Notes: generated by a model from the sequence alone, not told the origin. A stretch of DNA of 64,000 bases from Candidatus Marinacidobacterales bacterium (GCA_965250115.1 CBDFNJ010000001.1:1450175-1514174); one strand, 5' to 3'. Counted from the first letter of the stretch, positions 1 through 64,000 are shown. Made by a program: numbers and translations.

Positions 1-13
1 GATAGATAGCTCC

Positions 14-298
14 ATGCAGGTTTTTCTTCTCGCCACGGCCCTGACCATTTTGTTCTCGGTGCTGCTTTGTCTCTATCGGGTTTTGATGGGGCCGGTCATC
101 ATCGATCGCATCATCGCCGTGAATGTCATCGGTACGAAAACGATCGCCATCATCTTGCTGACCGGATATTCCTTCGAGCGGGTCGATTTCTTCATCGACA
201 TCGCTTTCGTCTATGCGCTCATCAACTTCATAGGCGCCCTCGCTCTGTCGAAGTACTTCGAGAGACGAGGAATCGAGCAGCAAGGATTGTCACGATGA
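14..298 (+). CDS. mnhF: Na+/H+ antiporter subunit F (MrpF/MnhF-like), small 3-TM membrane protein
   Basis: The 94-aa hydrophobic ORF resembles MnhF/PhaF by size and motifs (LLxxYRVLxGP...DRI). It is first in a run of Mrp subunits, and its stop overlaps the next start (ATGA). Confidence 0.6.
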   Translation: MQVFLLATALTILFSVLLCLYRVLMGPVIIDRIIAVNVIGTKTIAIILLTGYSFERVDFFIDIAFVYALINFIGALALSKYFERRGIEQQGLSR

Positions 299-594
299 CG
301 TTGCTGGCGGTAATTTTCTTGTCCTCGGGCACTTTTTTTCTGCTGATGGGCGCCATCGGGTTGCTCCGTTTTCCGGATTTCTATACGCGGATGCACGCCG
401 CCGGTAAATGCGACACGCTCGGCAGCCTTCTCGTGTTGACCGGCCTGGCCTTCTACGCCGGGTTGAGCCTCACGAGCGTGAAGATCCTTGTCATTGCTCT
501 TTTCATCTTCCTAACGAGCCCCACGGCAACCCATGCCATCGCGAGGGCGGCCTTCAGGCACAACGTACCGCTCTGGACGAGAGAGGGGGAATAG
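295..594 (+). CDS. mnhG: Na+/H+ antiporter subunit G (MrpG/MnhG)
   Basis: The ~99-aa ORF has the typical MnhG sequence (GLLRFPDFYTRMHAAGK...). It overlaps the MrpF stop and ends with TAG at 592-594. Confidence 0.65.
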   Translation: MTLLAVIFLSSGTFFLLMGAIGLLRFPDFYTRMHAAGKCDTLGSLLVLTGLAFYAGLSLTSVKILVIALFIFLTSPTATHAIARAAFRHNVPLWTREGE

Positions 595-840
595 ATGAGC
601 TGGCAGCTCGACCTCTTATTGCTTCTGTTCACCGTGATTTGCGCCATCGCCGCGGTGACCGTCAAGGATCTCCTCGCTTCCGTCATTCTCCTCGGCGCGT
701 TCAGCCTGTTCATGTGCCTTCTGTGGGTGGAGATGGGCGCTGTGGACGTCGCCTTCACGGAGGCGTCGGTAGGGGCTGGGGTGACGACGGTCCTCTTCGT
801 CATCACAGTCTTCAAGACCGAAAGGATAAGCAAGGATTGA
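595..840 (+). CDS. MnhB N-terminal-like (DUF4040/MbhD-like) small membrane subunit
   Basis: An 81-aa ORF with 3 TM helices, abutting MrpG. It resembles the N-terminal third of MrpB that is split out in Mbh-type clusters. Confidence 0.5.
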   Translation: MSWQLDLLLLLFTVICAIAAVTVKDLLASVILLGAFSLFMCLLWVEMGAVDVAFTEASVGAGVTTVLFVITVFKTERISKD

Positions 841-1115
841 AGTTCATTCATCTCATCGCGACCGGAGTGACGGGGCTTCTATTGGCCTTCGGAACCGTGG
901 AAATGCCCGAGTTTGGCGATCCCGAGTCGCCACCGAGCCGGCACGTGTCTCCGCGCTACATCGAAGACGGTTTCGCCGAAACGGAAGTTCCCAATATGGT
1001 GACGGCGGTTCTCGCGGATTACCGCAGCTACGACACCCTCGGAGAAACCACCGTCATCTTCACGGCGGCGATCGCCTGTCTTCTCATCCTGCGGGGGAAA
1101 AGGAAGGAGGATTGA
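837..1115 (+). CDS. MnhB-like membrane subunit (MbhE-like)
   Basis: A hydrophobic ~92-aa ORF. The probable TTG start at 837 overlaps the previous stop, but the start is uncertain. Confidence 0.45.
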   Translation: MKFIHLIATGVTGLLLAFGTVEMPEFGDPESPPSRHVSPRYIEDGFAETEVPNMVTAVLADYRSYDTLGETTVIFTAAIACLLILRGKRKED

Positions 1116-1118
1116 GCC

Positions 1119-1535
1119 GTGCTCGAGGAGCAGCCGAGTGTTATCGTCAAGACCGTCGCCCGCTTGCTCGTCCCCTTCATCCAACTCTTCGGCCTCTACG
1201 TCATCATGCACGGCCACTCCAGCCCGGGAGGCGGCTTTCAAGGCGGCGTTATTCTGGGGTCGAGCTTCATTCTGCTATCCATCGCCTATGGGATCGACGT
1301 GGTGAAGCGAAGGTTCCCCCTGGCGGCCCTAACGGTCTTCACCAGCCTGGGGGTTTTTCTTTACGTCGGGATCGGGATGATTTGCCTAGCCTACGGGGCA
1401 AACCTCTTCGACTACGCCGTCCTCCCGTTCGCGCAGCCGCGCAGCATCGGAATGCTAGGGATCGAGATCGGAGTCGGGATCACCGTGATGGCGGTCATCG
1501 TTTCGATTTTTCACGATCTCATCACTTTCGAATGA
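1119..1535 (+). CDS. mnhB: Na+/H+ antiporter subunit B core domain (MrpB-like)
   Basis: It carries the motif HGHSSPGGGFQGG that is diagnostic of MrpB/MnhB. It has several TM helices and is 138 aa. Confidence 0.6.
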   Translation: MLEEQPSVIVKTVARLLVPFIQLFGLYVIMHGHSSPGGGFQGGVILGSSFILLSIAYGIDVVKRRFPLAALTVFTSLGVFLYVGIGMICLAYGANLFDYAVLPFAQPRSIGMLGIEIGVGITVMAVIVSIFHDLITFE

Positions 1536-1542
1536 GACTGGG

Positions 1543-1950
1543 ATGACCGAATTCGGATTCCTCATTGCGCACATCAACGGCATTATCTACGTGGTCCTCA
1601 TGATGATCGGCTTTTATGCCATGACGGGCAAAGCGAACCTGGTCAAGAAGCTGGTCGGGATGAACATCTTTCAGTGGTCGATCATCCTCTTCGTCGTCTC
1701 GCTCGGAGCGAAGCGCGACGCCACCATACCGATCGTCCAAGGCGGGCATGGGCACGAAGGCGATCTGCTACTCAATGCCGTGGACTACGCGAACCCGCTG
1801 CCTCACGTCCTCATGTTGACCGCTATCGTGGTGGGAGTCGCCACGACTGGGGTCGCCCTCGCCCTTCTCCTGCGAATCTACAAGAGCTACGGCACTTTGG
1901 AAGAAGACGTGCTGTTGGAAAAAGTGAGAGCCTCGCGCCGGGTTCGATGA
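1543..1950 (+). CDS. mnhC: Na+/H+ antiporter subunit C (MrpC/MnhC, NuoK-like)
   Basis: A 135-aa NuoK-like 3-TM protein in the cluster, with the conserved LVKKLVGMNIFQ motif. Confidence 0.6.
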   Translation: MTEFGFLIAHINGIIYVVLMMIGFYAMTGKANLVKKLVGMNIFQWSIILFVVSLGAKRDATIPIVQGGHGHEGDLLLNAVDYANPLPHVLMLTAIVVGVATTGVALALLLRIYKSYGTLEEDVLLEKVRASRRVR

Positions 1951-3461
1951 ACATCCACCAGTCTCCTCTTCCCGTTCTCATCATTGCCGCTCCGCTTCTC
2001 GCGTCGATCGTCCTTCCCGTGCTCGGATTGTGGAAGCGGCAAACGGCCTACCCGTTGACGCTCCTTGTCCTTCTGTTCTCGTTCGGGACGTCTGTTCTCG
2101 TGGCGGCGGAAGTGACGAGCAACGGTCCGATCCAATATTTCATGGGCGGCTGGGAGCCACCCTGGGGAATCGAGTACCGCATCGATCACCTCGGGGCCAT
2201 CATGTTGTTGCTCTTGACTTTCATCACACTCCTCGTGGCGATCTATTCGAAAGAAAGCATCGCTACCGAAGCGCCGGATAAAGAAGTTCCTTTCTACAGC
2301 GTATTTCTCTTGCTGGTCTGTGGATTGACGGGGATCGTCGCCACGGCGGACATGTTCAACCTGTACGTTTTTCTCGAGATCACTTCCTTGTCCGGCTACG
2401 CGCTCATCTCGATTGGAGACCGGGCCGCAGTGGTCTCGGCGTTCCGATACGTCATTCTTGGGACCGTGGGAGCCTGCTTCTATCTGCTTTCCGTCAGCTA
2501 CCTCTATAGCGTCACCGGCTCGCTCAATATGGCAGACTTGGCGCGCATCCTCCCAGACCTCTATCAGTCCAGAGTGGTCCTGGTCGCCTTCGCCTTCTTT
2601 ATCAGCGGAATATCCATCAAGATGGCGCTGTTCCCCATGCACGCCTGGCTGCCCGGCGCTTACTCGGAGGCCCCTTCGGCCGTGAGCGCGCTGCTCGCCG
2701 CCACCACGACCAAAGTCGCCGCCTACGTCATGGTGCGGGTCATGTTCTTCGTCTTCGAGCCGCGCTTCTCCGTGGATCTGATACCGGTCACGACGCTCTT
2801 GAGCTGGATGGGGGCGGTGGCCATGATTGTCGGCTCCGTCGTGGCCATCGCCCAGTCGGACATCAAGCGGATGCTCGCCTATTCTTCCGTGGCGCAGATC
2901 GGCTACATCGTCCTTGGGATTGGGCTCGCGAACCGAATGGGCCTTACCGGCGGGCTCTTGCACATCATCAACCACGCTTTCATGAAGGGCTGTCTGTTCC
3001 TCGTAGCCGGCGCTATCGCCTATCGAACCGGATTCCGACATATCAGTGACTTCCGGAACCTTTCCACCAAGATGCCCTGGACCGCCGCCACCTTCACTGT
3101 TGCTGCGTTCTCCATGATTGGGATCCCGCCGACCTGCGGTTTCTTCAGCAAGCTCTACCTCATTATGGGCGCCGTCGACGCCGGGGAATGGGTCTTTGTG
3201 GGGCTCATTCTCTTCAGCAGCACTTTGGCCCTCGCCTATTTCGGGAACGTCATCAGGTACATGTACTTCCAGAAGGACGAAGCGGGCAGCGAGAGTGTGG
3301 AGGGAACCGGCTCGGCCGAGCCCGTCAGGAACGAGGCTCCTTTGACCATGCTCGCTCCCATGCTGGCCCTCGCGGCCGGGATCGTGCTTCTCGGACTATT
3401 CAACGGCGGTGTCGTATCCCGGTTCGTGGAGCACGCGATCCCGGCGAGCTTCGGGAAGTGA
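1947..3461 (+). CDS. mnhD: Na+/H+ antiporter subunit D (MrpD/MnhD, NuoN/M family)
   Basis: A 505-aa polytopic protein of the NuoM/N antiporter-like family (motifs WLPxAxxxPxxxSALLxA, AYSSVAQIGYI). The ATG at 1947 overlaps the MrpC stop. Confidence 0.75.
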   Translation: MNIHQSPLPVLIIAAPLLASIVLPVLGLWKRQTAYPLTLLVLLFSFGTSVLVAAEVTSNGPIQYFMGGWEPPWGIEYRIDHLGAIMLLLLTFITLLVAIYSKESIATEAPDKEVPFYSVFLLLVCGLTGIVATADMFNLYVFLEITSLSGYALISIGDRAAVVSAFRYVILGTVGACFYLLSVSYLYSVTGSLNMADLARILPDLYQSRVVLVAFAFFISGISIKMALFPMHAWLPGAYSEAPSAVSALLAATTTKVAAYVMVRVMFFVFEPRFSVDLIPVTTLLSWMGAVAMIVGSVVAIAQSDIKRMLAYSSVAQIGYIVLGIGLANRMGLTGGLLHIINHAFMKGCLFLVAGAIAYRTGFRHISDFRNLSTKMPWTAATFTVAAFSMIGIPPTCGFFSKLYLIMGAVDAGEWVFVGLILFSSTLALAYFGNVIRYMYFQKDEAGSESVEGTGSAEPVRNEAPLTMLAPMLALAAGIVLLGLFNGGVVSRFVEHAIPASFGK

Positions 3462-5509
3462 CGGGCGTGTCCATTCTCGCGGCCTGGATCTGCATCGTCT
3501 CTCCTATGGTGGGTGTGGCGCTCGCTCCAGCGCTCGCTCGGATCCACGTCAGGGTGAGAGACCTGGGCGCGGTCTCGTTTTCCCTCGTCTCTGCGGGCGC
3601 AGCGCTCTCCTTGCTTCCCGCGCTTTGGCATCCCGAAGTCCTTCCTCTTGAAAGCAATTTCAACTGGCTCGAATCTCCCTTTCGAATCGGATTCGGCGTT
3701 CTGATCGATCCCTTGAGCATCGTCCTCGTCAACGTCGTCGCCGTGGTGAGCTCCATCATCATGGTGTATTGCCTCGGCTACATGAGGGGCGACCCTGCCC
3801 AGACCCGCTTTTGGATGTGGATGAACGGCTTCATTGGCAGTATGGCGCTGCTGGTACTTTCCAACAATCTCCTCTTCGTCTTCATCGGTTGGAAACTCGT
3901 GGGGATCTGTAGTTACGGTCTCATCGGTTTCTACTACGAGGACCAGCGCAAATACTGGATCGGCGGCCCGCCCCCCACTGAATATGTGATGCCCTCACAG
4001 GCGAGCCTCAAGGCCCTGGTGGTCACAGGGGCCGGAGACATGCTCATGTTGGGGGGCATCCTCATCATGTACTTCTACGCCGGGACGTTGAACTTCATGG
4101 AGCTCTACGAAACCGCCTCCACCTGGGTCCCCCGGATGGCCGCCGCGCCCGGCATGTTCGCGCTCACGAGCGTCCTCCTTCTCGCGGGTCCAGTGGGCAA
4201 GTCGGCGCAGTTTCCTTTCCACGAGTGGCTTCCGGAAGCCATGGCGGGCCCGGGTCCTGTCTCCGCGCTCATCCACGCGGCCACGATGGTCAAGAGTGGG
4301 GTCTATCTCGTGGCGAGGCTCGTGCCACTCTTCTACTACGCGCGCTGGGTGGTCGGAGCCGAAGAGGCGGGGTGGTTCTTCCATCTGGCCGCCTGGATCG
4401 GCGCCTTCACTGCGTTGCTCGCCGCTACCCAGGGCATGGTGGCACTGGAGCTGAAAAAGATCCTCGCCTATTCGACCGTCAGTCAGATCGGCTACATGAT
4501 GCTGGGGCTGGGGATCGTGGGGCTCGCTCCGGCGCTCCTCGTGTCAGGCGTGACAGCAGGAATATTCCACCTAGTGAGCCACGCTCTGTTCAAGGCCTGC
4601 CTGTTTCTCTGCGCCGGCACGATCATTCACGCCGTGCACTCCATTTACATCCAGGACATGGGTGCCCTGAAGAAGTTTTTACCTCTTACCTTCGTCTTCA
4701 CGCTGCTTGCAGCCTTGTCTCTCATGGGCCTGCCCCCGCTTCCCGGATTCTGGAGCAAGGACGCGATCTTGCTCGCCACGTTTGAAGCCAGCCGTCCCCT
4801 GTTCGTGCTCGCGCTGCTCACCGTTGGGATCACGGCCTTCTATACCGTTCGATTACTGGGGATCGTATTCTACGGGCCGAAGAGCGACAACCTGGTGCAC
4901 GTCGAACAAGAGGGCGGGCACTTGAATGACGGCGCGGTATCGATGCGCTTCGCCGTCGGCCTTCTCGCCGCCATGATCGTGGTTGCCGGGCTCGGTGGTC
5001 CGCTGATCGAGAATGCACTACACGTAAGCTTCGAGGCGAGCGTCCCGGGGGAGTTCGCAGGGTTCGCACTGACCACCGAGACGGGTGAAGGAACCTTTTC
5101 TCACTCGCTGGTTCCGATCCTGTCCTTGTGCCTCATTGCGCTGGGCGCTCTACCCGCTTACTACCTCTACTTCGCGCGCAAGGCCTCTCCCCAAACACTG
5201 ATCGAGAAACACGCCACGATACAGGCGTTCTACACCTTCTTTTGGAGGCGGTGGTTCATCGAAGGATTCTACCGCCGCGTCTTCGTCGAGGGAACGTTGC
5301 GGCTGGCCTCATTCGTAGCCGAGGACGTCGAAGACACCATGGACCGCCTCGTACACCGCGAACTTCCGGTTCTGTTCACGAAAAAAGCCCTGAGCGCCGT
5401 GAACCGCCTGCGCACGGAAACGGAGGAGCTTCTCTACAACGTATCCTACGTCCTCGTTATCCTCGTTTTGTTTCTGATCTTCCTCTTCATCGGGACAAGA
5501 GTCGTCTAA
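3458..5509 (+). CDS. mnhA: Na+/H+ antiporter subunit A (MrpA/MnhA, NuoL family; short form without fused MrpB domain)
   Basis: A ~683-aa NuoL-like protein (WLPEAMAGPxPVSALIHAATMV, AYSTVSQIGYMM). The GTG at 3458 overlaps the mrpD stop. The MrpB domain is encoded separately upstream. Confidence 0.7.
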   Translation: MTGVSILAAWICIVSPMVGVALAPALARIHVRVRDLGAVSFSLVSAGAALSLLPALWHPEVLPLESNFNWLESPFRIGFGVLIDPLSIVLVNVVAVVSSIIMVYCLGYMRGDPAQTRFWMWMNGFIGSMALLVLSNNLLFVFIGWKLVGICSYGLIGFYYEDQRKYWIGGPPPTEYVMPSQASLKALVVTGAGDMLMLGGILIMYFYAGTLNFMELYETASTWVPRMAAAPGMFALTSVLLLAGPVGKSAQFPFHEWLPEAMAGPGPVSALIHAATMVKSGVYLVARLVPLFYYARWVVGAEEAGWFFHLAAWIGAFTALLAATQGMVALELKKILAYSTVSQIGYMMLGLGIVGLAPALLVSGVTAGIFHLVSHALFKACLFLCAGTIIHAVHSIYIQDMGALKKFLPLTFVFTLLAALSLMGLPPLPGFWSKDAILLATFEASRPLFVLALLTVGITAFYTVRLLGIVFYGPKSDNLVHVEQEGGHLNDGAVSMRFAVGLLAAMIVVAGLGGPLIENALHVSFEASVPGEFAGFALTTETGEGTFSHSLVPILSLCLIALGALPAYYLYFARKASPQTLIEKHATIQAFYTFFWRRWFIEGFYRRVFVEGTLRLASFVAEDVEDTMDRLVHRELPVLFTKKALSAVNRLRTETEELLYNVSYVLVILVLFLIFLFIGTRVV

Positions 5510-5511
5510 GC

Positions 5512-7008
5512 ATGCCCGGCGTATTGTTGCAGGTCCTTCTGGCGCCTGTCGTCGCTTCGATGGTGATCTTCTCGATGAAGAAGAAGCTCGGGCGTTTGGC
5601 GGGATGGGTCGCGTCGTTCGCCATGCTCTACACGACCGCGCTGACCTTATGGGCGGCCGCCAAGGTTTACGGTGGAAAGACGCTCCCTGAGGAGTACCTC
5701 CTCATCGCCCCCGACATCCGTCTCGGCCTTCTGGCCGACGGGCTCAGCTTGCCGACTTTGGCCGTCGTCGTTCTTCTGTGTACTGCGCTTTCGTTCTACT
5801 CCATCCGCTACGTCGAGCACAGAATCGAGGTGCTCTATTCCACGGCGAGCGAGACTACCGCGCTTCGTTACTACGCGCGGTTCTTCTACCTTTTCCTCTT
5901 TTTCCCCGCCGGCTTCATCGGGGCGATTCTGAGCACCAATCTCATTTCGCTCTATTTCTTCTTGGAGGTCCTGACCATCACCCTGTTCTTCCTCATGGCC
6001 AATTTCGGCTACGTAGAACGGGTACGGGTAGCCTTCATCAGTCTGACCTGGGGAATCATCGGGGCGTTGTTCTTTTTGGCAGCGTCGATTGCCGTCTACA
6101 GCCAGGTGGGAAGTTTCGAGATCGCAGAGCTCCATCGCATGGCAGGAAACGAGTCGATTACCTGGGTCATCACTTTGTTCCTCATCGGCTTGTTGATGAA
6201 GCTGGCTATCGTGCCGTTTCACGTATGGATGCCGTGGGTGCATGCCGAGCACCCCACTTGCATCGCCGGACTGCTGGCGGTTTACGCGAACTTGGGCCTC
6301 TATATCGCCGTCCGGGTTCTCGTGCTTCCCCTCCGAGCTGATCTGCAGCAATTCGGAACGCCGCTCATGGTGCTCGCCCTCGCCACCATGGTCTACGGTT
6401 CCCTGCTCACGCTGGCGCAAACGGATATCAAGCGCCTGGCCGCCTGCTCGACGATCAGCCAAATTGCTTATTCGGTCCTCGGCCTGGGCGCCCTCACTAC
6501 CGTGAGCGTCGAGGGCGGCATGTTTTTCTTTCTGAGCCACATCATGGGCAAAACCCTCTTCTTTTCGGCGGCGGGGATCGTCGTCTATACGACGGGCATC
6601 CGAGACATGCGGGAAATGGGCGGCCTGGCCAAGAGAATGCCATTGACCGCGGGCCTGTGGTTGATGGGCTCCATGATGCTCTCTGGCTTTCCCCCTTTCA
6701 GCAGCTTCACGGCGGAGTGGATCATGTTCACGGGAATTTTTGAGCGGGGGTTGCTCGCCGGCCCGTTTGGAATCGCGATCGCCGTCGGGGGTGTCGTTGC
6801 TATCTTGTTGACGGTGGCCTATACGTTTGGAGCCGCGCGACGCATCTTCTTCGGCCCTTTGAGCCCCGCCCTCGAAGGCAAGAAACTCGCGGACCCGCGA
6901 TGGACGATGAGCGTCCCGCTGCTCGTCGTCGCAGCCGTTTCCATTCTGCTCGGGATGTACCCACGGTTGGTCATGGACTTGTTCCATAGCGTCATCGGCG
7001 CTCCCTGA
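5512..7008 (+). CDS. second NuoM/N-family antiporter-like subunit (MrpD paralog)
   Basis: A 498-aa polytopic protein with the motifs HVWMPxxHAEHPTCIAG and CSTISQIAY. The ATG at 5512 lies 3 bp after the mrpA stop. Confidence 0.65.
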   Translation: MPGVLLQVLLAPVVASMVIFSMKKKLGRLAGWVASFAMLYTTALTLWAAAKVYGGKTLPEEYLLIAPDIRLGLLADGLSLPTLAVVVLLCTALSFYSIRYVEHRIEVLYSTASETTALRYYARFFYLFLFFPAGFIGAILSTNLISLYFFLEVLTITLFFLMANFGYVERVRVAFISLTWGIIGALFFLAASIAVYSQVGSFEIAELHRMAGNESITWVITLFLIGLLMKLAIVPFHVWMPWVHAEHPTCIAGLLAVYANLGLYIAVRVLVLPLRADLQQFGTPLMVLALATMVYGSLLTLAQTDIKRLAACSTISQIAYSVLGLGALTTVSVEGGMFFFLSHIMGKTLFFSAAGIVVYTTGIRDMREMGGLAKRMPLTAGLWLMGSMMLSGFPPFSSFTAEWIMFTGIFERGLLAGPFGIAIAVGGVVAILLTVAYTFGAARRIFFGPLSPALEGKKLADPRWTMSVPLLVVAAVSILLGMYPRLVMDLFHSVIGAP

Positions 7009-7132
7009 GGCGTCATTCGAGGAACAATATGGGGTCGTGAGCCCGGCCCTAGCCCCGTCGCCGGAGCTCCCAAGGAAACTATGCCACGCGATGCGATCCC
7101 ATGTTGTTAGGATACTCGCCGAGGGGGCCCTC

Positions 7133-7996
7133 ATGAGAAACATGACCGAGCAGAATATTACCGGCCTTGCGACCGAACGCTACGGCACCTGTCCCGACCC
7201 GCGGCTGCGCGAGGTCATCGGCTCTTTGGTGGAGCACCTCCACGCCTTCGTACGCGAGATCGAGCCGACGGAAGCCGAGTGGATGGCCGGGATCGATTAC
7301 CTCACCCGCGTCGGGAAGATGTGTGACGACAAGCGCCAGGAATTCATTATCCTGTCCGACGTACTCGGCGTCTCGATCCTCGTCGACGCGATCAATCATC
7401 GCGTGCCCGACGCGGCGACGCCCTCGACGGTCGTCGGACCGTTCCACATCCCGGACTCCCCGGATTTCGACAGCGGCGCGAACATGGCCGCCGGCGCGCC
7501 GGGCACGCCGCTGGTTCTCACCGGGACCGTGAGCTCGCTCGACGGCACGCCGATCCGAAACGCCGTCGTCGACGCCTGGCAGCCCGACGGTGAAGGCATC
7601 TACGAGGCACAGAAGCCGGGCCAGGACAGTCCGTACTTGCGCGGCGTCTATCGAACGGACAAGGACGGCCGGTACCTCATTCGTACCGTAGCACCGCTCG
7701 GCTACTCGATCCCGATGGACGGCCCGGTCGCCGACCTGGTCACGCGGACGGGCGTCAACCGGTACCGGCCGTCGCACGTGCATTTCGATGTGTCGGCCGA
7801 CGGTTTCAAACCGGTCATCACGCATCTCTTTCGCAACGGCGACGTGCACCTGGACGACGACGTCGTCTTCGCGGTCAAGGATCGACTGGTCGTCGATTTC
7901 GTGGAGCACGAGCCGGGCATCGCGCCAAACGGCGAGCGGATGAGTGTCCCGTACTGCACGGCCAGCTTCGATTTCGTCCTCGCGCCAGCGCTGTAG
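7133..7996 (+). CDS. intradiol ring-cleavage dioxygenase (hydroxyquinol/catechol 1,2-dioxygenase family)
   Basis: It has the catechol-dioxygenase N-domain and intradiol C-domain motifs (VVGPFHIPDSP...YRPSHVHF..., the Fe-ligand Tyr/His region). The start is ATG 7133, with 7142 as an alternative. Confidence 0.7.
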   Translation: MRNMTEQNITGLATERYGTCPDPRLREVIGSLVEHLHAFVREIEPTEAEWMAGIDYLTRVGKMCDDKRQEFIILSDVLGVSILVDAINHRVPDAATPSTVVGPFHIPDSPDFDSGANMAAGAPGTPLVLTGTVSSLDGTPIRNAVVDAWQPDGEGIYEAQKPGQDSPYLRGVYRTDKDGRYLIRTVAPLGYSIPMDGPVADLVTRTGVNRYRPSHVHFDVSADGFKPVITHLFRNGDVHLDDDVVFAVKDRLVVDFVEHEPGIAPNGERMSVPYCTASFDFVLAPAL

Positions 7997-8021
7997 GAGA
8001 ACGATCACGTACCCGACTCAT

Positions 8022-9040
8022 GTGATTCCGACGACGTTGGTGGGCAGTTATCCCCAGCCCGAGTGGCTCTTGGATCGCGAGGCGCTGCGGCGCCGCCGCG
8101 TGCCGCGCGTCCACGCGCGGGAGCTCTGGCGGGTCCCATCCGACCTGCTCGAGCAGGCCCAGGACGACGCGACGGTGCTGGCGATCCGGGATATGGAGCG
8201 GGCCGGCATCGACATCCTGACGGACGGCGAAATCCGGCGCGAGAGCTACTCCAACCGTTTCGCGCTGTCGTTGGAGGGGATCGACGCCGAGCGGCCGGCT
8301 GAGGTTCCGGGACGCAACGGCCCGACGCTCGTCCCGCGCGTCGTCGGCAAGATTCGGCGACGCGGGGCGGTGGAGGCGCGAGACGCGGCGTTTCTGCGGC
8401 GCGCGAGCGATCGAGCCACCAAGACCACCCTCCCGGGTCCGTTTACACTGGCGCAGCAGGCCTACGACGAGTTCTACGGCGACGAAGAGGCCATGGCGAT
8501 GGACTATGCTGCAGCCGTCAACCAGGAACTGCGGGACATCACCGCGGCCGGAATCGATGTCGTCCACTCGACGAACCGTGGATGCAGGCCAGGGCCGACT
8601 GTGCCGCGCGCTACGGTGTGCGCGTGCTGAACCATGCGCTGGAAGGCATCGAGGCGCCGACGGTTGTCCACCTCTGCTTCGGCTACGCCGAGATGGTGCG
8701 CGACAAGCCGGCCGGCTATACCTTCCTCTCCGAGCTGGCCGACTCCACCGCGCAGCAGATCTCCATCGAAGCGGCGCAGCCGAACCTCGACGTCGGCATC
8801 CTCGCGAACCGGTCCAATAAACAGGTCGTGCTCGTCGTCCTCGATCTCTCGACGCCGGCCGTGGAGACCGCGGAGCAAATCGCCCAGCGGATTCGCGAAG
8901 GGCTGCGGTTCGTCTCGGCAGAGCGGCTCGTGGCGGCGCCGGATTGTGGGATGAAGTATCTCTCGCGGGAGGTGGCCTCCGCTAAGCTTTCCGCGCTGGC
9001 CGACGGTGCCGCGATCGCGCGCCGCGAGCTGGCCGGATAG
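8022..9040 (+). pseudogene. cobalamin-independent methionine synthase (MetE C-terminal-like, Meth_synt_2) with -1 frameshift near 8566
   Basis: The N-terminal part (8022-8630) and the C-terminal part (8582-9040) are both clearly MetE-like (IPTTLVGSYPQP..., DEPWMQARAD..., CFGYAEM...). They lie in different frames, and restoring one nucleotide at ~8566 (CAC-TCGACGAA) rejoins ...IDVVH/IDEPWMQ. Confidence 0.6.
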
Positions 9041-9049
9041 GCCGACTTT

Positions 9050-9201
9050 CCACGCTTCCCGTCAGAGAGCGACTTGGTAACGATCTCGAAGCATGCCGAT
9101 GTGGTCTTGTGGAACAGGGGAAACCCAGTGAGGCAGCGAAGCTCCTGCGCCACCGTGAGTTTCCCAGACGCAGCAGGCCCGTGGATGAAGACCACTTGCA
9201 T
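9050..9201 (-). pseudogene. N-terminal fragment of a P-loop NTPase (AAA_33/kinase-like)
   Basis: It begins MQVVFIHGPAASGKLTVAQEL...LFH. Only ~50 codons lie in the intergenic space before the antisense reading would enter the conserved metE 3' end, so it is a likely remnant. Confidence 0.3.
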
Positions 9202-9235
9202 GGGAGCGAGATCCGGGACGAGTCGGGCGACCCCG

Positions 9236-10084
9236 TCAAGGAGCGGCCGACGAGCGCGATGAGACCTCGTCCGGAACGGCGTCGCGACGGGATGCCTCCC
9301 GACCCAGGCTGTCGAGTCGATCCAGGATCAACTGGCGACGATCGAGGACAAGCTGGCGATTCCTCCCCCAAATGTATTTCTTGAGTGCGCTCTTGATCTC
9401 TTTGTCCGTCAGTGCGCGCAGCCGCTCGATGAGATGCGGCGGATAGCGAGTCGGGAAACGATCGCGATTCTCGTCGTAGTCGACGTCCCAGAAACGAGCG
9501 TGGGTGCCGGTGCCTGGGCCGTGCAAGTTATTGAGCAGACCCTTCTCGAAACGGAACGTCTTCGAGTTGTCGATGAGCATCAGTCGGAAGTCCGGGGAAA
9601 CCATCGCGTTGTTCAAGTGGCGATCGATATTCGCGATGAGGTCGTCGAAAAGCCACATGACACTGACCTGGTCGCGCCAGTTCTCGACGTCGGGGAAGGT
9701 CTCGTCGAACTTCTTCATCGTCACCCCCGTCACCCACAGTTGAAGGCAGCCCCTCCGTCCACCGATCCGGCGGCCCACGGTCGGCGGAACCATCCCGAGA
9801 TTCAGGAGCTTGTCGAGCTGATAGGCAGCGACTTCGCTACGCCAGCTATCGTGACTCTTGTCGACCTTCTTGAAGACGGCGTGGCGTACGACGCCATCGA
9901 GCTCCATCGTCACTTTCTCCGGATTGGTCACGCCCGTGCCTATCTTCTCCCGGGAGGTGATGTCGGCCTCCCGCAGGAAGTGCTCGATCGCCTCGGCGTC
10001 GGGCCATAGCCGATCGGCCTCCTGGGCAAACGTGGCGCTCGTGCCGAGGACTACCGCGAGCAGTGCCTGAAATCCGTATCGCAT
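9236..10084 (-). CDS. secreted protein with atypical kinase-like motifs (DRHxxN catalytic-loop-like)
   Basis: A 282-aa ORF with an N-terminal signal peptide (MRYGFQALLAVVLGTSATFAQ). It has the motifs AVFKK, DDLIANIDRHLNNAMVSPD and LIDNS, reminiscent of PI3/4-kinase-like, CotH or Fam20-type atypical kinases. Confidence 0.5.
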   Translation of the reverse strand: MRYGFQALLAVVLGTSATFAQEADRLWPDAEAIEHFLREADITSREKIGTGVTNPEKVTMELDGVVRHAVFKKVDKSHDSWRSEVAAYQLDKLLNLGMVPPTVGRRIGGRRGCLQLWVTGVTMKKFDETFPDVENWRDQVSVMWLFDDLIANIDRHLNNAMVSPDFRLMLIDNSKTFRFEKGLLNNLHGPGTGTHARFWDVDYDENRDRFPTRYPPHLIERLRALTDKEIKSALKKYIWGRNRQLVLDRRQLILDRLDSLGREASRRDAVPDEVSSRSSAAP

Positions 10085-10169
10085 GAGAACCTTCGATGAC
10101 TAATTGATACACCGCTTTGGGCTCGTTTTCAAACTCCTTCCCGGAACGCCCCGGAGCTACAATCTCGTC

Positions 10170-10631
10170 ATGAAGCAAGTAGCCTGCTCCCTGCTCCTGG
10201 TTCTCGGAAGTACGTCTGCCAGCCGGGTCTGGGCCCAGAACCTGGAAACGGATCGCGAAGTCGTCCAAGTGGTCGAGCATTTCGTCGAGCTCACGAGCCA
10301 GCTTCGCCTCTACGCACTGGAGCACTACGTGACGACGGATGCGAACGTGATCGTAGCTCGCTCGACGAAGAGCGGTTTCGTAAATCGCGTCCTCGAGGCT
10401 GACGAGTGGCTCTCCGAGATGGAGCGCGGTCTCACCCCGGTACCGTTCCGGGAGGACTTGTCGAACTTCGACGTCTTTGTTGCGAGCGGCGAGCTTGCCG
10501 TCGTCCGAGCGGATTTCAAGATGGCACGGGGTGACCGAGCTGTCTCGTCGGGGATGAATATCTTTACACTAGTGCGTCTCGAAGGGCAATGGCGAATCGC
10601 ATCGATCGCCTATACCTCGATTCCGGAGTGA
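10170..10631 (+). CDS. secreted NTF2/SnoaL-like fold protein
   Basis: A signal peptide followed by a ~130-aa domain with the typical NTF2-like pattern. ATG 10170. Confidence 0.45.
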   Translation: MKQVACSLLLVLGSTSASRVWAQNLETDREVVQVVEHFVELTSQLRLYALEHYVTTDANVIVARSTKSGFVNRVLEADEWLSEMERGLTPVPFREDLSNFDVFVASGELAVVRADFKMARGDRAVSSGMNIFTLVRLEGQWRIASIAYTSIPE

Positions 10632-10635
10632 GTAC

Positions 10636-11250
10636 TCAAGGGGCTCTGAAGAGGAGGGCGTAGTCGTCGCCGCGCCACTCCAGGTCGCTTACGAGCTCGA
10701 AGCCGTCTCGCTCCATCTCGGAGACGACCACCTCTTTCTCGACCCCGTGGCCGCTGCGAGACTCGGGGATGCCGCTCGGACGAGCCCGGTAGCGCTTCGT
10801 ATCGAAGTCGACAATGAGCAGAAGGCCGTCGTCACTCAGGGCCTGCTTCAGGCTCGCGCGCATGGCGCCCGGTTCCTGAAAGTGATGGTAGACCCGTCGC
10901 AACAAGATGGCGTCGCAGCAAGCTGGGGGTAGGCCCGTTTCGTTCTGAGTCCCCTCGACGACGAGGACGTTGTCCAGACCGGCACGTTCAATGCGATCTC
11001 GAATCTTCTTCAGATCGTCGCGATCGACCTCGGTGGCATAGATACGCCCGGAGCCGCCCACCCGCTCTGCGAGCGCGGCGCTCCAGGTACCGTCGCCCGC
11101 ACCGACGTCGGCCACGACCTCGCCCTGCTCGATCTCGAGTACCTCGATGAGCCGATCGACTTCATTGGCGTCGAAGCCCTGTAGTAGCGCGAGCGCCGTG
11201 AATGCGAGAACGACCAAGACCGAGACGGAGATCGTGACGCGCCTGCTCAT
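10636..11250 (-). CDS. class I SAM-dependent methyltransferase with N-terminal TM/signal anchor
   Basis: Motif I DVGAGDGTWS and the post-I/II motifs are present. 204 aa. Confidence 0.7.
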   Translation of the reverse strand: MSRRVTISVSVLVVLAFTALALLQGFDANEVDRLIEVLEIEQGEVVADVGAGDGTWSAALAERVGGSGRIYATEVDRDDLKKIRDRIERAGLDNVLVVEGTQNETGLPPACCDAILLRRVYHHFQEPGAMRASLKQALSDDGLLLIVDFDTKRYRARPSGIPESRSGHGVEKEVVVSEMERDGFELVSDLEWRGDDYALLFRAP

Positions 11251-11261
11251 CGAAGGTCACA

Positions 11262-12128
11262 TCAGGCTATATTGACCCAGCTCGGCGCCCTCTCCAAATA
11301 GGTGCGGGCCACTAGAGAGACCTTTTCCGGAAACGACAACCCGATTCGGCGGCCGAAAACCCGGTAGCCCGACCTTTCGATGCGATCGAGCACACGATAG
11401 TAGACAGAGCCCATCAGACAGGTGCAGCGGCGGGAGTCGGAGTCGATCACGTCGAGTAGGGGCTCCGCGTCGTGATAGTGCGCCCGGACGCGCTGAACTT
11501 GAAATCTCATGAGCTCACGGAAGCCGGGCGTGACCTGCTCCCGTCGCAAGTCCTCTTCCGAGACGCCGAACCGTGCCATCTCGTCGGCGGGAAGGTAGAT
11601 GCGATCCTTGTCGATGTCGTCCCCGACGTCGCGAAGGATGTTGGTGAGCTGAAATGCCGTCGCCAAATCCCTGCCTCGTGCGACTGCCTCATTGGCTCGA
11701 TAGCCGAAGATCGCGAGCGACATGGTTGAGATCGTCGTAGCGACCAAATCGCTATAGACCATCAGCTCGGCGAAATCGTCGTAGCGATTCTTCACTAGAT
11801 CCATGCGGCAGCCCTCGATGAGGCCTGCGAAGGCGGATTTGGGAATGGGATATCGCTCGGCCGTATCCGCGAGCGCGACGGCGATGGGCCGCGTCGGGTC
11901 GCCACGATAGCAGCGCTCGAGCTCCTCCTCCCAGAGGTCGAGGCTCTCGCGGACGTCGCCACCGGGGTTCTCGTCTACGGCGTCATCGACGAAGCGGCAG
12001 AACGCATAGGCCGCATAGACGGCGTCGCGTTTTGCCCTGGGGAGGAAACGGAACCCCACCGAAAAGTTCGGTCCGGAACGATGTGCGACCCGGCGGCAAA
12101 GTGCGTAGGCCCTATCGAGCTCGGTCAT
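11262..12128 (-). CDS. squalene/phytoene synthase family protein (HpnD/CrtB-like)
   Basis: It has the DD-rich motifs (FCRFVDDAVD, ILRDVGDDIDKDRIYLP) of the trans-isoprenyl diphosphate synthase head-to-head family. The true start is MTELD at 12128. The ORF extension up to 12188 is read-through of the IS inverted repeat. Confidence 0.75.
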   Translation of the reverse strand: MTELDRAYALCRRVAHRSGPNFSVGFRFLPRAKRDAVYAAYAFCRFVDDAVDENPGGDVRESLDLWEEELERCYRGDPTRPIAVALADTAERYPIPKSAFAGLIEGCRMDLVKNRYDDFAELMVYSDLVATTISTMSLAIFGYRANEAVARGRDLATAFQLTNILRDVGDDIDKDRIYLPADEMARFGVSEEDLRREQVTPGFRELMRFQVQRVRAHYHDAEPLLDVIDSDSRRCTCLMGSVYYRVLDRIERSGYRVFGRRIGLSFPEKVSLVARTYLERAPSWVNIA

Positions 12129-12152
12129 AGCGAAGGGATGCTTCTTTTTTCT

Positions 12153-12812
12153 GGGTCTACGCGGATTCGTGTGGGTTGAAGACGGCATTTCTGGGTAATG
12201 GCGGAAGGAATGCCGCCACGATCTTCAGCTTGAGATATTCCTCGTCGCGATAGCCGTAGGCGCGTCGTTGCAGCACACGGATTTTGTTGTTGACCCCTTC
12301 AACTGGGAGGCGCAGACGTTCCATCTCGGCCACCGCCTTGTCCGGCACAGCTTGCCCACATGCGTCGCAAAACGCTAGGTGTAGCGCGAGTTGTTCGCCA
12401 GCCAGTCCAGGTGTTCTACATGCACACCGCCGCACCCAGGACAGTTGACGCGCCAACGCTCGTATTCCAGATAGATCCGCCAGCCTGCCAACGACGGGTC
12501 GCGGACCCGGCACACTTGCTTGTCATAGCGCCCCCGGCACCGTTGCCCACAGTAAGAGCACACAGCTGTTTTTTCGCCTCTTGAGCTGGATGACGCGGGC
12601 GTATCGGTCACCGAATAGACCCTTCAATCCGGCACACCACGAAACCTGGCAGCGCAAACAGCGAGCGGATCGACTGGGAATTTTTCACTCGGTTAGCCTA
12701 TCCTAAAAATGGACCACTTCTCAGCACCTGATGAAGTACTCGATACCTTTTCCACACAATGAGTTACACTGTTTTTCCGTCAGGACTTACCCACACGAAT
12801 CCGCGTAGACCC
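12153..12812. mobile_element. internally deleted ISL3-family insertion sequence (MITE-like, ~660 bp) bounded by 24-bp perfect inverted repeats
   Basis: GGGTCTACGCGGATTCGTGTGGGT at 12153-12176 is perfectly inverted at 12789-12812. Between these repeats lie N- and C-terminal fragments of an ISL3 transposase. Confidence 0.6.
12157..12611 (-). pseudogene. ISL3-family transposase remnants (N-terminal zinc-finger fragment and C-terminal fragment, different frames, middle deleted)
   Basis: The N-terminal fragment is CSYCGQRC...VRDPSLAGWRIYLEYERWRVNCPGCGGVHVEHLDW...RYT. The C-terminal fragment is ...GVNNKIRVLQRRAYGYRDEEYLKLKIVAAF, the hallmark ISL3 C-terminus. Confidence 0.6.
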
Positions 12813-14163
12813 ACAAAAGTTATCGATCCCGCACTCTCGACCTCGGAAAGATAGCGCATGGGCGATACGAGGAGCTCGCTCTGGCGAGTGGGTGAGAGCA
12901 CGGTTGCGTTCTCCGGGAGCGCTCCCAGAGCGCCGCTCGCGAAGTCCCTCGCGCTCTGCAGGTCTCTGCGATCCGGATTGAGCTGAAACGCCAAGGGATC
13001 CAGGGGGAGCTCGACGGGAGCGTCGGAGGAGAGCTTCCGCGCGTCGCTCCATCCTCGCCTGACGCACCGCCATGGGCGCGAAGCGGTAGATGACCAGCGG
13101 CGAGGTCGAGAGCACGATCGCGATCGCGAAGCCTTGCCAGCTCCCGCTCGAAAGGAGCTTCCACCAGCCGAAGCCGACGGCTATCGACAATATGACCCAC
13201 ACCGGCAGATAGGCGGGAACGGGCCTTTCCAGATCCAGAGTGATCACGAGAAAGCCATAGAGGAGAAACATTGGAAACACGAGAAAGAACACGTACTTCT
13301 GGCGGCGATAGAGCTCCCACAGCCCGATCAACCCAATCACTGCGGTCCAGGGCGGAAAGTTCAAGAGAAGCATCGCTCCGAAACGGAGCAGGGACTCCTT
13401 CAACGGCTGATCCCAGACGAGCATCATGTGATCCCAGAAGAAGAGCCAGGTCTTTTGCTCCGCCGGAATTTGAAACCCTGTCCTGGTCCACCCCCATGCG
13501 GCGACGGCAAGCGCCAATGACGCACCGACCACGAATACGGCAAGACCTCGGAAGCGCACGGCCCCGGCGTTGCGAATCAACGGAGGTTGCACGACACGAA
13601 CGAAAATGAGAATGATCGGAATCAGAAAGGCGAGGAGCAAGTTGTTTGCGAGCGCGAGGCCCAGAATCCCCATTCCCAAATAGAGATTGAGCGCGCCGCC
13701 GAGGTTCGCGAAGCGGATCAGGAAATAGAGGACCGCCGCGAGGAGCAATGCGTCGAGCGGCTCGGGGCCCGGTGTGACCGCTCGCATCCAAAACGTGTGC
13801 GAGACACCCAGCGAGGATCCCCACCCGTCGGGAAATGAACTGGGGCGCCATCTGGAGAAGGATTTTCAAGAGCAGATAGACGAACAGGCAAGCGCCCGCG
13901 GCGAAGGCCGCCGAAGCCCAGTTCGCGCGCCGAGCCAGCTCGCCCCAGGGAAGAAACAAAAACGGCTGAGAGAGAAAGACGAACAGCGGTCGATCCCAGG
14001 GTCCTTCACCGAACTCCGTTTGTGCGACGCGTCTCTGGTATTCCGCGCCCTCCATCCAACCAACGTCGGACGGCCCGGTAATAAAGTAGAAACCGAAAGC
14101 ACCGACGAAGACCGCGACCGCGACTCCGATGTTCAGCGCGTCCCTTGCAAAGCGACCTTTCAA
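12780..14163 (-). pseudogene. large polytopic membrane protein (DUF2723/PMT-like glycosyltransferase fold), frameshifted and 3'-truncated by the IS
   Basis: The N-terminal 125 aa (14163 to ~13800) are in one frame and the continuation (13787 to 12780) is in another. The last 11 codons (CGSTRIRVGKS) are encoded by the IS inverted repeat, so the original C-terminus is lost. Confidence 0.45.
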
Positions 14164-14358
14164 TGGAATCCCTCTCGACGGCTACAGCCCAAGGAAGGAA
14201 ACTCTACACAGTGTAACAACGGGATGCCAGCAGTTACTTTCACAGGTACCGCTCGAGGTGGTAGTATCCATGGGTTGCGCGGCCATCGCACCGCAATCCT
14301 GTGCGGCACGACGGAGAACGCTCCGTCGTTCTAGCTGCGCGCTCAATTCGGAGGCCAT

Positions 14359-16149
14359 ATGTCGAATGGGTACGATTTCGCCTTTGCCATCGGCGGGGCC
14401 GCAGGGCAGGGCATCGCGACGCCCGGAAATATTTTGGCGCGAATGTTCGTGCGTCGTGGGCTCCACTTATACGCCTATAACGCGTATCAGTCCATTATCC
14501 GCGGGGGGCACATCCTGCTCACGATCCGGGTGAAGAACGAGCCAGTGGAGAGTCACGGTGACATTCTCCACCTTCTGCTATGCCTGAATCAGGACACCAT
14601 GGATCGCCACGCGCGACACGTCGACAAGGGTGGTCACGTTATCTACAACGGCGACGACGTGAAGCCCAGTGAAGTCGCGGATGGCGTCCACCTATGTGGC
14701 CTTCCCATCAAGGAGTTGACGGAGAACCACCGCAACAAACTCGTACAGAATACGGTCACTCTCGGCGCGATGGTCAGCATCATGGGTGCCGATTTCGAGG
14801 TACTCGAAGAGGCGCTGACGCTCCAGTTCGAGCGCAAGGGCCAAGAGGTCGTGGACGACAACGTGAGGATGGCCCGGGCGGGCTACGACTTCGCCAAGGC
14901 CAATTTCGAAGCGGCTCCCAATCCGCTACCGGAAGGCATCAAGCCTTTGGCGGTCTGGACGGGCAACGAGGCCCTCGCCATGGGTGGAGCGGCGGCGGGC
15001 GTCAAGTTCTATACCGCCTACCCCATGAGCCCCGCCACGGGCGTGCTTCACTGGATGGCAAAGAACGCCCGCGAATGCGGCATCATGGTTCGGCAAATCG
15101 AGGACGAGATCGGCGTAGCCAATGTCGCCATCGGCGCGGCGCATGCCGGCTGTCGCACCATGTGCGCGACTGCGGGCGGCGGCTTTGCCCTCATGACCGA
15201 AGCGGTCGGCGCCGCGGCGATGATGGAAGTACCCGTCGTTTTCATCAACGTACAGCGGGCCGGCCCGTCGACGGGTGTTCCAACGAAAACGGAACAAGGG
15301 GATCTCTGGCAAGTCCTCGGCGCCAGCCAGGGTGATTTCGAGAGGATCATCGTCGCGCCGAAGAACGCACTCGATGCCTTCGACACCGTCGCCGAGCTCT
15401 TCAATCTCGTGGACCTCTACCAATGCCCGGGGCTGTTGCTCTCGGACCTCCTCATCTCCGAAGGCACTTTCAGCATCGACCCCGATAACATCCAGATGCA
15501 TCCGGAAATCAATCGTGGTGCGCTCATCACCAAGGCCAACGGAACGAACGACTACAACCGTTACGCGAATACCGACAGCGGCATCTCTCCGCGCGCGATT
15601 CCTGGCATCCAGGGGCACGTCCACGTCGCACCGACGGATGAGCACGACGAAGACGGCGTGCTCATCAGCGACGAGTATACGAACCCGCACAAGCGGCGCA
15701 TGATGGTCGAGAAGCGTGCACGCAAGCTGAGCACGTTCTTCGACAAAGTGAAGGCGCCAGAGCTAGAAGGTCCGAAGGATGCGGAAGTGACCCTGGTCGG
15801 TTGGGGATCGACCGAAGGCGTCATCCGCGAAGCTCGCGCGCTCCTTGCAGAACAAGGTGTGACTGCGAACCAGCTCGCGGTCAAGTGGATCGTGCCGTTC
15901 CACGCGGACCCTATAGCAGGCATCCTTTCGAAGTGCAAAAAGACGCTCATCGTCGAGAACAACTACTCTGGTCAGTTCTATCGCTATCTACGAAGTGAAA
16001 CCGGGCTCAGCGTGGACGGTCACATCCGCAAGTACGACGGCGAGCCCTTCCAGCCACATCACGTGGCGGAGGGCGTCACGGACCACCTGGGCGACAAGAA
16101 GGGCGTGGAAGACGGCGTCTTCGTGCCCTTTCAGGAAATACTGGTTTAA
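14359..16149 (+). CDS. korA: 2-oxoacid:ferredoxin oxidoreductase subunit alpha (fused gamma-alpha type, KorA)
   Basis: A 596-aa protein with N-terminal gamma-like and alpha-domain motifs. RBS GGAGG 14350-14354. Confidence 0.8.
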   Translation: MSNGYDFAFAIGGAAGQGIATPGNILARMFVRRGLHLYAYNAYQSIIRGGHILLTIRVKNEPVESHGDILHLLLCLNQDTMDRHARHVDKGGHVIYNGDDVKPSEVADGVHLCGLPIKELTENHRNKLVQNTVTLGAMVSIMGADFEVLEEALTLQFERKGQEVVDDNVRMARAGYDFAKANFEAAPNPLPEGIKPLAVWTGNEALAMGGAAAGVKFYTAYPMSPATGVLHWMAKNARECGIMVRQIEDEIGVANVAIGAAHAGCRTMCATAGGGFALMTEAVGAAAMMEVPVVFINVQRAGPSTGVPTKTEQGDLWQVLGASQGDFERIIVAPKNALDAFDTVAELFNLVDLYQCPGLLLSDLLISEGTFSIDPDNIQMHPEINRGALITKANGTNDYNRYANTDSGISPRAIPGIQGHVHVAPTDEHDEDGVLISDEYTNPHKRRMMVEKRARKLSTFFDKVKAPELEGPKDAEVTLVGWGSTEGVIREARALLAEQGVTANQLAVKWIVPFHADPIAGILSKCKKTLIVENNYSGQFYRYLRSETGLSVDGHIRKYDGEPFQPHHVAEGVTDHLGDKKGVEDGVFVPFQEILV

Positions 16150-16163
16150 GGGGAGAGAACGCA

Positions 16164-17054
16164 ATGGCAACGACGACTCTCGCAGAGCTCAAGCCCAAGG
16201 ACTACAAAGGCAAGGTCGACCCCGACTGGTGTCCCGGTTGCGGTGACTTCGGTCTTCTCGCGGGCGTGCAGCGCGCCCTGGCCCAGCTCGGTCGCAAACC
16301 CCACGAAGTTCTCTGCGTGTCGGGGATCGGTTGCTCGTCCAACTTTCCCGGGTATCTCAATGCCTACGGCATGCACACCCTGCACGGGCGTTCTCTCGCG
16401 GTGGCGACGGGGGCGAAGTTCAGCAACCACGAGCTCACCGTGCTGGTGACGGGGGGGGACGGGGACGGCTACGGCATCGGCGGAAACCATTTCGCGCACA
16501 CCGCTCGCCGCAATGTGGATTTGACCTACCTCGTCATGAACAATCAGATCTACGGTTTGACGACGGGTCAGGTGAGTCCCAGCAGCGCCATCGGAATGAA
16601 GACGAAGTCGACGCCTTTCGGAAACCTCGAGCGTCCAGTGAATCCGGTTACGACGGCCATCATGAACGGGGCGACCTTCGTTGCCCGAGGGTTCTCAGGC
16701 CACGGGAAACACCTCGTGTCCATCGTCAAACAGGCCATCGAGCACAAAGGGTTCTCACTCGTCGACGTCTTCAGCCCTTGTGTGACCTTCAATCACGATG
16801 ATACCTATGAGTTCTTCCGCGAGCGCATCCAGCAGCTCGAAGAGGAAGGACACGATCCCACCGACTGGAAGTCGGCCTGCGAAAAAGCGATGCATTGGGA
16901 CGACAAGATCTATACGGGAGTTTACTTCAAGAATGACGACGTCGGGACGCTTCACGAGCTCGAACCGGTGCTCCAGGACGGCGTCCCACTGGCCCATCGC
17001 GAACCGGCCCTGATCAAAGAACAGAGCGGGCGGATTATCAGACGGATGATGTAG
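16164..17054 (+). CDS. korB: 2-oxoacid:ferredoxin oxidoreductase subunit beta (TPP-binding, KorB)
   Basis: It has the CPGCGDFG and TPP-binding GGDGDGYGIGGNH motifs. It lies 15 bp after korA. Confidence 0.8.
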   Translation: MATTTLAELKPKDYKGKVDPDWCPGCGDFGLLAGVQRALAQLGRKPHEVLCVSGIGCSSNFPGYLNAYGMHTLHGRSLAVATGAKFSNHELTVLVTGGDGDGYGIGGNHFAHTARRNVDLTYLVMNNQIYGLTTGQVSPSSAIGMKTKSTPFGNLERPVNPVTTAIMNGATFVARGFSGHGKHLVSIVKQAIEHKGFSLVDVFSPCVTFNHDDTYEFFRERIQQLEEEGHDPTDWKSACEKAMHWDDKIYTGVYFKNDDVGTLHELEPVLQDGVPLAHREPALIKEQSGRIIRRMM

Positions 17055-17198
17055 TCCTCGAAACAGCAGGGGACAGGCTTCGGTTCTCGAGGGCATTGTT
17101 TCCCACATGCGAAGCCTTCGCGCGAGAAGCGAAGCCTGTTCCCGAACACCAGCCCACTAGCGTTTCCGAACTCGTCGGCGCCGCAAGCCCGGGCACAC

Positions 17199-19136
17199 TT
17201 GACCCGGGCTCCGAGACTCGCTAGCATGTTTGTCGCTCCCCCCCGACACAGAGAAAACGGAAGACCGAGAAGACCGAAAGGTTTGTCGGGCGAGATGCGT
17301 TCTGTTTTCGTGTGGACGAAGGAGCCTGGGTGGCTTTCGCGTGACGCCTATCCGGAGGTTCATCAGCGTTTCGAGATCGAGCAGATCCACGAGGACTCGA
17401 CACTTCCGTCGCGTGCCGGGGTTCTTCTGGTGGACCAAGCGCTGGTCATCGAGCGACGCGCGGACATCGAAGCCTTCGCACGCGACCCGGGAAAAGTGAG
17501 GCGACCCGTCATCGCCGTGGCGCCTGCACCGGATTCCAGTGACGAGCTCGAGATCGTTTTCGAGGTCGTCGAGCGGCCGCCCCGGCCAAACGATCTTCTG
17601 CGCAAGCTCAACAACGCGACCTACTATCTGGACAACCAGCTTCGCCTCGAGGAGTCGCAAAGAGCGGCCGAGCAAAAGGCCCAGGAGCTCGTCGATCTGC
17701 AGGTTATCGGCATCGCTCTTTCGGCCGAGCACGACCACGAACGGCTTCTGAATCTAATCCTCAGCAAGGCTCGTGAGATCACGAACGCGGACGCGGGAAG
17801 CCTGTTTCTCGTTGCCAAGTTGGATATGCCGATCGAGCTGCCCGACGGTACCTTGCGGCGCGTCGGAGGACGATGGCTGCGCTTTCGTCTGTCGCAAAAC
17901 GACTCTCTCGAGCTCCGTTTCGAGGAGGACATCCTCGAGATCGGTTCGGATAGCATCGCGGGTTACGTCGCTCAAACCAGCGAAACGCTCAACCTCGAGG
18001 ACGCCTATGCGCCGCCGGCGGACAAGCCTTTCGTGATCAACCGAAGCTTCGATCAAGCCACGGGCTACCGAACCCGCTCGATCCTCGTGGTTCCGATGCA
18101 GAATCACGAGGGGGAGAACATCGGGGTTCTCCAGCTCATCAACAAGAAGAAGGCGCGCGACATGGTCCTCGACAGTGCGGAGAGCTTCGAGCAGAACGTG
18201 CTCAGCTTCGACGAGCACGACGAGCGCCTCGTGCGGTCACTGGCGAGCCAGGCGGCGGTCTCCGTCGAGAACAACAGTCTCTACCTTCAGCGAGAAAACC
18301 TCTTCGCCCGCTTCGTCGACGCGGCCGTCCAGGCCATCGAGAGTCGGGACCCCACGACGCAGGGTCACTCGAGGCGCGTCGCCGCCATGACGACAGAGTT
18401 GGCGCGCGTGACGAATCGAGTCGAGCGTGGACCCTATCGAGACTTCCGATTGAGCAGCGAGCAGGTTCGCGAGCTGAAGTACGCGGCACTGTTGCACGAT
18501 TTCGGCAAGGTCGGGGTCAAAGAGCGGGTTCTCGTCAAGGCAACCAAGCTCTACCATGGCCAGCTTTCCGTCGTGCGTCAGAGATTCAAGACCATTCGAC
18601 GAACGCTCGAAGTGCAGTATTTACGCCAGATGCTCGACCGCCTGCTTCGCAACGACGCCACGCCCGAGCAAATCGAGTAGATGAAAGAAGAGCTCGCCCG
18701 GAGCCTGAGCGTCGTCGATGAGGCTCGGGGTGCCGTCGAGGGGGCCAACAAGCCAACGGTGCGCCACCATTCCGACTTCGCGCGACTCGAGGAGCTCGGA
18801 GCCGAGACTTTCGAGGACGTCGATGGGAGCGAGAAGCCTTATCTCGAGCCCGAAGAGATCGTCTCCTTGACGGTTTCGAGAGGTACCTTGACTGATGGCG
18901 AAAGAAAGATGATCCAATCGCACGTCGACCATACCTATGATTTCCTTTCTACGATTCCGTGGACTCGGGACCTGCAGAACATCCCGGTTCTCGCGCAGAG
19001 CCACCACGAGAAGCTCGATGGAACCGGCTACTCGAATGGTCTCGGCGCCGAAGAGATACCGCCTCAAACGCGCATGATGACGATTTCCGATATCTACGAC
19101 GCGCTCACCGCTAGAGACCGACCCTACAAACCCCTC
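17199..19136 (+). pseudogene. GAF + HD-GYP domain c-di-GMP phosphodiesterase, interrupted by an in-frame TAG (18678-18680) and 3'-truncated by an IS3 insertion
   Basis: It has HD motifs (HSRRVAAMT..., LLHDFGK) and HHEKLDGTGYS (the HD-GYP signature with P to S). ORFs 17199-18680 and 18681-19205 share the same frame across a single TAG. Homology stops at 19136 (..DRPYKPL), where the IS left repeat begins. The start is uncertain (TTG 17199, ATG 17226 or 17293). Confidence 0.65.
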
Positions 19137-20842
19137 TGTGCCAACATCCTTGAGACAATCCGCTCCTTGAAATTAGTGTCGAGGGCGGAGGAGGATCATA
19201 GATGAGTACGTTGATTGAGAGAATGACGTCGGCGAGGTCGGAAGGAGCCCGTAGGGCGACTGGAGATCTCGCCGACCGTGGTGCTGCGGCGGGGGTCTGC
19301 GATCTCGAAGTGAGTGAGAAAGCGAAGCGCCGACGTTTCAGCGCTGAATACAAGCTGCGGATCGTTCGCGAGGCGGACGCCTGCAAGGGTGACGGTGATG
19401 TGGCGGCGCTTCTACGTCGCGAGGGACTGTACTCGTCGCATCTATCGAGTTGGCGTCGGCAACGGGACGAGATCGCCAAGGCGGGATTGACGTCGAGAAA
19501 GCGAGGTCGGAAGGCGAAGGCAGAGGCTCCACGGATCAAGGAGCTCGAGCGCGAGAACGCCCGACTCCAGCGCCGGCTGGCTCGGGTGGAAACGATGCTA
19601 GAGATCCAAAAAAAAGCCTCCGAGCTCCTGGGGATCCCCCTGAACCCGATCGACGACGACGAGAACGATTGATCGTGGCGGCCGAGGAGCTGGCGGGTCG
19701 GATTGGACAAACGGCGGAAGCTTGCGAGGCGCTGGGCGTGTCTCGTTCCACGTTGTATCGTCGACGCCGACCGGTGACGTCCAAGCCGAAGCGCCGTCCT
19801 CGGCCGCAGCGAGCCCTCGACACGACCGAGCGCGAGAGAGTCCTCAGTGCATTGCATTGCGAACGGTTCGTCGACAAGGCGCCGGCCCAGGTGTGGGCCA
19901 CGCTTCTGGACGAGGGAATCTACCACTGTTCGATCCGCACGATGTACCGGATTCTGTCGGAGCACGGAGAGGTGCGTGAGCGCCGGAACCAGCTGCGGCA
20001 TCCGAACTATCAGAAGCCGGAGCTCGTGGCGGAAGCGCCGAACCAGGTTTGGTCGTGGGACATAACGAAGCTGCGCGGCCCGGTCAAGTGGACCTACTTC
20101 TACCTCTACGTGATTCTCGACATCTTCTCCCGGTACGTGACCGGGTGGATGTTGGCTCGGCGAGAAAGCGCCGAGCTCGCCCGTCGTCTCATCAGCGAGA
20201 GCTGCCTCAAGCAGAACATCGAAGCCGACCAGCTCACCATCCACGCAGACCGCGGCAGCTCGATGCGAAGCAAGTCCGTCGCCTTGCTCCTGGCCGACCT
20301 CGGCATAACCAAGACGCACTCGCGGCCGTACGTCTCGAACGATAATCCCTACTCCGAGTCCCAGTTCAAGACGATGAAGTATTGCCCTGAATTCCCAAGC
20401 CGCTTTGGCTGTCTGGAAGACGGCCGCCTGTTCTGCGGCGGTTTCTTCGACTACTACAACAACGCGCACCGGCACTCGGGACTGGGGCTCATGACGCCGG
20501 CCGCCGTTCACTACGGTCGCGCCGACGAGCTCAACGCCGCCCGGCGCCAGGTCCTTCTCGAAGCTCATCGGGCTCACCCCGAGCGCTTCGTGCACGGAAC
20601 ACCTCAACCTCCGGTTTTGCCTCGTCAGGTCTGGATCAACCCGCCGCCCGAGAAAACGACGCCACAGGAGGCCCTAGGAGCCACTTTCTCGGGGCGCCCC
20701 GTACCTGAGCTACCCCCGGATTCAAGCTATCCGGACGCGATCGCGTCGGAACCCAATCGCGACCGCACCGCGCTCACGCCCCGTCCTTCACTGATCGAGG
20801 CTCACTAAATGCAGCCTGCGGGTGTCTCAAAGTTGCTGACAC
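19137..20842 (+). mobile_element. IS3-family insertion sequence (~1.7 kb)
   Basis: Imperfect terminal inverted repeats: TGTGCCAACATCCTTGAGACAATCCGC (19137-) against the reverse complement of 20815-20842 (TGTCAGCAACTTTGAGACACCCGCAGGC). orfA and orfB are joined by an A8G slippery run. No clean target-site duplication is seen. Confidence 0.75.
19202..20808 (+). CDS. IS3-family transposase OrfAB (orfA 19202-19672; orfB reached by programmed -1 frameshift at A_AAA_AAG 19608-19616; DDE/rve integrase core)
   Basis: OrfA has the HTH and leucine zipper (LERENARLQRRLARVETMLEIQKK). OrfB has the rve domain (WSWDITKL...ILDIFSRYVTGW...HADRGSSM...YNNAHRHSGLG). Confidence 0.8.
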
Positions 20843-20977
20843 GTTCCGAACCCGCCGTCAAGACCGAGACCGCTCTCGGCTACCTCGAGGAAGAGGCCAA
20901 GCTCGGCCAGCTCGACCTGGAACTGCTGGATCTTTTTATCGAGGCGAAGGTCTACGAGGAGGGCCTGACGAACTAGC
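20843..20977 (+). pseudogene. displaced 3' end of the same HD-GYP gene
   Basis: Immediately after the IS right end, the reading frame gives RSEPAVKTETALGYLEEEAKLGQLDLELLDLFIEAKVYEEGLTN*. This is the typical HD-GYP C-terminal tail, so the IS inserted precisely inside the gene. Confidence 0.55.
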
Positions 20978-21093
20978 GGAGGGCCTCGGCCGATGAGGTA
21001 GGCCAATATTCCATTCACGCCCTCGATTGGACCACCAGGTGGGATTTCATGGCTCCAATTGACGTCTGCCTCACATCCTGATAGAACATTGGC

Positions 21094-22593
21094 ATGGGCC
21101 AATGGGATCTGGAACTGGATCGCTCCTCCACTGTCGCGCTCTACCGACAGCTTCGTGACCGCATCGTCGAGTTGATCGAGGACGGCGTTGTGTCAGCGGG
21201 CGAGAAGCTTCCAGCGAGTCGTGAGTTAGCGACGGAGCTCGGACTGAACCGAAACACCGTCACGAGTGCCTACGACGAGCTCGTCGAGAGCGGATTCGTT
21301 CGCTCCCACGTAGGTCAAGGCACCTTCGTTCTCGAAAGGCCTCCACCGCCGACCCCGATTTCGTGGAGTTTCTCCAGGGCAGGGCAAGCTTCGGGTGAGC
21401 GGGTTCGAGCGGCGGCGGCGCCTTCGTCCCATCCCGACCCGATCGACTTCGCATCACTCGTTCCCGACGAGGAGCTTTTCCCCGTCGAGCCTTTCCGAGA
21501 AGCCCTCGACGAAGTGCTCGCGCGCGACGGCAAAAAACTGCTGCAATACGGGCCGGCGGCAGGTCATCCGCCACTCCGGGACTATATCGCCAAGCGGCTC
21601 GAATCTCGTGGGGTCCGTGCGTCCGCCGAGAACGTCTTGATCGTCAACGGGTCTCAGCAAGGGCTCGATCTGGTTTGTCGGAGTCTGCTCGATCCGGGGG
21701 ACCGGGTCGCGCTCGAGAGCCCGACCTATACCATCATCCTGCCACTGCTCGCGCAGTACCAGGCTCGCATCGACGAGATCCCCATGACCGAACAAGGCAT
21801 GGACCTGGACGCCCTGTCGCGGCTGTTCGAGGCAACGAGGCCGAGGTTGGTGTTCACGATGCCCACATTCCACAACCCAACCGGCATCACCATGGGCGAA
21901 GCGGCTCGCCGGCGGCTGCTCGATATGAGTGCAAGGGTCGGCGTTCCGATCGTCGAGGACGATTTCGACTCCGAGCTCCGTTTCGCTGGGGAGAGCGTGC
22001 CCCCGTTGAAAGCTCTCGATGAGCACGACGGGGTGCTCCACATTGGCACCTTTTCCAAGGGGCTCTTTCCGGGACTGCGCATCGGCTGGATTGTCGCTCC
22101 AAAGCGAGTGGTGGAGGCGATGGGACGTTCGAAGCTCATTGCCGACTACCACTCGAGCCTTCTGCTCCAAGAAGCGGTGCTGCGTTTCTGCCGGCTCGGA
22201 CTCTACGACGAACATCTCGAGCAGCTCGCGAACATCTACGGCCGCAAGAGTCGGGTGCTCACCGCGGCGCTATCCCGGCACTTTCCCGACAGCATGAGCT
22301 GGACCGAGCCCCAGGGTGGTTACGCTTTCTGGATTACCCTGCCGAAGGGACTCTCCGCGGAAGCTCTGTTGTCCGAGAGCTCGCAAGAAGGTGTCGTCTT
22401 CACCCCGGGATCCCACTTTTTCGCACAGACGGAGGGAAAGCGTTTCTTCCGGCTGTCGATCTCGCGGGTTCCCGAGGAGCGCATCGAAGCTGGAATTCGA
22501 AAGCTTGGCGATATCATCGGCCGCCAGTTGACCAAGTCGACGGGCGAGGAGACTCATCGGGCTCGGGGGCAAGAGCCCGCTTTGCACATCTGA
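21094..22593 (+). CDS. pdxR: MocR/PdxR-family transcriptional regulator (GntR HTH + PLP aminotransferase-like domain)
   Basis: An N-terminal GntR winged helix (LPASRELATELGLNRNTVTSAYDEL) plus a fold-type I domain with the SKGLFPGLRIGW motif. It sits directly upstream of pdxST. Confidence 0.7.
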   Translation: MGQWDLELDRSSTVALYRQLRDRIVELIEDGVVSAGEKLPASRELATELGLNRNTVTSAYDELVESGFVRSHVGQGTFVLERPPPPTPISWSFSRAGQASGERVRAAAAPSSHPDPIDFASLVPDEELFPVEPFREALDEVLARDGKKLLQYGPAAGHPPLRDYIAKRLESRGVRASAENVLIVNGSQQGLDLVCRSLLDPGDRVALESPTYTIILPLLAQYQARIDEIPMTEQGMDLDALSRLFEATRPRLVFTMPTFHNPTGITMGEAARRRLLDMSARVGVPIVEDDFDSELRFAGESVPPLKALDEHDGVLHIGTFSKGLFPGLRIGWIVAPKRVVEAMGRSKLIADYHSSLLLQEAVLRFCRLGLYDEHLEQLANIYGRKSRVLTAALSRHFPDSMSWTEPQGGYAFWITLPKGLSAEALLSESSQEGVVFTPGSHFFAQTEGKRFFRLSISRVPEERIEAGIRKLGDIIGRQLTKSTGEETHRARGQEPALHI

Positions 22594-22629
22594 GGAAAAG
22601 GATCCGCCACATCAAATTGGGAGGCTACT

Positions 22630-23511
22630 ATGACCGAGACTACACTCAAGCTGAAAACCGGGCTCGCCGACATGCTCAAGGGCGGTGCCATCATGGACGT
22701 CACGAACGCCGAGCAGGCGAAAATCGCGGAGGACGCCGGGGCGGTCTCCGTCATGGCTCTCGAGCGTGTTCCAGCGGACATCCGAAGGGACGGCGGCATC
22801 GCGCGGATGTCTTCCGTGGACAAGATTCAGGAGATCATGGATTCGGTGAGTATTCCCGTCATGGCGAAGGTGCGCATCGGGCACTTCGTGGAAGCCCAGC
22901 TCCTTCAAGAGATGGGAGTCGACTTCATCGACGAGAGCGAGGTCTTGACTCCGGCCGACGAGCAGAACCACGTCGACAAACATGCTTTCGGAGTCCCCTT
23001 CGTCTGCGGCTGCCGGGACCTCGGCGAAGCACTCAGGAGAATCGGTGAGGGAGCGGCGCTGATCCGCACCAAGGGAGAAGCCGGATCGGGCAATATCGTC
23101 GAAGCAGTGAGGCATCTTCGGCAGATCAACGGTGACATGCGCCGCCTGACCGTGATGGCCCAGGACGAGCTCATGGCCGAGTCCAAACGCCTCGGCGCAC
23201 CCTACGAGCTCGTTCGTCTCGTCGCCAAGGAGGGGAGGCTCCCCGTACCGAATTTCGCGGCCGGCGGCGTCTCCACGCCGGCAGATGCAGCCCTGTGCAT
23301 GCAGCTCGGAGCGGAGACCGTTTTCGTCGGCTCCGGAGTCTTCAAGTCGCAGGATCCCGCCCTGCGTGCGAAGGCGATTGTCAAAGCCGTCACTCACTAT
23401 CAGGACCCCAAAGTACTCGTGGAGGTTTCTCGTGGCCTCGGCGAGCCGATGCCGGGAATCGATGTCGCCGGCCTAGACGAGAAAGAGATGCTCTCGACCC
23501 GAGGGTGGTAG
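22630..23511 (+). CDS. pdxS: pyridoxal 5'-phosphate synthase lyase subunit PdxS
   Basis: Highly conserved PdxS sequence ([44 protein letters not shown]...). 293 aa. Confidence 0.9.
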
Positions 23512-24146
23512 TGACGAATTCCACTCGGCGCGATGCCCTCGGCGTCCTCGCGCTCCAGGGCGACTACGTCGAGCATCAGCGCATGCTCGAGAGGCTTGGC
23601 TGCCCTTCAAGGTCGGTCCGCAAGGCAAGCGAGTTAGATGAGATCGATGCTCTCATCCTCCCGGGAGGAGAGAGCACCACCATGATCAAATTCATCCTGG
23701 AGGAGGACCTCTTGGAGCCGCTCAAACGACTCTTCGATCGCGGCGCAGCCTTCTACGGAACCTGTGCGGGCGCGATCCTCCTCGCCAAGGATGTCACATC
23801 ACCATCACAGCCGTCGCTAGGTCTCCTCGATATCGCCGTCGAGCGCAACGGATACGGTCGGCAGGTCGACAGCCACGAGAGTAGCGAGCCGTGCTCGGAG
23901 CTCGGCAAGGCTCCACTCCCCATGGTCTTCATCCGCGCTCCAGTCATTACCCGAACGGGACCCTCCGTTCGGGTTCTCGCCGAGCATCGAACGAAGCCCG
24001 TGCTCGTCAGAGAGGAACGCGTTCTCGTTAGCACGTTTCATCCGGAGCTCTCGGAAGACACGAGAGTCCACGAATACTTCCTGGACCGCGTCGCGCGGCG
24101 AGAGGCGGATCCGATTGCTTGGTCGCGACGTCTGCAAAAACTGTAG
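23511..24146 (+). CDS. pdxT: pyridoxal 5'-phosphate synthase glutaminase subunit PdxT
   Basis: It has the GVLALQGD, ILPGGESTT and GTCAGAILLAK (catalytic Cys) motifs. GTG 23511 overlaps the pdxS stop. Confidence 0.85.
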   Translation: MTNSTRRDALGVLALQGDYVEHQRMLERLGCPSRSVRKASELDEIDALILPGGESTTMIKFILEEDLLEPLKRLFDRGAAFYGTCAGAILLAKDVTSPSQPSLGLLDIAVERNGYGRQVDSHESSEPCSELGKAPLPMVFIRAPVITRTGPSVRVLAEHRTKPVLVREERVLVSTFHPELSEDTRVHEYFLDRVARREADPIAWSRRLQKL

Positions 24147-24624
24147 TGCTCGTGTAAACTTTTTGAATCGCGCGGAACCCGCGCGATTCGCGGATCTGTT
24201 GCAGATAATAACGGTTGCTGCCACTCCACTATCTGGCATTAAACTTGCGAAACCGCTAGCGAACACCGTTCCATATTGGGCAATGTCTTCGCAGGTCTGG
24301 CTGGGCAGAAGCTTGGATTCAGGAGGAGTCGATTCTGATCGTGGGAGCCCCTCCTGCGGCGGACGAGGCAGCGGCGACTCTGACGGCCGAGTCCTGGCAC
24401 CTCACGCTGTGAGTCACAACGACTGGGTCGGTTGCACCCCCGCCTCCATCGGCACGGCCGCAATCCAGGCTCGACCTTCCTCCCGATTGACCTCTAAAGC
24501 CTGCCTGCGGGAGAGTTGCCGCGGTTGCTCCGAGAGGTCAGGGACGCCGCGGATGGCGGCCGGGGAGCCTAGGTTCACAGCGCGCGCCCCGCGCCTAGTG
24601 CCACCCCGGCGGCCCCTCACCCGG

Positions 24625-24652
24625 ACGGGCCTTTACCGCCCGTATTTTTTTC
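24625..24652 (+). terminator. candidate Rho-independent terminator (stem ACGGGC/GCCCGT, 7-nt loop, T8 tail)
   Basis: ACGGGCctttaccGCCCGTaTTTTTTTT lies at the end of a ~500-bp region with no credible ORF, 480 bp downstream of pdxT. Confidence 0.5.
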
Positions 24653-24825
24653 CATATCATTGACAAGCTGGAGTTGTAACGATTAGACTTGCGCTCCAGT
24701 AGAGGATCCTGCCCCGTTGGCTCAGGTTTGAAAAACAAGCTTCTCGACAGACTTATTGACGAATGCTGCGCGACCGTTGGCGAGGAGCCCGTTCGAAATA
24801 TCCATACCGCGCAGGAGGTGAGTAC

Positions 24826-25392
24826 GTGAAAAGATCTTGGTTGGCCTCCCTCGGATTGCTGATCTTTAGTGTCACGTTGATTTCAGGGTTGGCCGGATGC
24901 GGAAAGGGACCACCACCGCCGCCGCCGCCACCAGTGGAAGAGCCGCCACCGCCACCGCCACCGCCACCGCCACCGCCGCCGCCACCGCCGCCGCCACCGC
25001 CGCCGCCGACGCCCGCCGAGCTGTTTGGCACGGCCAGCGTCAGCGAGCTGCAGCGGAGTCTCAACGACGTGCACTTCGACTACGACAAGTCCGATTTGCG
25101 CGACGATGCCAGGGCGGCTCTGGCAAAGAACGCAGACTGGCTCAAGCTCAGCTACAACACCGCGGTCATCCAGGTGGAAGGCCATTGTGACGAGCGTGGG
25201 ACCATTCAGTACAACCTGGCCCTCGGAGAACGACGGGCCCGGGCAGCCATGGAGTACCTGCAGTCCCTGGATGTGCCAGCCAACCGGCTCAAGATGGTGA
25301 GCTACGGCAAGGAGCAGCCGCAGTGTACCGAAGGCACCGAGAGCTGCTGGCAGCGCAACCGGCGAGCGCACTTCAAGATCGACGCGAAGTAG
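24826..25392 (+). CDS. pal: peptidoglycan-associated lipoprotein Pal (OmpA-family) with a 33-residue polyproline linker
   Basis: A lipobox LAGC follows the signal peptide, and there is an OmpA-like C-domain (NLALGERRARAAMEYL...RRAHFKI). RBS AGGAGGTG 24813-24820, GTG start. Confidence 0.8.
   Translation: MKRSWLASLGLLIFSVTLISGLAGCGKGPPPPPPPPVEEPPPPPPPPPPPPPPPPPPPPPPTPAELFGTASVSELQRSLNDVHFDYDKSDLRDDARAALAKNADWLKLSYNTAVIQVEGHCDERGTIQYNLALGERRARAAMEYLQSLDVPANRLKMVSYGKEQPQCTEGTESCWQRNRRAHFKIDAK
24907..25010 (+). repeat. CCGCCNCCG simple tandem repeat encoding poly-Pro
   Basis: A visible run of ccgccgccaccg units inside pal. Confidence 0.8.
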
Positions 25393-25413
25393 ACGATCGA
25401 GCGAGAACGACAG

Positions 25414-25446
25414 AAGCCCCGGGTCATCCCGGGGCTTCTTTTTTTG
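25414..25446 (+). terminator. Rho-independent terminator after pal
   Basis: GAAGCCCCGGGtcatCCCGGGGCTTC followed by TTTTTTT: an 11-bp perfect stem and a T7 tail. Confidence 0.7.
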
Positions 25447-25460
25447 TCATCGAGGTCTAA

Positions 25461-25727
25461 CTAAGTACTCTCGAGAAGAAGCCGGCGGCGAAGATCCTTT
25501 GCCGTCGCCCGGTGCTTGAAGGCCTTGCTCCCGTTTACGAATAGGACCGGGATATCGTTCTCGAAACGCGACGAAAGCTCGTCGTCGACGGAGATATCCA
25601 CCACGGTGAGCAGGACGCCGAGCCCCTGAGTCGCCTTCTGAAGCGATTCCTTCATCTCGTCACAGAGGTGACAGCCAGGTCGCGACAGGAGTTGGACCTC
25701 GATTCTGGCCCGCGGCGGCTCGATCAT
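25461..25727 (-). CDS. glutaredoxin-like small thioredoxin-fold protein (CxxC = CHLC)
   Basis: An 88-aa ORF with SRPGCHLCDE and VLFVNG, typical of DUF836/glutaredoxin-2-like proteins. Confidence 0.55.
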   Translation of the reverse strand: MIEPPRARIEVQLLSRPGCHLCDEMKESLQKATQGLGVLLTVVDISVDDELSSRFENDIPVLFVNGSKAFKHRATAKDLRRRLLLEST

Positions 25728-26419
25728 GCGCTCGCGATCTCGTCGACAATGCGGCGGGCCGCGTCTTTCGGATCCACGTCCCTGGTGATGGCTCGGCCGA
25801 CAACGACGTAGCGGGCGCCGCGCCGCGCCGCCTCTCCCGGCGTCGCGACCCGTTTCTGATCGTGTGCGGCCTGAGCCCAGACGGGCCTGACGCCCGGTAC
25901 GAGAATCTGGAGTCGGTCCTCCGTAGCCTCCCGAATCGCTTCGACTTCAAAAGCCGAAGCGACCACGCCGTCGAGACCGCTCTCGTCGGCCATTCGGGCC
26001 AGCCGCACGACCTGGGCGAGACTCCCATCTAGAAAACCCAGCTCCCGCAGATCGTCATCGCCGAGATGCGTCAGAACCGTGACGCCGAAGATCAGTGGAG
26101 TTCTCGCCCTACGGGCGGCGACGGCGGCCGCCATCATCGCCCTCCCGCCCGACGCATGGACATCGAGGATATGGACGCCGTGCGCCGCGGAAGAAGCGAC
26201 GCCGCCGGCCACGGTTGCCGGGATGTCGTGAAACTTCAAGTCGAGAAAAATTCGGCTACCCGCGAGGGCGCCGAGAATCGCTGGTCCCTCCGCCGTGAAG
26301 AGCTCCTTGCCCACTTTAAAGAAGTCGACGACCGGCGCGAGAGCGTCGCGCAAACGGAGGGCCTCGTCACGGGTCGAGACGTCGAGAGCAACGATGAGCT
26401 CGGAAGCCTTGCCTACCAC
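25724..26419 (-). CDS. pyrF: orotidine 5'-phosphate decarboxylase
   Basis: It has the LIVALDV, DFFKVGKELF and LDLKFHDIP motifs. The GTG start overlaps the pyrD stop. The long N-terminal extension of ORF 25724-27511 is the wrong frame and overlaps pyrD. Confidence 0.8.
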   Translation of the reverse strand: MVGKASELIVALDVSTRDEALRLRDALAPVVDFFKVGKELFTAEGPAILGALAGSRIFLDLKFHDIPATVAGGVASSAAHGVHILDVHASGGRAMMAAAVAARRARTPLIFGVTVLTHLGDDDLRELGFLDGSLAQVVRLARMADESGLDGVVASAFEVEAIREATEDRLQILVPGVRPVWAQAAHDQKRVATPGEAARRGARYVVVGRAITRDVDPKDAARRIVDEIASA

Positions 26420-27372
26420 CCGGGTGGAACCGCCGTTACATCCACGATGATGCCGCCGGTGAGCTCGCGGAGGGCATGCACCCGATGGCGGCGGCAGTAG
26501 TCCGAGAGCCCATCGAGGGTGCGCCGCCAGACCCCTGGATCCACGAAGCCCATCGTGCCGATCTGGACGGCGGAGGCGCCGGCGAGCACGAACTCGAGCA
26601 CATCTTCGTACGACGATATGCCGCCGATCCCGATAATCGGGATCGAGAGCGCTTGCGAGGCTTGATAGACGAGGCGCACGGCGATGGGACGAATCGCAGG
26701 TCCGGAGAGTCCTCCGACAACGTTGGCTAGACGAGGTTTTCTGGTCTCGACGTCGATCGCCATGGCGGGCATTGTGTTGATCAGAGAGACTGCGTCCGCA
26801 CCCGCGGATTCGACCTTTCGAGCGACGGCCGCGATGTCGGTCACATTCGGGCTCAGCTTGGGAATGACAGGAAGACGGGTCGCTTTGCGCACCGCCTCGG
26901 TTACGTAGGCGGCCATGTCGGGATCGCAGCCGAATAGGATGCCACCCTCGTGCACGTTGGGGCAGGAGATGTTCATCTCGATCCCGGAAATACCCTCCAC
27001 GGTATCGAGCAAGCGCGCGAGCTCCGCGTATTCTTCGACGCTGCTGCCGCATATGTTGACGAGGATGGACGTTTGAAGCTCGCGCAGTCGCGGGAGTTTC
27101 TCGTCGAGAAACCGCTCTATACCGACCTCTTGCAGACCGATGGCGTTGAGCATGCCGGAGGGCGTTTCCCAGATTCGCGGCGGCCGACAGCCGTCGCGCG
27201 GCTCGAGATAGAGCCCCTTGACCGCAATCGCCCCGATCGCCTCGTAGTCGGCAAGCTCGAGATACTCGGTGCCGTATCCGAAAGTGCCGCTCGCTGCGAT
27301 GAGCGGAGCCTTCAAATGGATCCCGGCGATCTCGACACTCAAGTCGGGATGATCCTGGCTCGCACGGCTCGT
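26413..27372 (-). CDS. pyrD: dihydroorotate dehydrogenase catalytic subunit (class 1B PyrD)
   Basis: It has the LIAASGTFGYG, NISCPN, IIGIGGI and FVLAGASAVQIGT motifs. The start MTSRAS at 27372 overlaps the pyrK stop. Confidence 0.85.
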   Translation of the reverse strand, partial: TSRASQDHPDLSVEIAGIHLKAPLIAASGTFGYGTEYLELADYEAIGAIAVKGLYLEPRDGCRPPRIWETPSGMLNAIGLQEVGIERFLDEKLPRLRELQTSILVNICGSSVEEYAELARLLDTVEGISGIEMNISCPNVHEGGILFGCDPDMAAYVTEAVRKATRLPVIPKLSPNVTDIAAVARKVESAGADAVSLINTMPAMAIDVETRKPRLANVVGGLSGPAIRPIAVRLVYQASQALSIPIIGIGGISSYEDVLEFVLAGASAVQIGTMGFVDPGVWRRTLDGLSDYCRRHRVHALRELTGGIIVDVTAVPPGW

Positions 27373-28178
27373 CATAGAGGGTAAGGATCGTGCTCCCAGC
27401 AAACGGCGTCCGCCTCGAAGACGGGTCCCTCCGAGCAAGATCGCAGGTATTCGGAAACCCCGTCTCCGGTGCGCATATAGACGACGCAACCGAGACAGCA
27501 TCCCATCCCACAGCCCATCCTTCGCTCGAGAGAGACCTGGTGCGGAACCGAGAGCGGTCGAGCGATCTCGGCGACTCTTCGAAGCATCGGCGAAGGGCCG
27601 CAGGAATACAGCATGGGCGGCCGAGCGTCGCCGAGTGCCTCCTGCAAGAGATCGGTCACCAAACCCTTTCGCCCATAGCTACCATCTTCCGTCGCGCATC
27701 GGACATCCATGTCGAGCGCTTTGAAGACCTCCAGAAGATAGAGGTCACATCGACTCCTGCCGCCGAGTAGAACGACCCCACGGCGCCCGTAGCGATGGAG
27801 CGCTCTCGAAAAAGCGACGAAGGGCGCGATACCGACTCCCCCCGCGACGATGACCGGCGTGCGCTCGGGCGGCGGTAGAGTGAAGGCAGAGCCCAGGGGG
27901 CCGAGGCACGAAACATTGGTTCCCAGGGGCAGTCGGGCTAGCGCACGAGTCCCACGTCCCGCCTCCTTGACGAGTAGACTGAACCGACCTTCGCCGTCGG
28001 CGTCACAGAAGGAATACGGCCTTCGCAATAAGACGTCGGACACCTCGGGGAGACGTACCATCGTGAACTGGCCTGGCTCGAAGCTCTCGAAGAGGCTCTC
28101 CGAACGGAAGTGGAGCAAGTGCGCGTCGGAAGAGAGAGCTTGCTTTTCTACCAATTCGGCACTCTCGTCCCTTCTCAC
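27372..28178 (-). CDS. pyrK: dihydroorotate dehydrogenase electron-transfer subunit PyrK (FAD/NAD + 2Fe-2S)
   Basis: It has RPYS (FAD), GGVGIAP, and the C-terminal Cys cluster CGMGCCLGC. Confidence 0.8.
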   Translation of the reverse strand: MRRDESAELVEKQALSSDAHLLHFRSESLFESFEPGQFTMVRLPEVSDVLLRRPYSFCDADGEGRFSLLVKEAGRGTRALARLPLGTNVSCLGPLGSAFTLPPPERTPVIVAGGVGIAPFVAFSRALHRYGRRGVVLLGGRSRCDLYLLEVFKALDMDVRCATEDGSYGRKGLVTDLLQEALGDARPPMLYSCGPSPMLRRVAEIARPLSVPHQVSLERRMGCGMGCCLGCVVYMRTGDGVSEYLRSCSEGPVFEADAVCWEHDPYPL

Positions 28179-28205
28179 GGGATGGAGTATACCGCGATTC
28201 GAAAA

Positions 28206-28856
28206 TTACGCCGTGTAGACGAGGTGGTGGATGCGGCCGATCTTTCCGCGTTGCGAGAGTCGGTAGAATCTCCTCAGCTCGGGCAGCAACCTCGCGAAGC
28301 GACCTCTCGATAGCGCGGCTTGCACAAAGTGGGAACAATATCGCGAGGCGAGCGAGCTGGCCACCTCGTAGCGCTCGCGTCGGCCGCCCTCGATGTCCGC
28401 GCGGACCTCGAAGTCGCCGAAGAGGCGGTCGAGGAGATCCTTGGGGACCCGGCCTCGGTTCCTCGACGCCAGAAGCAGCGTTGCCGTCACGAACTTGTCA
28501 ACTTCCGCCTGTAGCTCCAGCTCCAGTTCCGTTACGACGCGCTCCCTTGACGCACTGAAGAGAAGGTAGGCAAAGTGGCTGACCTCCTCGATGGCCGTGA
28601 CCAGGGTCTCGAAGCTCTCGGACGTCATTTGCACCGAAAGGTCGATCTCCCGCAGCCGGCCGAGCTTCTCATCGTCGATATAGACTCCGAGCTCGAGCTC
28701 CTCGCCCCGCTCGTTTTGACGAACGAGCACTTTGCTGTGCCTCGGGTCGGCGCCGAAGTGGGCACAGAGGTCTCCCGTGATCAAGAAATCGCGGATATCG
28801 ACCTCGAGCTCCAAACTATAGACCTGATCGATATGCCTGAGAATGGACTCGAGCAT
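28206..28856 (-). CDS. hypothetical protein (216 aa), no recognisable domain
   Basis: A clean ORF with good codon-position GC pattern. It is co-directional with and downstream of the PilB/GspE-like ATPase. Confidence 0.4.
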   Translation of the reverse strand: MLESILRHIDQVYSLELEVDIRDFLITGDLCAHFGADPRHSKVLVRQNERGEELELGVYIDDEKLGRLREIDLSVQMTSESFETLVTAIEEVSHFAYLLFSASRERVVTELELELQAEVDKFVTATLLLASRNRGRVPKDLLDRLFGDFEVRADIEGGRRERYEVASSLASRYCSHFVQAALSRGRFARLLPELRRFYRLSQRGKIGRIHHLVYTA

Positions 28857-28859
28857 GGT

Positions 28860-29447
28860 TCAGTGTATTACGCGCGGCGTCGTGCCCAGCTGAATGCCTT
28901 CGCGTCGAAGTAACGCCTCGCTGCGCCTGCTGCCCGTTTGAAGCCACTTCTCGTAGAGACGCAGAATGCCTCCCACCTCGGAGAGCGCGCTCTCCTCGCT
29001 CACCTCGTTGAGCACGTCGACGAACCGTCCGAACTTCGCGGAAAGCTCGTAATAGACTTCCGCCGCCTCACCAGGGCTGAGACGAGCGGCACGTCCGTAG
29101 GCATAGCATCCCATGCGCACATAGTAGTCGAGATCGACGCGCCGTCGAGCGATGCTATCGGAAAAGAAGCCGGAAACGAACAGCGCCAGATCGCCCGTGA
29201 ACTTCAAGAGCGTGAATCGTCGTCGTCCCTCGCTCTGAAGCGCGTCGCCGAGAATCTCGGCAAGAGTCTGATCTTTGTCGAGCTCCGCTCCCCTATAAAG
29301 ATCGTCGAAGCTCACGAAATTATCGAGAAGCTGTACCAGATAAAAGGAAGAAAGCTCACTCGATGCGAAGCCCTGCCGTGCCATCGCGTTTTCCACGAGC
29401 TCCTTGAAGAGCATCACCGGCGTCTCAGAGTGAACCAGCTTGTCCAT
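28860..29447 (-). CDS. hypothetical protein (195 aa), no recognisable domain
   Basis: A clean ORF 3 bp upstream of the previous one, between the ATPase and hyp-216. Confidence 0.4.
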   Translation of the reverse strand: MDKLVHSETPVMLFKELVENAMARQGFASSELSSFYLVQLLDNFVSFDDLYRGAELDKDQTLAEILGDALQSEGRRRFTLLKFTGDLALFVSGFFSDSIARRRVDLDYYVRMGCYAYGRAARLSPGEAAEVYYELSAKFGRFVDVLNEVSEESALSEVGGILRLYEKWLQTGSRRSEALLRREGIQLGTTPRVIH

Positions 29448-29665
29448 CGCATCACCTCCTCCGCATCTACAGACAGAGAGGCTGCAAATTGCGTGCTACG
29501 AGGTGCCGGGAGAGGCAAAAAGACCGTAAACGTATATTGTTCAGCGTTTTAGTGCGAAGTCCCAGGTCGTCTGGAGGCTTGGGAGAGTGACAAAATGTGT
29601 CCGTTTTGGGAGGCGGTGCCTCAAAGTTTGCGATTAGCAGCCTGGCGAGGCGAGTGCTGAGCGGG

Positions 29666-31258
29666 TCACTCGACGAACGTGACCTTGTTGATATCGGAAA
29701 GCGTCGTCACCCCTGCAAGGACTTTCTCGATGGCCTGTTCTCTCAACGGACGCATCCCTTCCTCGCGCGCGACACGCTTCAGTTCGGCCGTGCTCTCGCG
29801 TTCGAGAACCAGCTCGCGCAATCGATCGGTCAGTCCCAGGAGCTCGCAGAGCGCAGTGCGGCCGCGAAAGCCCGACCCGTGACATTCGTAACAGCCGGCG
29901 CCTTCGAAGAAACGTCCATCGAAGGTAGGATCGAGCAGACCGGAGAGCTCGAGCTCGTCGTTGTCGACTTCGACCTGGCGGCGGCAACGCTCGCAGATGC
30001 GACGCACGAGTCGTTGAGCCATGACGCAGTTCAGGGCGGACACGAAGTTGTAGGGCTCGACTCCCATGTGAAGAAAGCGGCCAATCACATCGAAGGCGTT
30101 GTTGGCATGGACCGTCGTGAACACGAGGTGTCCGGTCAGCGCAGCCTGAACCGCGATGGTCGCGGTCTCGGGATCGCGCACCTCACCGACCATGATCGTA
30201 TCCGGATCGTGTCGAAGGATGGATCGCAGCCCCCGGGCGAAGGTCAAGCCCTTCTTCTCGTTCACTGGAACCTGGGTGATGTGTTGAATCCGATATTCCA
30301 CCGGATCCTCGATTGTGACGATCTTCTGCTCGGCGGACGCGATTTCGGAAAGAGCGGCGTAGAGCGTGGTGGTCTTGCCGCTACCCGTCGGTCCAGTCAC
30401 GAGAACCATCCCATAGGGTTCGCGAATGAACTTTCGCAAGCGTTTGAGCTCGAGATTGGGAAAGCCGAGTAGATCGAGTCTGAGCTCGGAGAACTGCTCG
30501 CTAATGGACTCTTTGTCGAGGATTCGAACGACGACATCCTCACCATAGATGCTCGGCATGATCGAGACGCGGAAATCGATGGGTCGGCCCCTTATCCTGA
30601 GCTTGAATCTCCCATCCTGCGGAATCCGCCTTTCCGCCACGTCCAGCTCCGCCATGACCTTGAGCCTCGAAACGATGGTGGAGTGGTGAATGCGATCGAC
30701 GGGTTCCATAGCGGGATAGAGGACGCCGTCGATACGATACTTCAGAAGGACTTTCTCTTCTTTCGTCTCGACGTGGATGTCGCTCGCCCGACGCTCGAGC
30801 CCATTGAGCAGAAGCGAGTGCACGAGCTTGATGATCGGGGAAGCCGTCTCGGCTTCAGCGTCGAGGTCTCGTTCGTCATCCTCGTCGTCGGCTCTTGCCT
30901 GGAGCTTGAGCTCCTCAGAAGCCTTGTCCAGGAGGAAGGAAGAGCTTCGGTTGCGAGCCAGAATCTCCTCGATCGCGGAAGCGCTCGCGACCTCGATGGT
31001 CAGAGGACGCCCGAGGGTCAGCTCGAGCGCGTCGAGCTCGCCATATACGCTCGGGTCGGAGACGGCGACGACCAGCCTCAGACCCTCCGCTCGCAACGGG
31101 ACAAAGCGGTAGCGAAGAAGGAGGTTCATCGGAACCTCCTGCCAGACCTCAACGTCCTCGCGAAACCCTGTCAAATCGACGAAAGGATACCCGTAGCGCT
31201 CCGCGAGCTCCCGGGCTTGCTCCCCGTCCGTAACGCTTTTCTCGTTTTGGGTCGACAC
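29666..31258 (-). CDS. PilB/GspE/MshE-family secretion ATPase (N-terminal T2SSE_N/MshEN-like domain, Walker A GPTGSGKTTT, C-terminal tetracysteine)
   Basis: It has LVTGPTGSGKTTTLYA, Asp/His boxes, CERCRRQ...CYECHGSG, and an N-terminal GYPFVDL. No GspF/PilC, pilin or secretin genes are nearby. Confidence 0.8.
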   Translation of the reverse strand: MSTQNEKSVTDGEQARELAERYGYPFVDLTGFREDVEVWQEVPMNLLLRYRFVPLRAEGLRLVVAVSDPSVYGELDALELTLGRPLTIEVASASAIEEILARNRSSSFLLDKASEELKLQARADDEDDERDLDAEAETASPIIKLVHSLLLNGLERRASDIHVETKEEKVLLKYRIDGVLYPAMEPVDRIHHSTIVSRLKVMAELDVAERRIPQDGRFKLRIRGRPIDFRVSIMPSIYGEDVVVRILDKESISEQFSELRLDLLGFPNLELKRLRKFIREPYGMVLVTGPTGSGKTTTLYAALSEIASAEQKIVTIEDPVEYRIQHITQVPVNEKKGLTFARGLRSILRHDPDTIMVGEVRDPETATIAVQAALTGHLVFTTVHANNAFDVIGRFLHMGVEPYNFVSALNCVMAQRLVRRICERCRRQVEVDNDELELSGLLDPTFDGRFFEGAGCYECHGSGFRGRTALCELLGLTDRLRELVLERESTAELKRVAREEGMRPLREQAIEKVLAGVTTLSDINKVTFVE

Positions 31259-31452
31259 GATCTAAAACTTCCAGAAACCCTATCGAGCCATGCTAGAGGC
31301 GCGCTCCAAACATTGTCAACTTCAACACTGCTTTGACTTTCCGCGAGAACGCGTGCGACAATGGCTGAAACTCGCTTCCTCCGCGGACGCAAAGTCCGAT
31401 TCGGCACATTTGGGTTTTTATCGCTTCGAAACACCTCGGGGCTGAGCGGAGG

Positions 31453-33883
31453 ATGGATTTTCTCAAGAGCTATCTGCCGGCGCCGGTCGTCGATATCTTC
31501 CTGCCCGTTTTCATCGTCGTCGTGATCGTCGTGATCGTCGCTCTCGTCTATCCGCGGCTCGCCGCGAAGATCAAGGAGACCGGTGCCTGGGACCGCGTCG
31601 TCGACAAGGTAGGCGGCGAGAAGCTCCGGCTCATGCAGTTCGAGCGCGAGATAAGCCGCTTGCAGAAGTCGGGGAATCTCGTCGGCGCCGCGCGCCTCTA
31701 CGAGGAAGCCGAATGGTATCCGGAAGCGATCAATCTATACATAGAAGCCGAAGAGTTCATCACCGCAGGGACGCTCTACGAGCAGCTCGAGCAGTGGGAC
31801 CGTGCCTCCGACATGTACCAGAAAGCCGACGACTGGAAGCGTGCCTCGCGCATGCTCGTCAAAGTCGGAAAGCACGGCGAAGCGGCTAAACACTTCGAGC
31901 AGCACGGCCAGAAGATCGACGCCGCGAAACTGTATCTCGACGCGGGACAATACGATCGCGCTGCCGCGCTCTACGAGGACGTCTCCTAATTTCCCCCAGG
32001 CGGCGAAGTGCTACGAAAAGCTCGGCCAGTACATCAAGGCGGCCGAGAACTACGAACAGCACTGGTCTGCCACGACGTCGGTAGGTGGCAGCGGCCTCAT
32101 CTCCTCGCCCTCCGATCGCGAGGCCAAGGTCGCGTTGCACGCCGGCCAGCTCTACGAAAAGGGCGGTGCTCCCGAACGTGCGGCTGAGCTCTACAAGCGC
32201 GCTGGTCTTTCGAACCAGGCGGCGACGCTCGCCGCCAAAGAAGGGCGTTTCAAAGACGCAGCGGAAATGCTCCTCAAAGAGGAGAAGCTCGAGGAAGCAG
32301 CCGGCATGTTCGAACAGGCCGGCGAGGCCAAGCGAGCCGCGCTTCTGCGTGGCGAGGTGGCCTTTCACCGAGGCGACGCGGCCTTCGCGGCCGACAAGTT
32401 TCTCGAAGGCGGCGACAACCTGCGAGCTGCGGAAATCTACGAATCGATCGGGAACCTGAGCGCCGCTGCGCGCTGCTACGAGGAGAGCGAGGCGCCCATC
32501 CAGGCCGCGAATGTCTACCTGAGAGCCAACGACAAGGACCAAGCGGCGGCCATGTTCGAGCGAGGCCGAGATTTCGAGCAAGCGGCTCGACTCTACGAGG
32601 ATATCGGCACCCTCCCCAAGGCCTCCTCTCTCTACGAACAGAGCGGGCGGCTTTACGAAGCGGGCAAGCTGGCCCACCAGCTCGACGACAACGAACGTGC
32701 GATCGAGCTTCTGCAGCAGATCGACGCAAGCCACGAGCACCACGATTCCGCGACACTCATTCTTTCGCGTCTGTTCATCAAGAAGGACATGCCGGCCCTC
32801 GCGGTGGACAAGCTGCGTCGGCTGCTCGGAGAACAGCAAATCAGCTCGCAGACGCTCAAGCTCTTCTATTGCCTCGGACTGGCTCAGGAGAAGCTTGGCA
32901 AGACGAGTGAAGCGATCGATACGTTCCGCAAGATCATGACGGAGCGCTATGGATACGAAGATGTGGAGCAGCGCATCGCCCGTTTGGGTTCACCGGGGGC
33001 GCCAGATCCCGCACCTCAAGCGCCGACCGCGGCGGAGCTTGCGCAGCCGGCCGTGGCTCCTGCTCCTGCAAGTGCTCCGGCATCCGCTCCAGCCGGGGCG
33101 GCGCCCCGAGCGGCCTCGGCGACCGCCGCTTCTCCGATAGAGCTTGCTGAGGAGCTCGGAAAGGGACTGCTCGGCGTCTCCTACAAGGGGGTCGACACGC
33201 GCAGCGGGCGCCCGGTGGTCGTCAAGCTCCTCCGAGACGACCTGCTCGCGGATCGCGACGTGTTCCAGCAGTTCCTGGCAGAGGCGAAGCTCGCGCGCGG
33301 GCTCGAGCATCCGAGCCTGGTTCGTCTTCTCGGTCTCATCGAGATTCAGGGAAAGAAGGCGGCCGTCAGCGAGTACGTAGAGGGATTCAATTTGACGGCC
33401 TTTCTCGCCAAGAACCAGCGCATCTCTCTCAAACAAGCCGTCGATCTTCTGACCAACCTCTCGGCAGCTCTCGGCTACGCGCACGAGCGCCGTTTGCTCC
33501 ACCGGCACCTCAAGCCGGCGAACATCCTCGTCGCGGGAGGAGGCAAGCTCAGGCTTACCGGTTTCGGGCTCGGAGCCCTTCGGCTCCCCAATTTGGGCCG
33601 CGCCGATGGCTATCCGTCCCCCGAGCTCTTAAGCGGGTCGCCCGTCGACCCGAGGTCGGACATCTACTCCTTGGGCGCCGTGATCTTTCACGCGTTGACT
33701 GGATTCCATCCAGATAGCGAGCAACTGTCTCAGAACGGAGCTTCGGCGCGCCTGAAACAAGTCTTGCCAGAGGCACCGGAAGCGCTCGACCAGATTCTCG
33801 CTCGCTGCCTCATGAAGAATCCTGCCGAGCGTTTCGGCTCTACGAACGAGATCGCCGACGCCGTACGGACCGTGCAAATCTGA
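31453..33883 (+). CDS. membrane-anchored repeat protein with C-terminal Ser/Thr pseudokinase domain (apparent +1 frameshift at ~31987)
   Basis: It has an N-terminal TM helix. Its ~27 tandem 13-aa repeats (AAxxYExxGxxxx) span the ORF1/ORF2 junction, with the repeat register preserved if one T at ~31987 is skipped. A Pro/Ala linker follows. The kinase fold has Gly-loop LGKGLLGVSYKG and Lys VVVK, but HRHLKPAN (HRD to HRH) and GFG (DFG to GFG). Confidence 0.6.
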
Positions 33884-33955
33884 ACATCTCCCGAGCAGCT
33901 TGACGCCGCAACCGCTCCGCTCGAAACAGCATGATAGGATCCCGTCCCGGTTGGA

Positions 33956-34627
33956 ATGACGGTCATGTCGAACACGTGCTGGTCCTGCCAGAAGGTCAAA
34001 GGCAAAAGGGCTTGTCCCGCGCGCGGGGACGAGCTCATCTGCTCGCGATGCTGTGGGACGAAGCGCGGCGTCGAGATCCGATGTCCGAGCGGTTGCCCCT
34101 ATCTCCGCGGAGGCCACGACGCGAAGTGGGAATCCGCCGCCCAGCAGAAAGAGGAAACACGTTTCTTGAGTCACTTCCTGGGCCTTCAGGACCGGGAGGC
34201 GGCCTTCCTGTTCTTCGTGCACCATCTGATCCTCCAGGCAGGCGGACGGCTCGGAACCCTGTCGGACGGCGGGCTCTCGGACGTTCTGGAGTCCACGCTC
34301 AAGACCCTCGAGACCCGCTCCAAGGGCGTCGTCTATCAGCATACCTGCAGCGCATCGGAGCTTCAGCCACTAGCGAACTGGCTCGTGCAGGTCTTTTCGG
34401 CACGCGGCGAGCTCGCGAACGCGCCAGAGGTGTCGGACGATGACGCGATTCGGGTTCTCGGAACGATGCGCCTCGCGGTGGTGGCCCACGAGCAGCACGC
34501 CTCAGCCCGGAGGACCTATCTGGAGACGGCGGTCCGTGTCATGGGCCCGAGTCTTTCGGATGCACCTGCCATCGAGCTGCCGGAGACAATGAGCTTGCCG
34601 AGCGGCGATCGGATCGTGTCAAGGTGA
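33956..34627 (+). CDS. Cys-rich zinc-ribbon protein (hypothetical)
   Basis: An N-terminal CWSCQK...CP...CSRCCG...CPSGCPY followed by a ~170-aa unknown domain. Confidence 0.45.
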   Translation: MTVMSNTCWSCQKVKGKRACPARGDELICSRCCGTKRGVEIRCPSGCPYLRGGHDAKWESAAQQKEETRFLSHFLGLQDREAAFLFFVHHLILQAGGRLGTLSDGGLSDVLESTLKTLETRSKGVVYQHTCSASELQPLANWLVQVFSARGELANAPEVSDDDAIRVLGTMRLAVVAHEQHASARRTYLETAVRVMGPSLSDAPAIELPETMSLPSGDRIVSR

Positions 34628-34696
34628 GCGCCATCCCGATCGGGTCCAGCAGCTCGACCTACGGTATAATGAAAGAAGTTCCACCTAAATTTCCCT

Positions 34697-36844
34697 GTGA
34701 GCGAGGCGGCCTTGGTCGAGATTAGTCACCGCGAGAGGGTCGTCCGGGCCAAGATTATCTATTACGGCCCGGCGGCTGGCGGGAAGACGACGAATCTAGT
34801 CGTGCTTCATCGCTGTGCCGATCCCAAACGCAGAGGCGAGATGGTATCGGTGAACTCGACGCAGGATCGGACGATCCTTCTCGACCTCTTGCCGATGAAA
34901 ACCCCAGCGTTTCGTGGTTACGACCTCCGCTTTCAGGTCATTGCGGTGCCGGGCCAGCGGATGTATGCGGCGAGCCGCAAACTGCTGCTCAACGGCGCTG
35001 ACGCAGTCGTTTTCGTAGCAAACTCCGCCGCGGACCGGTGGGAAGAAACCATTCAGAGTCTCCGCGAGATGAACCAGAACCTGCTCACGCATGGCCTGGA
35101 CCCTGCGACCATCCCGGTCACGCTGCAGTACAACAAGCGCGATCTTCCGGAGGTCACGCCCATGGAAGTGATGGAGCGCACGCTGAACGCGCGGCGCACC
35201 GCCAGTTTTTCCGCGGTCGCCATCCGCGAAGAAGGCGTTTTGGAAACTTTCGCGGCGGCACTCAAACAGACCATGGAGGACATCACCACGCGATTCAAGC
35301 TCGGCGCCAATACGCGCAACGCTCGCTCCATCGAAGAGTGGACGGCCGAGTCCATGCGCGCGATGTTCGAGTGGTCTCCCGTCGCCGACAACGACCTGAT
35401 GTCCGCGGCCAGCGGAGCCACGGCGCCGTCCACGAGTCGCGAAGCCAAAAACCCATCGACAGCGTCGCCCCCCGCAACGCCGCAACAACATACGCGGGTT
35501 GCCGTCAAAGTGCCGGTGGCACGATCCATCGAAGGCGGCTCTTCGCCGTCGGCAGCTACTCCCGCGAGCGATCCCCAGGCAGCCGAAGCCCTCGTCGACA
35601 GCTACGCCCAGGCGGCCGCCGATCTCACGACCGCGCTCGAGGACATGCGGGACCGACGCGAACTGTCGGAGCAGCGTGCGAAGGATCTCGTCGCTCCCTT
35701 CGACGCGGCACAATCGCTTCTTCGCGGCTCTCCGTCGGACGACGTTCTGCGAACCTTGTTGATGCGCATCGCGGAGAGCCTGGGCGCAGTGAGTAGCTCG
35801 CTGTCTCTCGTGAAAGAGAACGAGCTTCGGCCCGTGATCTTGCTCGGTCTTCAGCGAGAGCCACCGTTCTCAACGGTCGATGGCTCCGGTCGTCCTCTCG
35901 CGATGGGATTGCTCGAAAGCGCGAAGCCTCTGGTTTTCGCCCTCGGGGATCCAGGACCCCTGGGCGACGTTCTGGAGAAGAGCGGCGGCAAGCTCACGTC
36001 GATCGTGGCGATCCCAATCCGAACGCCCGAGGCGACGGTCGGGCTCGCGTGCTTCTACCTCGCGCCCGAGTCCGCATCGCCGCACCCCGAGGCCATCGAT
36101 CATCTAGACCGACTCGGCAACGGGATCGCACTCGTCATCGAGCTCGCCGCCGGGCGCATCGCTCGCGAGCGGCTCGGGCTGAGTGAACGCATGGCGCTAA
36201 CGGGCCGCGTCTCCGAGCAGGCCATTTTGGAGATCGGACCGCCCCTCGACAGACTCTTCGCGACTCTAGGCCGCGTTCGCGCGCAGCAGAATGTGCCCGA
36301 TAGTTTTCTCAACGAATTGAAGGGCATGGGTATGGAGCTGTCCTGCGCCAAGAGGTACCGGGACGCGGTGCTCGGGCTCATGGTGGGACAGCCGCCCGCT
36401 ATGGAGCTCGTGCCGCTCGCGAACGTATTCCACGGGGTTCGGGTTTGGACGGCGGATAGTCTCGAGCGCCACGCGGTGCGCCTCGAAACAACACAGCCCT
36501 CCCCGGGAGACCGCGTGAGGACGGACGCGTTCCTCCTTCGGTCGGCGCTCGCCGCCCTCGTCGAGCGTTCCGAGAACGACTTTGCCGGCCACTCGGGAGG
36601 CTTGATTCGACTTTCGTCGAGAATCGATAACGGGCGCGCCTACATACAAATCGCCGACAACGTTGCCGCGATCCGAAACTCCCGTAACGGAGCGGAAGAC
36701 TACGTCGCCTGGACGCTGAACCGCAACTCGAGAGGCTGGCCTTTGTCTTTCGTCGCGAACGTCGTCGCTTACTCACATGGTCAGTGGACGAACTCGGCGA
36801 CCGAGCACGGAAACGAGCTCACCATGATCCTCTCCGCGCAATAA
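34697..36844 (+). CDS. MglA-like Ras-superfamily small GTPase fused to a ~520-aa C-terminal region (GAF-like + GHKL/HATPase-like)
   Basis: The first ~195 aa align motif-by-motif with MglA: YYGPAAGGKTTN (P-loop), DRT (switch I), AVPGQ (switch II), ADAVVFVANS, QYNKRDLP (G4). The C-terminal region has GAF-like segments and GHSGGLIRLSS / NGRAYIQIADNV, resembling GHKL ATPase boxes. Confidence 0.7.
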   Translation: MSEAALVEISHRERVVRAKIIYYGPAAGGKTTNLVVLHRCADPKRRGEMVSVNSTQDRTILLDLLPMKTPAFRGYDLRFQVIAVPGQRMYAASRKLLLNGADAVVFVANSAADRWEETIQSLREMNQNLLTHGLDPATIPVTLQYNKRDLPEVTPMEVMERTLNARRTASFSAVAIREEGVLETFAAALKQTMEDITTRFKLGANTRNARSIEEWTAESMRAMFEWSPVADNDLMSAASGATAPSTSREAKNPSTASPPATPQQHTRVAVKVPVARSIEGGSSPSAATPASDPQAAEALVDSYAQAAADLTTALEDMRDRRELSEQRAKDLVAPFDAAQSLLRGSPSDDVLRTLLMRIAESLGAVSSSLSLVKENELRPVILLGLQREPPFSTVDGSGRPLAMGLLESAKPLVFALGDPGPLGDVLEKSGGKLTSIVAIPIRTPEATVGLACFYLAPESASPHPEAIDHLDRLGNGIALVIELAAGRIARERLGLSERMALTGRVSEQAILEIGPPLDRLFATLGRVRAQQNVPDSFLNELKGMGMELSCAKRYRDAVLGLMVGQPPAMELVPLANVFHGVRVWTADSLERHAVRLETTQPSPGDRVRTDAFLLRSALAALVERSENDFAGHSGGLIRLSSRIDNGRAYIQIADNVAAIRNSRNGAEDYVAWTLNRNSRGWPLSFVANVVAYSHGQWTNSATEHGNELTMILSAQ

Positions 36845-36856
36845 CGAGCGGTCTCG

Positions 36857-37864
36857 ATGCGAGCCCAGGTCATGGTCCTAGGGCCGGTCGAGCGTGAACT
36901 CCGGCTTCACCTCATCGACGACTTGCTGCCCAGTGGGTCGAAGCGCGCTGACGAGATCTCGTGGAGCATCAGCGGTTATTCTCTCGAGCTGGCGGAGCGG
37001 CTTTTCAAGCTCGAGCTCTCGTCCGGACTCATAGCCACTCTGGGCGATACGCCAGAGGATCTACAGATGATCGCGGAGATCCGCAAGCGTGGTGTCCAGA
37101 CCCGCGCCATCCAACAGGGCGGAGCGGGCCGCATGACGGTTCGCCTACGAACACCGAGCCAATCCATCCAAATCGAGCCCGTAGCGCCCGTTGTGCCCCC
37201 CAAGATGCCGGACGTCGTCTCGGCGCTCAGGCAGGCACGCCATCTCCACGTGTGTCCCGAAAGCTCGCTCTCAGGTCCGGTCCGGCAGCGAAACCTCCAA
37301 GCGCTCACCTACGCTCGGCAATCCGGTCTCTCGACCTCCTTGAGCCTTCCAGATCGGCTGGACGCGCCCCGGCAAATCGACGCGGTGGAACGTGTATCCC
37401 TCCTCTCGGAGGTGGACGTCCTCTTCGCACGGGGCAATGTCCTACGGTCCCTGGCCGGAGAGCGCCGGCTGGCTCGCGCCGTAGACGTCCTCTTCGATTG
37501 GGGGGTTTCCGTCGTGGCGGCCTCGCTGGACGCGGGGGGTGTTCGTATCTACGGACACACCGAGGCGGAAAGGATCCCGAGCTTCGGCAACGAGGTGGCT
37601 TCGCCCGGAGCCGCGTTCGCGAGCGGTTTTTTGCTCGGATGGCTCCTCGGATCGCCCTTGACTTGCTGCGGATTAATGGGCGCGGCCGCCGCGCTCCGGG
37701 GCGAGCGTCACAGGCTCCCCGACCGTCGTAGGGTTTCCGGGCGCCTGGGACGCGCTCGCAGCGCTCCGAGCCTGCGGAGGCTGGTGCCAGATCTGATGGA
37801 GGCCCAGAGGGTTTTGTCGCGGAGGAAGCGATTGCCCCCGCGGTCTCGAGCCCGAGGTGTCTAG
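36857..37864 (+). CDS. PfkB/ribokinase-fold protein with degenerate active site (possible pseudoenzyme); 3' end uncertain
   Basis: The N-terminal beta-clasp pattern (MVLGPVERELRLHLIDDLLPSGSK...) and C-terminal VASPGAAFASGFLLGWLLG resemble the DTTGAGDAF anion hole, but with GAGD replaced. Confidence 0.4.
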   Translation: MRAQVMVLGPVERELRLHLIDDLLPSGSKRADEISWSISGYSLELAERLFKLELSSGLIATLGDTPEDLQMIAEIRKRGVQTRAIQQGGAGRMTVRLRTPSQSIQIEPVAPVVPPKMPDVVSALRQARHLHVCPESSLSGPVRQRNLQALTYARQSGLSTSLSLPDRLDAPRQIDAVERVSLLSEVDVLFARGNVLRSLAGERRLARAVDVLFDWGVSVVAASLDAGGVRIYGHTEAERIPSFGNEVASPGAAFASGFLLGWLLGSPLTCCGLMGAAAALRGERHRLPDRRRVSGRLGRARSAPSLRRLVPDLMEAQRVLSRRKRLPPRSRARGV

Positions 37865-38169
37865 TAGCCTGACGTTGCTCGGTGCCTGAAGCTTCGGCGT
37901 TTGCCGGATTCGTTGCGGCTGGCATAACATGAGCGAGTTAGAGATGGTCCCGTTGGCATCTTTGGCAGGGTGCTGAATAGCGTGTGCACCCTGTGCGACC
38001 GCCTCGCGCAGCGAGCCTGTCGAGCGGAGCGCTAGCCTGGCGAAGCCAGGCGCGTTGCAAAGAAGCAGCGAGCATGGCCCGAATGGGCCGGCCGTCCCCC
38101 CAAAGCGAAGAGCGAGGGGAGCCAACGAGCCGAAGAGGCTCCGTTGGCACTAGAGAGGATTAAGCGTAC

Positions 38170-40989
38170 ATGGGTGAGTCATTTCTCAGACGGGTCTTGT
38201 CTCCCGTCGTGACGTTCCGGGAGGGAGAAGCGGTTACCTGCGTCCTCATGTTCGTCTACTCCTTCCTCGTGATGACCGCTTACAACAACATCAAACCTTC
38301 CGCGGCCTCGAAGTTCATCGCCGATCTCGGCGCCGACAATGTGCCCTATGTGATGCTCATCGCGGGTCTCACGATGGGCTTCATCCTGAACTACTACAGC
38401 CGGGGCCTCACGAAAGTACCCAAGCTCTGGGTGCTTCCCGGAACGCAATTGCTCTTGATCGCCATGCTGGTCGGCTTCTGGTTTCTCTTCCAGACGGGCG
38501 AGGCCTGGCAGGCCTGGATCTCGGCGGCGTTTTTTTTCTTCGGCCGGCTTCTGCTGGGCATCTTTCTCATCAGCCAGTTTTGGACCTTGGCCAACGATAT
38601 CTACGACCCGCGGCAAGCGAAACGGGTCTTCGGATTCATCGGCGGAGGCGCGACCCTGGGAGGCATGACGGGATCGGGCCTCACGGCGCTTCTCGTCAAG
38701 CGGGTCGGCACCGAAAATCTCATCCTGTTCAGCGCGGCGGTGCTCGCCTTATGTTTCTTCCTCATCCTGGAAATTCAGAAAAGAACGAAGCGGGAGGGAG
38801 ATACTGAAGGCTCCTTCGAAGCCAAAGGCAGCACCGTCGGAGGCGGAGAAGCGCTCGCCATGCTGCGAAGCTCCCGGCACCTCAAGCTCATCGCTCTGAT
38901 CATCGGGTTCGGAGCCCTCGGCGCCGCGACGCTCGAGCAACAGCTCTACATGGCTTCCGAGGGCGTCCTCGAGGGACAGGACAGCATCACGAGCTTCCTG
39001 GCCGGCATCACGTTCTACATTTCCCTCATCGGCTTCGTGATTCAGGTTTACTTCACTTCCCGCATCTACAGTCTGCTCGGTATCGGGTTCGCACTTGCCG
39101 TACTCCCGGTGACCCTCGGCGCTACGGCGGTGATGATTCTCACTTACCGCGTGCTCTGGGCGTCCAGCGCGGCTCGAGTAGCGGACAGCGCGCTTCGCTA
39201 CAGCCTCGACAAGACCACGCGCGAAACGCTCTTCCTGCCTTTGCCGACGGAGCTGAAGCTGAAAGCAAAAGGCTTCGTCGACGTCGTCGCGGATCGCTTC
39301 ATTGGCAAGGGCATCGGCTCGGCCATCCTGCTGGTGGCCCTCAAGGTCTTCGACGTCTCCTGGTACCACTTGAGCTTGCTCAGCCTCGTATATTGTGTGC
39401 TGTGGCTCGCTCTGACGCGTCTCGCGAAGAAGGAGTACATGGCCGGGTTCCGGCGCAGCATCGAGACCCTCTCGCTCGAACCGGAGAGGCTCTCACCGGC
39501 GGCGGGCGACGCGGCCACTGTCGAGACGCTCGTCGAGGAGTTGGGGAGCTCGGACGAACGACGGGTTCTGCGCTCGATCGAGCTCCTCGAAGCCCTGGAG
39601 AAGCGAAATCTGATAACGCCTCTGCTTCTGCACCACGCTTCGGCCTCGGTGCGTGCGCGAGCGCTGAGAGCCATCCAGGCAGGCCGGCCCGAGATCGTCT
39701 CTCGGTGGCTCCCGGCCGTGGAGCTCGCGCTAAAGGACGAGGACGGCGACGTTCGCGCCGCGGCAGTGGAGGTCATCGCATCGGCTCGTGCCAGTGGCGT
39801 CCTGGACCTGATGCGAGGCTACCTGCACGACCGCGACCACCGCATCGTGGCAACCGCCGCGATTGCGCTAGCGGAGAGCGACGATGAAGCCGATCGAGTC
39901 GCCGCCTACGACACGCTTGAGCGACTGGCCTCGGATACACGAGGCGCTGCTGCAGCGGCACGCCGTGAAGCGGCGCGCTCCATCGTCCGCACGTCCGACC
40001 CGCGCTTCCGCCACCTCCTCATGCCTCTGATGCAGGACGCGGACCTGAGTGTGGCACGCGAGGCCATTCGAAGCGCTCGTCAGTTGGGCGATGACGATGC
40101 CCTCTTCGTGCCCGCGCTCGTTTCCCTGCTGAGACACCGCAGGCTCAAGAACACTGCCCGGGAAGCCCTCGTCAGCTACGGCGAGACCATCATTCCGACG
40201 CTTACCTACTTCCTCGCGGACGACAACGAGGAACCCTGGGTACGTCGACACATTCCCGAAGTGCTCGCCTTGATTCCAGATCGAGCCTCGGTCGAAGCGC
40301 TTCTCGTCTGCCTGGAGAGCGGCGATGGGTTGCTTCGCTACAAGGCGGTTCAGGCGCTCGAACGAATTCGGCGCATGGACCCGGACCGCGAAATCGACCC
40401 GGAACCGGTCCAGCGACAGCTCTTGAAGGAGGTCGCACGCTACTACCGCTACCTCGGCGCGGGCTATGACCTTTTTGACAAAGGCGGGCTCGCGCGCGAC
40501 TCGCTCGCCGGCCAGGCTTTGCGTGAGAAACTCGAGCGCGGGATGGACCGCATCTGCAGGCTCCTTGGTCTCATCCACTCGTTCCAGGACATCCGTGCGT
40601 CCCGATGGGCAATCGAAAGAGGGGACCCTCGCTCCCGAGCAAGCGCTGTCGAGTTTCTCGACAACACGCTTTCGGGGCAGTTCCGCAAGCTTTTTCTTCC
40701 CCTGGTGGACGACGTACCGCAAGGGGAACGGATTCGGAAGGGTAACGTGTTCCTCAAGACGCGTGTTCGCAGCATCGAGGATACGCTTGCGCGGCTCATC
40801 TACGACGACGACGTCGTTGTGGCCGCCACCGCGATCGACGTGATACGAGAGCAAAAGCTATGGTCGCTCGCGCCGGACCTCGAACAGGTGCTTCAGTTTC
40901 GCGATGCGAAGGACTTCGCGGTCTTCGAGTCCGCCTCCTTCGCGCTCGCGGCCTATCGATTGAGAATGGACGAGCCCCGTGCGATTTGA
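38170..40989 (+). CDS. ATP/ADP-translocase-like (NTT/TLC family) 12-TM transporter fused to C-terminal HEAT/PBS-lyase-type repeats
   Basis: The first ~430 aa are polytopic with NTT-like motifs (FWTLANDIYDPRQAKRVFGFIGGGATLGG). The C-terminal ~500 aa are alpha-helical repeats with recurring E/DxxVRxxAxxAL signatures. Confidence 0.65.
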   Translation: MGESFLRRVLSPVVTFREGEAVTCVLMFVYSFLVMTAYNNIKPSAASKFIADLGADNVPYVMLIAGLTMGFILNYYSRGLTKVPKLWVLPGTQLLLIAMLVGFWFLFQTGEAWQAWISAAFFFFGRLLLGIFLISQFWTLANDIYDPRQAKRVFGFIGGGATLGGMTGSGLTALLVKRVGTENLILFSAAVLALCFFLILEIQKRTKREGDTEGSFEAKGSTVGGGEALAMLRSSRHLKLIALIIGFGALGAATLEQQLYMASEGVLEGQDSITSFLAGITFYISLIGFVIQVYFTSRIYSLLGIGFALAVLPVTLGATAVMILTYRVLWASSAARVADSALRYSLDKTTRETLFLPLPTELKLKAKGFVDVVADRFIGKGIGSAILLVALKVFDVSWYHLSLLSLVYCVLWLALTRLAKKEYMAGFRRSIETLSLEPERLSPAAGDAATVETLVEELGSSDERRVLRSIELLEALEKRNLITPLLLHHASASVRARALRAIQAGRPEIVSRWLPAVELALKDEDGDVRAAAVEVIASARASGVLDLMRGYLHDRDHRIVATAAIALAESDDEADRVAAYDTLERLASDTRGAAAAARREAARSIVRTSDPRFRHLLMPLMQDADLSVAREAIRSARQLGDDDALFVPALVSLLRHRRLKNTAREALVSYGETIIPTLTYFLADDNEEPWVRRHIPEVLALIPDRASVEALLVCLESGDGLLRYKAVQALERIRRMDPDREIDPEPVQRQLLKEVARYYRYLGAGYDLFDKGGLARDSLAGQALREKLERGMDRICRLLGLIHSFQDIRASRWAIERGDPRSRASAVEFLDNTLSGQFRKLFLPLVDDVPQGERIRKGNVFLKTRVRSIEDTLARLIYDDDVVVAATAIDVIREQKLWSLAPDLEQVLQFRDAKDFAVFESASFALAAYRLRMDEPRAI

Positions 40990-41878
40990 ACTGCTTGCTC
41001 CCGTTCCTGCGGTCGCTCTCGCGCAAAAGCTGAGACGCATACCTCTATTCCGATTCGCGTCGGTCGACGAGCTCTTTCGCATCGCCACCATCGCTCGCCA
41101 GGTGCGATACCCCGCTCGAGCCATCGTGCAGGAACGCGGAGCACCGGCGGAGCACCTCCAGGTCCTGCTGGAAGGAAGCTTCGAGCTTGAAGAGCAAGAG
41201 GGCAATAGTCTCCTCGAACCGCCAGCGCTCGTGGGCTTTCAGGAGGTTCTGGAAGGCACGACGATTCGGGCAAGTGCACGGGCCAAGGTCGATTCGATCG
41301 CGCTCGTCATGGCGGCCGAGGAGTTTCGTACGCTGCTCTCGGCGAATATCGAGATCGCGCAGGGATTGTTCCGCTTGCTTCTCGAATCGAGCCGCAATGG
41401 GGCGCGACCAAGTGTCGTCGACGTATCGCGCCTCGAAGACTCGAGCGGCGGAGCTACCCTCAAGACCGTGGACAAGGTCCTCTATCTGCAAGCCATCCCG
41501 ATCTTTGCCCGCGCGGATAGTGACGAGCTCTTCGAGCTAGCCGCGATCACCAAAGATCACGAGCTTCAGCCCAACGCCATCTTGTTCTCCGAGGGCGATC
41601 CTGCTTCGATTCTCGCGCTCCTTTCTGGGGAGATCGAGCTCATGCCAGCTTCAGGAGGCGAATCCTTCCAAGTGGCCGCGGGACAGTGCATCGGCGTCAA
41701 CGAGACCCTCGCGGGAGCCTCGTGGCCGTTCAGGGGACGTGTCACCGAGGCGGGTAGGGCCCTCGATATTCATCGCGAGCTGTTTTTCGAGCTCCTGTCG
41801 GACCGGCTCGACCTGCTGCAAACCATCTTCGGTGCCGTCTTCCAGGGGAAGAAGGCGGAAGAGACCAGCGAAACATGA
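40979..41878 (+). CDS. tandem cyclic-nucleotide-binding (cNMP) domain protein
   Basis: Two CAP-like effector domains (IPLFRFASVDEL...; IPIFARADSDEL...) with a GTG start overlapping the upstream stop. No DNA-binding HTH is evident. Confidence 0.6.
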   Translation: MRFELLAPVPAVALAQKLRRIPLFRFASVDELFRIATIARQVRYPARAIVQERGAPAEHLQVLLEGSFELEEQEGNSLLEPPALVGFQEVLEGTTIRASARAKVDSIALVMAAEEFRTLLSANIEIAQGLFRLLLESSRNGARPSVVDVSRLEDSSGGATLKTVDKVLYLQAIPIFARADSDELFELAAITKDHELQPNAILFSEGDPASILALLSGEIELMPASGGESFQVAAGQCIGVNETLAGASWPFRGRVTEAGRALDIHRELFFELLSDRLDLLQTIFGAVFQGKKAEETSET

Positions 41879-43584
41879 AAAGCCGTATCACGCTGCGACT
41901 TCACCATGCGATCATGCTGTTGCTCGCACTACTGATCTTCGCGACGGCAGACGCGGCTTTCGCAGACGATCCCCAGTGCGAGTGGACCGGGGTCGAGCGG
42001 ATCGTCGCCATCGGAGACATTCATGGCGCTTACGACAACTTCGTCGCGGTATTGAAGAACGCGAAGCTGCTCGACAACAAGCTGAGATGGACCGGTGGGA
42101 AGACCCACCTGGTACAAAACGGCGACATCGTCGATCGCGGCCCTCACTCGCGCAAAGCAATGGAATTGTTGATGAAGCTCCAGGACAAAGCCGAGGAGGA
42201 CGGCGGTCGAGTCCACGTTCTCATCGGCAATCACGAGGCGATGAACGTCGTCGGCATTGTAAATCTCGTTTCAGCCAAAGAGTTCGAGTCCTATACCAAC
42301 GCCGACTCGGCCCAACGACGAGAGTCCACCTTCGATCGCTACTACGAGAACCTTCGTAAGGAGGCCAAGGCAAGAGGCGAAGGGGTTCCCATAAGGAGGA
42401 TTGCCGAGAAGGATTTCAAAAAAAAGTACCCGCTTGGCTACGTCGAGCACCGCCACGCCTTCGGAGAAAGAGGCAAGTATGGAAAGTGGATCCGTCGGCT
42501 GAATGCCGCCGTCAAGATCAACGGGATCGTCTTCTCTCACGGAGACTTCGGTGAGAAATTCTCCGAGATTGGCATCGAAGCCTTGAACCAGCGCGTCCGG
42601 CAGGAGCTCTCTGGTGAAATCCCGCTCGAGGGTGGCTATACCTTCGATGCGGAAGCGCCGCTGCAGTACCGCGGCCTCGCGGAGGTGAACTTGAATCGCG
42701 TCGCTCAAGAGGCAGAGCTCGCGCGAGTGGATCGAATCCTCGCCAAATTGGGTGCGACCCGGATGGTCGTCGGCCACACGTCGACGTCGGGTGTGATCGA
42801 GTCACGTTTCGGGGGAAAACACATCAGTATCGATACGGGTATGCTCGAGCTCTACCGCGGCGGGCATCGCGCCGCCCTCTCGATCGAAGGGGACAGGCTC
42901 GAAGCGATCCACGATCGTGGAGCCGTCGAAATCCCTGAGTGGATGGACGATTCCAACTTCGTGGCCTATGTGAGGGCCGTTTCCGCAGTCGATCCAGAGA
43001 ACGCGGACGCGCAGCTGATCCTCGTCGATTCCTTGCGAGACGATGGAAGCAACGCCGAGGCGGCCACGATTCTCGAAAGCTTGTTGCAAAGGCGGAATTT
43101 GGTACCGTTCCGCTACCGCGAATTTCTCGGCGCTCACTACGAGGCGCGAGGCGAGCTCAAGCGGGCACGTTCCGAGTACCTCGCCTATATCGACGGGCTC
43201 ATCGCACTCGTCAATGCGAACCCCGACAACCTCAACCTCGCCAACCTCCTGGCGCGCTTCTGTATCGAGAAGACGCTGAAGCTGGACCTCGCTGCGGAAG
43301 TCGTCGGGCGCGTCATTGCCGGGTCTCCGGAAAACGAAGGGTTCCAGCTGACTCAGGCCAAGCTTCACCTGGCTCGAAGCGAGTACCAAGAGGCGCGTTT
43401 AGTCCTCGAAAGGATCGCGAAAGGAGAAGGGCTGGACTATGACGTTTACGTCATGACCGGTCGCGCCTACGCGGGGCGGAACGACATCGAAAAGGCACGA
43501 GAGGCGTTCGAATCGGCGCTCCGAATCGAACCGGAGCGGGATGAAGCCAAGACGGAGTTGGAGAAGTTGGGCGGATTACCGTAG
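41875..43584 (+). CDS. secreted calcineurin-like metallophosphoesterase with C-terminal TPR region
   Basis: A signal peptide, then MPE motifs GDIHG, GDIVDRG, GNHE and GHT, then a C-terminal helical TPR-like ~200 aa. Confidence 0.7.
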   Translation: MKSRITLRLHHAIMLLLALLIFATADAAFADDPQCEWTGVERIVAIGDIHGAYDNFVAVLKNAKLLDNKLRWTGGKTHLVQNGDIVDRGPHSRKAMELLMKLQDKAEEDGGRVHVLIGNHEAMNVVGIVNLVSAKEFESYTNADSAQRRESTFDRYYENLRKEAKARGEGVPIRRIAEKDFKKKYPLGYVEHRHAFGERGKYGKWIRRLNAAVKINGIVFSHGDFGEKFSEIGIEALNQRVRQELSGEIPLEGGYTFDAEAPLQYRGLAEVNLNRVAQEAELARVDRILAKLGATRMVVGHTSTSGVIESRFGGKHISIDTGMLELYRGGHRAALSIEGDRLEAIHDRGAVEIPEWMDDSNFVAYVRAVSAVDPENADAQLILVDSLRDDGSNAEAATILESLLQRRNLVPFRYREFLGAHYEARGELKRARSEYLAYIDGLIALVNANPDNLNLANLLARFCIEKTLKLDLAAEVVGRVIAGSPENEGFQLTQAKLHLARSEYQEARLVLERIAKGEGLDYDVYVMTGRAYAGRNDIEKAREAFESALRIEPERDEAKTELEKLGGLP

Positions 43585-43616
43585 CCGGCACCCGCCCACT
43601 TCGATCGCCTCTAAGC

Positions 43617-44703
43617 TGCCTTGGTGCACAACTCCGATAGAGGCCGATAGCTCGCTTGGCCCCGACTCCCATCATCCGATCATCTCGCTATCAGGCATCC
43701 CGAGGGCCGTCATCGTGTTGAGAATCTTGCACCCGATCCTTGCCTCGACTCTCTGTGCCGCCAACCCTCTCGCTCGCATCGCTGAGCCCACGATAGCCTT
43801 GTAGCGATGGAACGTTGTCTCGACTTTGCTCCGTTTGCTGTAGCCCGATTCTGTGTGCCACTTTCGTTTGCCGAGCCGAGCTTGTGCTGCAATGTTGCGA
43901 TTGCGCTGTCGGCTGCTCGCCGGCCCCGATGCGAGCTGGGCGCCCTTGCGCGGCGGTATCAGCACCCTCGGCGAGCGATGAGCGCTGTGATTCTCGATCG
44001 CCTCATAGACGCCGCTGGCGTCGTATGCGGTGTCAGCTCTGGCCGATGAGATGGGACTGTCGATCTGTCCGACAAGCGATGCAACCCGCGATGAATCGCG
44101 GGCTCTTTTGCTCGTCAGCTCGCCGGCGACGACTTCGCCAGTCTGCTCGTCGACACACAGATGGAGCTTGCGATAGTCCCTGCTCTTTGGTGCTCTGCGC
44201 AGCTGGCCGGCGTGGACAGCGAGACCGCTGCTGTCGATCAAGATGTGCAACGGCGTCTTCTGCTTGTCTTGGTAGAAGGGGACCTTACCCAGCTTCGCCT
44301 TGCGCCTCGAAATCGTGGTGTGATCGGGCACATCATTGTCTAGCTTCATCAGAGCGAACAACGATCGCAGCAATCCCTCGCTCTGCCTAGATGACAGATG
44401 AAACACCCTGCCCAGGGTGACAGCCGTCTCGATGGCGTGGTTCGAGTACTTGCGTTGACGGCCCGGTTTCCTCCTCCTCGGCCGGGGCGCGTCCCAGTTC
44501 ACAAGCTTGCCGGCGGTGAGCGAGATCCAGACGGTCAGGCTCCCACGGTTGCGTAGACCCGCCTCATATTCACGCCAACTCCTCACGCGATAGGCCTTCT
44601 TCACATACTTCCGCTGAGTGCGTTTGAAAATGCTCATGGGGAACCTCGAATCCGTGAGTACAGGACAATTGTGGACCGAGATCGCGAGTTGTGCACCAAG
44701 GCA
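43617..44703 (-). mobile_element. IS5-family insertion sequence (~1.09 kb)
   Basis: An 18-bp perfect inverted repeat: TGCCTTGGTGCACAACTC at 43617-43634 and its complement at 44686-44703. It contains a DDE_Tnp_1 transposase. Confidence 0.65.
43672..44637 (-). CDS. IS5-family DDE transposase
   Basis: It begins MSIFKRTQRKYVKKAYRVRSWREYEAGLRNRGSLTVW. The DDE region has LHILIDSSGL... and the C-terminal HTESGYSKRSKVETTFHRYK is typical. Confidence 0.75.
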   Translation of the reverse strand: MSIFKRTQRKYVKKAYRVRSWREYEAGLRNRGSLTVWISLTAGKLVNWDAPRPRRRKPGRQRKYSNHAIETAVTLGRVFHLSSRQSEGLLRSLFALMKLDNDVPDHTTISRRKAKLGKVPFYQDKQKTPLHILIDSSGLAVHAGQLRRAPKSRDYRKLHLCVDEQTGEVVAGELTSKRARDSSRVASLVGQIDSPISSARADTAYDASGVYEAIENHSAHRSPRVLIPPRKGAQLASGPASSRQRNRNIAAQARLGKRKWHTESGYSKRSKVETTFHRYKAIVGSAMRARGLAAQRVEARIGCKILNTMTALGMPDSEMIG

Positions 44704-45218
44704 GTTCTCCAGCAGCAGGTGGCCGAGCTCGACCGCGGCCAACGCTCGGTGACACGGACCGCGCCCCCGACTAATGACCCGACCCACCAGATATTGGCCG
44801 CTTGAACGAGCTGGGCTCGAGACGGTGTTCGCAGAATTACGGGAGCGCGTCGCCAGCGCCCACCGAGGAGGAGCTTGGCCTCTACGAAGGTCTCCCTCTT
44901 TGTTGCTGCCCCAATCGTCTCCAAACCGTCTCCAAAACTGGGGAGGACTCCAGAGGACTCGGGGAGATAGCCCGCCGAAAAAAAAGCCTCAACGGAGTTT
45001 CGATTGCCGCTACTCTGTCAACGCCCCCGTCTTCGCGAGGGCTCTTTAAAGGAGCATGTCCTGCGTTCGACGCGGAGGCTATTTGGACTGATGTCGGCGA
45101 TGCTGGGCCGAGCGTTCTCGTTTAATGGAGTCTCATTAAGTAATGTTGCGGCGTTCCCCGGGTGTTCCCCCAGCGGCAAAACAGACTTCGGCGAGTACCA
45201 GTAAGTGCCTGATTCGAT

Positions 45219-45294
45219 TGGTGAGCCGCGAAGGAATCGAACCTTCAACCTACGGATTAAGAGTCCGTTGCTCTGCCAGTTGAGCTAGCGGCCC
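45219..45294 (-). tRNA. tRNA-Lys (anticodon CTT), CCA encoded
   Basis: The reverse complement GGGCCGCTAGCTCAACTGGCAGAGCAACGGACTCTTAATCCGTAGGTTGAAGGTTCGATTCCTTCGCGGCTCACCA folds as a cloverleaf. The anticodon loop is CTCTTAA. Confidence 0.8.
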
Positions 45295-45313
45295 ACTTTC
45301 AAGGTTTCGTGGC

Positions 45314-45390
45314 TGGTACGCCTGAGAGGATTCGAACCTCCGACCTTCTGCTCCGGAGGCAGACGCTCTATCCAGCTGAGCTACAGGCGC
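45314..45390 (-). tRNA. tRNA-Arg (anticodon CCG), CCA encoded
   Basis: The reverse complement GCGCCTGTAGCTCAGCTGGATAGAGCGTCTGCCTCCGGAGCAGAAGGTCGGAGGTTCGAATCCTCTCAGGCGTACCA has the anticodon loop CTCCGGA. Confidence 0.8.
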
Positions 45391-45455
45391 ATCGCCCGGA
45401 AACGTCGCTCCGGAAGAACGGTAAGAATAGCGGAAGTGGGCTCGTCCCCGCAAGC

Positions 45456-47405
45456 CTAACGTGACACTTGGTGGAGCTCGGGGACGGCCTCCGCCGCTTC
45501 GACACGGGCGATCTCCTCGAGGCTCCCTTCCACCATCCCGTCGAAGAGCCATTCCGACGCGCCGCCGAGGACGCTTTGCGCCAGACGGTAGCCCTCGCGG
45601 TCGACGTTTCTGCCGATCGCGCGGAAGGCTTCGTCGATGCGAAGCCGGGACGTCGCGCAGAAGTGCTCGACGAGCGCCAGGACCTCTTTGCGGTCGACGC
45701 GTTCGTCGATGAGAGCCTGGGCACGAGACGCCGACGCGCACTGGGCGTAGAGCTCGGTTCCGATGTCGACGAAGCGCGCGAGGAGCATTTGCTCGCGCTC
45801 GAGCTTTGACCGGTGCTTCAACATCTGGTGGAACAACTTGCGTGCGAGCTTCTTGCTCGTCTTGCGCACGTAGGCGATGTGCTTCCCGAGCGCTGGATCC
45901 ATCTTCGCCGTGGAGGAGAGAGAGGGAAGCCACTGCTTCGGGTACCAGCGAGCGTAGAAAAGCGCCGCGCGCGCGGCGGCCTTCAATCGTCGCCCGAATG
46001 GGAGCCGCGAGGTCATGACCTCCCCGGCCACGCTCAAGTGCGGGTCCATCGCCTCGCGGGCGATGAAGAGACGCATGATCTCCGTCGATCCCTCGAAAAT
46101 ACGATTGATCCGGGCGTCCCGGAGCGCTCGCTCGATCACGTAGGGCGTCTCGCCGCGAGCTTTCAACGAGGCCGCGGTCTCGTATCCACGGCCACCTAGA
46201 ATCTGCATCGCTTCGTCCGCGATGTGCCACGCGGCTTCGCTGGCGAACATCTTCGTCATGGCCGCCTCGACGCGGATGTCGGTCTTCTTTCGATCGACGA
46301 GAGCGGAGGTGAGGTAGGTCATCGACTCGATCGCGAAGATGGTCGAAGCCATCCTCGCGATTTTGTCGGCGATGGCCGCGTGCTTTCCAATCGGGGCGCC
46401 CCACTGCTCCCTCTCGTTGGCCCAGCGCTTCGCCATTTCGAACGCACGTTTCGAAAGGCCGACGCACATGGCGGGAAGGGTGATCCGCCCCGTGTTGAGC
46501 GTCGTGAGGGCGACTCGAAGCCCCTTGCCTTCCTCGGCGATGATGTTCTCCCGGGGAACTTTGACGTCCGTGAAACGAATGACCGCATTGAAAAGGGCGC
46601 GCAGCCCCATGAAGCGGCATCGGTGGGTAACCTCGACTCCTGGCGTTTTGGTTTCCACGACGAAAGCACTCACCTGACTTCGCTCGCGGCCATTGACGAT
46701 CTTCGACGGGGTCTTCGCCATCACGACGATCAGGCCAGCCACGGTGCCGTTCGTACACCAGAGCTTTTCTCCATTAATAATGAAGTGCTTCCCGTCTTTG
46801 GTCAGCTCGGCTCGAGTCTCGATGCGGGCGGGGTCCGAGCCAACGCCTTTTTCGGTGAGCGCGAAAGCGGAAATCTCGCCTCCGGCGACGCGGGGGAGAA
46901 ACGCACTCTTCTGATCCTCGCTTCCGAAAAGGAGGAGCGGTTGCGGCACGCCGATGGACTGGTGCGCGGACAGCAGCGCGGAGAGGTTCCCGCAATAGCT
47001 TCCGAGCAGGACCGCGGCGCGGGTATAGACCTGCTGGGTCAGGCCGAGGCCTCCGTATTCCCGCGGGATTTTGATGCCGAAAGCGCCGAGAGCGGCGAGC
47101 CCCTGAATGACGTCGTTGGGGATCTCACCGTCCTGATCGATCTGGTTCGGGTCGACGTGCTCACGCAGGAAGGCCTCCATCTGAGCCAGAAACTCACGTC
47201 CGCGGGCGCCTCTGTCCGACGGTCTCTCCGGATAGGGATGGATGAGATCGATCGGCACCTCGCCCATGAAGGGTGCGCCGGCGAACGTCGGGTACTCCCA
47301 GAGACCTTCACGAGAGGCCTCGGTGAGCTCGAGCGCGGCGCGCTTTCCATCGGACATGCCGGTGGTGTCGATAACGGGCTCGTTGTCTCGGTCATGGTTA
47401 CTCAT
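45456..47405 (-). CDS. long-type acyl-CoA dehydrogenase (~650 aa with C-terminal extension)
   Basis: It has the ACAD N/M/C domains (ALTEKGVGSD, the GGRGYETA region, and catalytic-base region IFEGSTEIM). The start MSNHDRDN at 47405 overlaps the tetR stop. Confidence 0.8.
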   Translation of the reverse strand: MSNHDRDNEPVIDTTGMSDGKRAALELTEASREGLWEYPTFAGAPFMGEVPIDLIHPYPERPSDRGARGREFLAQMEAFLREHVDPNQIDQDGEIPNDVIQGLAALGAFGIKIPREYGGLGLTQQVYTRAAVLLGSYCGNLSALLSAHQSIGVPQPLLLFGSEDQKSAFLPRVAGGEISAFALTEKGVGSDPARIETRAELTKDGKHFIINGEKLWCTNGTVAGLIVVMAKTPSKIVNGRERSQVSAFVVETKTPGVEVTHRCRFMGLRALFNAVIRFTDVKVPRENIIAEEGKGLRVALTTLNTGRITLPAMCVGLSKRAFEMAKRWANEREQWGAPIGKHAAIADKIARMASTIFAIESMTYLTSALVDRKKTDIRVEAAMTKMFASEAAWHIADEAMQILGGRGYETAASLKARGETPYVIERALRDARINRIFEGSTEIMRLFIAREAMDPHLSVAGEVMTSRLPFGRRLKAAARAALFYARWYPKQWLPSLSSTAKMDPALGKHIAYVRKTSKKLARKLFHQMLKHRSKLEREQMLLARFVDIGTELYAQCASASRAQALIDERVDRKEVLALVEHFCATSRLRIDEAFRAIGRNVDREGYRLAQSVLGGASEWLFDGMVEGSLEEIARVEAAEAVPELHQVSR

Positions 47406-48040
47406 GACATCTCTCCTGTAACGTGGCGGGCAATCATGGCGACTAGCTCGGCGCGGCACACGTCGAGGTCGACGGCGTTCTCGTCGAAGACCCACTGCAG
47501 CATGACGCCGTCTATGGCCGCCTGGATCAAAGAGGCCGTCGTCTGGACGGGAAGGGGCCGGAGCTCGCCGCGCTCGCGCCCCTCCTCCAGAATGCGAGCG
47601 AGGTAGTGGCGCGAGGGCTCGTAGGCTTCGGCGTTGAGAGGGGTGTGGTCCATGCTGTCGGAACGTCGGCCCCATAGATCGACGAGCGCGACGTAGTTGT
47701 TCCGGTGCGCCTCCATGAAGTCGAAGTTCGACTCGATATAGGCACGGAGCTTTTCGAGCGCCGCCGTATGGCCACCCACGCGCTCCTTGATGAACTCTGC
47801 GGGGCGGCGGCGGAGGCTCCTCAGAATTTCTTCGATCAGCTCTTCCTTGCCGGCGAAGTGATACGAGATCACGCCCTTGCTGATGCCAGCTCCGCGAGCG
47901 ATCTCGGCGAGAGAGGTCTGTGACAAACCCTGCGTGGCGATGGTCTCGATAGCGGTGTCGATGATCTGTCGCCGGCGGGCTTCCTCTATGAATGTTGGCT
48001 TCTTTTGACCAACTGTCTCAGCATTTGACCGCATAGTCAT
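47402..48040 (-). CDS. TetR-family transcriptional regulator
   Basis: An N-terminal HTH (GLSQTSLAEIARGAGISKGVISYHF) plus a C-terminal ligand domain. Confidence 0.8.
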   Translation of the reverse strand: MTMRSNAETVGQKKPTFIEEARRRQIIDTAIETIATQGLSQTSLAEIARGAGISKGVISYHFAGKEELIEEILRSLRRRPAEFIKERVGGHTAALEKLRAYIESNFDFMEAHRNNYVALVDLWGRRSDSMDHTPLNAEAYEPSRHYLARILEEGRERGELRPLPVQTTASLIQAAIDGVMLQWVFDENAVDLDVCRAELVAMIARHVTGEMS

Positions 48041-48113
48041 ATTTTAGCCCACTAAGATAAAAATGTCAACAATACAGGTATTTATCGGTAAAATAACGCT
48101 ATTTGACGAATAT

Positions 48114-48896
48114 TTATCGTCTACCTACGAATTTATCCATAGCAACATTGATTCCCATGAAACCCGCGATGGCGTCGAACCAGGACGCGGGTAGCAGTCG
48201 AAGGAGCGGAATCGTATAGACCATCGGCGGAAGGTAGAGGCGGGCTCGGTTTCGCTCGATAGCCCGAAGGGTCTTCTCGGCCACGTTCGCCTCGTCGAGG
48301 ATGGGAAGCAGGAACGAGAAACGGGTCCTGACGCCCTCGAACATGCCCGTATCGGTGAAATAGGGGCAGACGAGCGTCGTGCGCACTCCAGTTGCCGCTT
48401 TCTCGAGCTCGACTCGCAACGACTCGTCGAGCCCCACCGCCGCGAATTTGCTCGCCGAATAGTCCGTGAGCTTCGAGACGCCGATGAGTCCGGCGGCGGA
48501 AGCGATCGTGACGAGGTGGCCGCGGCCTCTCTCGATCATGCTGGGAAGAAAGGCTTTAATCGTCCAAAAGAGGGCGAGGGTATTGACCGCGAGACTCCTC
48601 TCGATCTTCTCGTCGGGAATGTCCAGAAACCGCTCGCCGCTGACCACACCGGCGTTATTGATGAGGATGTCGACGGGACCGACTTCCTCGGCCACGCGAT
48701 AGACCGCCTCGCGATCCGATACGTCGCATACGAAGCTCTCACCTCCGATCTCACGCCGAAGCGTCTCGAGTCCGTCCCGGTTGAGGTCCCACAGAATCGG
48801 ATGCCCGCCCCGCTCGGCGACACCACGAGCCATCCTTCGCCCGAGACCACTGGCGGCGCCCGTGATAAGGACACGACTTTTCTCGATCTCGGTCAT
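48114..48896 (-). CDS. short-chain dehydrogenase/reductase (SDR)
   Basis: TGAASGLG (Rossmann), NNAG, and catalytic YSASK. Confidence 0.8.
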   Translation of the reverse strand: MTEIEKSRVLITGAASGLGRRMARGVAERGGHPILWDLNRDGLETLRREIGGESFVCDVSDREAVYRVAEEVGPVDILINNAGVVSGERFLDIPDEKIERSLAVNTLALFWTIKAFLPSMIERGRGHLVTIASAAGLIGVSKLTDYSASKFAAVGLDESLRVELEKAATGVRTTLVCPYFTDTGMFEGVRTRFSFLLPILDEANVAEKTLRAIERNRARLYLPPMVYTIPLLRLLPASWFDAIAGFMGINVAMDKFVGRR

Positions 48897-48993
48897 CGCG
48901 GGATTCTACCGTCGGTGTAGGGTGCAGATGCATTATTCAGCACCCTGCTCGATTTTTTTGAAACATTTTCCCCTCCCGCTGGTAAGAGGGGGC

Positions 48994-49605
48994 ATGAGAG
49001 GCTTGGTCGTCATGGAATCAGACGGAGGGCACGCGGAGATGCCCGCTTCGCGGCAGGATGCCGGCCCTCTTCTCGTGGCACACCGCCAAGGCAACGACAC
49101 CGCCTTCGCGAAGCTCGTCGAGCACTACCGCCGGCCCGTTTTCGGCTACCTCGTCCATACCGGCGTTCCCGAATCGGATCGAGACGATCTCTTCCAGGAC
49201 GTTTTCGTGAAGATCCACCGCCAGTCGCACCGATACGACCCCGCGCTGCCTCTCCATCCGTGGCTGTTCACGGTCCTCGCCAATACCGTAAGGAGCTATT
49301 TTCGGAAACAGAAGCTGCGCCGAGTTTTCTTCACGCCGCTCTCGAGCACGGAGCACAAAGACCCGGATCCCGACAGCGAGGCGAAAGCCACCGCAAACGA
49401 GATGGTTGTCTGGCTCGAGAGAACGATTCCAGAACTGCCCGCGAAGGAACGTTAGGTCTTGCTACTCGCGAGGCTCGAGGGCATGAGCCTGAAAGACATC
49501 GCTTCCGTGCTCGCAATCCCGATCGGTACGGTGAAGACCCGACTACGGCGAGCGCGGCTCCAGCTCGTAGAACGCTATGAACGCCAGAGAGTGAGTGCAT
49601 CATGA
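48994..49605 (+). pseudogene. ECF (group IV) sigma-70 factor with in-frame TAG at 49453-49455 between region 2 and region 4
   Basis: Region 2 is present (DLFQDVFVKIHR...), and after the TAG, in the same frame, region 4 follows (LLARLEGMSLKDIASVLAIPIGTVKTRLRRARLQL). Confidence 0.6.
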
Positions 49606-50291
49606 TGGATTTGTGCAAGTCATTGCGTGAAGAGCTAGCTCTCGAAGAAGAGCGCATGCTCACGAACGTGCAACAGGAACATCTCGAGAAGTGCACGGAC
49701 TGCCAGCGCTTTCTCGCTTCGCTTCACGCGATCGATCGCGGACTCGAAAGCTTGCCCGAGCACGACGCATCCGACTTCCAGGTTCGATCCGTTCTACGGC
49801 GCCTCCGCGCACCGAGGATTTCCCGGTTTCGCATTTTCGTCCCCGCCGCCGCGGCGGCGTTCCTCGCCGTCTTCGTTTTCCTCTGGATGCCACTTTACCG
49901 CGGCCAGAAGAGCTTCGATCGAGAGGCCGAGGTCGCGGATCGGCGGATCTCTCGTTTTCAGGGCGAGCTGGTCTCGACCGAGGAAAGTAGGCAAGAAGAA
50001 CCGGGGACAAACTTAGCGACTTGGACACCTTCAGTTATGTCTCGCGTCGACCGTCTTCGGCCTCTCCGCCGCCACCGGCCCAGGGTTTTGCGGATGGTTC
50101 CGGCCGCACGAACGGTGGTATCGCTGGAGTCGTCGGAGGCGACGTCGGAGGCGAACGAGGTCAGTCGCTCGACAACAAGGACGATGTGGTGGCTCGGGGC
50201 AAGAAAGGCGAGGGGAGGTTCGTGGAGAACGAGGGTGAAGAGAAGAACTTGCCCGCTGCGGCTGGACTTGCTGATGAAGCGCCCGAGATAG
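49602..50291 (+). CDS. anti-sigma factor N-terminal part (zinc-finger HLEKCTDCQ, single TM); C-terminal ~90 aa of this ORF probably out of frame
   Basis: ATG 49602 overlaps the sigma stop. ZAS-like HxxxCxxC is present, then a TM helix (FRIFVPAAAAAFLAVFVFLWMPLY). After ~49990 the translation turns Arg-rich, while the -1 frame becomes Pro/Gly-rich like a TonB linker. Confidence 0.5.
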   Translation: MMDLCKSLREELALEEERMLTNVQQEHLEKCTDCQRFLASLHAIDRGLESLPEHDASDFQVRSVLRRLRAPRISRFRIFVPAAAAAFLAVFVFLWMPLYRGQKSFDREAEVADRRISRFQGELVSTEESRQEEPGTNLATWTPSVMSRVDRLRPLRRHRPRVLRMVPAARTVVSLESSEATSEANEVSRSTTRTMWWLGARKARGGSWRTRVKRRTCPLRLDLLMKRPR

Positions 50292-51040
50292 CTGCAGCGG
50301 AGCGCAGCCTGTCGTCGAGCCGCCATTACATGCGCGCACGGTCCAGACCTAGCAAGCGCGTCGATCAATTGGCCGCCTATCCGGAGAAAGCGAAAGCGTC
50401 CCGGGTGGAAGGCACCGTCGTTCTCGAGCTCACGGTGGACGAAGAGGGCAATGTCACCGCGGTCAAAGTACTTCGCTCCGTGCCCGGTCTCGACGAAGCG
50501 GCCGTCGAAGCGGCGAAAGGATGGAAGTACGAGCCAAGCGACTCCGATAGCTCTCGAACGTTCCGCGAGCCCGTCACCTTCGAGCTGGAGAAGACGCCTG
50601 AGCCGAAGGATGAACGCTCGCTAGAGAACCTCAGTTTTCAAGAGGCCCGCGGCTACTGGCGAAACACCTACGTTCCAGGCGATCCCATGATTCGCTTGCT
50701 CGAGGCGCTCGAGAGGACGCGCGAGCTCGGCGATCGATTCCGGCTCGTCGTGGCTGGTCGAGGTGCGGCGGAGCTACTCGGGCCGGAAGCATTCCGACGC
50801 GGCCCTCTCAGTGTCGCGCTCGACGATCTCCTCGCGAAGGAGGAGAACTCGGGTCTTCCTCTTCAGCAGGCCGTCGCTCTTGCCATGGAACGCGTGCACG
50901 CCGGCGACGACCCGACGATGCCCCTCGGGACCAGCCTCTTGCTGCTGGTGACGTCGCGGTCGCTCTCGGACGACGTCGAGCCCGTCGCCGCGCTAGCCCA
51001 TCGGAGCGCGGCGAGGACGAGGACGGAATCCAGATCGTGA
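50021..51040 (+). CDS. periplasmic TonB C-terminal domain + VWA-like domain segment (probably the continuation of the anti-sigma gene via frameshift)
   Basis: It has SPPPPA and a Gly-rich linker, then TonB_C (AAYPEKAKASRVEGTVVLELTVDEEGNVTAVKVLRSVPGLDEAAVEAAKGWKYEP), then a VWA-like pattern (GDRFRLVVAG...LLLLVTSRSLSDD). There is no own TM or signal. Confidence 0.5.
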   Translation: MDTFSYVSRRPSSASPPPPAQGFADGSGRTNGGIAGVVGGDVGGERGQSLDNKDDVVARGKKGEGRFVENEGEEKNLPAAAGLADEAPEIAAAERSLSSSRHYMRARSRPSKRVDQLAAYPEKAKASRVEGTVVLELTVDEEGNVTAVKVLRSVPGLDEAAVEAAKGWKYEPSDSDSSRTFREPVTFELEKTPEPKDERSLENLSFQEARGYWRNTYVPGDPMIRLLEALERTRELGDRFRLVVAGRGAAELLGPEAFRRGPLSVALDDLLAKEENSGLPLQQAVALAMERVHAGDDPTMPLGTSLLLLVTSRSLSDDVEPVAALAHRSAARTRTESRS

Positions 51041-51507
51041 TTCCGAGCTTCTACGCAGGCGATGCCCATACGTTCTTGCTCGATGTGGTCGTTCCCGGAC
51101 CCGGAGCCGTTGCCGAGGTCACCGCGCGATACAAGGATCTCGGCGAACTCGAGAACACCGTCGGTCGGGCGAGCCTCTCTCTTGCGGACTCCCGCAAGGC
51201 TCCTGGTCCGCTCGAGACGAGCGTCGTGGAAGATTACTTTTCGTTCAAGGTCTCGAGGGCGCTGGCCAAAGCTGCCGGCGCGCTTGAAAACGGGCAGTGG
51301 GCGGCGGCGCTGAGCGAGCTCCGCTCGGTGCGTGACGCCTTGCAGGCGGCGCGGTCCGAAATGCCCCGGCTCTCGAGCGACATCGCCATGCTCGACGAGT
51401 ACCTTTCCTACCTGTCTTCACCCAACCCGCGTCTCCACGCGTACCTCTTGGACTCTTTGCGCTTTGCTTCCGCTCTCAAGCGTCTCCCTCCGCCGGCGCT
51501 TTCCTGA
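51037..51507 (+). CDS. C-terminal continuation of the VWA-like protein (reached by a further -1 shift near 50990-51010)
   Basis: The upstream in-frame translation ...ERGEDEDGIQIVIPSFYAGDAHTFLLDVV continues the VWA fold (GIxIxxIGxG-like). There is no independent RBS or start. Confidence 0.3.
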   Translation: MIPSFYAGDAHTFLLDVVVPGPGAVAEVTARYKDLGELENTVGRASLSLADSRKAPGPLETSVVEDYFSFKVSRALAKAAGALENGQWAAALSELRSVRDALQAARSEMPRLSSDIAMLDEYLSYLSSPNPRLHAYLLDSLRFASALKRLPPPALS

Positions 51508-51527
51508 GCAACTTCGAGGAAACGACG

Positions 51528-54185
51528 ATGAAACAGAAACTTCTCAGCTTCGCTCTAGCGTTCTTGGCTTCGGCCGCGATCGCCCAGGACGACAAGCCCC
51601 GCCAGGTTCAAATCCCGCTCGAGCTCTACAATCAGCTCATCGAGCAGACTCGGACGCCGATCGAAACGACCCGACCCGCGCCCGTGAACTACGCGCTCGG
51701 CAATGCCCAGGTGACGGTCCGAGTCAGCTCGACGGATCCGCGGCCGAGCGCCGACGTCCACGTCACACTCTCGATTCAGATCTTCGAGGATCAGTGGTCT
51801 CTGGTTCCAATCCTCCCCGCTGGAACGCCGGTGACCGAGGCCTCGATACAGGGAACCCCCGTTCAACTCGTGACGACGCCCGCGGGACTCGCCTGGGCCA
51901 ACAACCAGAAGGGCGCCTATCAGATGACGCTCTCGTATCGCGTGGACGCAGCTTCGGCGGAAGGGGGCTATGTTCTCAGCCTTCCGCTGCCGCAGGCCGC
52001 TTCGATCAACCTCACGGCGAGCCTGCCGGGGCGGGGTCTCGACGTTGCCGTGATACCTGCCGCCGGCCTGCGCACCTCGTCTTCGGGGAATCAGACCCAG
52101 GTTCAGGCGACGATCCCAACGACGAGCGGGGTCCAACTCTCCTGGCGCACTCCGAGAAAGGGTGAGCCTGCCTTCAGTCGTGCGCACTACCGCGGCGAGC
52201 TCTCAGGAGAGGCCATTCGGTGGAGAGGCGAGCTCGTCGTCGAGCTCTTCGAGGACGAGACCGCAACCCTTCAGCTATTGCCCCGAGAGGTCACCCTCAC
52301 GAATCTGGAAGTCGATGGTAAACAAGCCACGATCTTCGTGGAAGGCAAGCGTTTCGCGACCTTGGTTCGGGGCCAGGGAATCCACCGCATTGCCGTTTCC
52401 TTCGAAACGCCCGTCGTTCGAAGCGACGGCCCTCCGCACGTCGCGCTTCAAATTCCAAAAGTACCCGTTTCCCGCATCGACTTGAAGCTTCCGGGAAGAA
52501 AAGAAGTTTCCGCAAGTCCCGCCTCGAGCGTTACGAGTCGAAGACGCGGCGGCGCGACGGAAACGACGGTGAACGTCCCTCTCACGCAGAGGGTGACGTT
52601 GTCGTGGTCGGAAGCGATTCCCGAAGTCGCCCGCGAGGAGCTTCGCGCCAACGCTTCCATCTTTCACGTGATCCACGCTGAAGAGGGCGTTCTCGTCGTG
52701 CGGGCCCGAGTCCAGTACGAAGTGCGGCGCGGTGGGACTCATCGCTTCACGCTCGAGCTCCCTCCCGAAGTTCAGGTCAACGACGTGAGCTCGGAGTCGG
52801 GCGCCATCGCAGACTGGCGCGTGACCGCCGAGGGAAGCCGCCGCATCCTTCAGATCTTTCTCAACCGTGAGCTCCAGGGCGAACTCGTCTTCGACGTCGA
52901 CTACGACCGTTCGCTCTCCGCCACCGAGGCCCAGGAGTTGCCGCTCTTCCGCGCCCCCGACGTCGGTAGGCAGCGCGGAATGATTGCGCTCTTGTCGAGC
53001 CGCGAGCTGACGCTCAACCCTTCGGACGACGCGGGGGCGACCCGGGTCGGCGAGAACCAGCTTCCTGGCTTCGTTCGCGACGGCATCGAAATGACTATCG
53101 CGCACACCTTCAAATATACCGACACACCTCCCTCGATGAGCGTAACCGCTTCCGTTCCCGAGCGCGTCGCGGGACGTTTCGACGCCCAAGTCGATACGCT
53201 CTTGTCCCTGGGCGAGGTGACCTTGACGGGAAGCGTTACTGCCGAGCTCCACGTGAAGTCCGGCGGTGTCGACACGCTGGAGCTCGTCCTTCCCGCAGGT
53301 GCGAGCCTTCTGAACCTGAACGCGCCCTCGCTCCGAACCCACCGAGTCAGTGACGACGAAAGCCCGGTGGTCACACTGGAATTCACCCAGGAGATGGAGG
53401 GCGACTTTCGCATCGAGCTGACCTACGAGCGGATCCTCGAAGAGGGTGAGTCCGTGGTCGCCGCCTCGACGCCCAGAGTTCTCGGAGCGGACGTGGAGCA
53501 GGGCCGGATTGCCGTCGAAGCATCGAGCGCGGCCGAAGTGGAACCGGCCCAGACCGCCGAGCTATCTCCGATCGATGTCTCCGAGCTGCCGCGCCAGCTC
53601 GTCCTCCGCACGACGAATCCGATTCTCCTCGCGTTCAAGTACGTGCGGGCCGAGCCCGCGCCTCGGCTCGCGCTTCAAGTGAGACGTCACCCCACGATGG
53701 ACGTTCAGGAGGCGGCGATCGATGTCGCCGAGTACCGCACGCTCTTCACGAGGGATGGGCTCTCGGTGACGTCGGCAAGCTTCACCGTTCGAAACGCCCG
53801 GAAGCAGTTTCTTCGAGTGCGCCTCCCGGAAAACTCCGAGCTCTGGTCCGTTTTCGTCGCGGGACGCGCGGAAAAACCCGCTCTCGTCGAGGAAGATGGC
53901 GCGCGCTTTCTTCTCACTCAGATCGTGAACCGAACCGAAGGATTCCCCGTCGAGGTCGTCTATGCCACGCGCGGAGGTACTATCGGGGGCCTCGGCACGG
54001 TTCGAGCCCGGCTTCCGCGCCCCGATATCCTCGTCACGAGCTCGCACTGGGATCTCTTTCTGCCCGAAGGCCTGGACTACCAACGGCCATCGAGCAACAT
54101 GGACGTCGTCGAATCAGGGCGCGCCGTATCGGAACAGGAGATGCGAAACGAGCTCTCCGCTATTTCCGAAACGCGAGCGGCCTAG
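51528..54185 (+). CDS. large secreted protein of unknown function (885 aa, signal peptide, beta-rich)
   Basis: The signal peptide is MKQKLLSFALAFLASAAIAQ. It is a long, non-repetitive, Thr/Val/Ser-rich beta-type sequence with no recognisable catalytic motifs. Confidence 0.5.
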   Translation: MKQKLLSFALAFLASAAIAQDDKPRQVQIPLELYNQLIEQTRTPIETTRPAPVNYALGNAQVTVRVSSTDPRPSADVHVTLSIQIFEDQWSLVPILPAGTPVTEASIQGTPVQLVTTPAGLAWANNQKGAYQMTLSYRVDAASAEGGYVLSLPLPQAASINLTASLPGRGLDVAVIPAAGLRTSSSGNQTQVQATIPTTSGVQLSWRTPRKGEPAFSRAHYRGELSGEAIRWRGELVVELFEDETATLQLLPREVTLTNLEVDGKQATIFVEGKRFATLVRGQGIHRIAVSFETPVVRSDGPPHVALQIPKVPVSRIDLKLPGRKEVSASPASSVTSRRRGGATETTVNVPLTQRVTLSWSEAIPEVAREELRANASIFHVIHAEEGVLVVRARVQYEVRRGGTHRFTLELPPEVQVNDVSSESGAIADWRVTAEGSRRILQIFLNRELQGELVFDVDYDRSLSATEAQELPLFRAPDVGRQRGMIALLSSRELTLNPSDDAGATRVGENQLPGFVRDGIEMTIAHTFKYTDTPPSMSVTASVPERVAGRFDAQVDTLLSLGEVTLTGSVTAELHVKSGGVDTLELVLPAGASLLNLNAPSLRTHRVSDDESPVVTLEFTQEMEGDFRIELTYERILEEGESVVAASTPRVLGADVEQGRIAVEASSAAEVEPAQTAELSPIDVSELPRQLVLRTTNPILLAFKYVRAEPAPRLALQVRRHPTMDVQEAAIDVAEYRTLFTRDGLSVTSASFTVRNARKQFLRVRLPENSELWSVFVAGRAEKPALVEEDGARFLLTQIVNRTEGFPVEVVYATRGGTIGGLGTVRARLPRPDILVTSSHWDLFLPEGLDYQRPSSNMDVVESGRAVSEQEMRNELSAISETRAA

Positions 54186-54205
54186 CCGAGCCGCTTCTGA
54201 TCCAC

Positions 54206-54583
54206 GTGCCAACGACGGGAATACGCTACCGCTTCGAGAAGCTCTACGCGAATCAAGCGGACGTCGAGGCTTACGTTGCGATCCCCTACGCGTCCTCTTC
54301 CGGAGTTTTCATGGGGCAGCTCGTCTGCATTCTGGGTGCGGGCCTCTTGTGGATGGCGGGATGGCTTTCGTGGACGCGGGATGAGAGATTCTCCAAACGC
54401 GCTCGAATTCTGCTCCCGCTGGCGAGGGCGGTGATCGTAGTGGTCGCGACGGGGGTCTATCACGTGAGCTTCGTGCCGTCGCTCTTACTGTCTATCGCCG
54501 GCGCCGCCTTCCTCGGCCGATCGCAGTTCAGACGGCTCGCCGGATCGCTTCGTCCGGAAAGACCGGTGGAACAAAACAGCTAG
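54206..54583 (+). CDS. small integral membrane protein (3 TM)
   Basis: A 125-aa hydrophobic ORF immediately downstream of the 885-aa gene. Confidence 0.4.
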   Translation: MPTTGIRYRFEKLYANQADVEAYVAIPYASSSGVFMGQLVCILGAGLLWMAGWLSWTRDERFSKRARILLPLARAVIVVVATGVYHVSFVPSLLLSIAGAAFLGRSQFRRLAGSLRPERPVEQNS

Positions 54584-55896
54584 CCCTCGGCGAGCCAAGC
54601 CGTGATACGGTCCATGGCGGTGAGGACGCGGCCGCAGTTCTCACGGAGAAATCCTTCGTCGAAGATTTTTCCCTCCGAGACTGCGGCCAGCGCCTTGGCG
54701 CCGTCGAAATCGACGTAGGCCATCCGAAGGCATAAATCGTTATCCGGAAGCCCGAAGCTCGTTCGCGGCAAGGTCGCAACGCCGGTCTCCTCCAGCAGGC
54801 GCTCGCAGAGTGCCACGCTCGTCCGGATGCCTTTTCGCTGAAGCTTCCTTCGATGCGGCTTGAAGTCGGGAAAGAGGTAGAAGGCTCCTTCAGGATTGAC
54901 AACCTCGACGCCGGCCGACTTCAGGGACTGAACGCAGTGTCGGCCGAGAGCCTTGAGTACCCTGCGACATTTCGTGAGATAGAGCTCTATCTCTTCCCCG
55001 CCGTCGAAGGCACGGACGGCGGCGTATTGGATCGGCGCGCTCGTCGCCGTGAAGGTTTCGCTCGCGACGACCGCCATCGAGTCCAGGAGCCAACTCAAGC
55101 TATCGGGAAAGGTGAAGGTGCCGAGCCTCCAGCCACCTGCCCCGCACCACTTGCTCAAACCGGAGCTGATAATCGTTCCCTCGGGGTAGAACTCGGCGAT
55201 CGAAGCGTGGTTACCTCGATGGTGGATCTCGCCGTAGATCTCGTCCGAGAGCATGACGACACGATACCGGCGCGTGACCTCGGCGAGGGCTCGAAGCTTG
55301 TTGGTGTCGTAGGTGTGACCGGTTGGGTTATTGGGGTAGTTCAAAATGACGAGCCGAGGCCGCTCCGGGTCGTCGCGACAAAGCGCCTCGAACTCTTCGG
55401 GCTGGACTGCCCAGTTGTTCTTCTTCTTGGTCTCGAGCCAACGGACCTGTCTTCCGATGATGGCAGCCTGAGGGGCGTAGGAGACCCAGGAGGGGCTGGG
55501 GATGGCGAGATCACCATAGTAGACGAGCTGAGTGAGGAACATCAGCTCTTTGGAGCCCTGTCCCACGAGGACGTTTTCCGCGCTGCGCTCGATCCCTTGA
55601 CGTCGCCGGTGATAGCTCGCCACGGCTTCGCGCAAGGCGTAGAGGCCCTTCACGGGCAGATAGTCTTTCTGATACGCATTGTCTTGGAGCGCCCTCACGA
55701 CGACATCGGGAACCGGGAAGGGCGACTGCCCCAGTCCCAGCTTGATGATGTCCTTGCCGGCCTTCAGGAGCTCTGCACTCCGCTCGTTGATGGTGAGCGT
55801 CGCGGAGGCTCCGAGGCCCCGAACGTTCAGGTTGAGATTGACCGAGGGAACGTGTGCCGCGGCGTGCATGTCGCGATTCATCGCGGGAGAGCTCAT
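54580..55896 (-). CDS. PLP-dependent aminotransferase class I/II (aromatic/aspartate aminotransferase-like)
   Basis: It has NYPNNPTG and the SGLSKWCGAGGWRLG (PLP-Lys) region. The start is uncertain (55896, 55878 or 55866). Confidence 0.8.
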   Translation of the reverse strand: MSSPAMNRDMHAAAHVPSVNLNLNVRGLGASATLTINERSAELLKAGKDIIKLGLGQSPFPVPDVVVRALQDNAYQKDYLPVKGLYALREAVASYHRRRQGIERSAENVLVGQGSKELMFLTQLVYYGDLAIPSPSWVSYAPQAAIIGRQVRWLETKKKNNWAVQPEEFEALCRDDPERPRLVILNYPNNPTGHTYDTNKLRALAEVTRRYRVVMLSDEIYGEIHHRGNHASIAEFYPEGTIISSGLSKWCGAGGWRLGTFTFPDSLSWLLDSMAVVASETFTATSAPIQYAAVRAFDGGEEIELYLTKCRRVLKALGRHCVQSLKSAGVEVVNPEGAFYLFPDFKPHRRKLQRKGIRTSVALCERLLEETGVATLPRTSFGLPDNDLCLRMAYVDFDGAKALAAVSEGKIFDEGFLRENCGRVLTAMDRITAWLAEG

Positions 55897-56011
55897 CAGG
55901 CTACCTCGATGCGGTTTGAGGGGTAACTCGTGGATTTCAAAGTGGCTTAACAACATTGTAGGCAGGGATCGCCTGACTCACAAGCCTGTTACGCCTTAGA
56001 ATAGACCCACC

Positions 56012-56731
56012 GTGAAGACCATCGAAGCATTCGACCTCGCCCCTGGGCGTACGCTCGCTCGCAAGTACGAAATCGTCTCCAAGCTGGGTGGTGGCTGGGA
56101 GGGCGAGGTTTATCGAATTCGAGAGAAAAACACGGGTATCGAGCGTGCCGCGAAACTCTTCTATCCCGAGCGGAACGTTCGGAACAAGGCGGCGATGGCC
56201 TACGCCCGCAAGCTCCACTCGCTTCGAGACTGCCCCCTCGTCATCCACTACCACACGGAGGAGACGGTCCTGATAAAGCGCACTCCGATCACCGTGCTCG
56301 TCTCCGAGTACGTGGAGGGCGAGATCCTGACGGATTTTCTCGAGCGGCAGCGGGGCGGTCGGCTCCACCCTTTTCAGGCGCTTCATTTGCTCTACGCTCT
56401 CGCCAAGGGGATCTCGGATATCCACCGCCGCCGCGAGTACCACGGAGACCTTCACTCCGACAACATCATCGTGGAGCACTACGGGCTCGAGTTCGACCTC
56501 AAGATTCTCGATCTCATTCAATGGGCGGCACCCAAACGCGAAGGGTTGCACGACGATATTTGCGACGTCATTCGCATCTTCTACGACGCCCTCGGTGGCG
56601 TCCGCTTTTACGCCACGCAATCGAAGCGAATCAAAGGAATCATTCGCGGCAACAAGCGATCCCTGATCCTGAAGCGTTTCCCGACCGCCACGCACTTGAG
56701 GCTGCATTTGGAGTCTCTCGGATGGGACTGA
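56012..56731 (+). CDS. RIO/Bud32/Kdo-kinase-like small atypical protein kinase
   Basis: The Gly-loop LGGGWEGEVY, Lys AAKLF, catalytic YHGDLHSDNIIV, and metal-binding ILDLIQW match the RIO-type HGDLSEYN / IDxxQ pattern. GTG start. Confidence 0.55.
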   Translation: MKTIEAFDLAPGRTLARKYEIVSKLGGGWEGEVYRIREKNTGIERAAKLFYPERNVRNKAAMAYARKLHSLRDCPLVIHYHTEETVLIKRTPITVLVSEYVEGEILTDFLERQRGGRLHPFQALHLLYALAKGISDIHRRREYHGDLHSDNIIVEHYGLEFDLKILDLIQWAAPKREGLHDDICDVIRIFYDALGGVRFYATQSKRIKGIIRGNKRSLILKRFPTATHLRLHLESLGWD

Positions 56732-57558
56732 GCCATCGACTGCACCCCGACGAAGCTCGGCTCTTTTTCGAGCAGGATCGGCTCGAGGGCGAGTTCTTCA
56801 TCGTCGCCGGAGGCGAGGTTTCCGTCTACTCGAGCCGGAGCCCCGCCAAGGACACCGCGAACGAGGATGCAGCCGCCGTCATCGGCACCGGGAAGGAAGG
56901 CGCGATTCTGGTGGTGGCGGATGGTCTCGGGGGAATGCCGGCCGGCCAGCAAGCTTCTTCGGTCGCGGTCGAATGTATCGCCCAGGCAGTGCACCTTGCC
57001 ATGGTGGAAGGACACGACGCACGGTCGGGCATCTTGAATGGATTCGAAGCGGCGAACGAGGGGGTGCTCGCGCTCGGTGTCGGAGCGGGAACGACTTTGG
57101 CCGTCGTCGAGGTGAACGATCGGACCGCCCGTGCTTACCACGTTGGCGATTCCCTCGTCCTCGTGACGGGCCAGCGCGGAAAACTCAAGTTGCAGACCAT
57201 CTCACACTCGCCCGTGGGCTACGGCGTCGAGTCGGGACTTTTGGACGAGAAAGACGCGATGTACCACGAGGAGCGACACGTCATCAGCAACATGATTGGC
57301 AGCGCCGACATGCGTATCGACGTCGGTCTCCCCATCGAGCTCGCGCGGCGAGATACTTTGCTACTCGCTAGCGACGGGCTCTCCGATAACCTTCATACCG
57401 ACGAGATCGTCTCCTTGATGCGAAAGGGTCCACTCCGGAAGGTGACGCGGCAGCTCGCCTCCTCGACCCTGGCTCGAATGACGGACGCCGGCGACGATGA
57501 GCCCTCGAAACCCGACGATCTTACGTTTCTCCTTTTCCTGCTTCGATCGAAGGGATAG
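56722..57558 (+). CDS. PP2C-family Ser/Thr protein phosphatase
   Basis: It has the DGLGG, GTT, and LLASDGL motifs. The ATG overlaps the kinase stop. Confidence 0.75.
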   Translation: MGLSHRLHPDEARLFFEQDRLEGEFFIVAGGEVSVYSSRSPAKDTANEDAAAVIGTGKEGAILVVADGLGGMPAGQQASSVAVECIAQAVHLAMVEGHDARSGILNGFEAANEGVLALGVGAGTTLAVVEVNDRTARAYHVGDSLVLVTGQRGKLKLQTISHSPVGYGVESGLLDEKDAMYHEERHVISNMIGSADMRIDVGLPIELARRDTLLLASDGLSDNLHTDEIVSLMRKGPLRKVTRQLASSTLARMTDAGDDEPSKPDDLTFLLFLLRSKG

Positions 57559-57564
57559 AGCTTC

Positions 57565-58464
57565 TTACTCCCCGCTGATTTTCGTTGCCGCCATTTCCTC
57601 GATGAAGTTCACGATTCCGGAATGGTCCTGGTCACCTTTACCGTTGTTCACGAGCGCGCCTATCATCTGCTGCACGAGCGACGTCACGGGAAGCGGCACA
57701 CCGAGCTCTTTCCCGGTGAGGAGCGCGTTGTTCAGATCCTTCTGGTGCAGCCGAATGCGGAACCCCGGCGCGAAATTGCCCTCGATCATCATCGGAGCCT
57801 TGGCGTTCAGCACGTTGCTTCCCGCGAGCCCACCTCGAATCGCCTCGAAGACGACGCTCGGATCGAGTCCAGCCTTTCGGGCGAGCACCAGGGCTTCGCC
57901 AACCGCCTCGATGTTCGCGGCCACGATGATCTGATTCGCGAGCTTCGTCGTATTCCCCGCGCCATAGCCACCGCAGAGCACGTGGCTTTTTCCGACAACG
58001 CGAAAAATGGGCTCCGCACGCGCGAAAACGTCCGCCTTGCCCCCGACCATGATGGCGAGCTGCCCCGCGATCGCTCCGGGCTCACCGCCGCTCACGGGCG
58101 CATCGAGAAAGTCGACTCCCTTTTCTTCGCAAGCCTGCGCGATCTTCTGGGACATAGCAGGTGCGATCGAGCTCATGTCGATGACAACGGCTCCCCGTCC
58201 AGCGCCCTCGAGCACGCCTTGCTCGCCCAGGATGACCTCCTCGGAGTCGAGCGAGTCGGGAAGCATCGTGACGATGGCATCGACCCCTTCGGAGCAGCCT
58301 CGGGCGGAGTCCGCTGCCGTAGCTCCATCGGAGACGAGCTCGTCGACGGGTGGCCTGAAGCGATCGCGGACCGTCACCGCGAAACCCGCCTTGAGGAGGT
58401 TCTTCGCCATCGGCTTGCCCATGATCCCGAGCCCCACAAATCCGACGTTCTTGATTGCAACCAC
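57565..58464 (-). CDS. NAD(P)-dependent 3-hydroxyisobutyrate/2-hydroxy-3-oxopropionate reductase family dehydrogenase
   Basis: A GFVGLGIMGKPMAKNL Rossmann motif, then the catalytic region typical of GarR/MmsB. Confidence 0.8.
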   Translation of the reverse strand: MVAIKNVGFVGLGIMGKPMAKNLLKAGFAVTVRDRFRPPVDELVSDGATAADSARGCSEGVDAIVTMLPDSLDSEEVILGEQGVLEGAGRGAVVIDMSSIAPAMSQKIAQACEEKGVDFLDAPVSGGEPGAIAGQLAIMVGGKADVFARAEPIFRVVGKSHVLCGGYGAGNTTKLANQIIVAANIEAVGEALVLARKAGLDPSVVFEAIRGGLAGSNVLNAKAPMMIEGNFAPGFRIRLHQKDLNNALLTGKELGVPLPVTSLVQQMIGALVNNGKGDQDHSGIVNFIEEMAATKISGE

Positions 58465-58656
58465 GCTTCACTCTCCTTTCGGTTGACGAAAACCCCGTTG
58501 ATTATAGTTCCGCCGCCCAAGAACGCCACCTCGCCACACGCGGACGTTGCGCTCGACGTGGCCGGCCGTGCCGCCAAGTGCAATCGTCAGGAGTTTCTAG
58601 CGTTGTGTTGGCGTCGGCAATTTCGTATGCTCCATCAACCCAACAGGAGAGGAACT

Positions 58657-60595
58657 GTGAGGAAAAACGTATTCGGAATCGCGACCAGTCTTGCCATTGT
58701 GGCCCTGGCGAACGCTGTCGTGGCGGCGCAGGACGTCCGCCCTCGGAAAGAAGATCAGCGCGAGGCGCAGAAGATCTACTCACCTTATGTCGTGCGGACC
58801 GCGACTGACGCGAACTTCGCCGAGGGTGTCTACTGGGGCGATACACACCTTTTATTCCACCGATTCCGGCATGCTCGGCAACACCCTCGGCCCCGAGGAG
58901 GCCTACCGCTTCGCTAGGGGCGAGGAAGTCCTGTCGGCCGCGGGACTCCGAGCCCGTCTGATCCGCCCCCTAGACTTCCTCGTAGTGTCAGACCATGCCG
59001 AGAACCTGGGCCTCGCTCCGATGATCGCAGAGTCCAACTCCGAGCTGCTCAAGAACGAGTGGGGCCGGATGATCCACGACATGGTGAAGGCCGGCGACGG
59101 GCGCGGTGCGTTCCAGAAGTGGCTCGTGGATGCGGTTATCCCAGGTGAAGACCCGATCGACAATCCGAGGATGACACGCACGGTTTGGGAGCGCGAGATC
59201 GCCTTCGCGGAGCAGTACAACGAGCCCGGACGATTCACTGCTCTGATCGGGTTCGAATGGACATCGATTGCCACGACACAAACTCCGGGCAATCTGCACC
59301 GTGTCGTCATCTTCAAAGACGGCGGCGACAAGGCGGGGCAGGTCCTTCCCTTCAGCGCGGCGGACTCGGCCGATCCGGAAGATCTGTGGGACTACCTGGA
59401 CGCCTACGAGGAGAACACCGGCGGAAGCGTTCTCGCCATCGCCCACAACGGCAATGTCTCCAACGGGCAGATGTTCCCACTCGAGCGGCTGAATGGCCAA
59501 CCGATCGACCGTGCCTACGCCGAGACCCGCATGCGTTGGGAACCGCGGTACGAGGTCACCCAGATGAAAGGCGACGGCGAGGCGCATCCCTTCCTGTCTC
59601 CCAACGACGAGTTCGCCGATTACGGCACATGGGACAAGGGCGACATCGCTGGTCTCAAGCCCAAAGAGGACTGGATGCTTCAGTATGAATACGCGCGCAC
59701 CGCCTTGCAGGTGGGTCTCCAACAGGAGCAGCTCCTCGGCTTCAACCCGTACAAATTCGGCATGATCGGGAGCACCGACGCGCACACCTCGCTGGCCACC
59801 ACCCGGGACGAGAACACCTGGAGCAAGACCCCGACCATGGAGCCGTCTCCCGATCGCTGGGAGCACGTCGTGATCGCGTCCAGCTCCGGCGACGAGTCGC
59901 TGACGACCTATTCGTACGAGACGCTCGCTTCAGGGCTCGCAGGGGTCTGGGCCCGCGAGAACACGCGTGAAGCGCTCTTCGAAGCGATGCAGAAGAAGGA
60001 AACCTACGCTACTACCGGTACGCGCATCACGGTGCGTTTCTTCGGCGGTTGGAACTATGGGGACGACGACGTCTACCGGCCGGACGCGGTCGCCATCGGC
60101 TACAGCAAAGGCGTGCCGATGGGCGGTGACCTGCCCAAGCGTACAAGAGAGACAGACGGCCCCACCTTTCTGGTAGGCGCGTTGAAGGACCCGTGGTCCG
60201 GCAATCTCGACCGCATTCAGATCATCAAGGGCTGGATGGATGAAAAGGGGGAACGCCACGAGAAGGTCTATGACGTGGCTGTTTTCGATGGACGCAGCAT
60301 CGGTCCTGACGGCCGCTGCAAAACGCCGGTTGGCAACACGGTTGATGAGGCTAATGCGACGTACTTGAACAGTATCGGAGATGCTGAGTTGCGTGCGGTT
60401 TGGACGGATCCGGATTTCGATCCGAATCGCCGCGCCGTGTATTACGCTCGTGTGCTCGAGATCCCGACGCCGACTTGGCAGGCCTATGACGCCAAGTTTT
60501 TCGGGATAACGATGCCCGAAGCTGTGCTGCTGAGCCATCAGGAACGCGCCTATACCTCGCCAATTTGGTTTACGCCGCAGCAATCTAGCCAATAA
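58657..60595 (+). CDS. DUF3604-family secreted protein, with apparent 1-nt insertion in a T4 run near 58850
   Basis: The signal peptide (RKNVFGIATSLAIVALANAVVAAQ) and YWGDTHL are in frame 1, and the rest (TDSGMLGN... to ...QERAYTSPIWFTPQQ) is in frame 2. RBS AGGAGAGG 58646-58653. Confidence 0.6.
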
Positions 60596-60614
60596 AGAAG
60601 GAGATTCCCGCAAT

Positions 60615-62060
60615 ATGAGCAAACTAGCCCAACCATTCCCCGCGCTCCTGATTGCTGCAATTCTGGCGTGTCTGATGGGGTCGGCAACGGCCCAGGAAAA
60701 GCCCAACATCGTCCTGGTCTTCATGGACAACTTCGGTTGGGGGGAGCCCGGTTTCAATGGTGGTGGAATCGTCCGGGGCGCGGCCACGCCGCGGCTCGAC
60801 GAGTTGGCTTCCGAGGGTCTTCGTCTCACGAACTTCAACGTCGAAGCGCAATGCACGCCCTCTCGCTCAGCAATGTTGACCGGCCGCTATGCGATCCGCA
60901 GTGGTAATGGGACTGCCCCCCTTGGCGGCGGTGTGTATGGCCTCGTTCAGTGGGAAGTCACCATGGCCGAGATGCTTTCGGATGCCGGCTACAGCACCGG
61001 GATGTTCGGGAAGTGGCACCTGGGCCGCACGGACGGCAGGTTCCCGACCGACCAGGACTTCGAAGAATGGTACGGAATCCAGAACTCCACGGACGAATCG
61101 GCCTATTCCCAACTACAAGGCTTCTCGGAAAGCGGAGTGGAAGAAACGTTCGTCTTGGAGGCACGGAAAGGTGAACAGCCGAGGAAGGTGCGGCCGTGGA
61201 ACTTGGAGTACCGGCCGCTCATCGATGGCGATCTGACGGAGAAGGCGATCGAATTCATGCAGCGTCAGTCGAAGAGCGAAAAGCCGTTCTTCCTTTATCT
61301 TCCCTACACGGCGACACACTACCCGACGCGCCCGCATCCGGATTTTGTAGGCGCCACGGGTAACGGGACCTGGGCGGACCTCCTGCATCAGATCGACACC
61401 TACAACGGGAGGCTGCTGGATGCGATTGATGAGCTCGGTATCCGCGACAACACCATCTTTATCTTTACTGCCGATAACGGACCCGAGGCGGTGCCCCACG
61501 GAAACGACACTCTCGCAGTCGATACTCCCAGTCCAGGAACTGCCGGTCCCTGGCGCGGCACCCTGTTCACCGGATTCGAAGGCAGCCTGAGGGTTCCCTT
61601 CGTCATCCGGTGGCCGGGCAAGATCCCGACTAGCGCCAGCAACGAAATCGTCCACGAAATGGATCTATTCCCCACCCTCGCTCGAATCGCGGGTGGTAAG
61701 GTGCCCGAGGACCGCGCCATCGACGGGGTAGACCAGAGCGAGTTCTTCTTCGGCAAACAGAAGAAGTCCAACCGTGAGGGCGTTATTGTTTACATGGGGG
61801 ATGAGATTTATGGAGTCAAGTGGCGCAACTGGAAAGTGAACTTCAAGGAGCTGGACACGGTCTTCAGCGAGACGCGGGAGTACGGAATGCCGCGGGTTCA
61901 TAACCTTCTTACCGATCCGCAGGAAAGCATAAACGTTCTCTTCCCCCATACCTGGGTCCCGAAGGCGGCTTTGGGGCAATTGGGAGCGCATGTGGCCTCG
62001 CTGAAGGCACATCCCCCAATCAAGCCCGGAACGCTAGATCCCTACCTGCCGCCCAAGTGA
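60615..62060 (+). CDS. arylsulfatase-family enzyme (formylglycine motif CTPSR), secreted
   Basis: It has the signal peptide, the sulfatase signature CTPSRSAMLTGR, and GKWHLG. Confidence 0.85.
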   Translation: MSKLAQPFPALLIAAILACLMGSATAQEKPNIVLVFMDNFGWGEPGFNGGGIVRGAATPRLDELASEGLRLTNFNVEAQCTPSRSAMLTGRYAIRSGNGTAPLGGGVYGLVQWEVTMAEMLSDAGYSTGMFGKWHLGRTDGRFPTDQDFEEWYGIQNSTDESAYSQLQGFSESGVEETFVLEARKGEQPRKVRPWNLEYRPLIDGDLTEKAIEFMQRQSKSEKPFFLYLPYTATHYPTRPHPDFVGATGNGTWADLLHQIDTYNGRLLDAIDELGIRDNTIFIFTADNGPEAVPHGNDTLAVDTPSPGTAGPWRGTLFTGFEGSLRVPFVIRWPGKIPTSASNEIVHEMDLFPTLARIAGGKVPEDRAIDGVDQSEFFFGKQKKSNREGVIVYMGDEIYGVKWRNWKVNFKELDTVFSETREYGMPRVHNLLTDPQESINVLFPHTWVPKAALGQLGAHVASLKAHPPIKPGTLDPYLPPK

Positions 62061-62068
62061 TGACGGCT

Positions 62069-62121
62069 CAGGAACGCCTCTATACCTCGCCGCCATCGGC
62101 TTGCCCATGATCCCGAGCCCG
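62069..62121 (+). repeat. 53-bp composite repeat: 24 bp resembling the DUF3604 3' end (60538-60561, 2 mismatches) directly joined to 29 bp identical to the garR-like 5' coding region (58405-58433)
   Basis: TCAGGAACGCCTCTATACCTCGCC | GCCATCGGCTTGCCCATGATCCCGAGCCC; both halves were found by eye as direct repeats of upstream sequences. Confidence 0.6.
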
Positions 62122-62128
62122 ACTCCGC

Positions 62129-62611
62129 CTAAGGACGCCACATCGTCTCGATGACGAGCGGCAAGTCGATCGGCTCGTAGCCCCACTTCGGCTTGCCTTT
62201 CCATCCTTCGAGCTCGAGCTCAGCAAGGGGTTTGTCGGGCGGTTTCGCGGGAGAGGGAACTTCGGGTATCACCCAACCGCGTGGGTTTTTGAAGCGGAAC
62301 TTGCCTGTTGCGAGTAGCTCGACTCGATAATCGCCATCGTGAACCAAATGGTGGTGGTAACTACAGAGATTACATAGGTTCGAGAGCTTGGTCACACCTC
62401 CCGCGGCCCAGAACTCGAGGTGGTGCCCCTGCACGAATGTGGACTCGCAGCCGGGCCACACACACGTGGGGTCGCGAGCGTCGAGAGCGCGGCGGATCGC
62501 GGGCGGAATCGTCCGCGTTTTGCGTCCGACGTCCAAGACGTTGCCCTTCTCGTCCTGTTGCATCTCGACGATCGAGGCGTCGCATGCAATCCGTCTCGAC
62601 GTTTCCGCGGA
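62129..62611 (-). pseudogene. HNH endonuclease (DUF222-HNH family) C-terminal part; 5' portion separated by group II intron insertion
   Basis: It has RRIACDASIV...LDVGRKTRTIPPAIRRALDARDPTCVWPGCE...HH...H. Recognisable homology stops exactly at ~62611, and the ORF upstream of that is antisense to intron domain I. Confidence 0.55.
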
Positions 62612-62613
62612 AA

Positions 62614-64000
62614 TTGCGCCAGGCAAAGCTTGGAGAAAGGGGAAGCCATGTAACAGGGCATGTCGGAAACTTTCTAGTGGAACCCAGCAGGTGAGAGTCC
62701 TGCGCCGGGAAAGGCTAGCCACCGCCCGGAACCGAGTGTTGCGTAGCTGGTCGCGAGGCCAGCGACGAAGCGTACACAGGGAGGGTGCAGGCCGCGCGAT
62801 TGAGCCTCGAAAGGAAACAAGGGTTGCGGAGCCGACGTCGTTTTCTGAGCGGAAGGCAGCATCACCCGCGCCGTACTGGCAAGGAGCGAGTGGTCCGCCG
62901 GGGTCGAAGAGCGTGGCATGTACGCAAGGGTTCCCCAGGAACCTGGGAGGTCTCGTACTCTCCATCCGAAGAATGCGGGTTGTGGGCACCGCAGAACAAA
63001 TAGCCCAGGCCCAGCGAGCGTGGCGCCCATGCCCGTTGGGAGCGAACTAAAGAGGCGTCGGGTGGAACCGCCAAAGCGAAGGCAACGAAGCGAGTGGGGG
63101 AGGCGAGAAGTCGGAGCCTGTGCATAGTACCGGAGAAGTGGGGGAACTCACTCCAGAGGACCCCATGGAGGGAAGGCGGCAGGCCAATCTACGGAACTTC
63201 AGGAGGGACAGATGGCGCGGAGTTTGAGCCGCGAGGTCATCTCAACGAAACGAGAGAAGATAGCGAAACTGGCGAGGGAAAAACCGAAACTGGTGCTTAC
63301 CACACTGGCCCACAACATCGACGTGGGCTGGTTACGTGAGGCCTACCGTCGCACCCGCAAAGACGGGGCCGTGGGAGTGGATGGTGTAACGTCGGCGCAA
63401 TACGAAACCAACCTGGAAGAGAACCTGACGAGCTTGCTCGAGAGGTTCAAAACGGGAAAGTATCGAGCGCCGGCGGTACGCCGCGTCCACATTCCCAAAG
63501 AAGGTGCAGGCAATAAGACCCGGCCCATTGGCATACCGACACTGGAGGATAAGGTACTTCAGCGAGCGGTGGTCATGGTCCTGGAATCCGTATACGAGGA
63601 GGACTTCTTGGACTGCTCGTATGGGTTCCGTCCAGGTCGCAGCCAGCACCAGGCAATCGATGCGTTGTGGCGGGGGCTGATGGACAACGGAGGGGGCTGG
63701 GTCATCGACCTAGATATCCAGAGCTTCTTCGACAGTGTCGACCGAGCCCAGCTGAGGAGCTTTCTGGACCAGCGGGTGCGCGACGGTGTGATACGCCGCG
63801 CGATCGGGAAGTGGTTGAAAGCCGGAGTAATGGAAGAAGATGTGGTCTGGTATCCGGAACAAGGAACTCCCCAAGGCGGAGTGGTCAGCCCCCTGCTCTC
63901 TAACATCTTCCTACACGATGTTCTGGACATCTGGTTTCATCAGATGGTCCAACCGCGCATGAAGGGACGCTCGTTTATGGTGCGTTACGCCGATGATGCG
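62614..64000 (+). mobile_element. group II intron (5' part: domains I-III and start of the intron-encoded protein); runs off window
   Basis: The 5' end TTGCGCCAGGCAAAG resembles the GUGCGCCCAGAUAGGGUG consensus. There is ~600 nt of structured GC-rich RNA, then an RT/maturase ORF. The 5' boundary is +/-3 nt. Confidence 0.6.
63212..64000 (+). CDS. group II intron reverse transcriptase/maturase (partial, continues beyond window)
   Basis: The RT domains 0-5 motifs are [30 protein letters not shown] and YADD at the very end. RBS AGGAGGG 63201-63207. Confidence 0.8.

Follow-up and report, generated by a model that had tools for sequence, protein, structure and literature searches.

We analysed one strand of a 64,000-nucleotide stretch of a Candidatus Marinacidobacterales bacterium genome (GCA_965250115.1, CBDFNJ010000001.1:1450175-1514174), referred to below as the window. 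The following genes and elements lie at the locus:

57565-58464, minus strand: garR-like 3-hydroxyisobutyrate / 2-hydroxy-3-oxopropionate reductase gene, intact (Pfam NAD_binding_2, 6e-52; NAD_binding_11, 3e-41)
58599-58656, plus strand: leader and RBS of the DUF3604 gene, for which no match was found anywhere
58657-60595, plus strand: DUF3604 gene, frameshifted (Pfam DUF3604, 3e-221)
60615-62060, plus strand: arylsulfatase gene, intact in the window (Pfam Sulfatase, 3e-52)
62129-62693, minus strand: C-terminal (HNH) part of a DUF222/HNH gene, lacking its last 5 codons (Pfam DUF222)
62694-64000, plus strand: group II intron, D1-D4 and a reverse-transcriptase ORF running off the window (Rfam RF02005, 163.5 bits)

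Four strain contigs encode garR proteins of 100% identical sequence. The intron separates the C-terminal part of the HNH gene from its N-terminal part, lies antisense to that gene and is 99.8% identical to the copies in L085, L206 and L209. The HNH copy itself is 98.5% identical to that of L085, with identity stopping at 62133; HNH homologues end in MWRP(R/G)SxxE, and the window copy ends at MWRP.

The DUF3604 and sulfatase genes form a cassette that is decaying in every strain. A tblastn comparison with the L001 orthologue reveals a change of frame in the window DUF3604 gene, where 8 nt are missing between 58851 and 58852 relative to L207 and L209, destroying the GDTHLH motif. Collapse of a tandem repeat (CACACCTT) was ruled out as the cause by the strain comparison, which identifies an 8-nt loss, CATACTTC. 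The sulfatase shares 85-89% amino acid identity with its closest relatives, its protein has no exact database record, and its homology to L001 ends at 62064. In every sister strain the sulfatase gene is disrupted by an IS or a deletion. Our searches for the origin of the cassette returned neither a donor locus nor a source for 58599-62067; relatives arrange the sulfatase and DUF3604 genes otherwise.

A composite repeat downstream of the sulfatase

Directly beyond the sulfatase gene lie two short segments, B′ and A′, that match parts of the DUF3604 and garR genes:

58405-58437, minus strand: A, the source-side copy of a 33-nt repeat, garR codons 11-21 (VGLGIMGKPMA)
60538-60561, plus strand: B, DUF3604 codons (H)QERAYTSP, the likely template of B′, ending in TCGCCA (60557-60562)
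62061-62067, plus strand: TGACGGC, probably native sulfatase 3′ flank (L084 has GATGACGACT at the same place)
62068-62091, plus strand: B′, a 24-nt patch of the DUF3604 3′ end
62091-62123, minus strand: A′, garR codons 11/12-21, matching L210 garR at 30 of 31 positions

An earlier note had described a 53-bp chimera at this site. Both of its matches exist and abut, although its coordinates were off by 1-2 nt, and the order it reported also holds, with B′ followed directly by A′ in the same orientation. The two segments overlap by 1 nt, giving a composite of 53-56 bp. B′ matches B, the 3′ end of the DUF3604 gene, in direct orientation at 22 of 24 positions, the two mismatches lying side by side (GCC to CTC); A′ matches A in direct orientation at 32 of 33, with 30 nt exact. 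In a self-comparison of the whole window, A/A′ is the top-scoring repeat (E 3.6e-9). By itself B/B′ is at chance level in the all-against-all comparison of the window (E 0.8); it becomes significant because it is anchored beside A′. No match of its level was found in 100 shuffles, and only 7 of 3,000 24-mers drawn at random from the window have any partner at two or fewer mismatches. The second DUF3604 or garR copy that the note had suggested looking for is not present elsewhere in the window.

Each fragment covers the most conserved motif of its family, QER.YTSP in B′ and VGLGIMGKPMA in A′. Among 120 unrelated metagenomic VGLGIMGKPMA genes, 3 are 31/32 identical to A′, and 62060-62088 agrees at 26 of 29 positions with L008, a DUF3604 paralogue that is unrelated. 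Nucleotide identity alone is thus no proof of local copying: short matches over highly conserved protein motifs mimic local copies, so that synteny is needed to interpret them. The template of B′ appears uncertain on these grounds, with two mismatches to B and an about equally good match to the L008 paralogue over 29 nt. No B′-like sequence lies 3′ of the sulfatase in any other orthologue examined, and none of the nearest sulfatase loci, 80 from genomes together with L081-L084, L212 and L213, contains the junction.

Two further candidate matches were dropped. An inverted patch, 62121-62134 against 58298-58311 (12/14), is at chance level, and a 9-nt identity that the left joint shares with the terminus of B (ACCTCGCCA) is not significant because just 2 of its nucleotides are free.

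Outgroup synteny and the target duplication

Local copying of A′ is proven by synteny with the outgroup contig L210, whose garR shares 94% amino acid identity with that of the window. In L210 garR and its 5′ leader run without interruption into the 3′ end of the DUF222/HNH gene, and no DUF3604 gene lies next to garR. Window 57568-58532 is collinear with L210 10897-9934 (93%), and window 62125-62259 matches L210 9953-9819 (85%, E 3e-38), a stretch contiguous with garR in L210; the two matches overlap there by 20 nt. Comparison with this one outgroup shows an ancestral garR/HNH adjacency that has been split in the window by a 3.56-kb insertion (58530-62090), flanked by a direct duplication of its ~125-bp target (58405-58529 and 62091-62141). 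The boundaries of the insertion are marked by the following elements:

58405-58529, unstranded: D, the left, intact target copy, made up of garR codons 21 to 1, the leader 5′ of the gene and the initial 6-9 nt of the HNH end (CGCCAC)
58530-58531, unstranded: CT, two extra nucleotides at the left junction (CGCCAC-CT-CGCCAC)
58532-58598, minus strand: P1, which forms the insertion's left end, 67 nt standing alone from the N-terminal region of a DUF222 gene (KLLTIALGGTAGHVERNVRVWR)
62125-62141, minus strand: distal remnant of D′, the right target copy, with 11 nt of garR 5′ leader and CGCCAC of the HNH end, matching 58513-58529 at 15 of 17 positions

D is contiguous with garR, and its leader carries a TATAAT box and an RBS; the HNH 3′ end within D is already truncated. 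The ancestral leader/HNH junction is preserved at 62125-62141, directly beside A′, and this joint is the derived joint of L210, unlike the native HNH end of ~10 homologues. Synteny with L210, together with the duplication, identifies A′ as the proximal remnant of D′. This right-hand copy has been shortened by 74 nt, with loss of the -10 box, the RBS and codons 1-11. Recombination between D and D′ might in theory have restored the contiguous order in L210 and made it a revertant; no pre-insertion allele was found within the species.

The insertion consists of the 67-nt DUF222 fragment, the DUF3604 gene, the sulfatase gene and the 24-nt B′ patch at its right end, and codes for DUF3604 and the sulfatase only. 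P1 matches the DUF222 genes of L085, L206 and L209 at 63 of 67 positions, with homology stopping abruptly on both sides. We found no inverted repeats at 58530 or 62090 and no transposase in the insert.

Recurrence of the junction in sister strains

A 140-nt stretch across the junction is identical in L209 (ERZ25071127), a different haplotype from a separate ENA assembly, which is set apart from the window by SNPs, one IS256-like insertion and a deletion of 39 nt. In a third assembly, L206 (ERZ25069191), the junction has been remodelled: B′ is partly deleted, A′ is degraded, and 34 nt of the resulting mosaic are a patch whose template was an HNH allele other than that of L206 itself. Both joints are common to all strains retaining both flanks, and no intermediate allele was found among the strains compared. 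Because L209 carries the identical junction in an otherwise different structure, the assembly chimera that the earlier note had offered as an option is rejected; the 53-bp junction is real and almost certainly a non-functional scar. The same population shows other microhomology or slippage events, comprising 39-nt, 8-nt and 7-nt deletions besides the 34-nt patch of L206.

Microhomology at the joints and the likely origin of the insertion

All four ends carry the motif CGCCA, at 58405, 58524, 58532 and 60558; its background frequency is 0.0022 per nt. The left joint reads CGCCAC-CT-CGCCAC and the right joint TCGCC-GCCATCGG (TCGCC-GCC-A). These novel joints share 5-6 nt of microhomology, with TCGCCA at both sources of the right joint, but neither is a clean microhomology join, the left carrying an extra CT and the right an extra GCC. 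Several short segments meet at the junctions (67 nt of DUF222 in P1, 24 nt of DUF3604 in B′ and the re-copied target D′), and there are plausible templates for A′, B′ and P1, the last 94% identical to the local DUF222 gene.

These features suggest that the composite is probably the right-hand junction scar of an old insertion, most likely made by a single microhomology-mediated insertion-duplication of the template-switch type. The comparisons above show the duplication, the insertion, the ancestral adjacency, the reality of the junction and the microhomologies; as their cause we infer one replication-based multiple template switch (MMBIR/FoSTeS type). The ancestor carried garR, a short 5′ leader and the adjacent 3′ end of an already truncated DUF222/HNH selfish gene, all on the minus strand. 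In the inferred event a polymerase would have departed from the target at CGCCAC, copied 67 nt of a DUF222 gene and then the cassette, jumped 1.5 kb backwards for a further 24 nt with CGCCA at their end, and re-entered the target at CGCCAT, 119 nt behind its point of departure. About 125 bp of target were duplicated, from garR codons 1-21 through the leader to the first HNH nucleotides. The left copy stayed with garR and is functional; the right copy stayed with the HNH gene and later lost 74 nt, leaving A′ and the 11-nt leader remnant. Campbell-type integration of a circle carrying D, or end joining at staggered breaks, may have made the insertion instead of a template switch, as the present data do not tell the three apart.

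The pattern agrees with what has been published on MMBIR, whose events are complex and have microhomology of 2-5 bp at junctions close to repeats (Hastings, Ira & Lupski 2009, PMC2621351), and the junctions of stress-induced amplification in E. coli provide a comparison case for MMBIR/FoSTeS (PMC3161906). The present locus is like these in having several breakpoints within ~100 bp, 5-6-nt microhomology at the joints, templated segments of 24 and 67 nt in direct orientation from loci 1.5-7 kb away, a duplication that re-entry behind the departure point would produce, and endpoints beside multi-copy elements (DUF222/HNH, intron, IS). It is unlike them in that it is a natural, fixed variant of an uncultured bacterium read from sequence, a setting in which a replicative origin is not demonstrable; in the 2-3 extra nucleotides at the joints; and in a 3.4-kb middle segment for which no source was found.

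Alternative explanations

A Campbell-type ('ends-in') integration is the first alternative, and an unlikely one. Here a circular or circularised DNA carrying the garR 5′ end, leader and HNH end beside the cassette would have undergone homologous recombination with the chromosomal copy, duplicating the 125-bp homology; the joints between B′ and A and between the HNH end and P1 would predate integration, having been made when the circle formed. The arrangement of D, insert and D′ in direct orientation is exactly the product of a single crossover, both joints required for circle formation share CGCCA, and IS elements and recombining alleles abound in the population. Against this, the cassette would already have to be flanked by joints to D on either side in some earlier molecule, a requirement that moves the problem one step back, and neither such a circle nor a second locus was seen. 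The insert holds no plasmid, integrase or replication genes, and the event differs from known single-crossover integrations in its short homology (~125 bp), in lacking vector, plasmid or phage functions and in its illegitimate microhomology ends.

Quite unlikely, in our estimate, is that the junction, instead of being one old scar, may be a recurrently re-patched hotspot at which breaks are repeatedly repaired by short-patch templated synthesis. We leave this reading open because the L206 mosaic differs and because the intron reverse transcriptase and the HNH nuclease remnant lie within 1 kb. Group-II-intron-like reverse transcriptases have been proposed to act in double-strand-break repair, and patch synthesis at such a hotspot could, by analogy, conceivably be RT-assisted or RNA-templated.

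The earlier note had read the composite as the joint of a tandem duplication or circle of the unit 58405-60561, which spans from the garR 5′ end to DUF3604 codon -12; such a joint would later have been relocated, or left after deletion of the rest. The note's suggestion of a duplicated-then-deleted or templated scar came close to the truth; the rearrangement and duplication are genuine, and A′ is a second copy of the garR 5′ end. The B-then-A order and direct orientation fit a joint of that unit, which TCGCCA at both source sites could have mediated. The flanks, however, are not the interior of the unit: the 3′ end of the sulfatase lies on the left, and on the right of A′ the distal leader/HNH junction, collinear with L210, stands in place of garR codons 1-10. 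The 58405-60561 unit is not supported; what was duplicated is the ~125-bp target, and B′ is the terminal patch of the insertion between its copies. Tandem duplication would also put the joint upstream of a second DUF3604 gene, whereas it is found beyond the sulfatase; garR of the outgroup has no DUF3604 gene beside it, and several extra deletions and a translocation would be required. We regard this origin as very unlikely.

Highly improbable is the reading in which B′ and A′ each descend independently from a decayed paralogue, B′ from a DUF3604b-type gene downstream of the sulfatase and A′ from another member of the garR family, and are visible only where the families are most conserved. In its favour, 62060-62091 reads VMTAQERLYTSP in frame and includes the L008 match, in L001 and L082 the sulfatase is followed by a DUF3604b gene of like orientation, and the near-identical unrelated genes noted above resemble A′ as well. 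Yet the leader/HNH joint that comes next to A′ is the one of this locus, so that A′ is garR itself and no paralogue; VGLG would be preceded by G, a position at which F stands in 119 of 120 homologues; and three independent deletions, each leaving 24-33 nt, are improbable. For A′, where nucleotide identity is weak evidence either way, L210 synteny rejects a relic. For B′, a DUF3604b relic reaching 62060 stays open, although 62061-62067 is explained just as well by native flank of the sulfatase, which offsets the L008 match.

An artefact or chimeric contig is extremely improbable, even for an IS-rich region assembled from an uncultured organism: the flanks of both fragments differ from those of their sources, which no simple graph mis-join could bring about, and L209 and the related version in L206 come from different assemblies. 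The faintest possibility is a functional element in the sulfatase 3′ UTR, a trans- or cis-antisense regulator with 33 nt antisense to garR mRNA codons 11-21, for although 32/33 complementarity lies directly 3′ of the sulfatase stop on the sulfatase strand, 62050-62140 has no terminator-like site, Rfam match or stable structure (z = 0.20 and 0.27 on the two strands, the same as shuffles), the sulfatase is broken in every sister strain, A′ is degraded in L206, and its sequence is fully accounted for as a duplication remnant.

Significance and comparison with other insertions

The junction is an ordinary rearrangement scar, almost certainly without function of its own and of little biological consequence in itself. 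It offers a natural and cleanly resolved example, with outgroup and strain support, of a two-gene cassette entering a new chromosomal context without any transposase, using 5-6-nt microhomologies and leaving a long target duplication and short templated patches behind. For annotation, 62061-62141 and 58530-58598 are junction debris, neither genes nor regulatory elements.

Templated insertions are also known from synthesis-dependent microhomology-mediated end joining and alt-EJ, through Pol theta in eukaryotes and through A-EJ and Ku/LigD in bacteria. The present joints resemble them in reiterated microhomology (CGCCAC-CT-CGCCAC; TCGCC-GCC-A) and short templated filler, but patches of 24-67 nt from kilobases away and a 125-bp duplication exceed typical filler. 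As in transposon or IS insertion, direct target repeats flank the inserted DNA; unlike there, the repeat is 125 bp long, against 2-14 bp, and terminal inverted repeats and a transposase are lacking. A genuine IS256-like insertion at the same locus in the sister strains has a normal 8-bp TSD (GAAGTCCA).

An insertion splits garR from an HNH gene

The genes around the junction are listed below in window positions.

57565-58464, minus strand, garR-like reductase (Pfam)
58657-60595, plus strand, DUF3604 (Pfam)
60615-62060, plus strand, sulfatase (Pfam)
62129-62693, minus strand, DUF222/HNH gene, C-terminal part (Pfam)
from 62694, plus strand, group II intron, its RT ORF running off the window (Rfam)

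In the outgroup L210, a JGI contig whose garR protein is 94% identical to that of the window, garR and its 5′ leader run straight into 135 nt of HNH 3′ end. The L210 counterpart of window 57568-58532 is 10897-9934 (93%) and that of window 62125-62259 is 9953-9819 (85%, E 3e-38), and the two segments share 20 nt there. These alignments show that an ancestral garR-leader-HNH adjacency has been split by a 3,561-bp insert (58530-62090), which is flanked in direct orientation by a left target copy, D (58405-58529), and a right copy, D′ (62091-62141). On the minus strand the right junction reads ATGTGGCGTCCTTAGGCGGAG joined to TCGGGCTCGGGATCATGGGCAAGCCGATGGCG, and its derived HNH-end/leader joint is that of L210 (ATGTGGCGTTCTTGGGCGG...). 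Past this joint 74 nt are missing and the sequence restarts at garR codon 12, while 62125-62141 matches 58513-58529 at 15 of 17 positions. The contiguity in L210 and the common derived joint indicate that A′ (62091-62123), the second copy of garR codons 11-21, is no free-standing copy; on these alignments, A′ and 62125-62141 together are a degenerate second copy of D. The window HNH copy is 98.5% identical to that of L085 until homology breaks off at 62133. In about ten homologues the HNH C terminus reads ...MWRP(R/G)SxxE; the window copy has MWRP and then a stop, and is thus five codons short.

Gone with the 74 nt missing from D′ are the conserved TATAAT box, the RBS and codons 1-11 of the duplicated garR start; this deletion might have been favoured by selection as a way of stopping antisense transcription into the sulfatase. 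The garR leader itself (58465-58529, minus strand) has a perfect TATAAT at 58501-58506 and the RBS AAAGGAGAG, both kept in L210.

The earlier note had proposed a rearrangement or duplication scar formed by joining the two ends of the segment 58405-60561. Its general idea is borne out by the D/D′ duplication around the insert and by L210 synteny; the specific unit finds no support, since the right flank of A′ is the leader/HNH joint found in L210.

Parts of the insert, in order
CT, at the left end
58532-58598, P1, 67 nt from a DUF222 N-terminal region, sharply bounded on both sides, identical at 63 of 67 positions to full DUF222 genes in L085, L206 and L209
leader, 58 nt
DUF3604
sulfatase
7 nt resembling the native sulfatase flank of L084
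B′ (62068-62091), a 24-nt match to the DUF3604 3′ end

P1 stands alone in the garR/DUF3604 intergenic region, and we take it to be the insertion's left end.

One and the same group II intron lies antisense within DUF222/HNH genes at an identical site in the window (62694-64000), L085, L206 and L209, and at the same site in P0127, a DUF222/HNH copy of only 66% identity. This distribution suggests that a conserved site in the DUF222/HNH selfish-gene family is the intron's homing target, entered in the non-spliceable orientation.

Identity of the two repeats

The chimeric repeat described in the earlier note is present, with coordinates shifted by one or two bases. B′ (TCAGGAACGCCTCTATACCTCGCC) matches 60538-60561 at 22 of 24 positions and A′ matches 58405-58437 (A) at 32 of 33, including 30 identities in a row; both are direct repeats, and A′ and B′ share one base. 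In an all-against-all comparison, A/A′ was the top repeat of the entire window (E 3.6e-9) and B/B′ alone was at chance level (E 0.8), so that B/B′ is meaningful only because B′ abuts A′. No B/B′-type match arose in 100 shuffles, and 7 of 3000 random 24-mers had any comparable partner.

Each repeat spans the motif that is best conserved in its protein family. Of 120 unrelated metagenomic genes with the VGLGIMGKPMA coding sequence, three have 31/32 nucleotide identity to A′. Window 62060-62088 agrees at 26 of 29 positions with a DUF3604 paralogue of L008, also unrelated, and over the same stretch this paralogue is 23/24 identical to the local DUF3604. Nucleotide identity alone is therefore no proof of copying from the neighbouring genes.

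The junction in sister strains

A garR protein of 100% identity is encoded on four contigs, which come from three further ENA assemblies; their DNA is 99.4-99.8% identical to the window, yet they differ structurally. L209 departs from the window in three respects: an IS256-like element of 1.46 kb sits in its sulfatase (8-bp TSD GAAGTCCA at 61763-61770), 39 nt have been deleted between CTAGCC repeats (60591-60629), and its HNH allele is divergent. It is nevertheless identical to the window over the stretch 61766 to about 62199, which takes in all of the filler. The L206 junction (L206 4843-4992, window 62059-62210) is remodelled: B′ is partly lost, A′ is kept at 26/29, and the HNH 3′ end is replaced by a 34-nt patch that is 100% identical to HNH-internal 62320-62353 of the window and L085 and only 27/30 to L206's own HNH allele. 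The assembly chimera offered as one option in the earlier note is very unlikely, because the junction recurs identically in the otherwise differently built L209, and is remodelled in L206. The different mosaic of L206 alone raises the possibility, which we consider improbable, that this joint is a hotspot patched again and again in connection with the neighbouring elements, HNH and group II intron RT.

A likely template-switching origin

CGCCA occurs at all four ends, 58405 (CGCCAT), 58524 (CGCCAC), 58532 (CGCCAC) and 60558 (CGCCAA, the end of B), against a background of 0.0022 per nt. The left joint is CGCCAC-CT-CGCCAC; the right joint is TCGCC-GCCATCGG, a common TCGCCA with GCC reiterated. 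The alignments show an insertion with a target duplication of ~125 bp and microhomology at both joints; at its ends the insert has short displaced pieces of two genes that lie nearby, and every piece is in direct orientation.

A single series of replication-based template switches would account for these features most economically. Synthesis would have left the target at CGCCAC, copied 67 nt of a DUF222 gene and then the cassette (the DUF3604 and sulfatase gene pair), switched back to copy 24 nt of DUF3604 up to CGCCA, and re-entered at a CGCCAT lying 119 nt back from where it had left, so that D was re-copied. This rearrangement agrees with the published MMBIR/FoSTeS signature, in which events are complex, microhomology is 2-5 bp and the endpoints lie close to repeats (PMC2621351). 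Less probably, a circle that already carried D could have integrated in Campbell fashion, or staggered breaks could have been closed by end joining. The junction is a well-resolved case of a known kind of mutation and no new system. No source locus for the cassette was found. In the closest relatives, the Thermoanaerobaculia MAGs L001 and L082 (85-86% aa), sulfatase and DUF3604 are convergent with no garR nearby. Between the two genes in L001 (11440-11720), the closest MAG, a ~62-bp unit stands four times in tandem, each with a hairpin (GGAAATGATAACCATCATTTCC); it is a REP-like intergenic repeat.

Decay of the cassette

Stable folds, terminators and Rfam matches are all absent from the junction region, and no function is apparent for it. 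By its lesions, the cassette is decaying independently in every strain. The window DUF3604 lacks 8 nt (CATACTTC) at 58851/58852 relative to L207 and L209, a frameshift that destroys the HxH metal motif in GDTHLHTSYS, intact in those two contigs; L206 is frameshifted at that position too, by the loss of 7 nt, indicating that one spot was struck by two independent frameshifts. Both L206 and L209 carry IS insertions (61763-61770) and the 39-nt deletion (60591-60629), by which DUF3604 has lost its stop and the sulfatase its start. L207 has two IS insertions (58783-58787 and 61252), and L208 has lost the cassette wholly behind an IS at 58541. The IS types at the locus are strain-specific (IS256-like, ISAZ013-type and a DDE_Tnp_1 element), and the locus is, on this comparison, a rearrangement hotspot. 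The sulfatase ends AAG TGA TGA in the window (62055-62063) and AAG CGA TGA in L084 (2148-2160), which may reflect a C-to-T nonsense change relative to L084 that shortened the protein by one residue.

Other elements in the window

An IS3-family element (19129-20850) is 99.4% identical to one in L085, and an ISL3-like remnant (12147-12818) has a 30-nt inverted repeat at its two ends (12147-12176 / 12789-12818, 29/30). Genes for tRNA-Lys(CTT) and tRNA-Arg(CCG) are adjacent at 45219-45390. A tRNA-Arg-like sequence recurs near sulfatase/DUF3604 loci in other phyla (L036, L045 and L052), which probably just reflects tRNA conservation.
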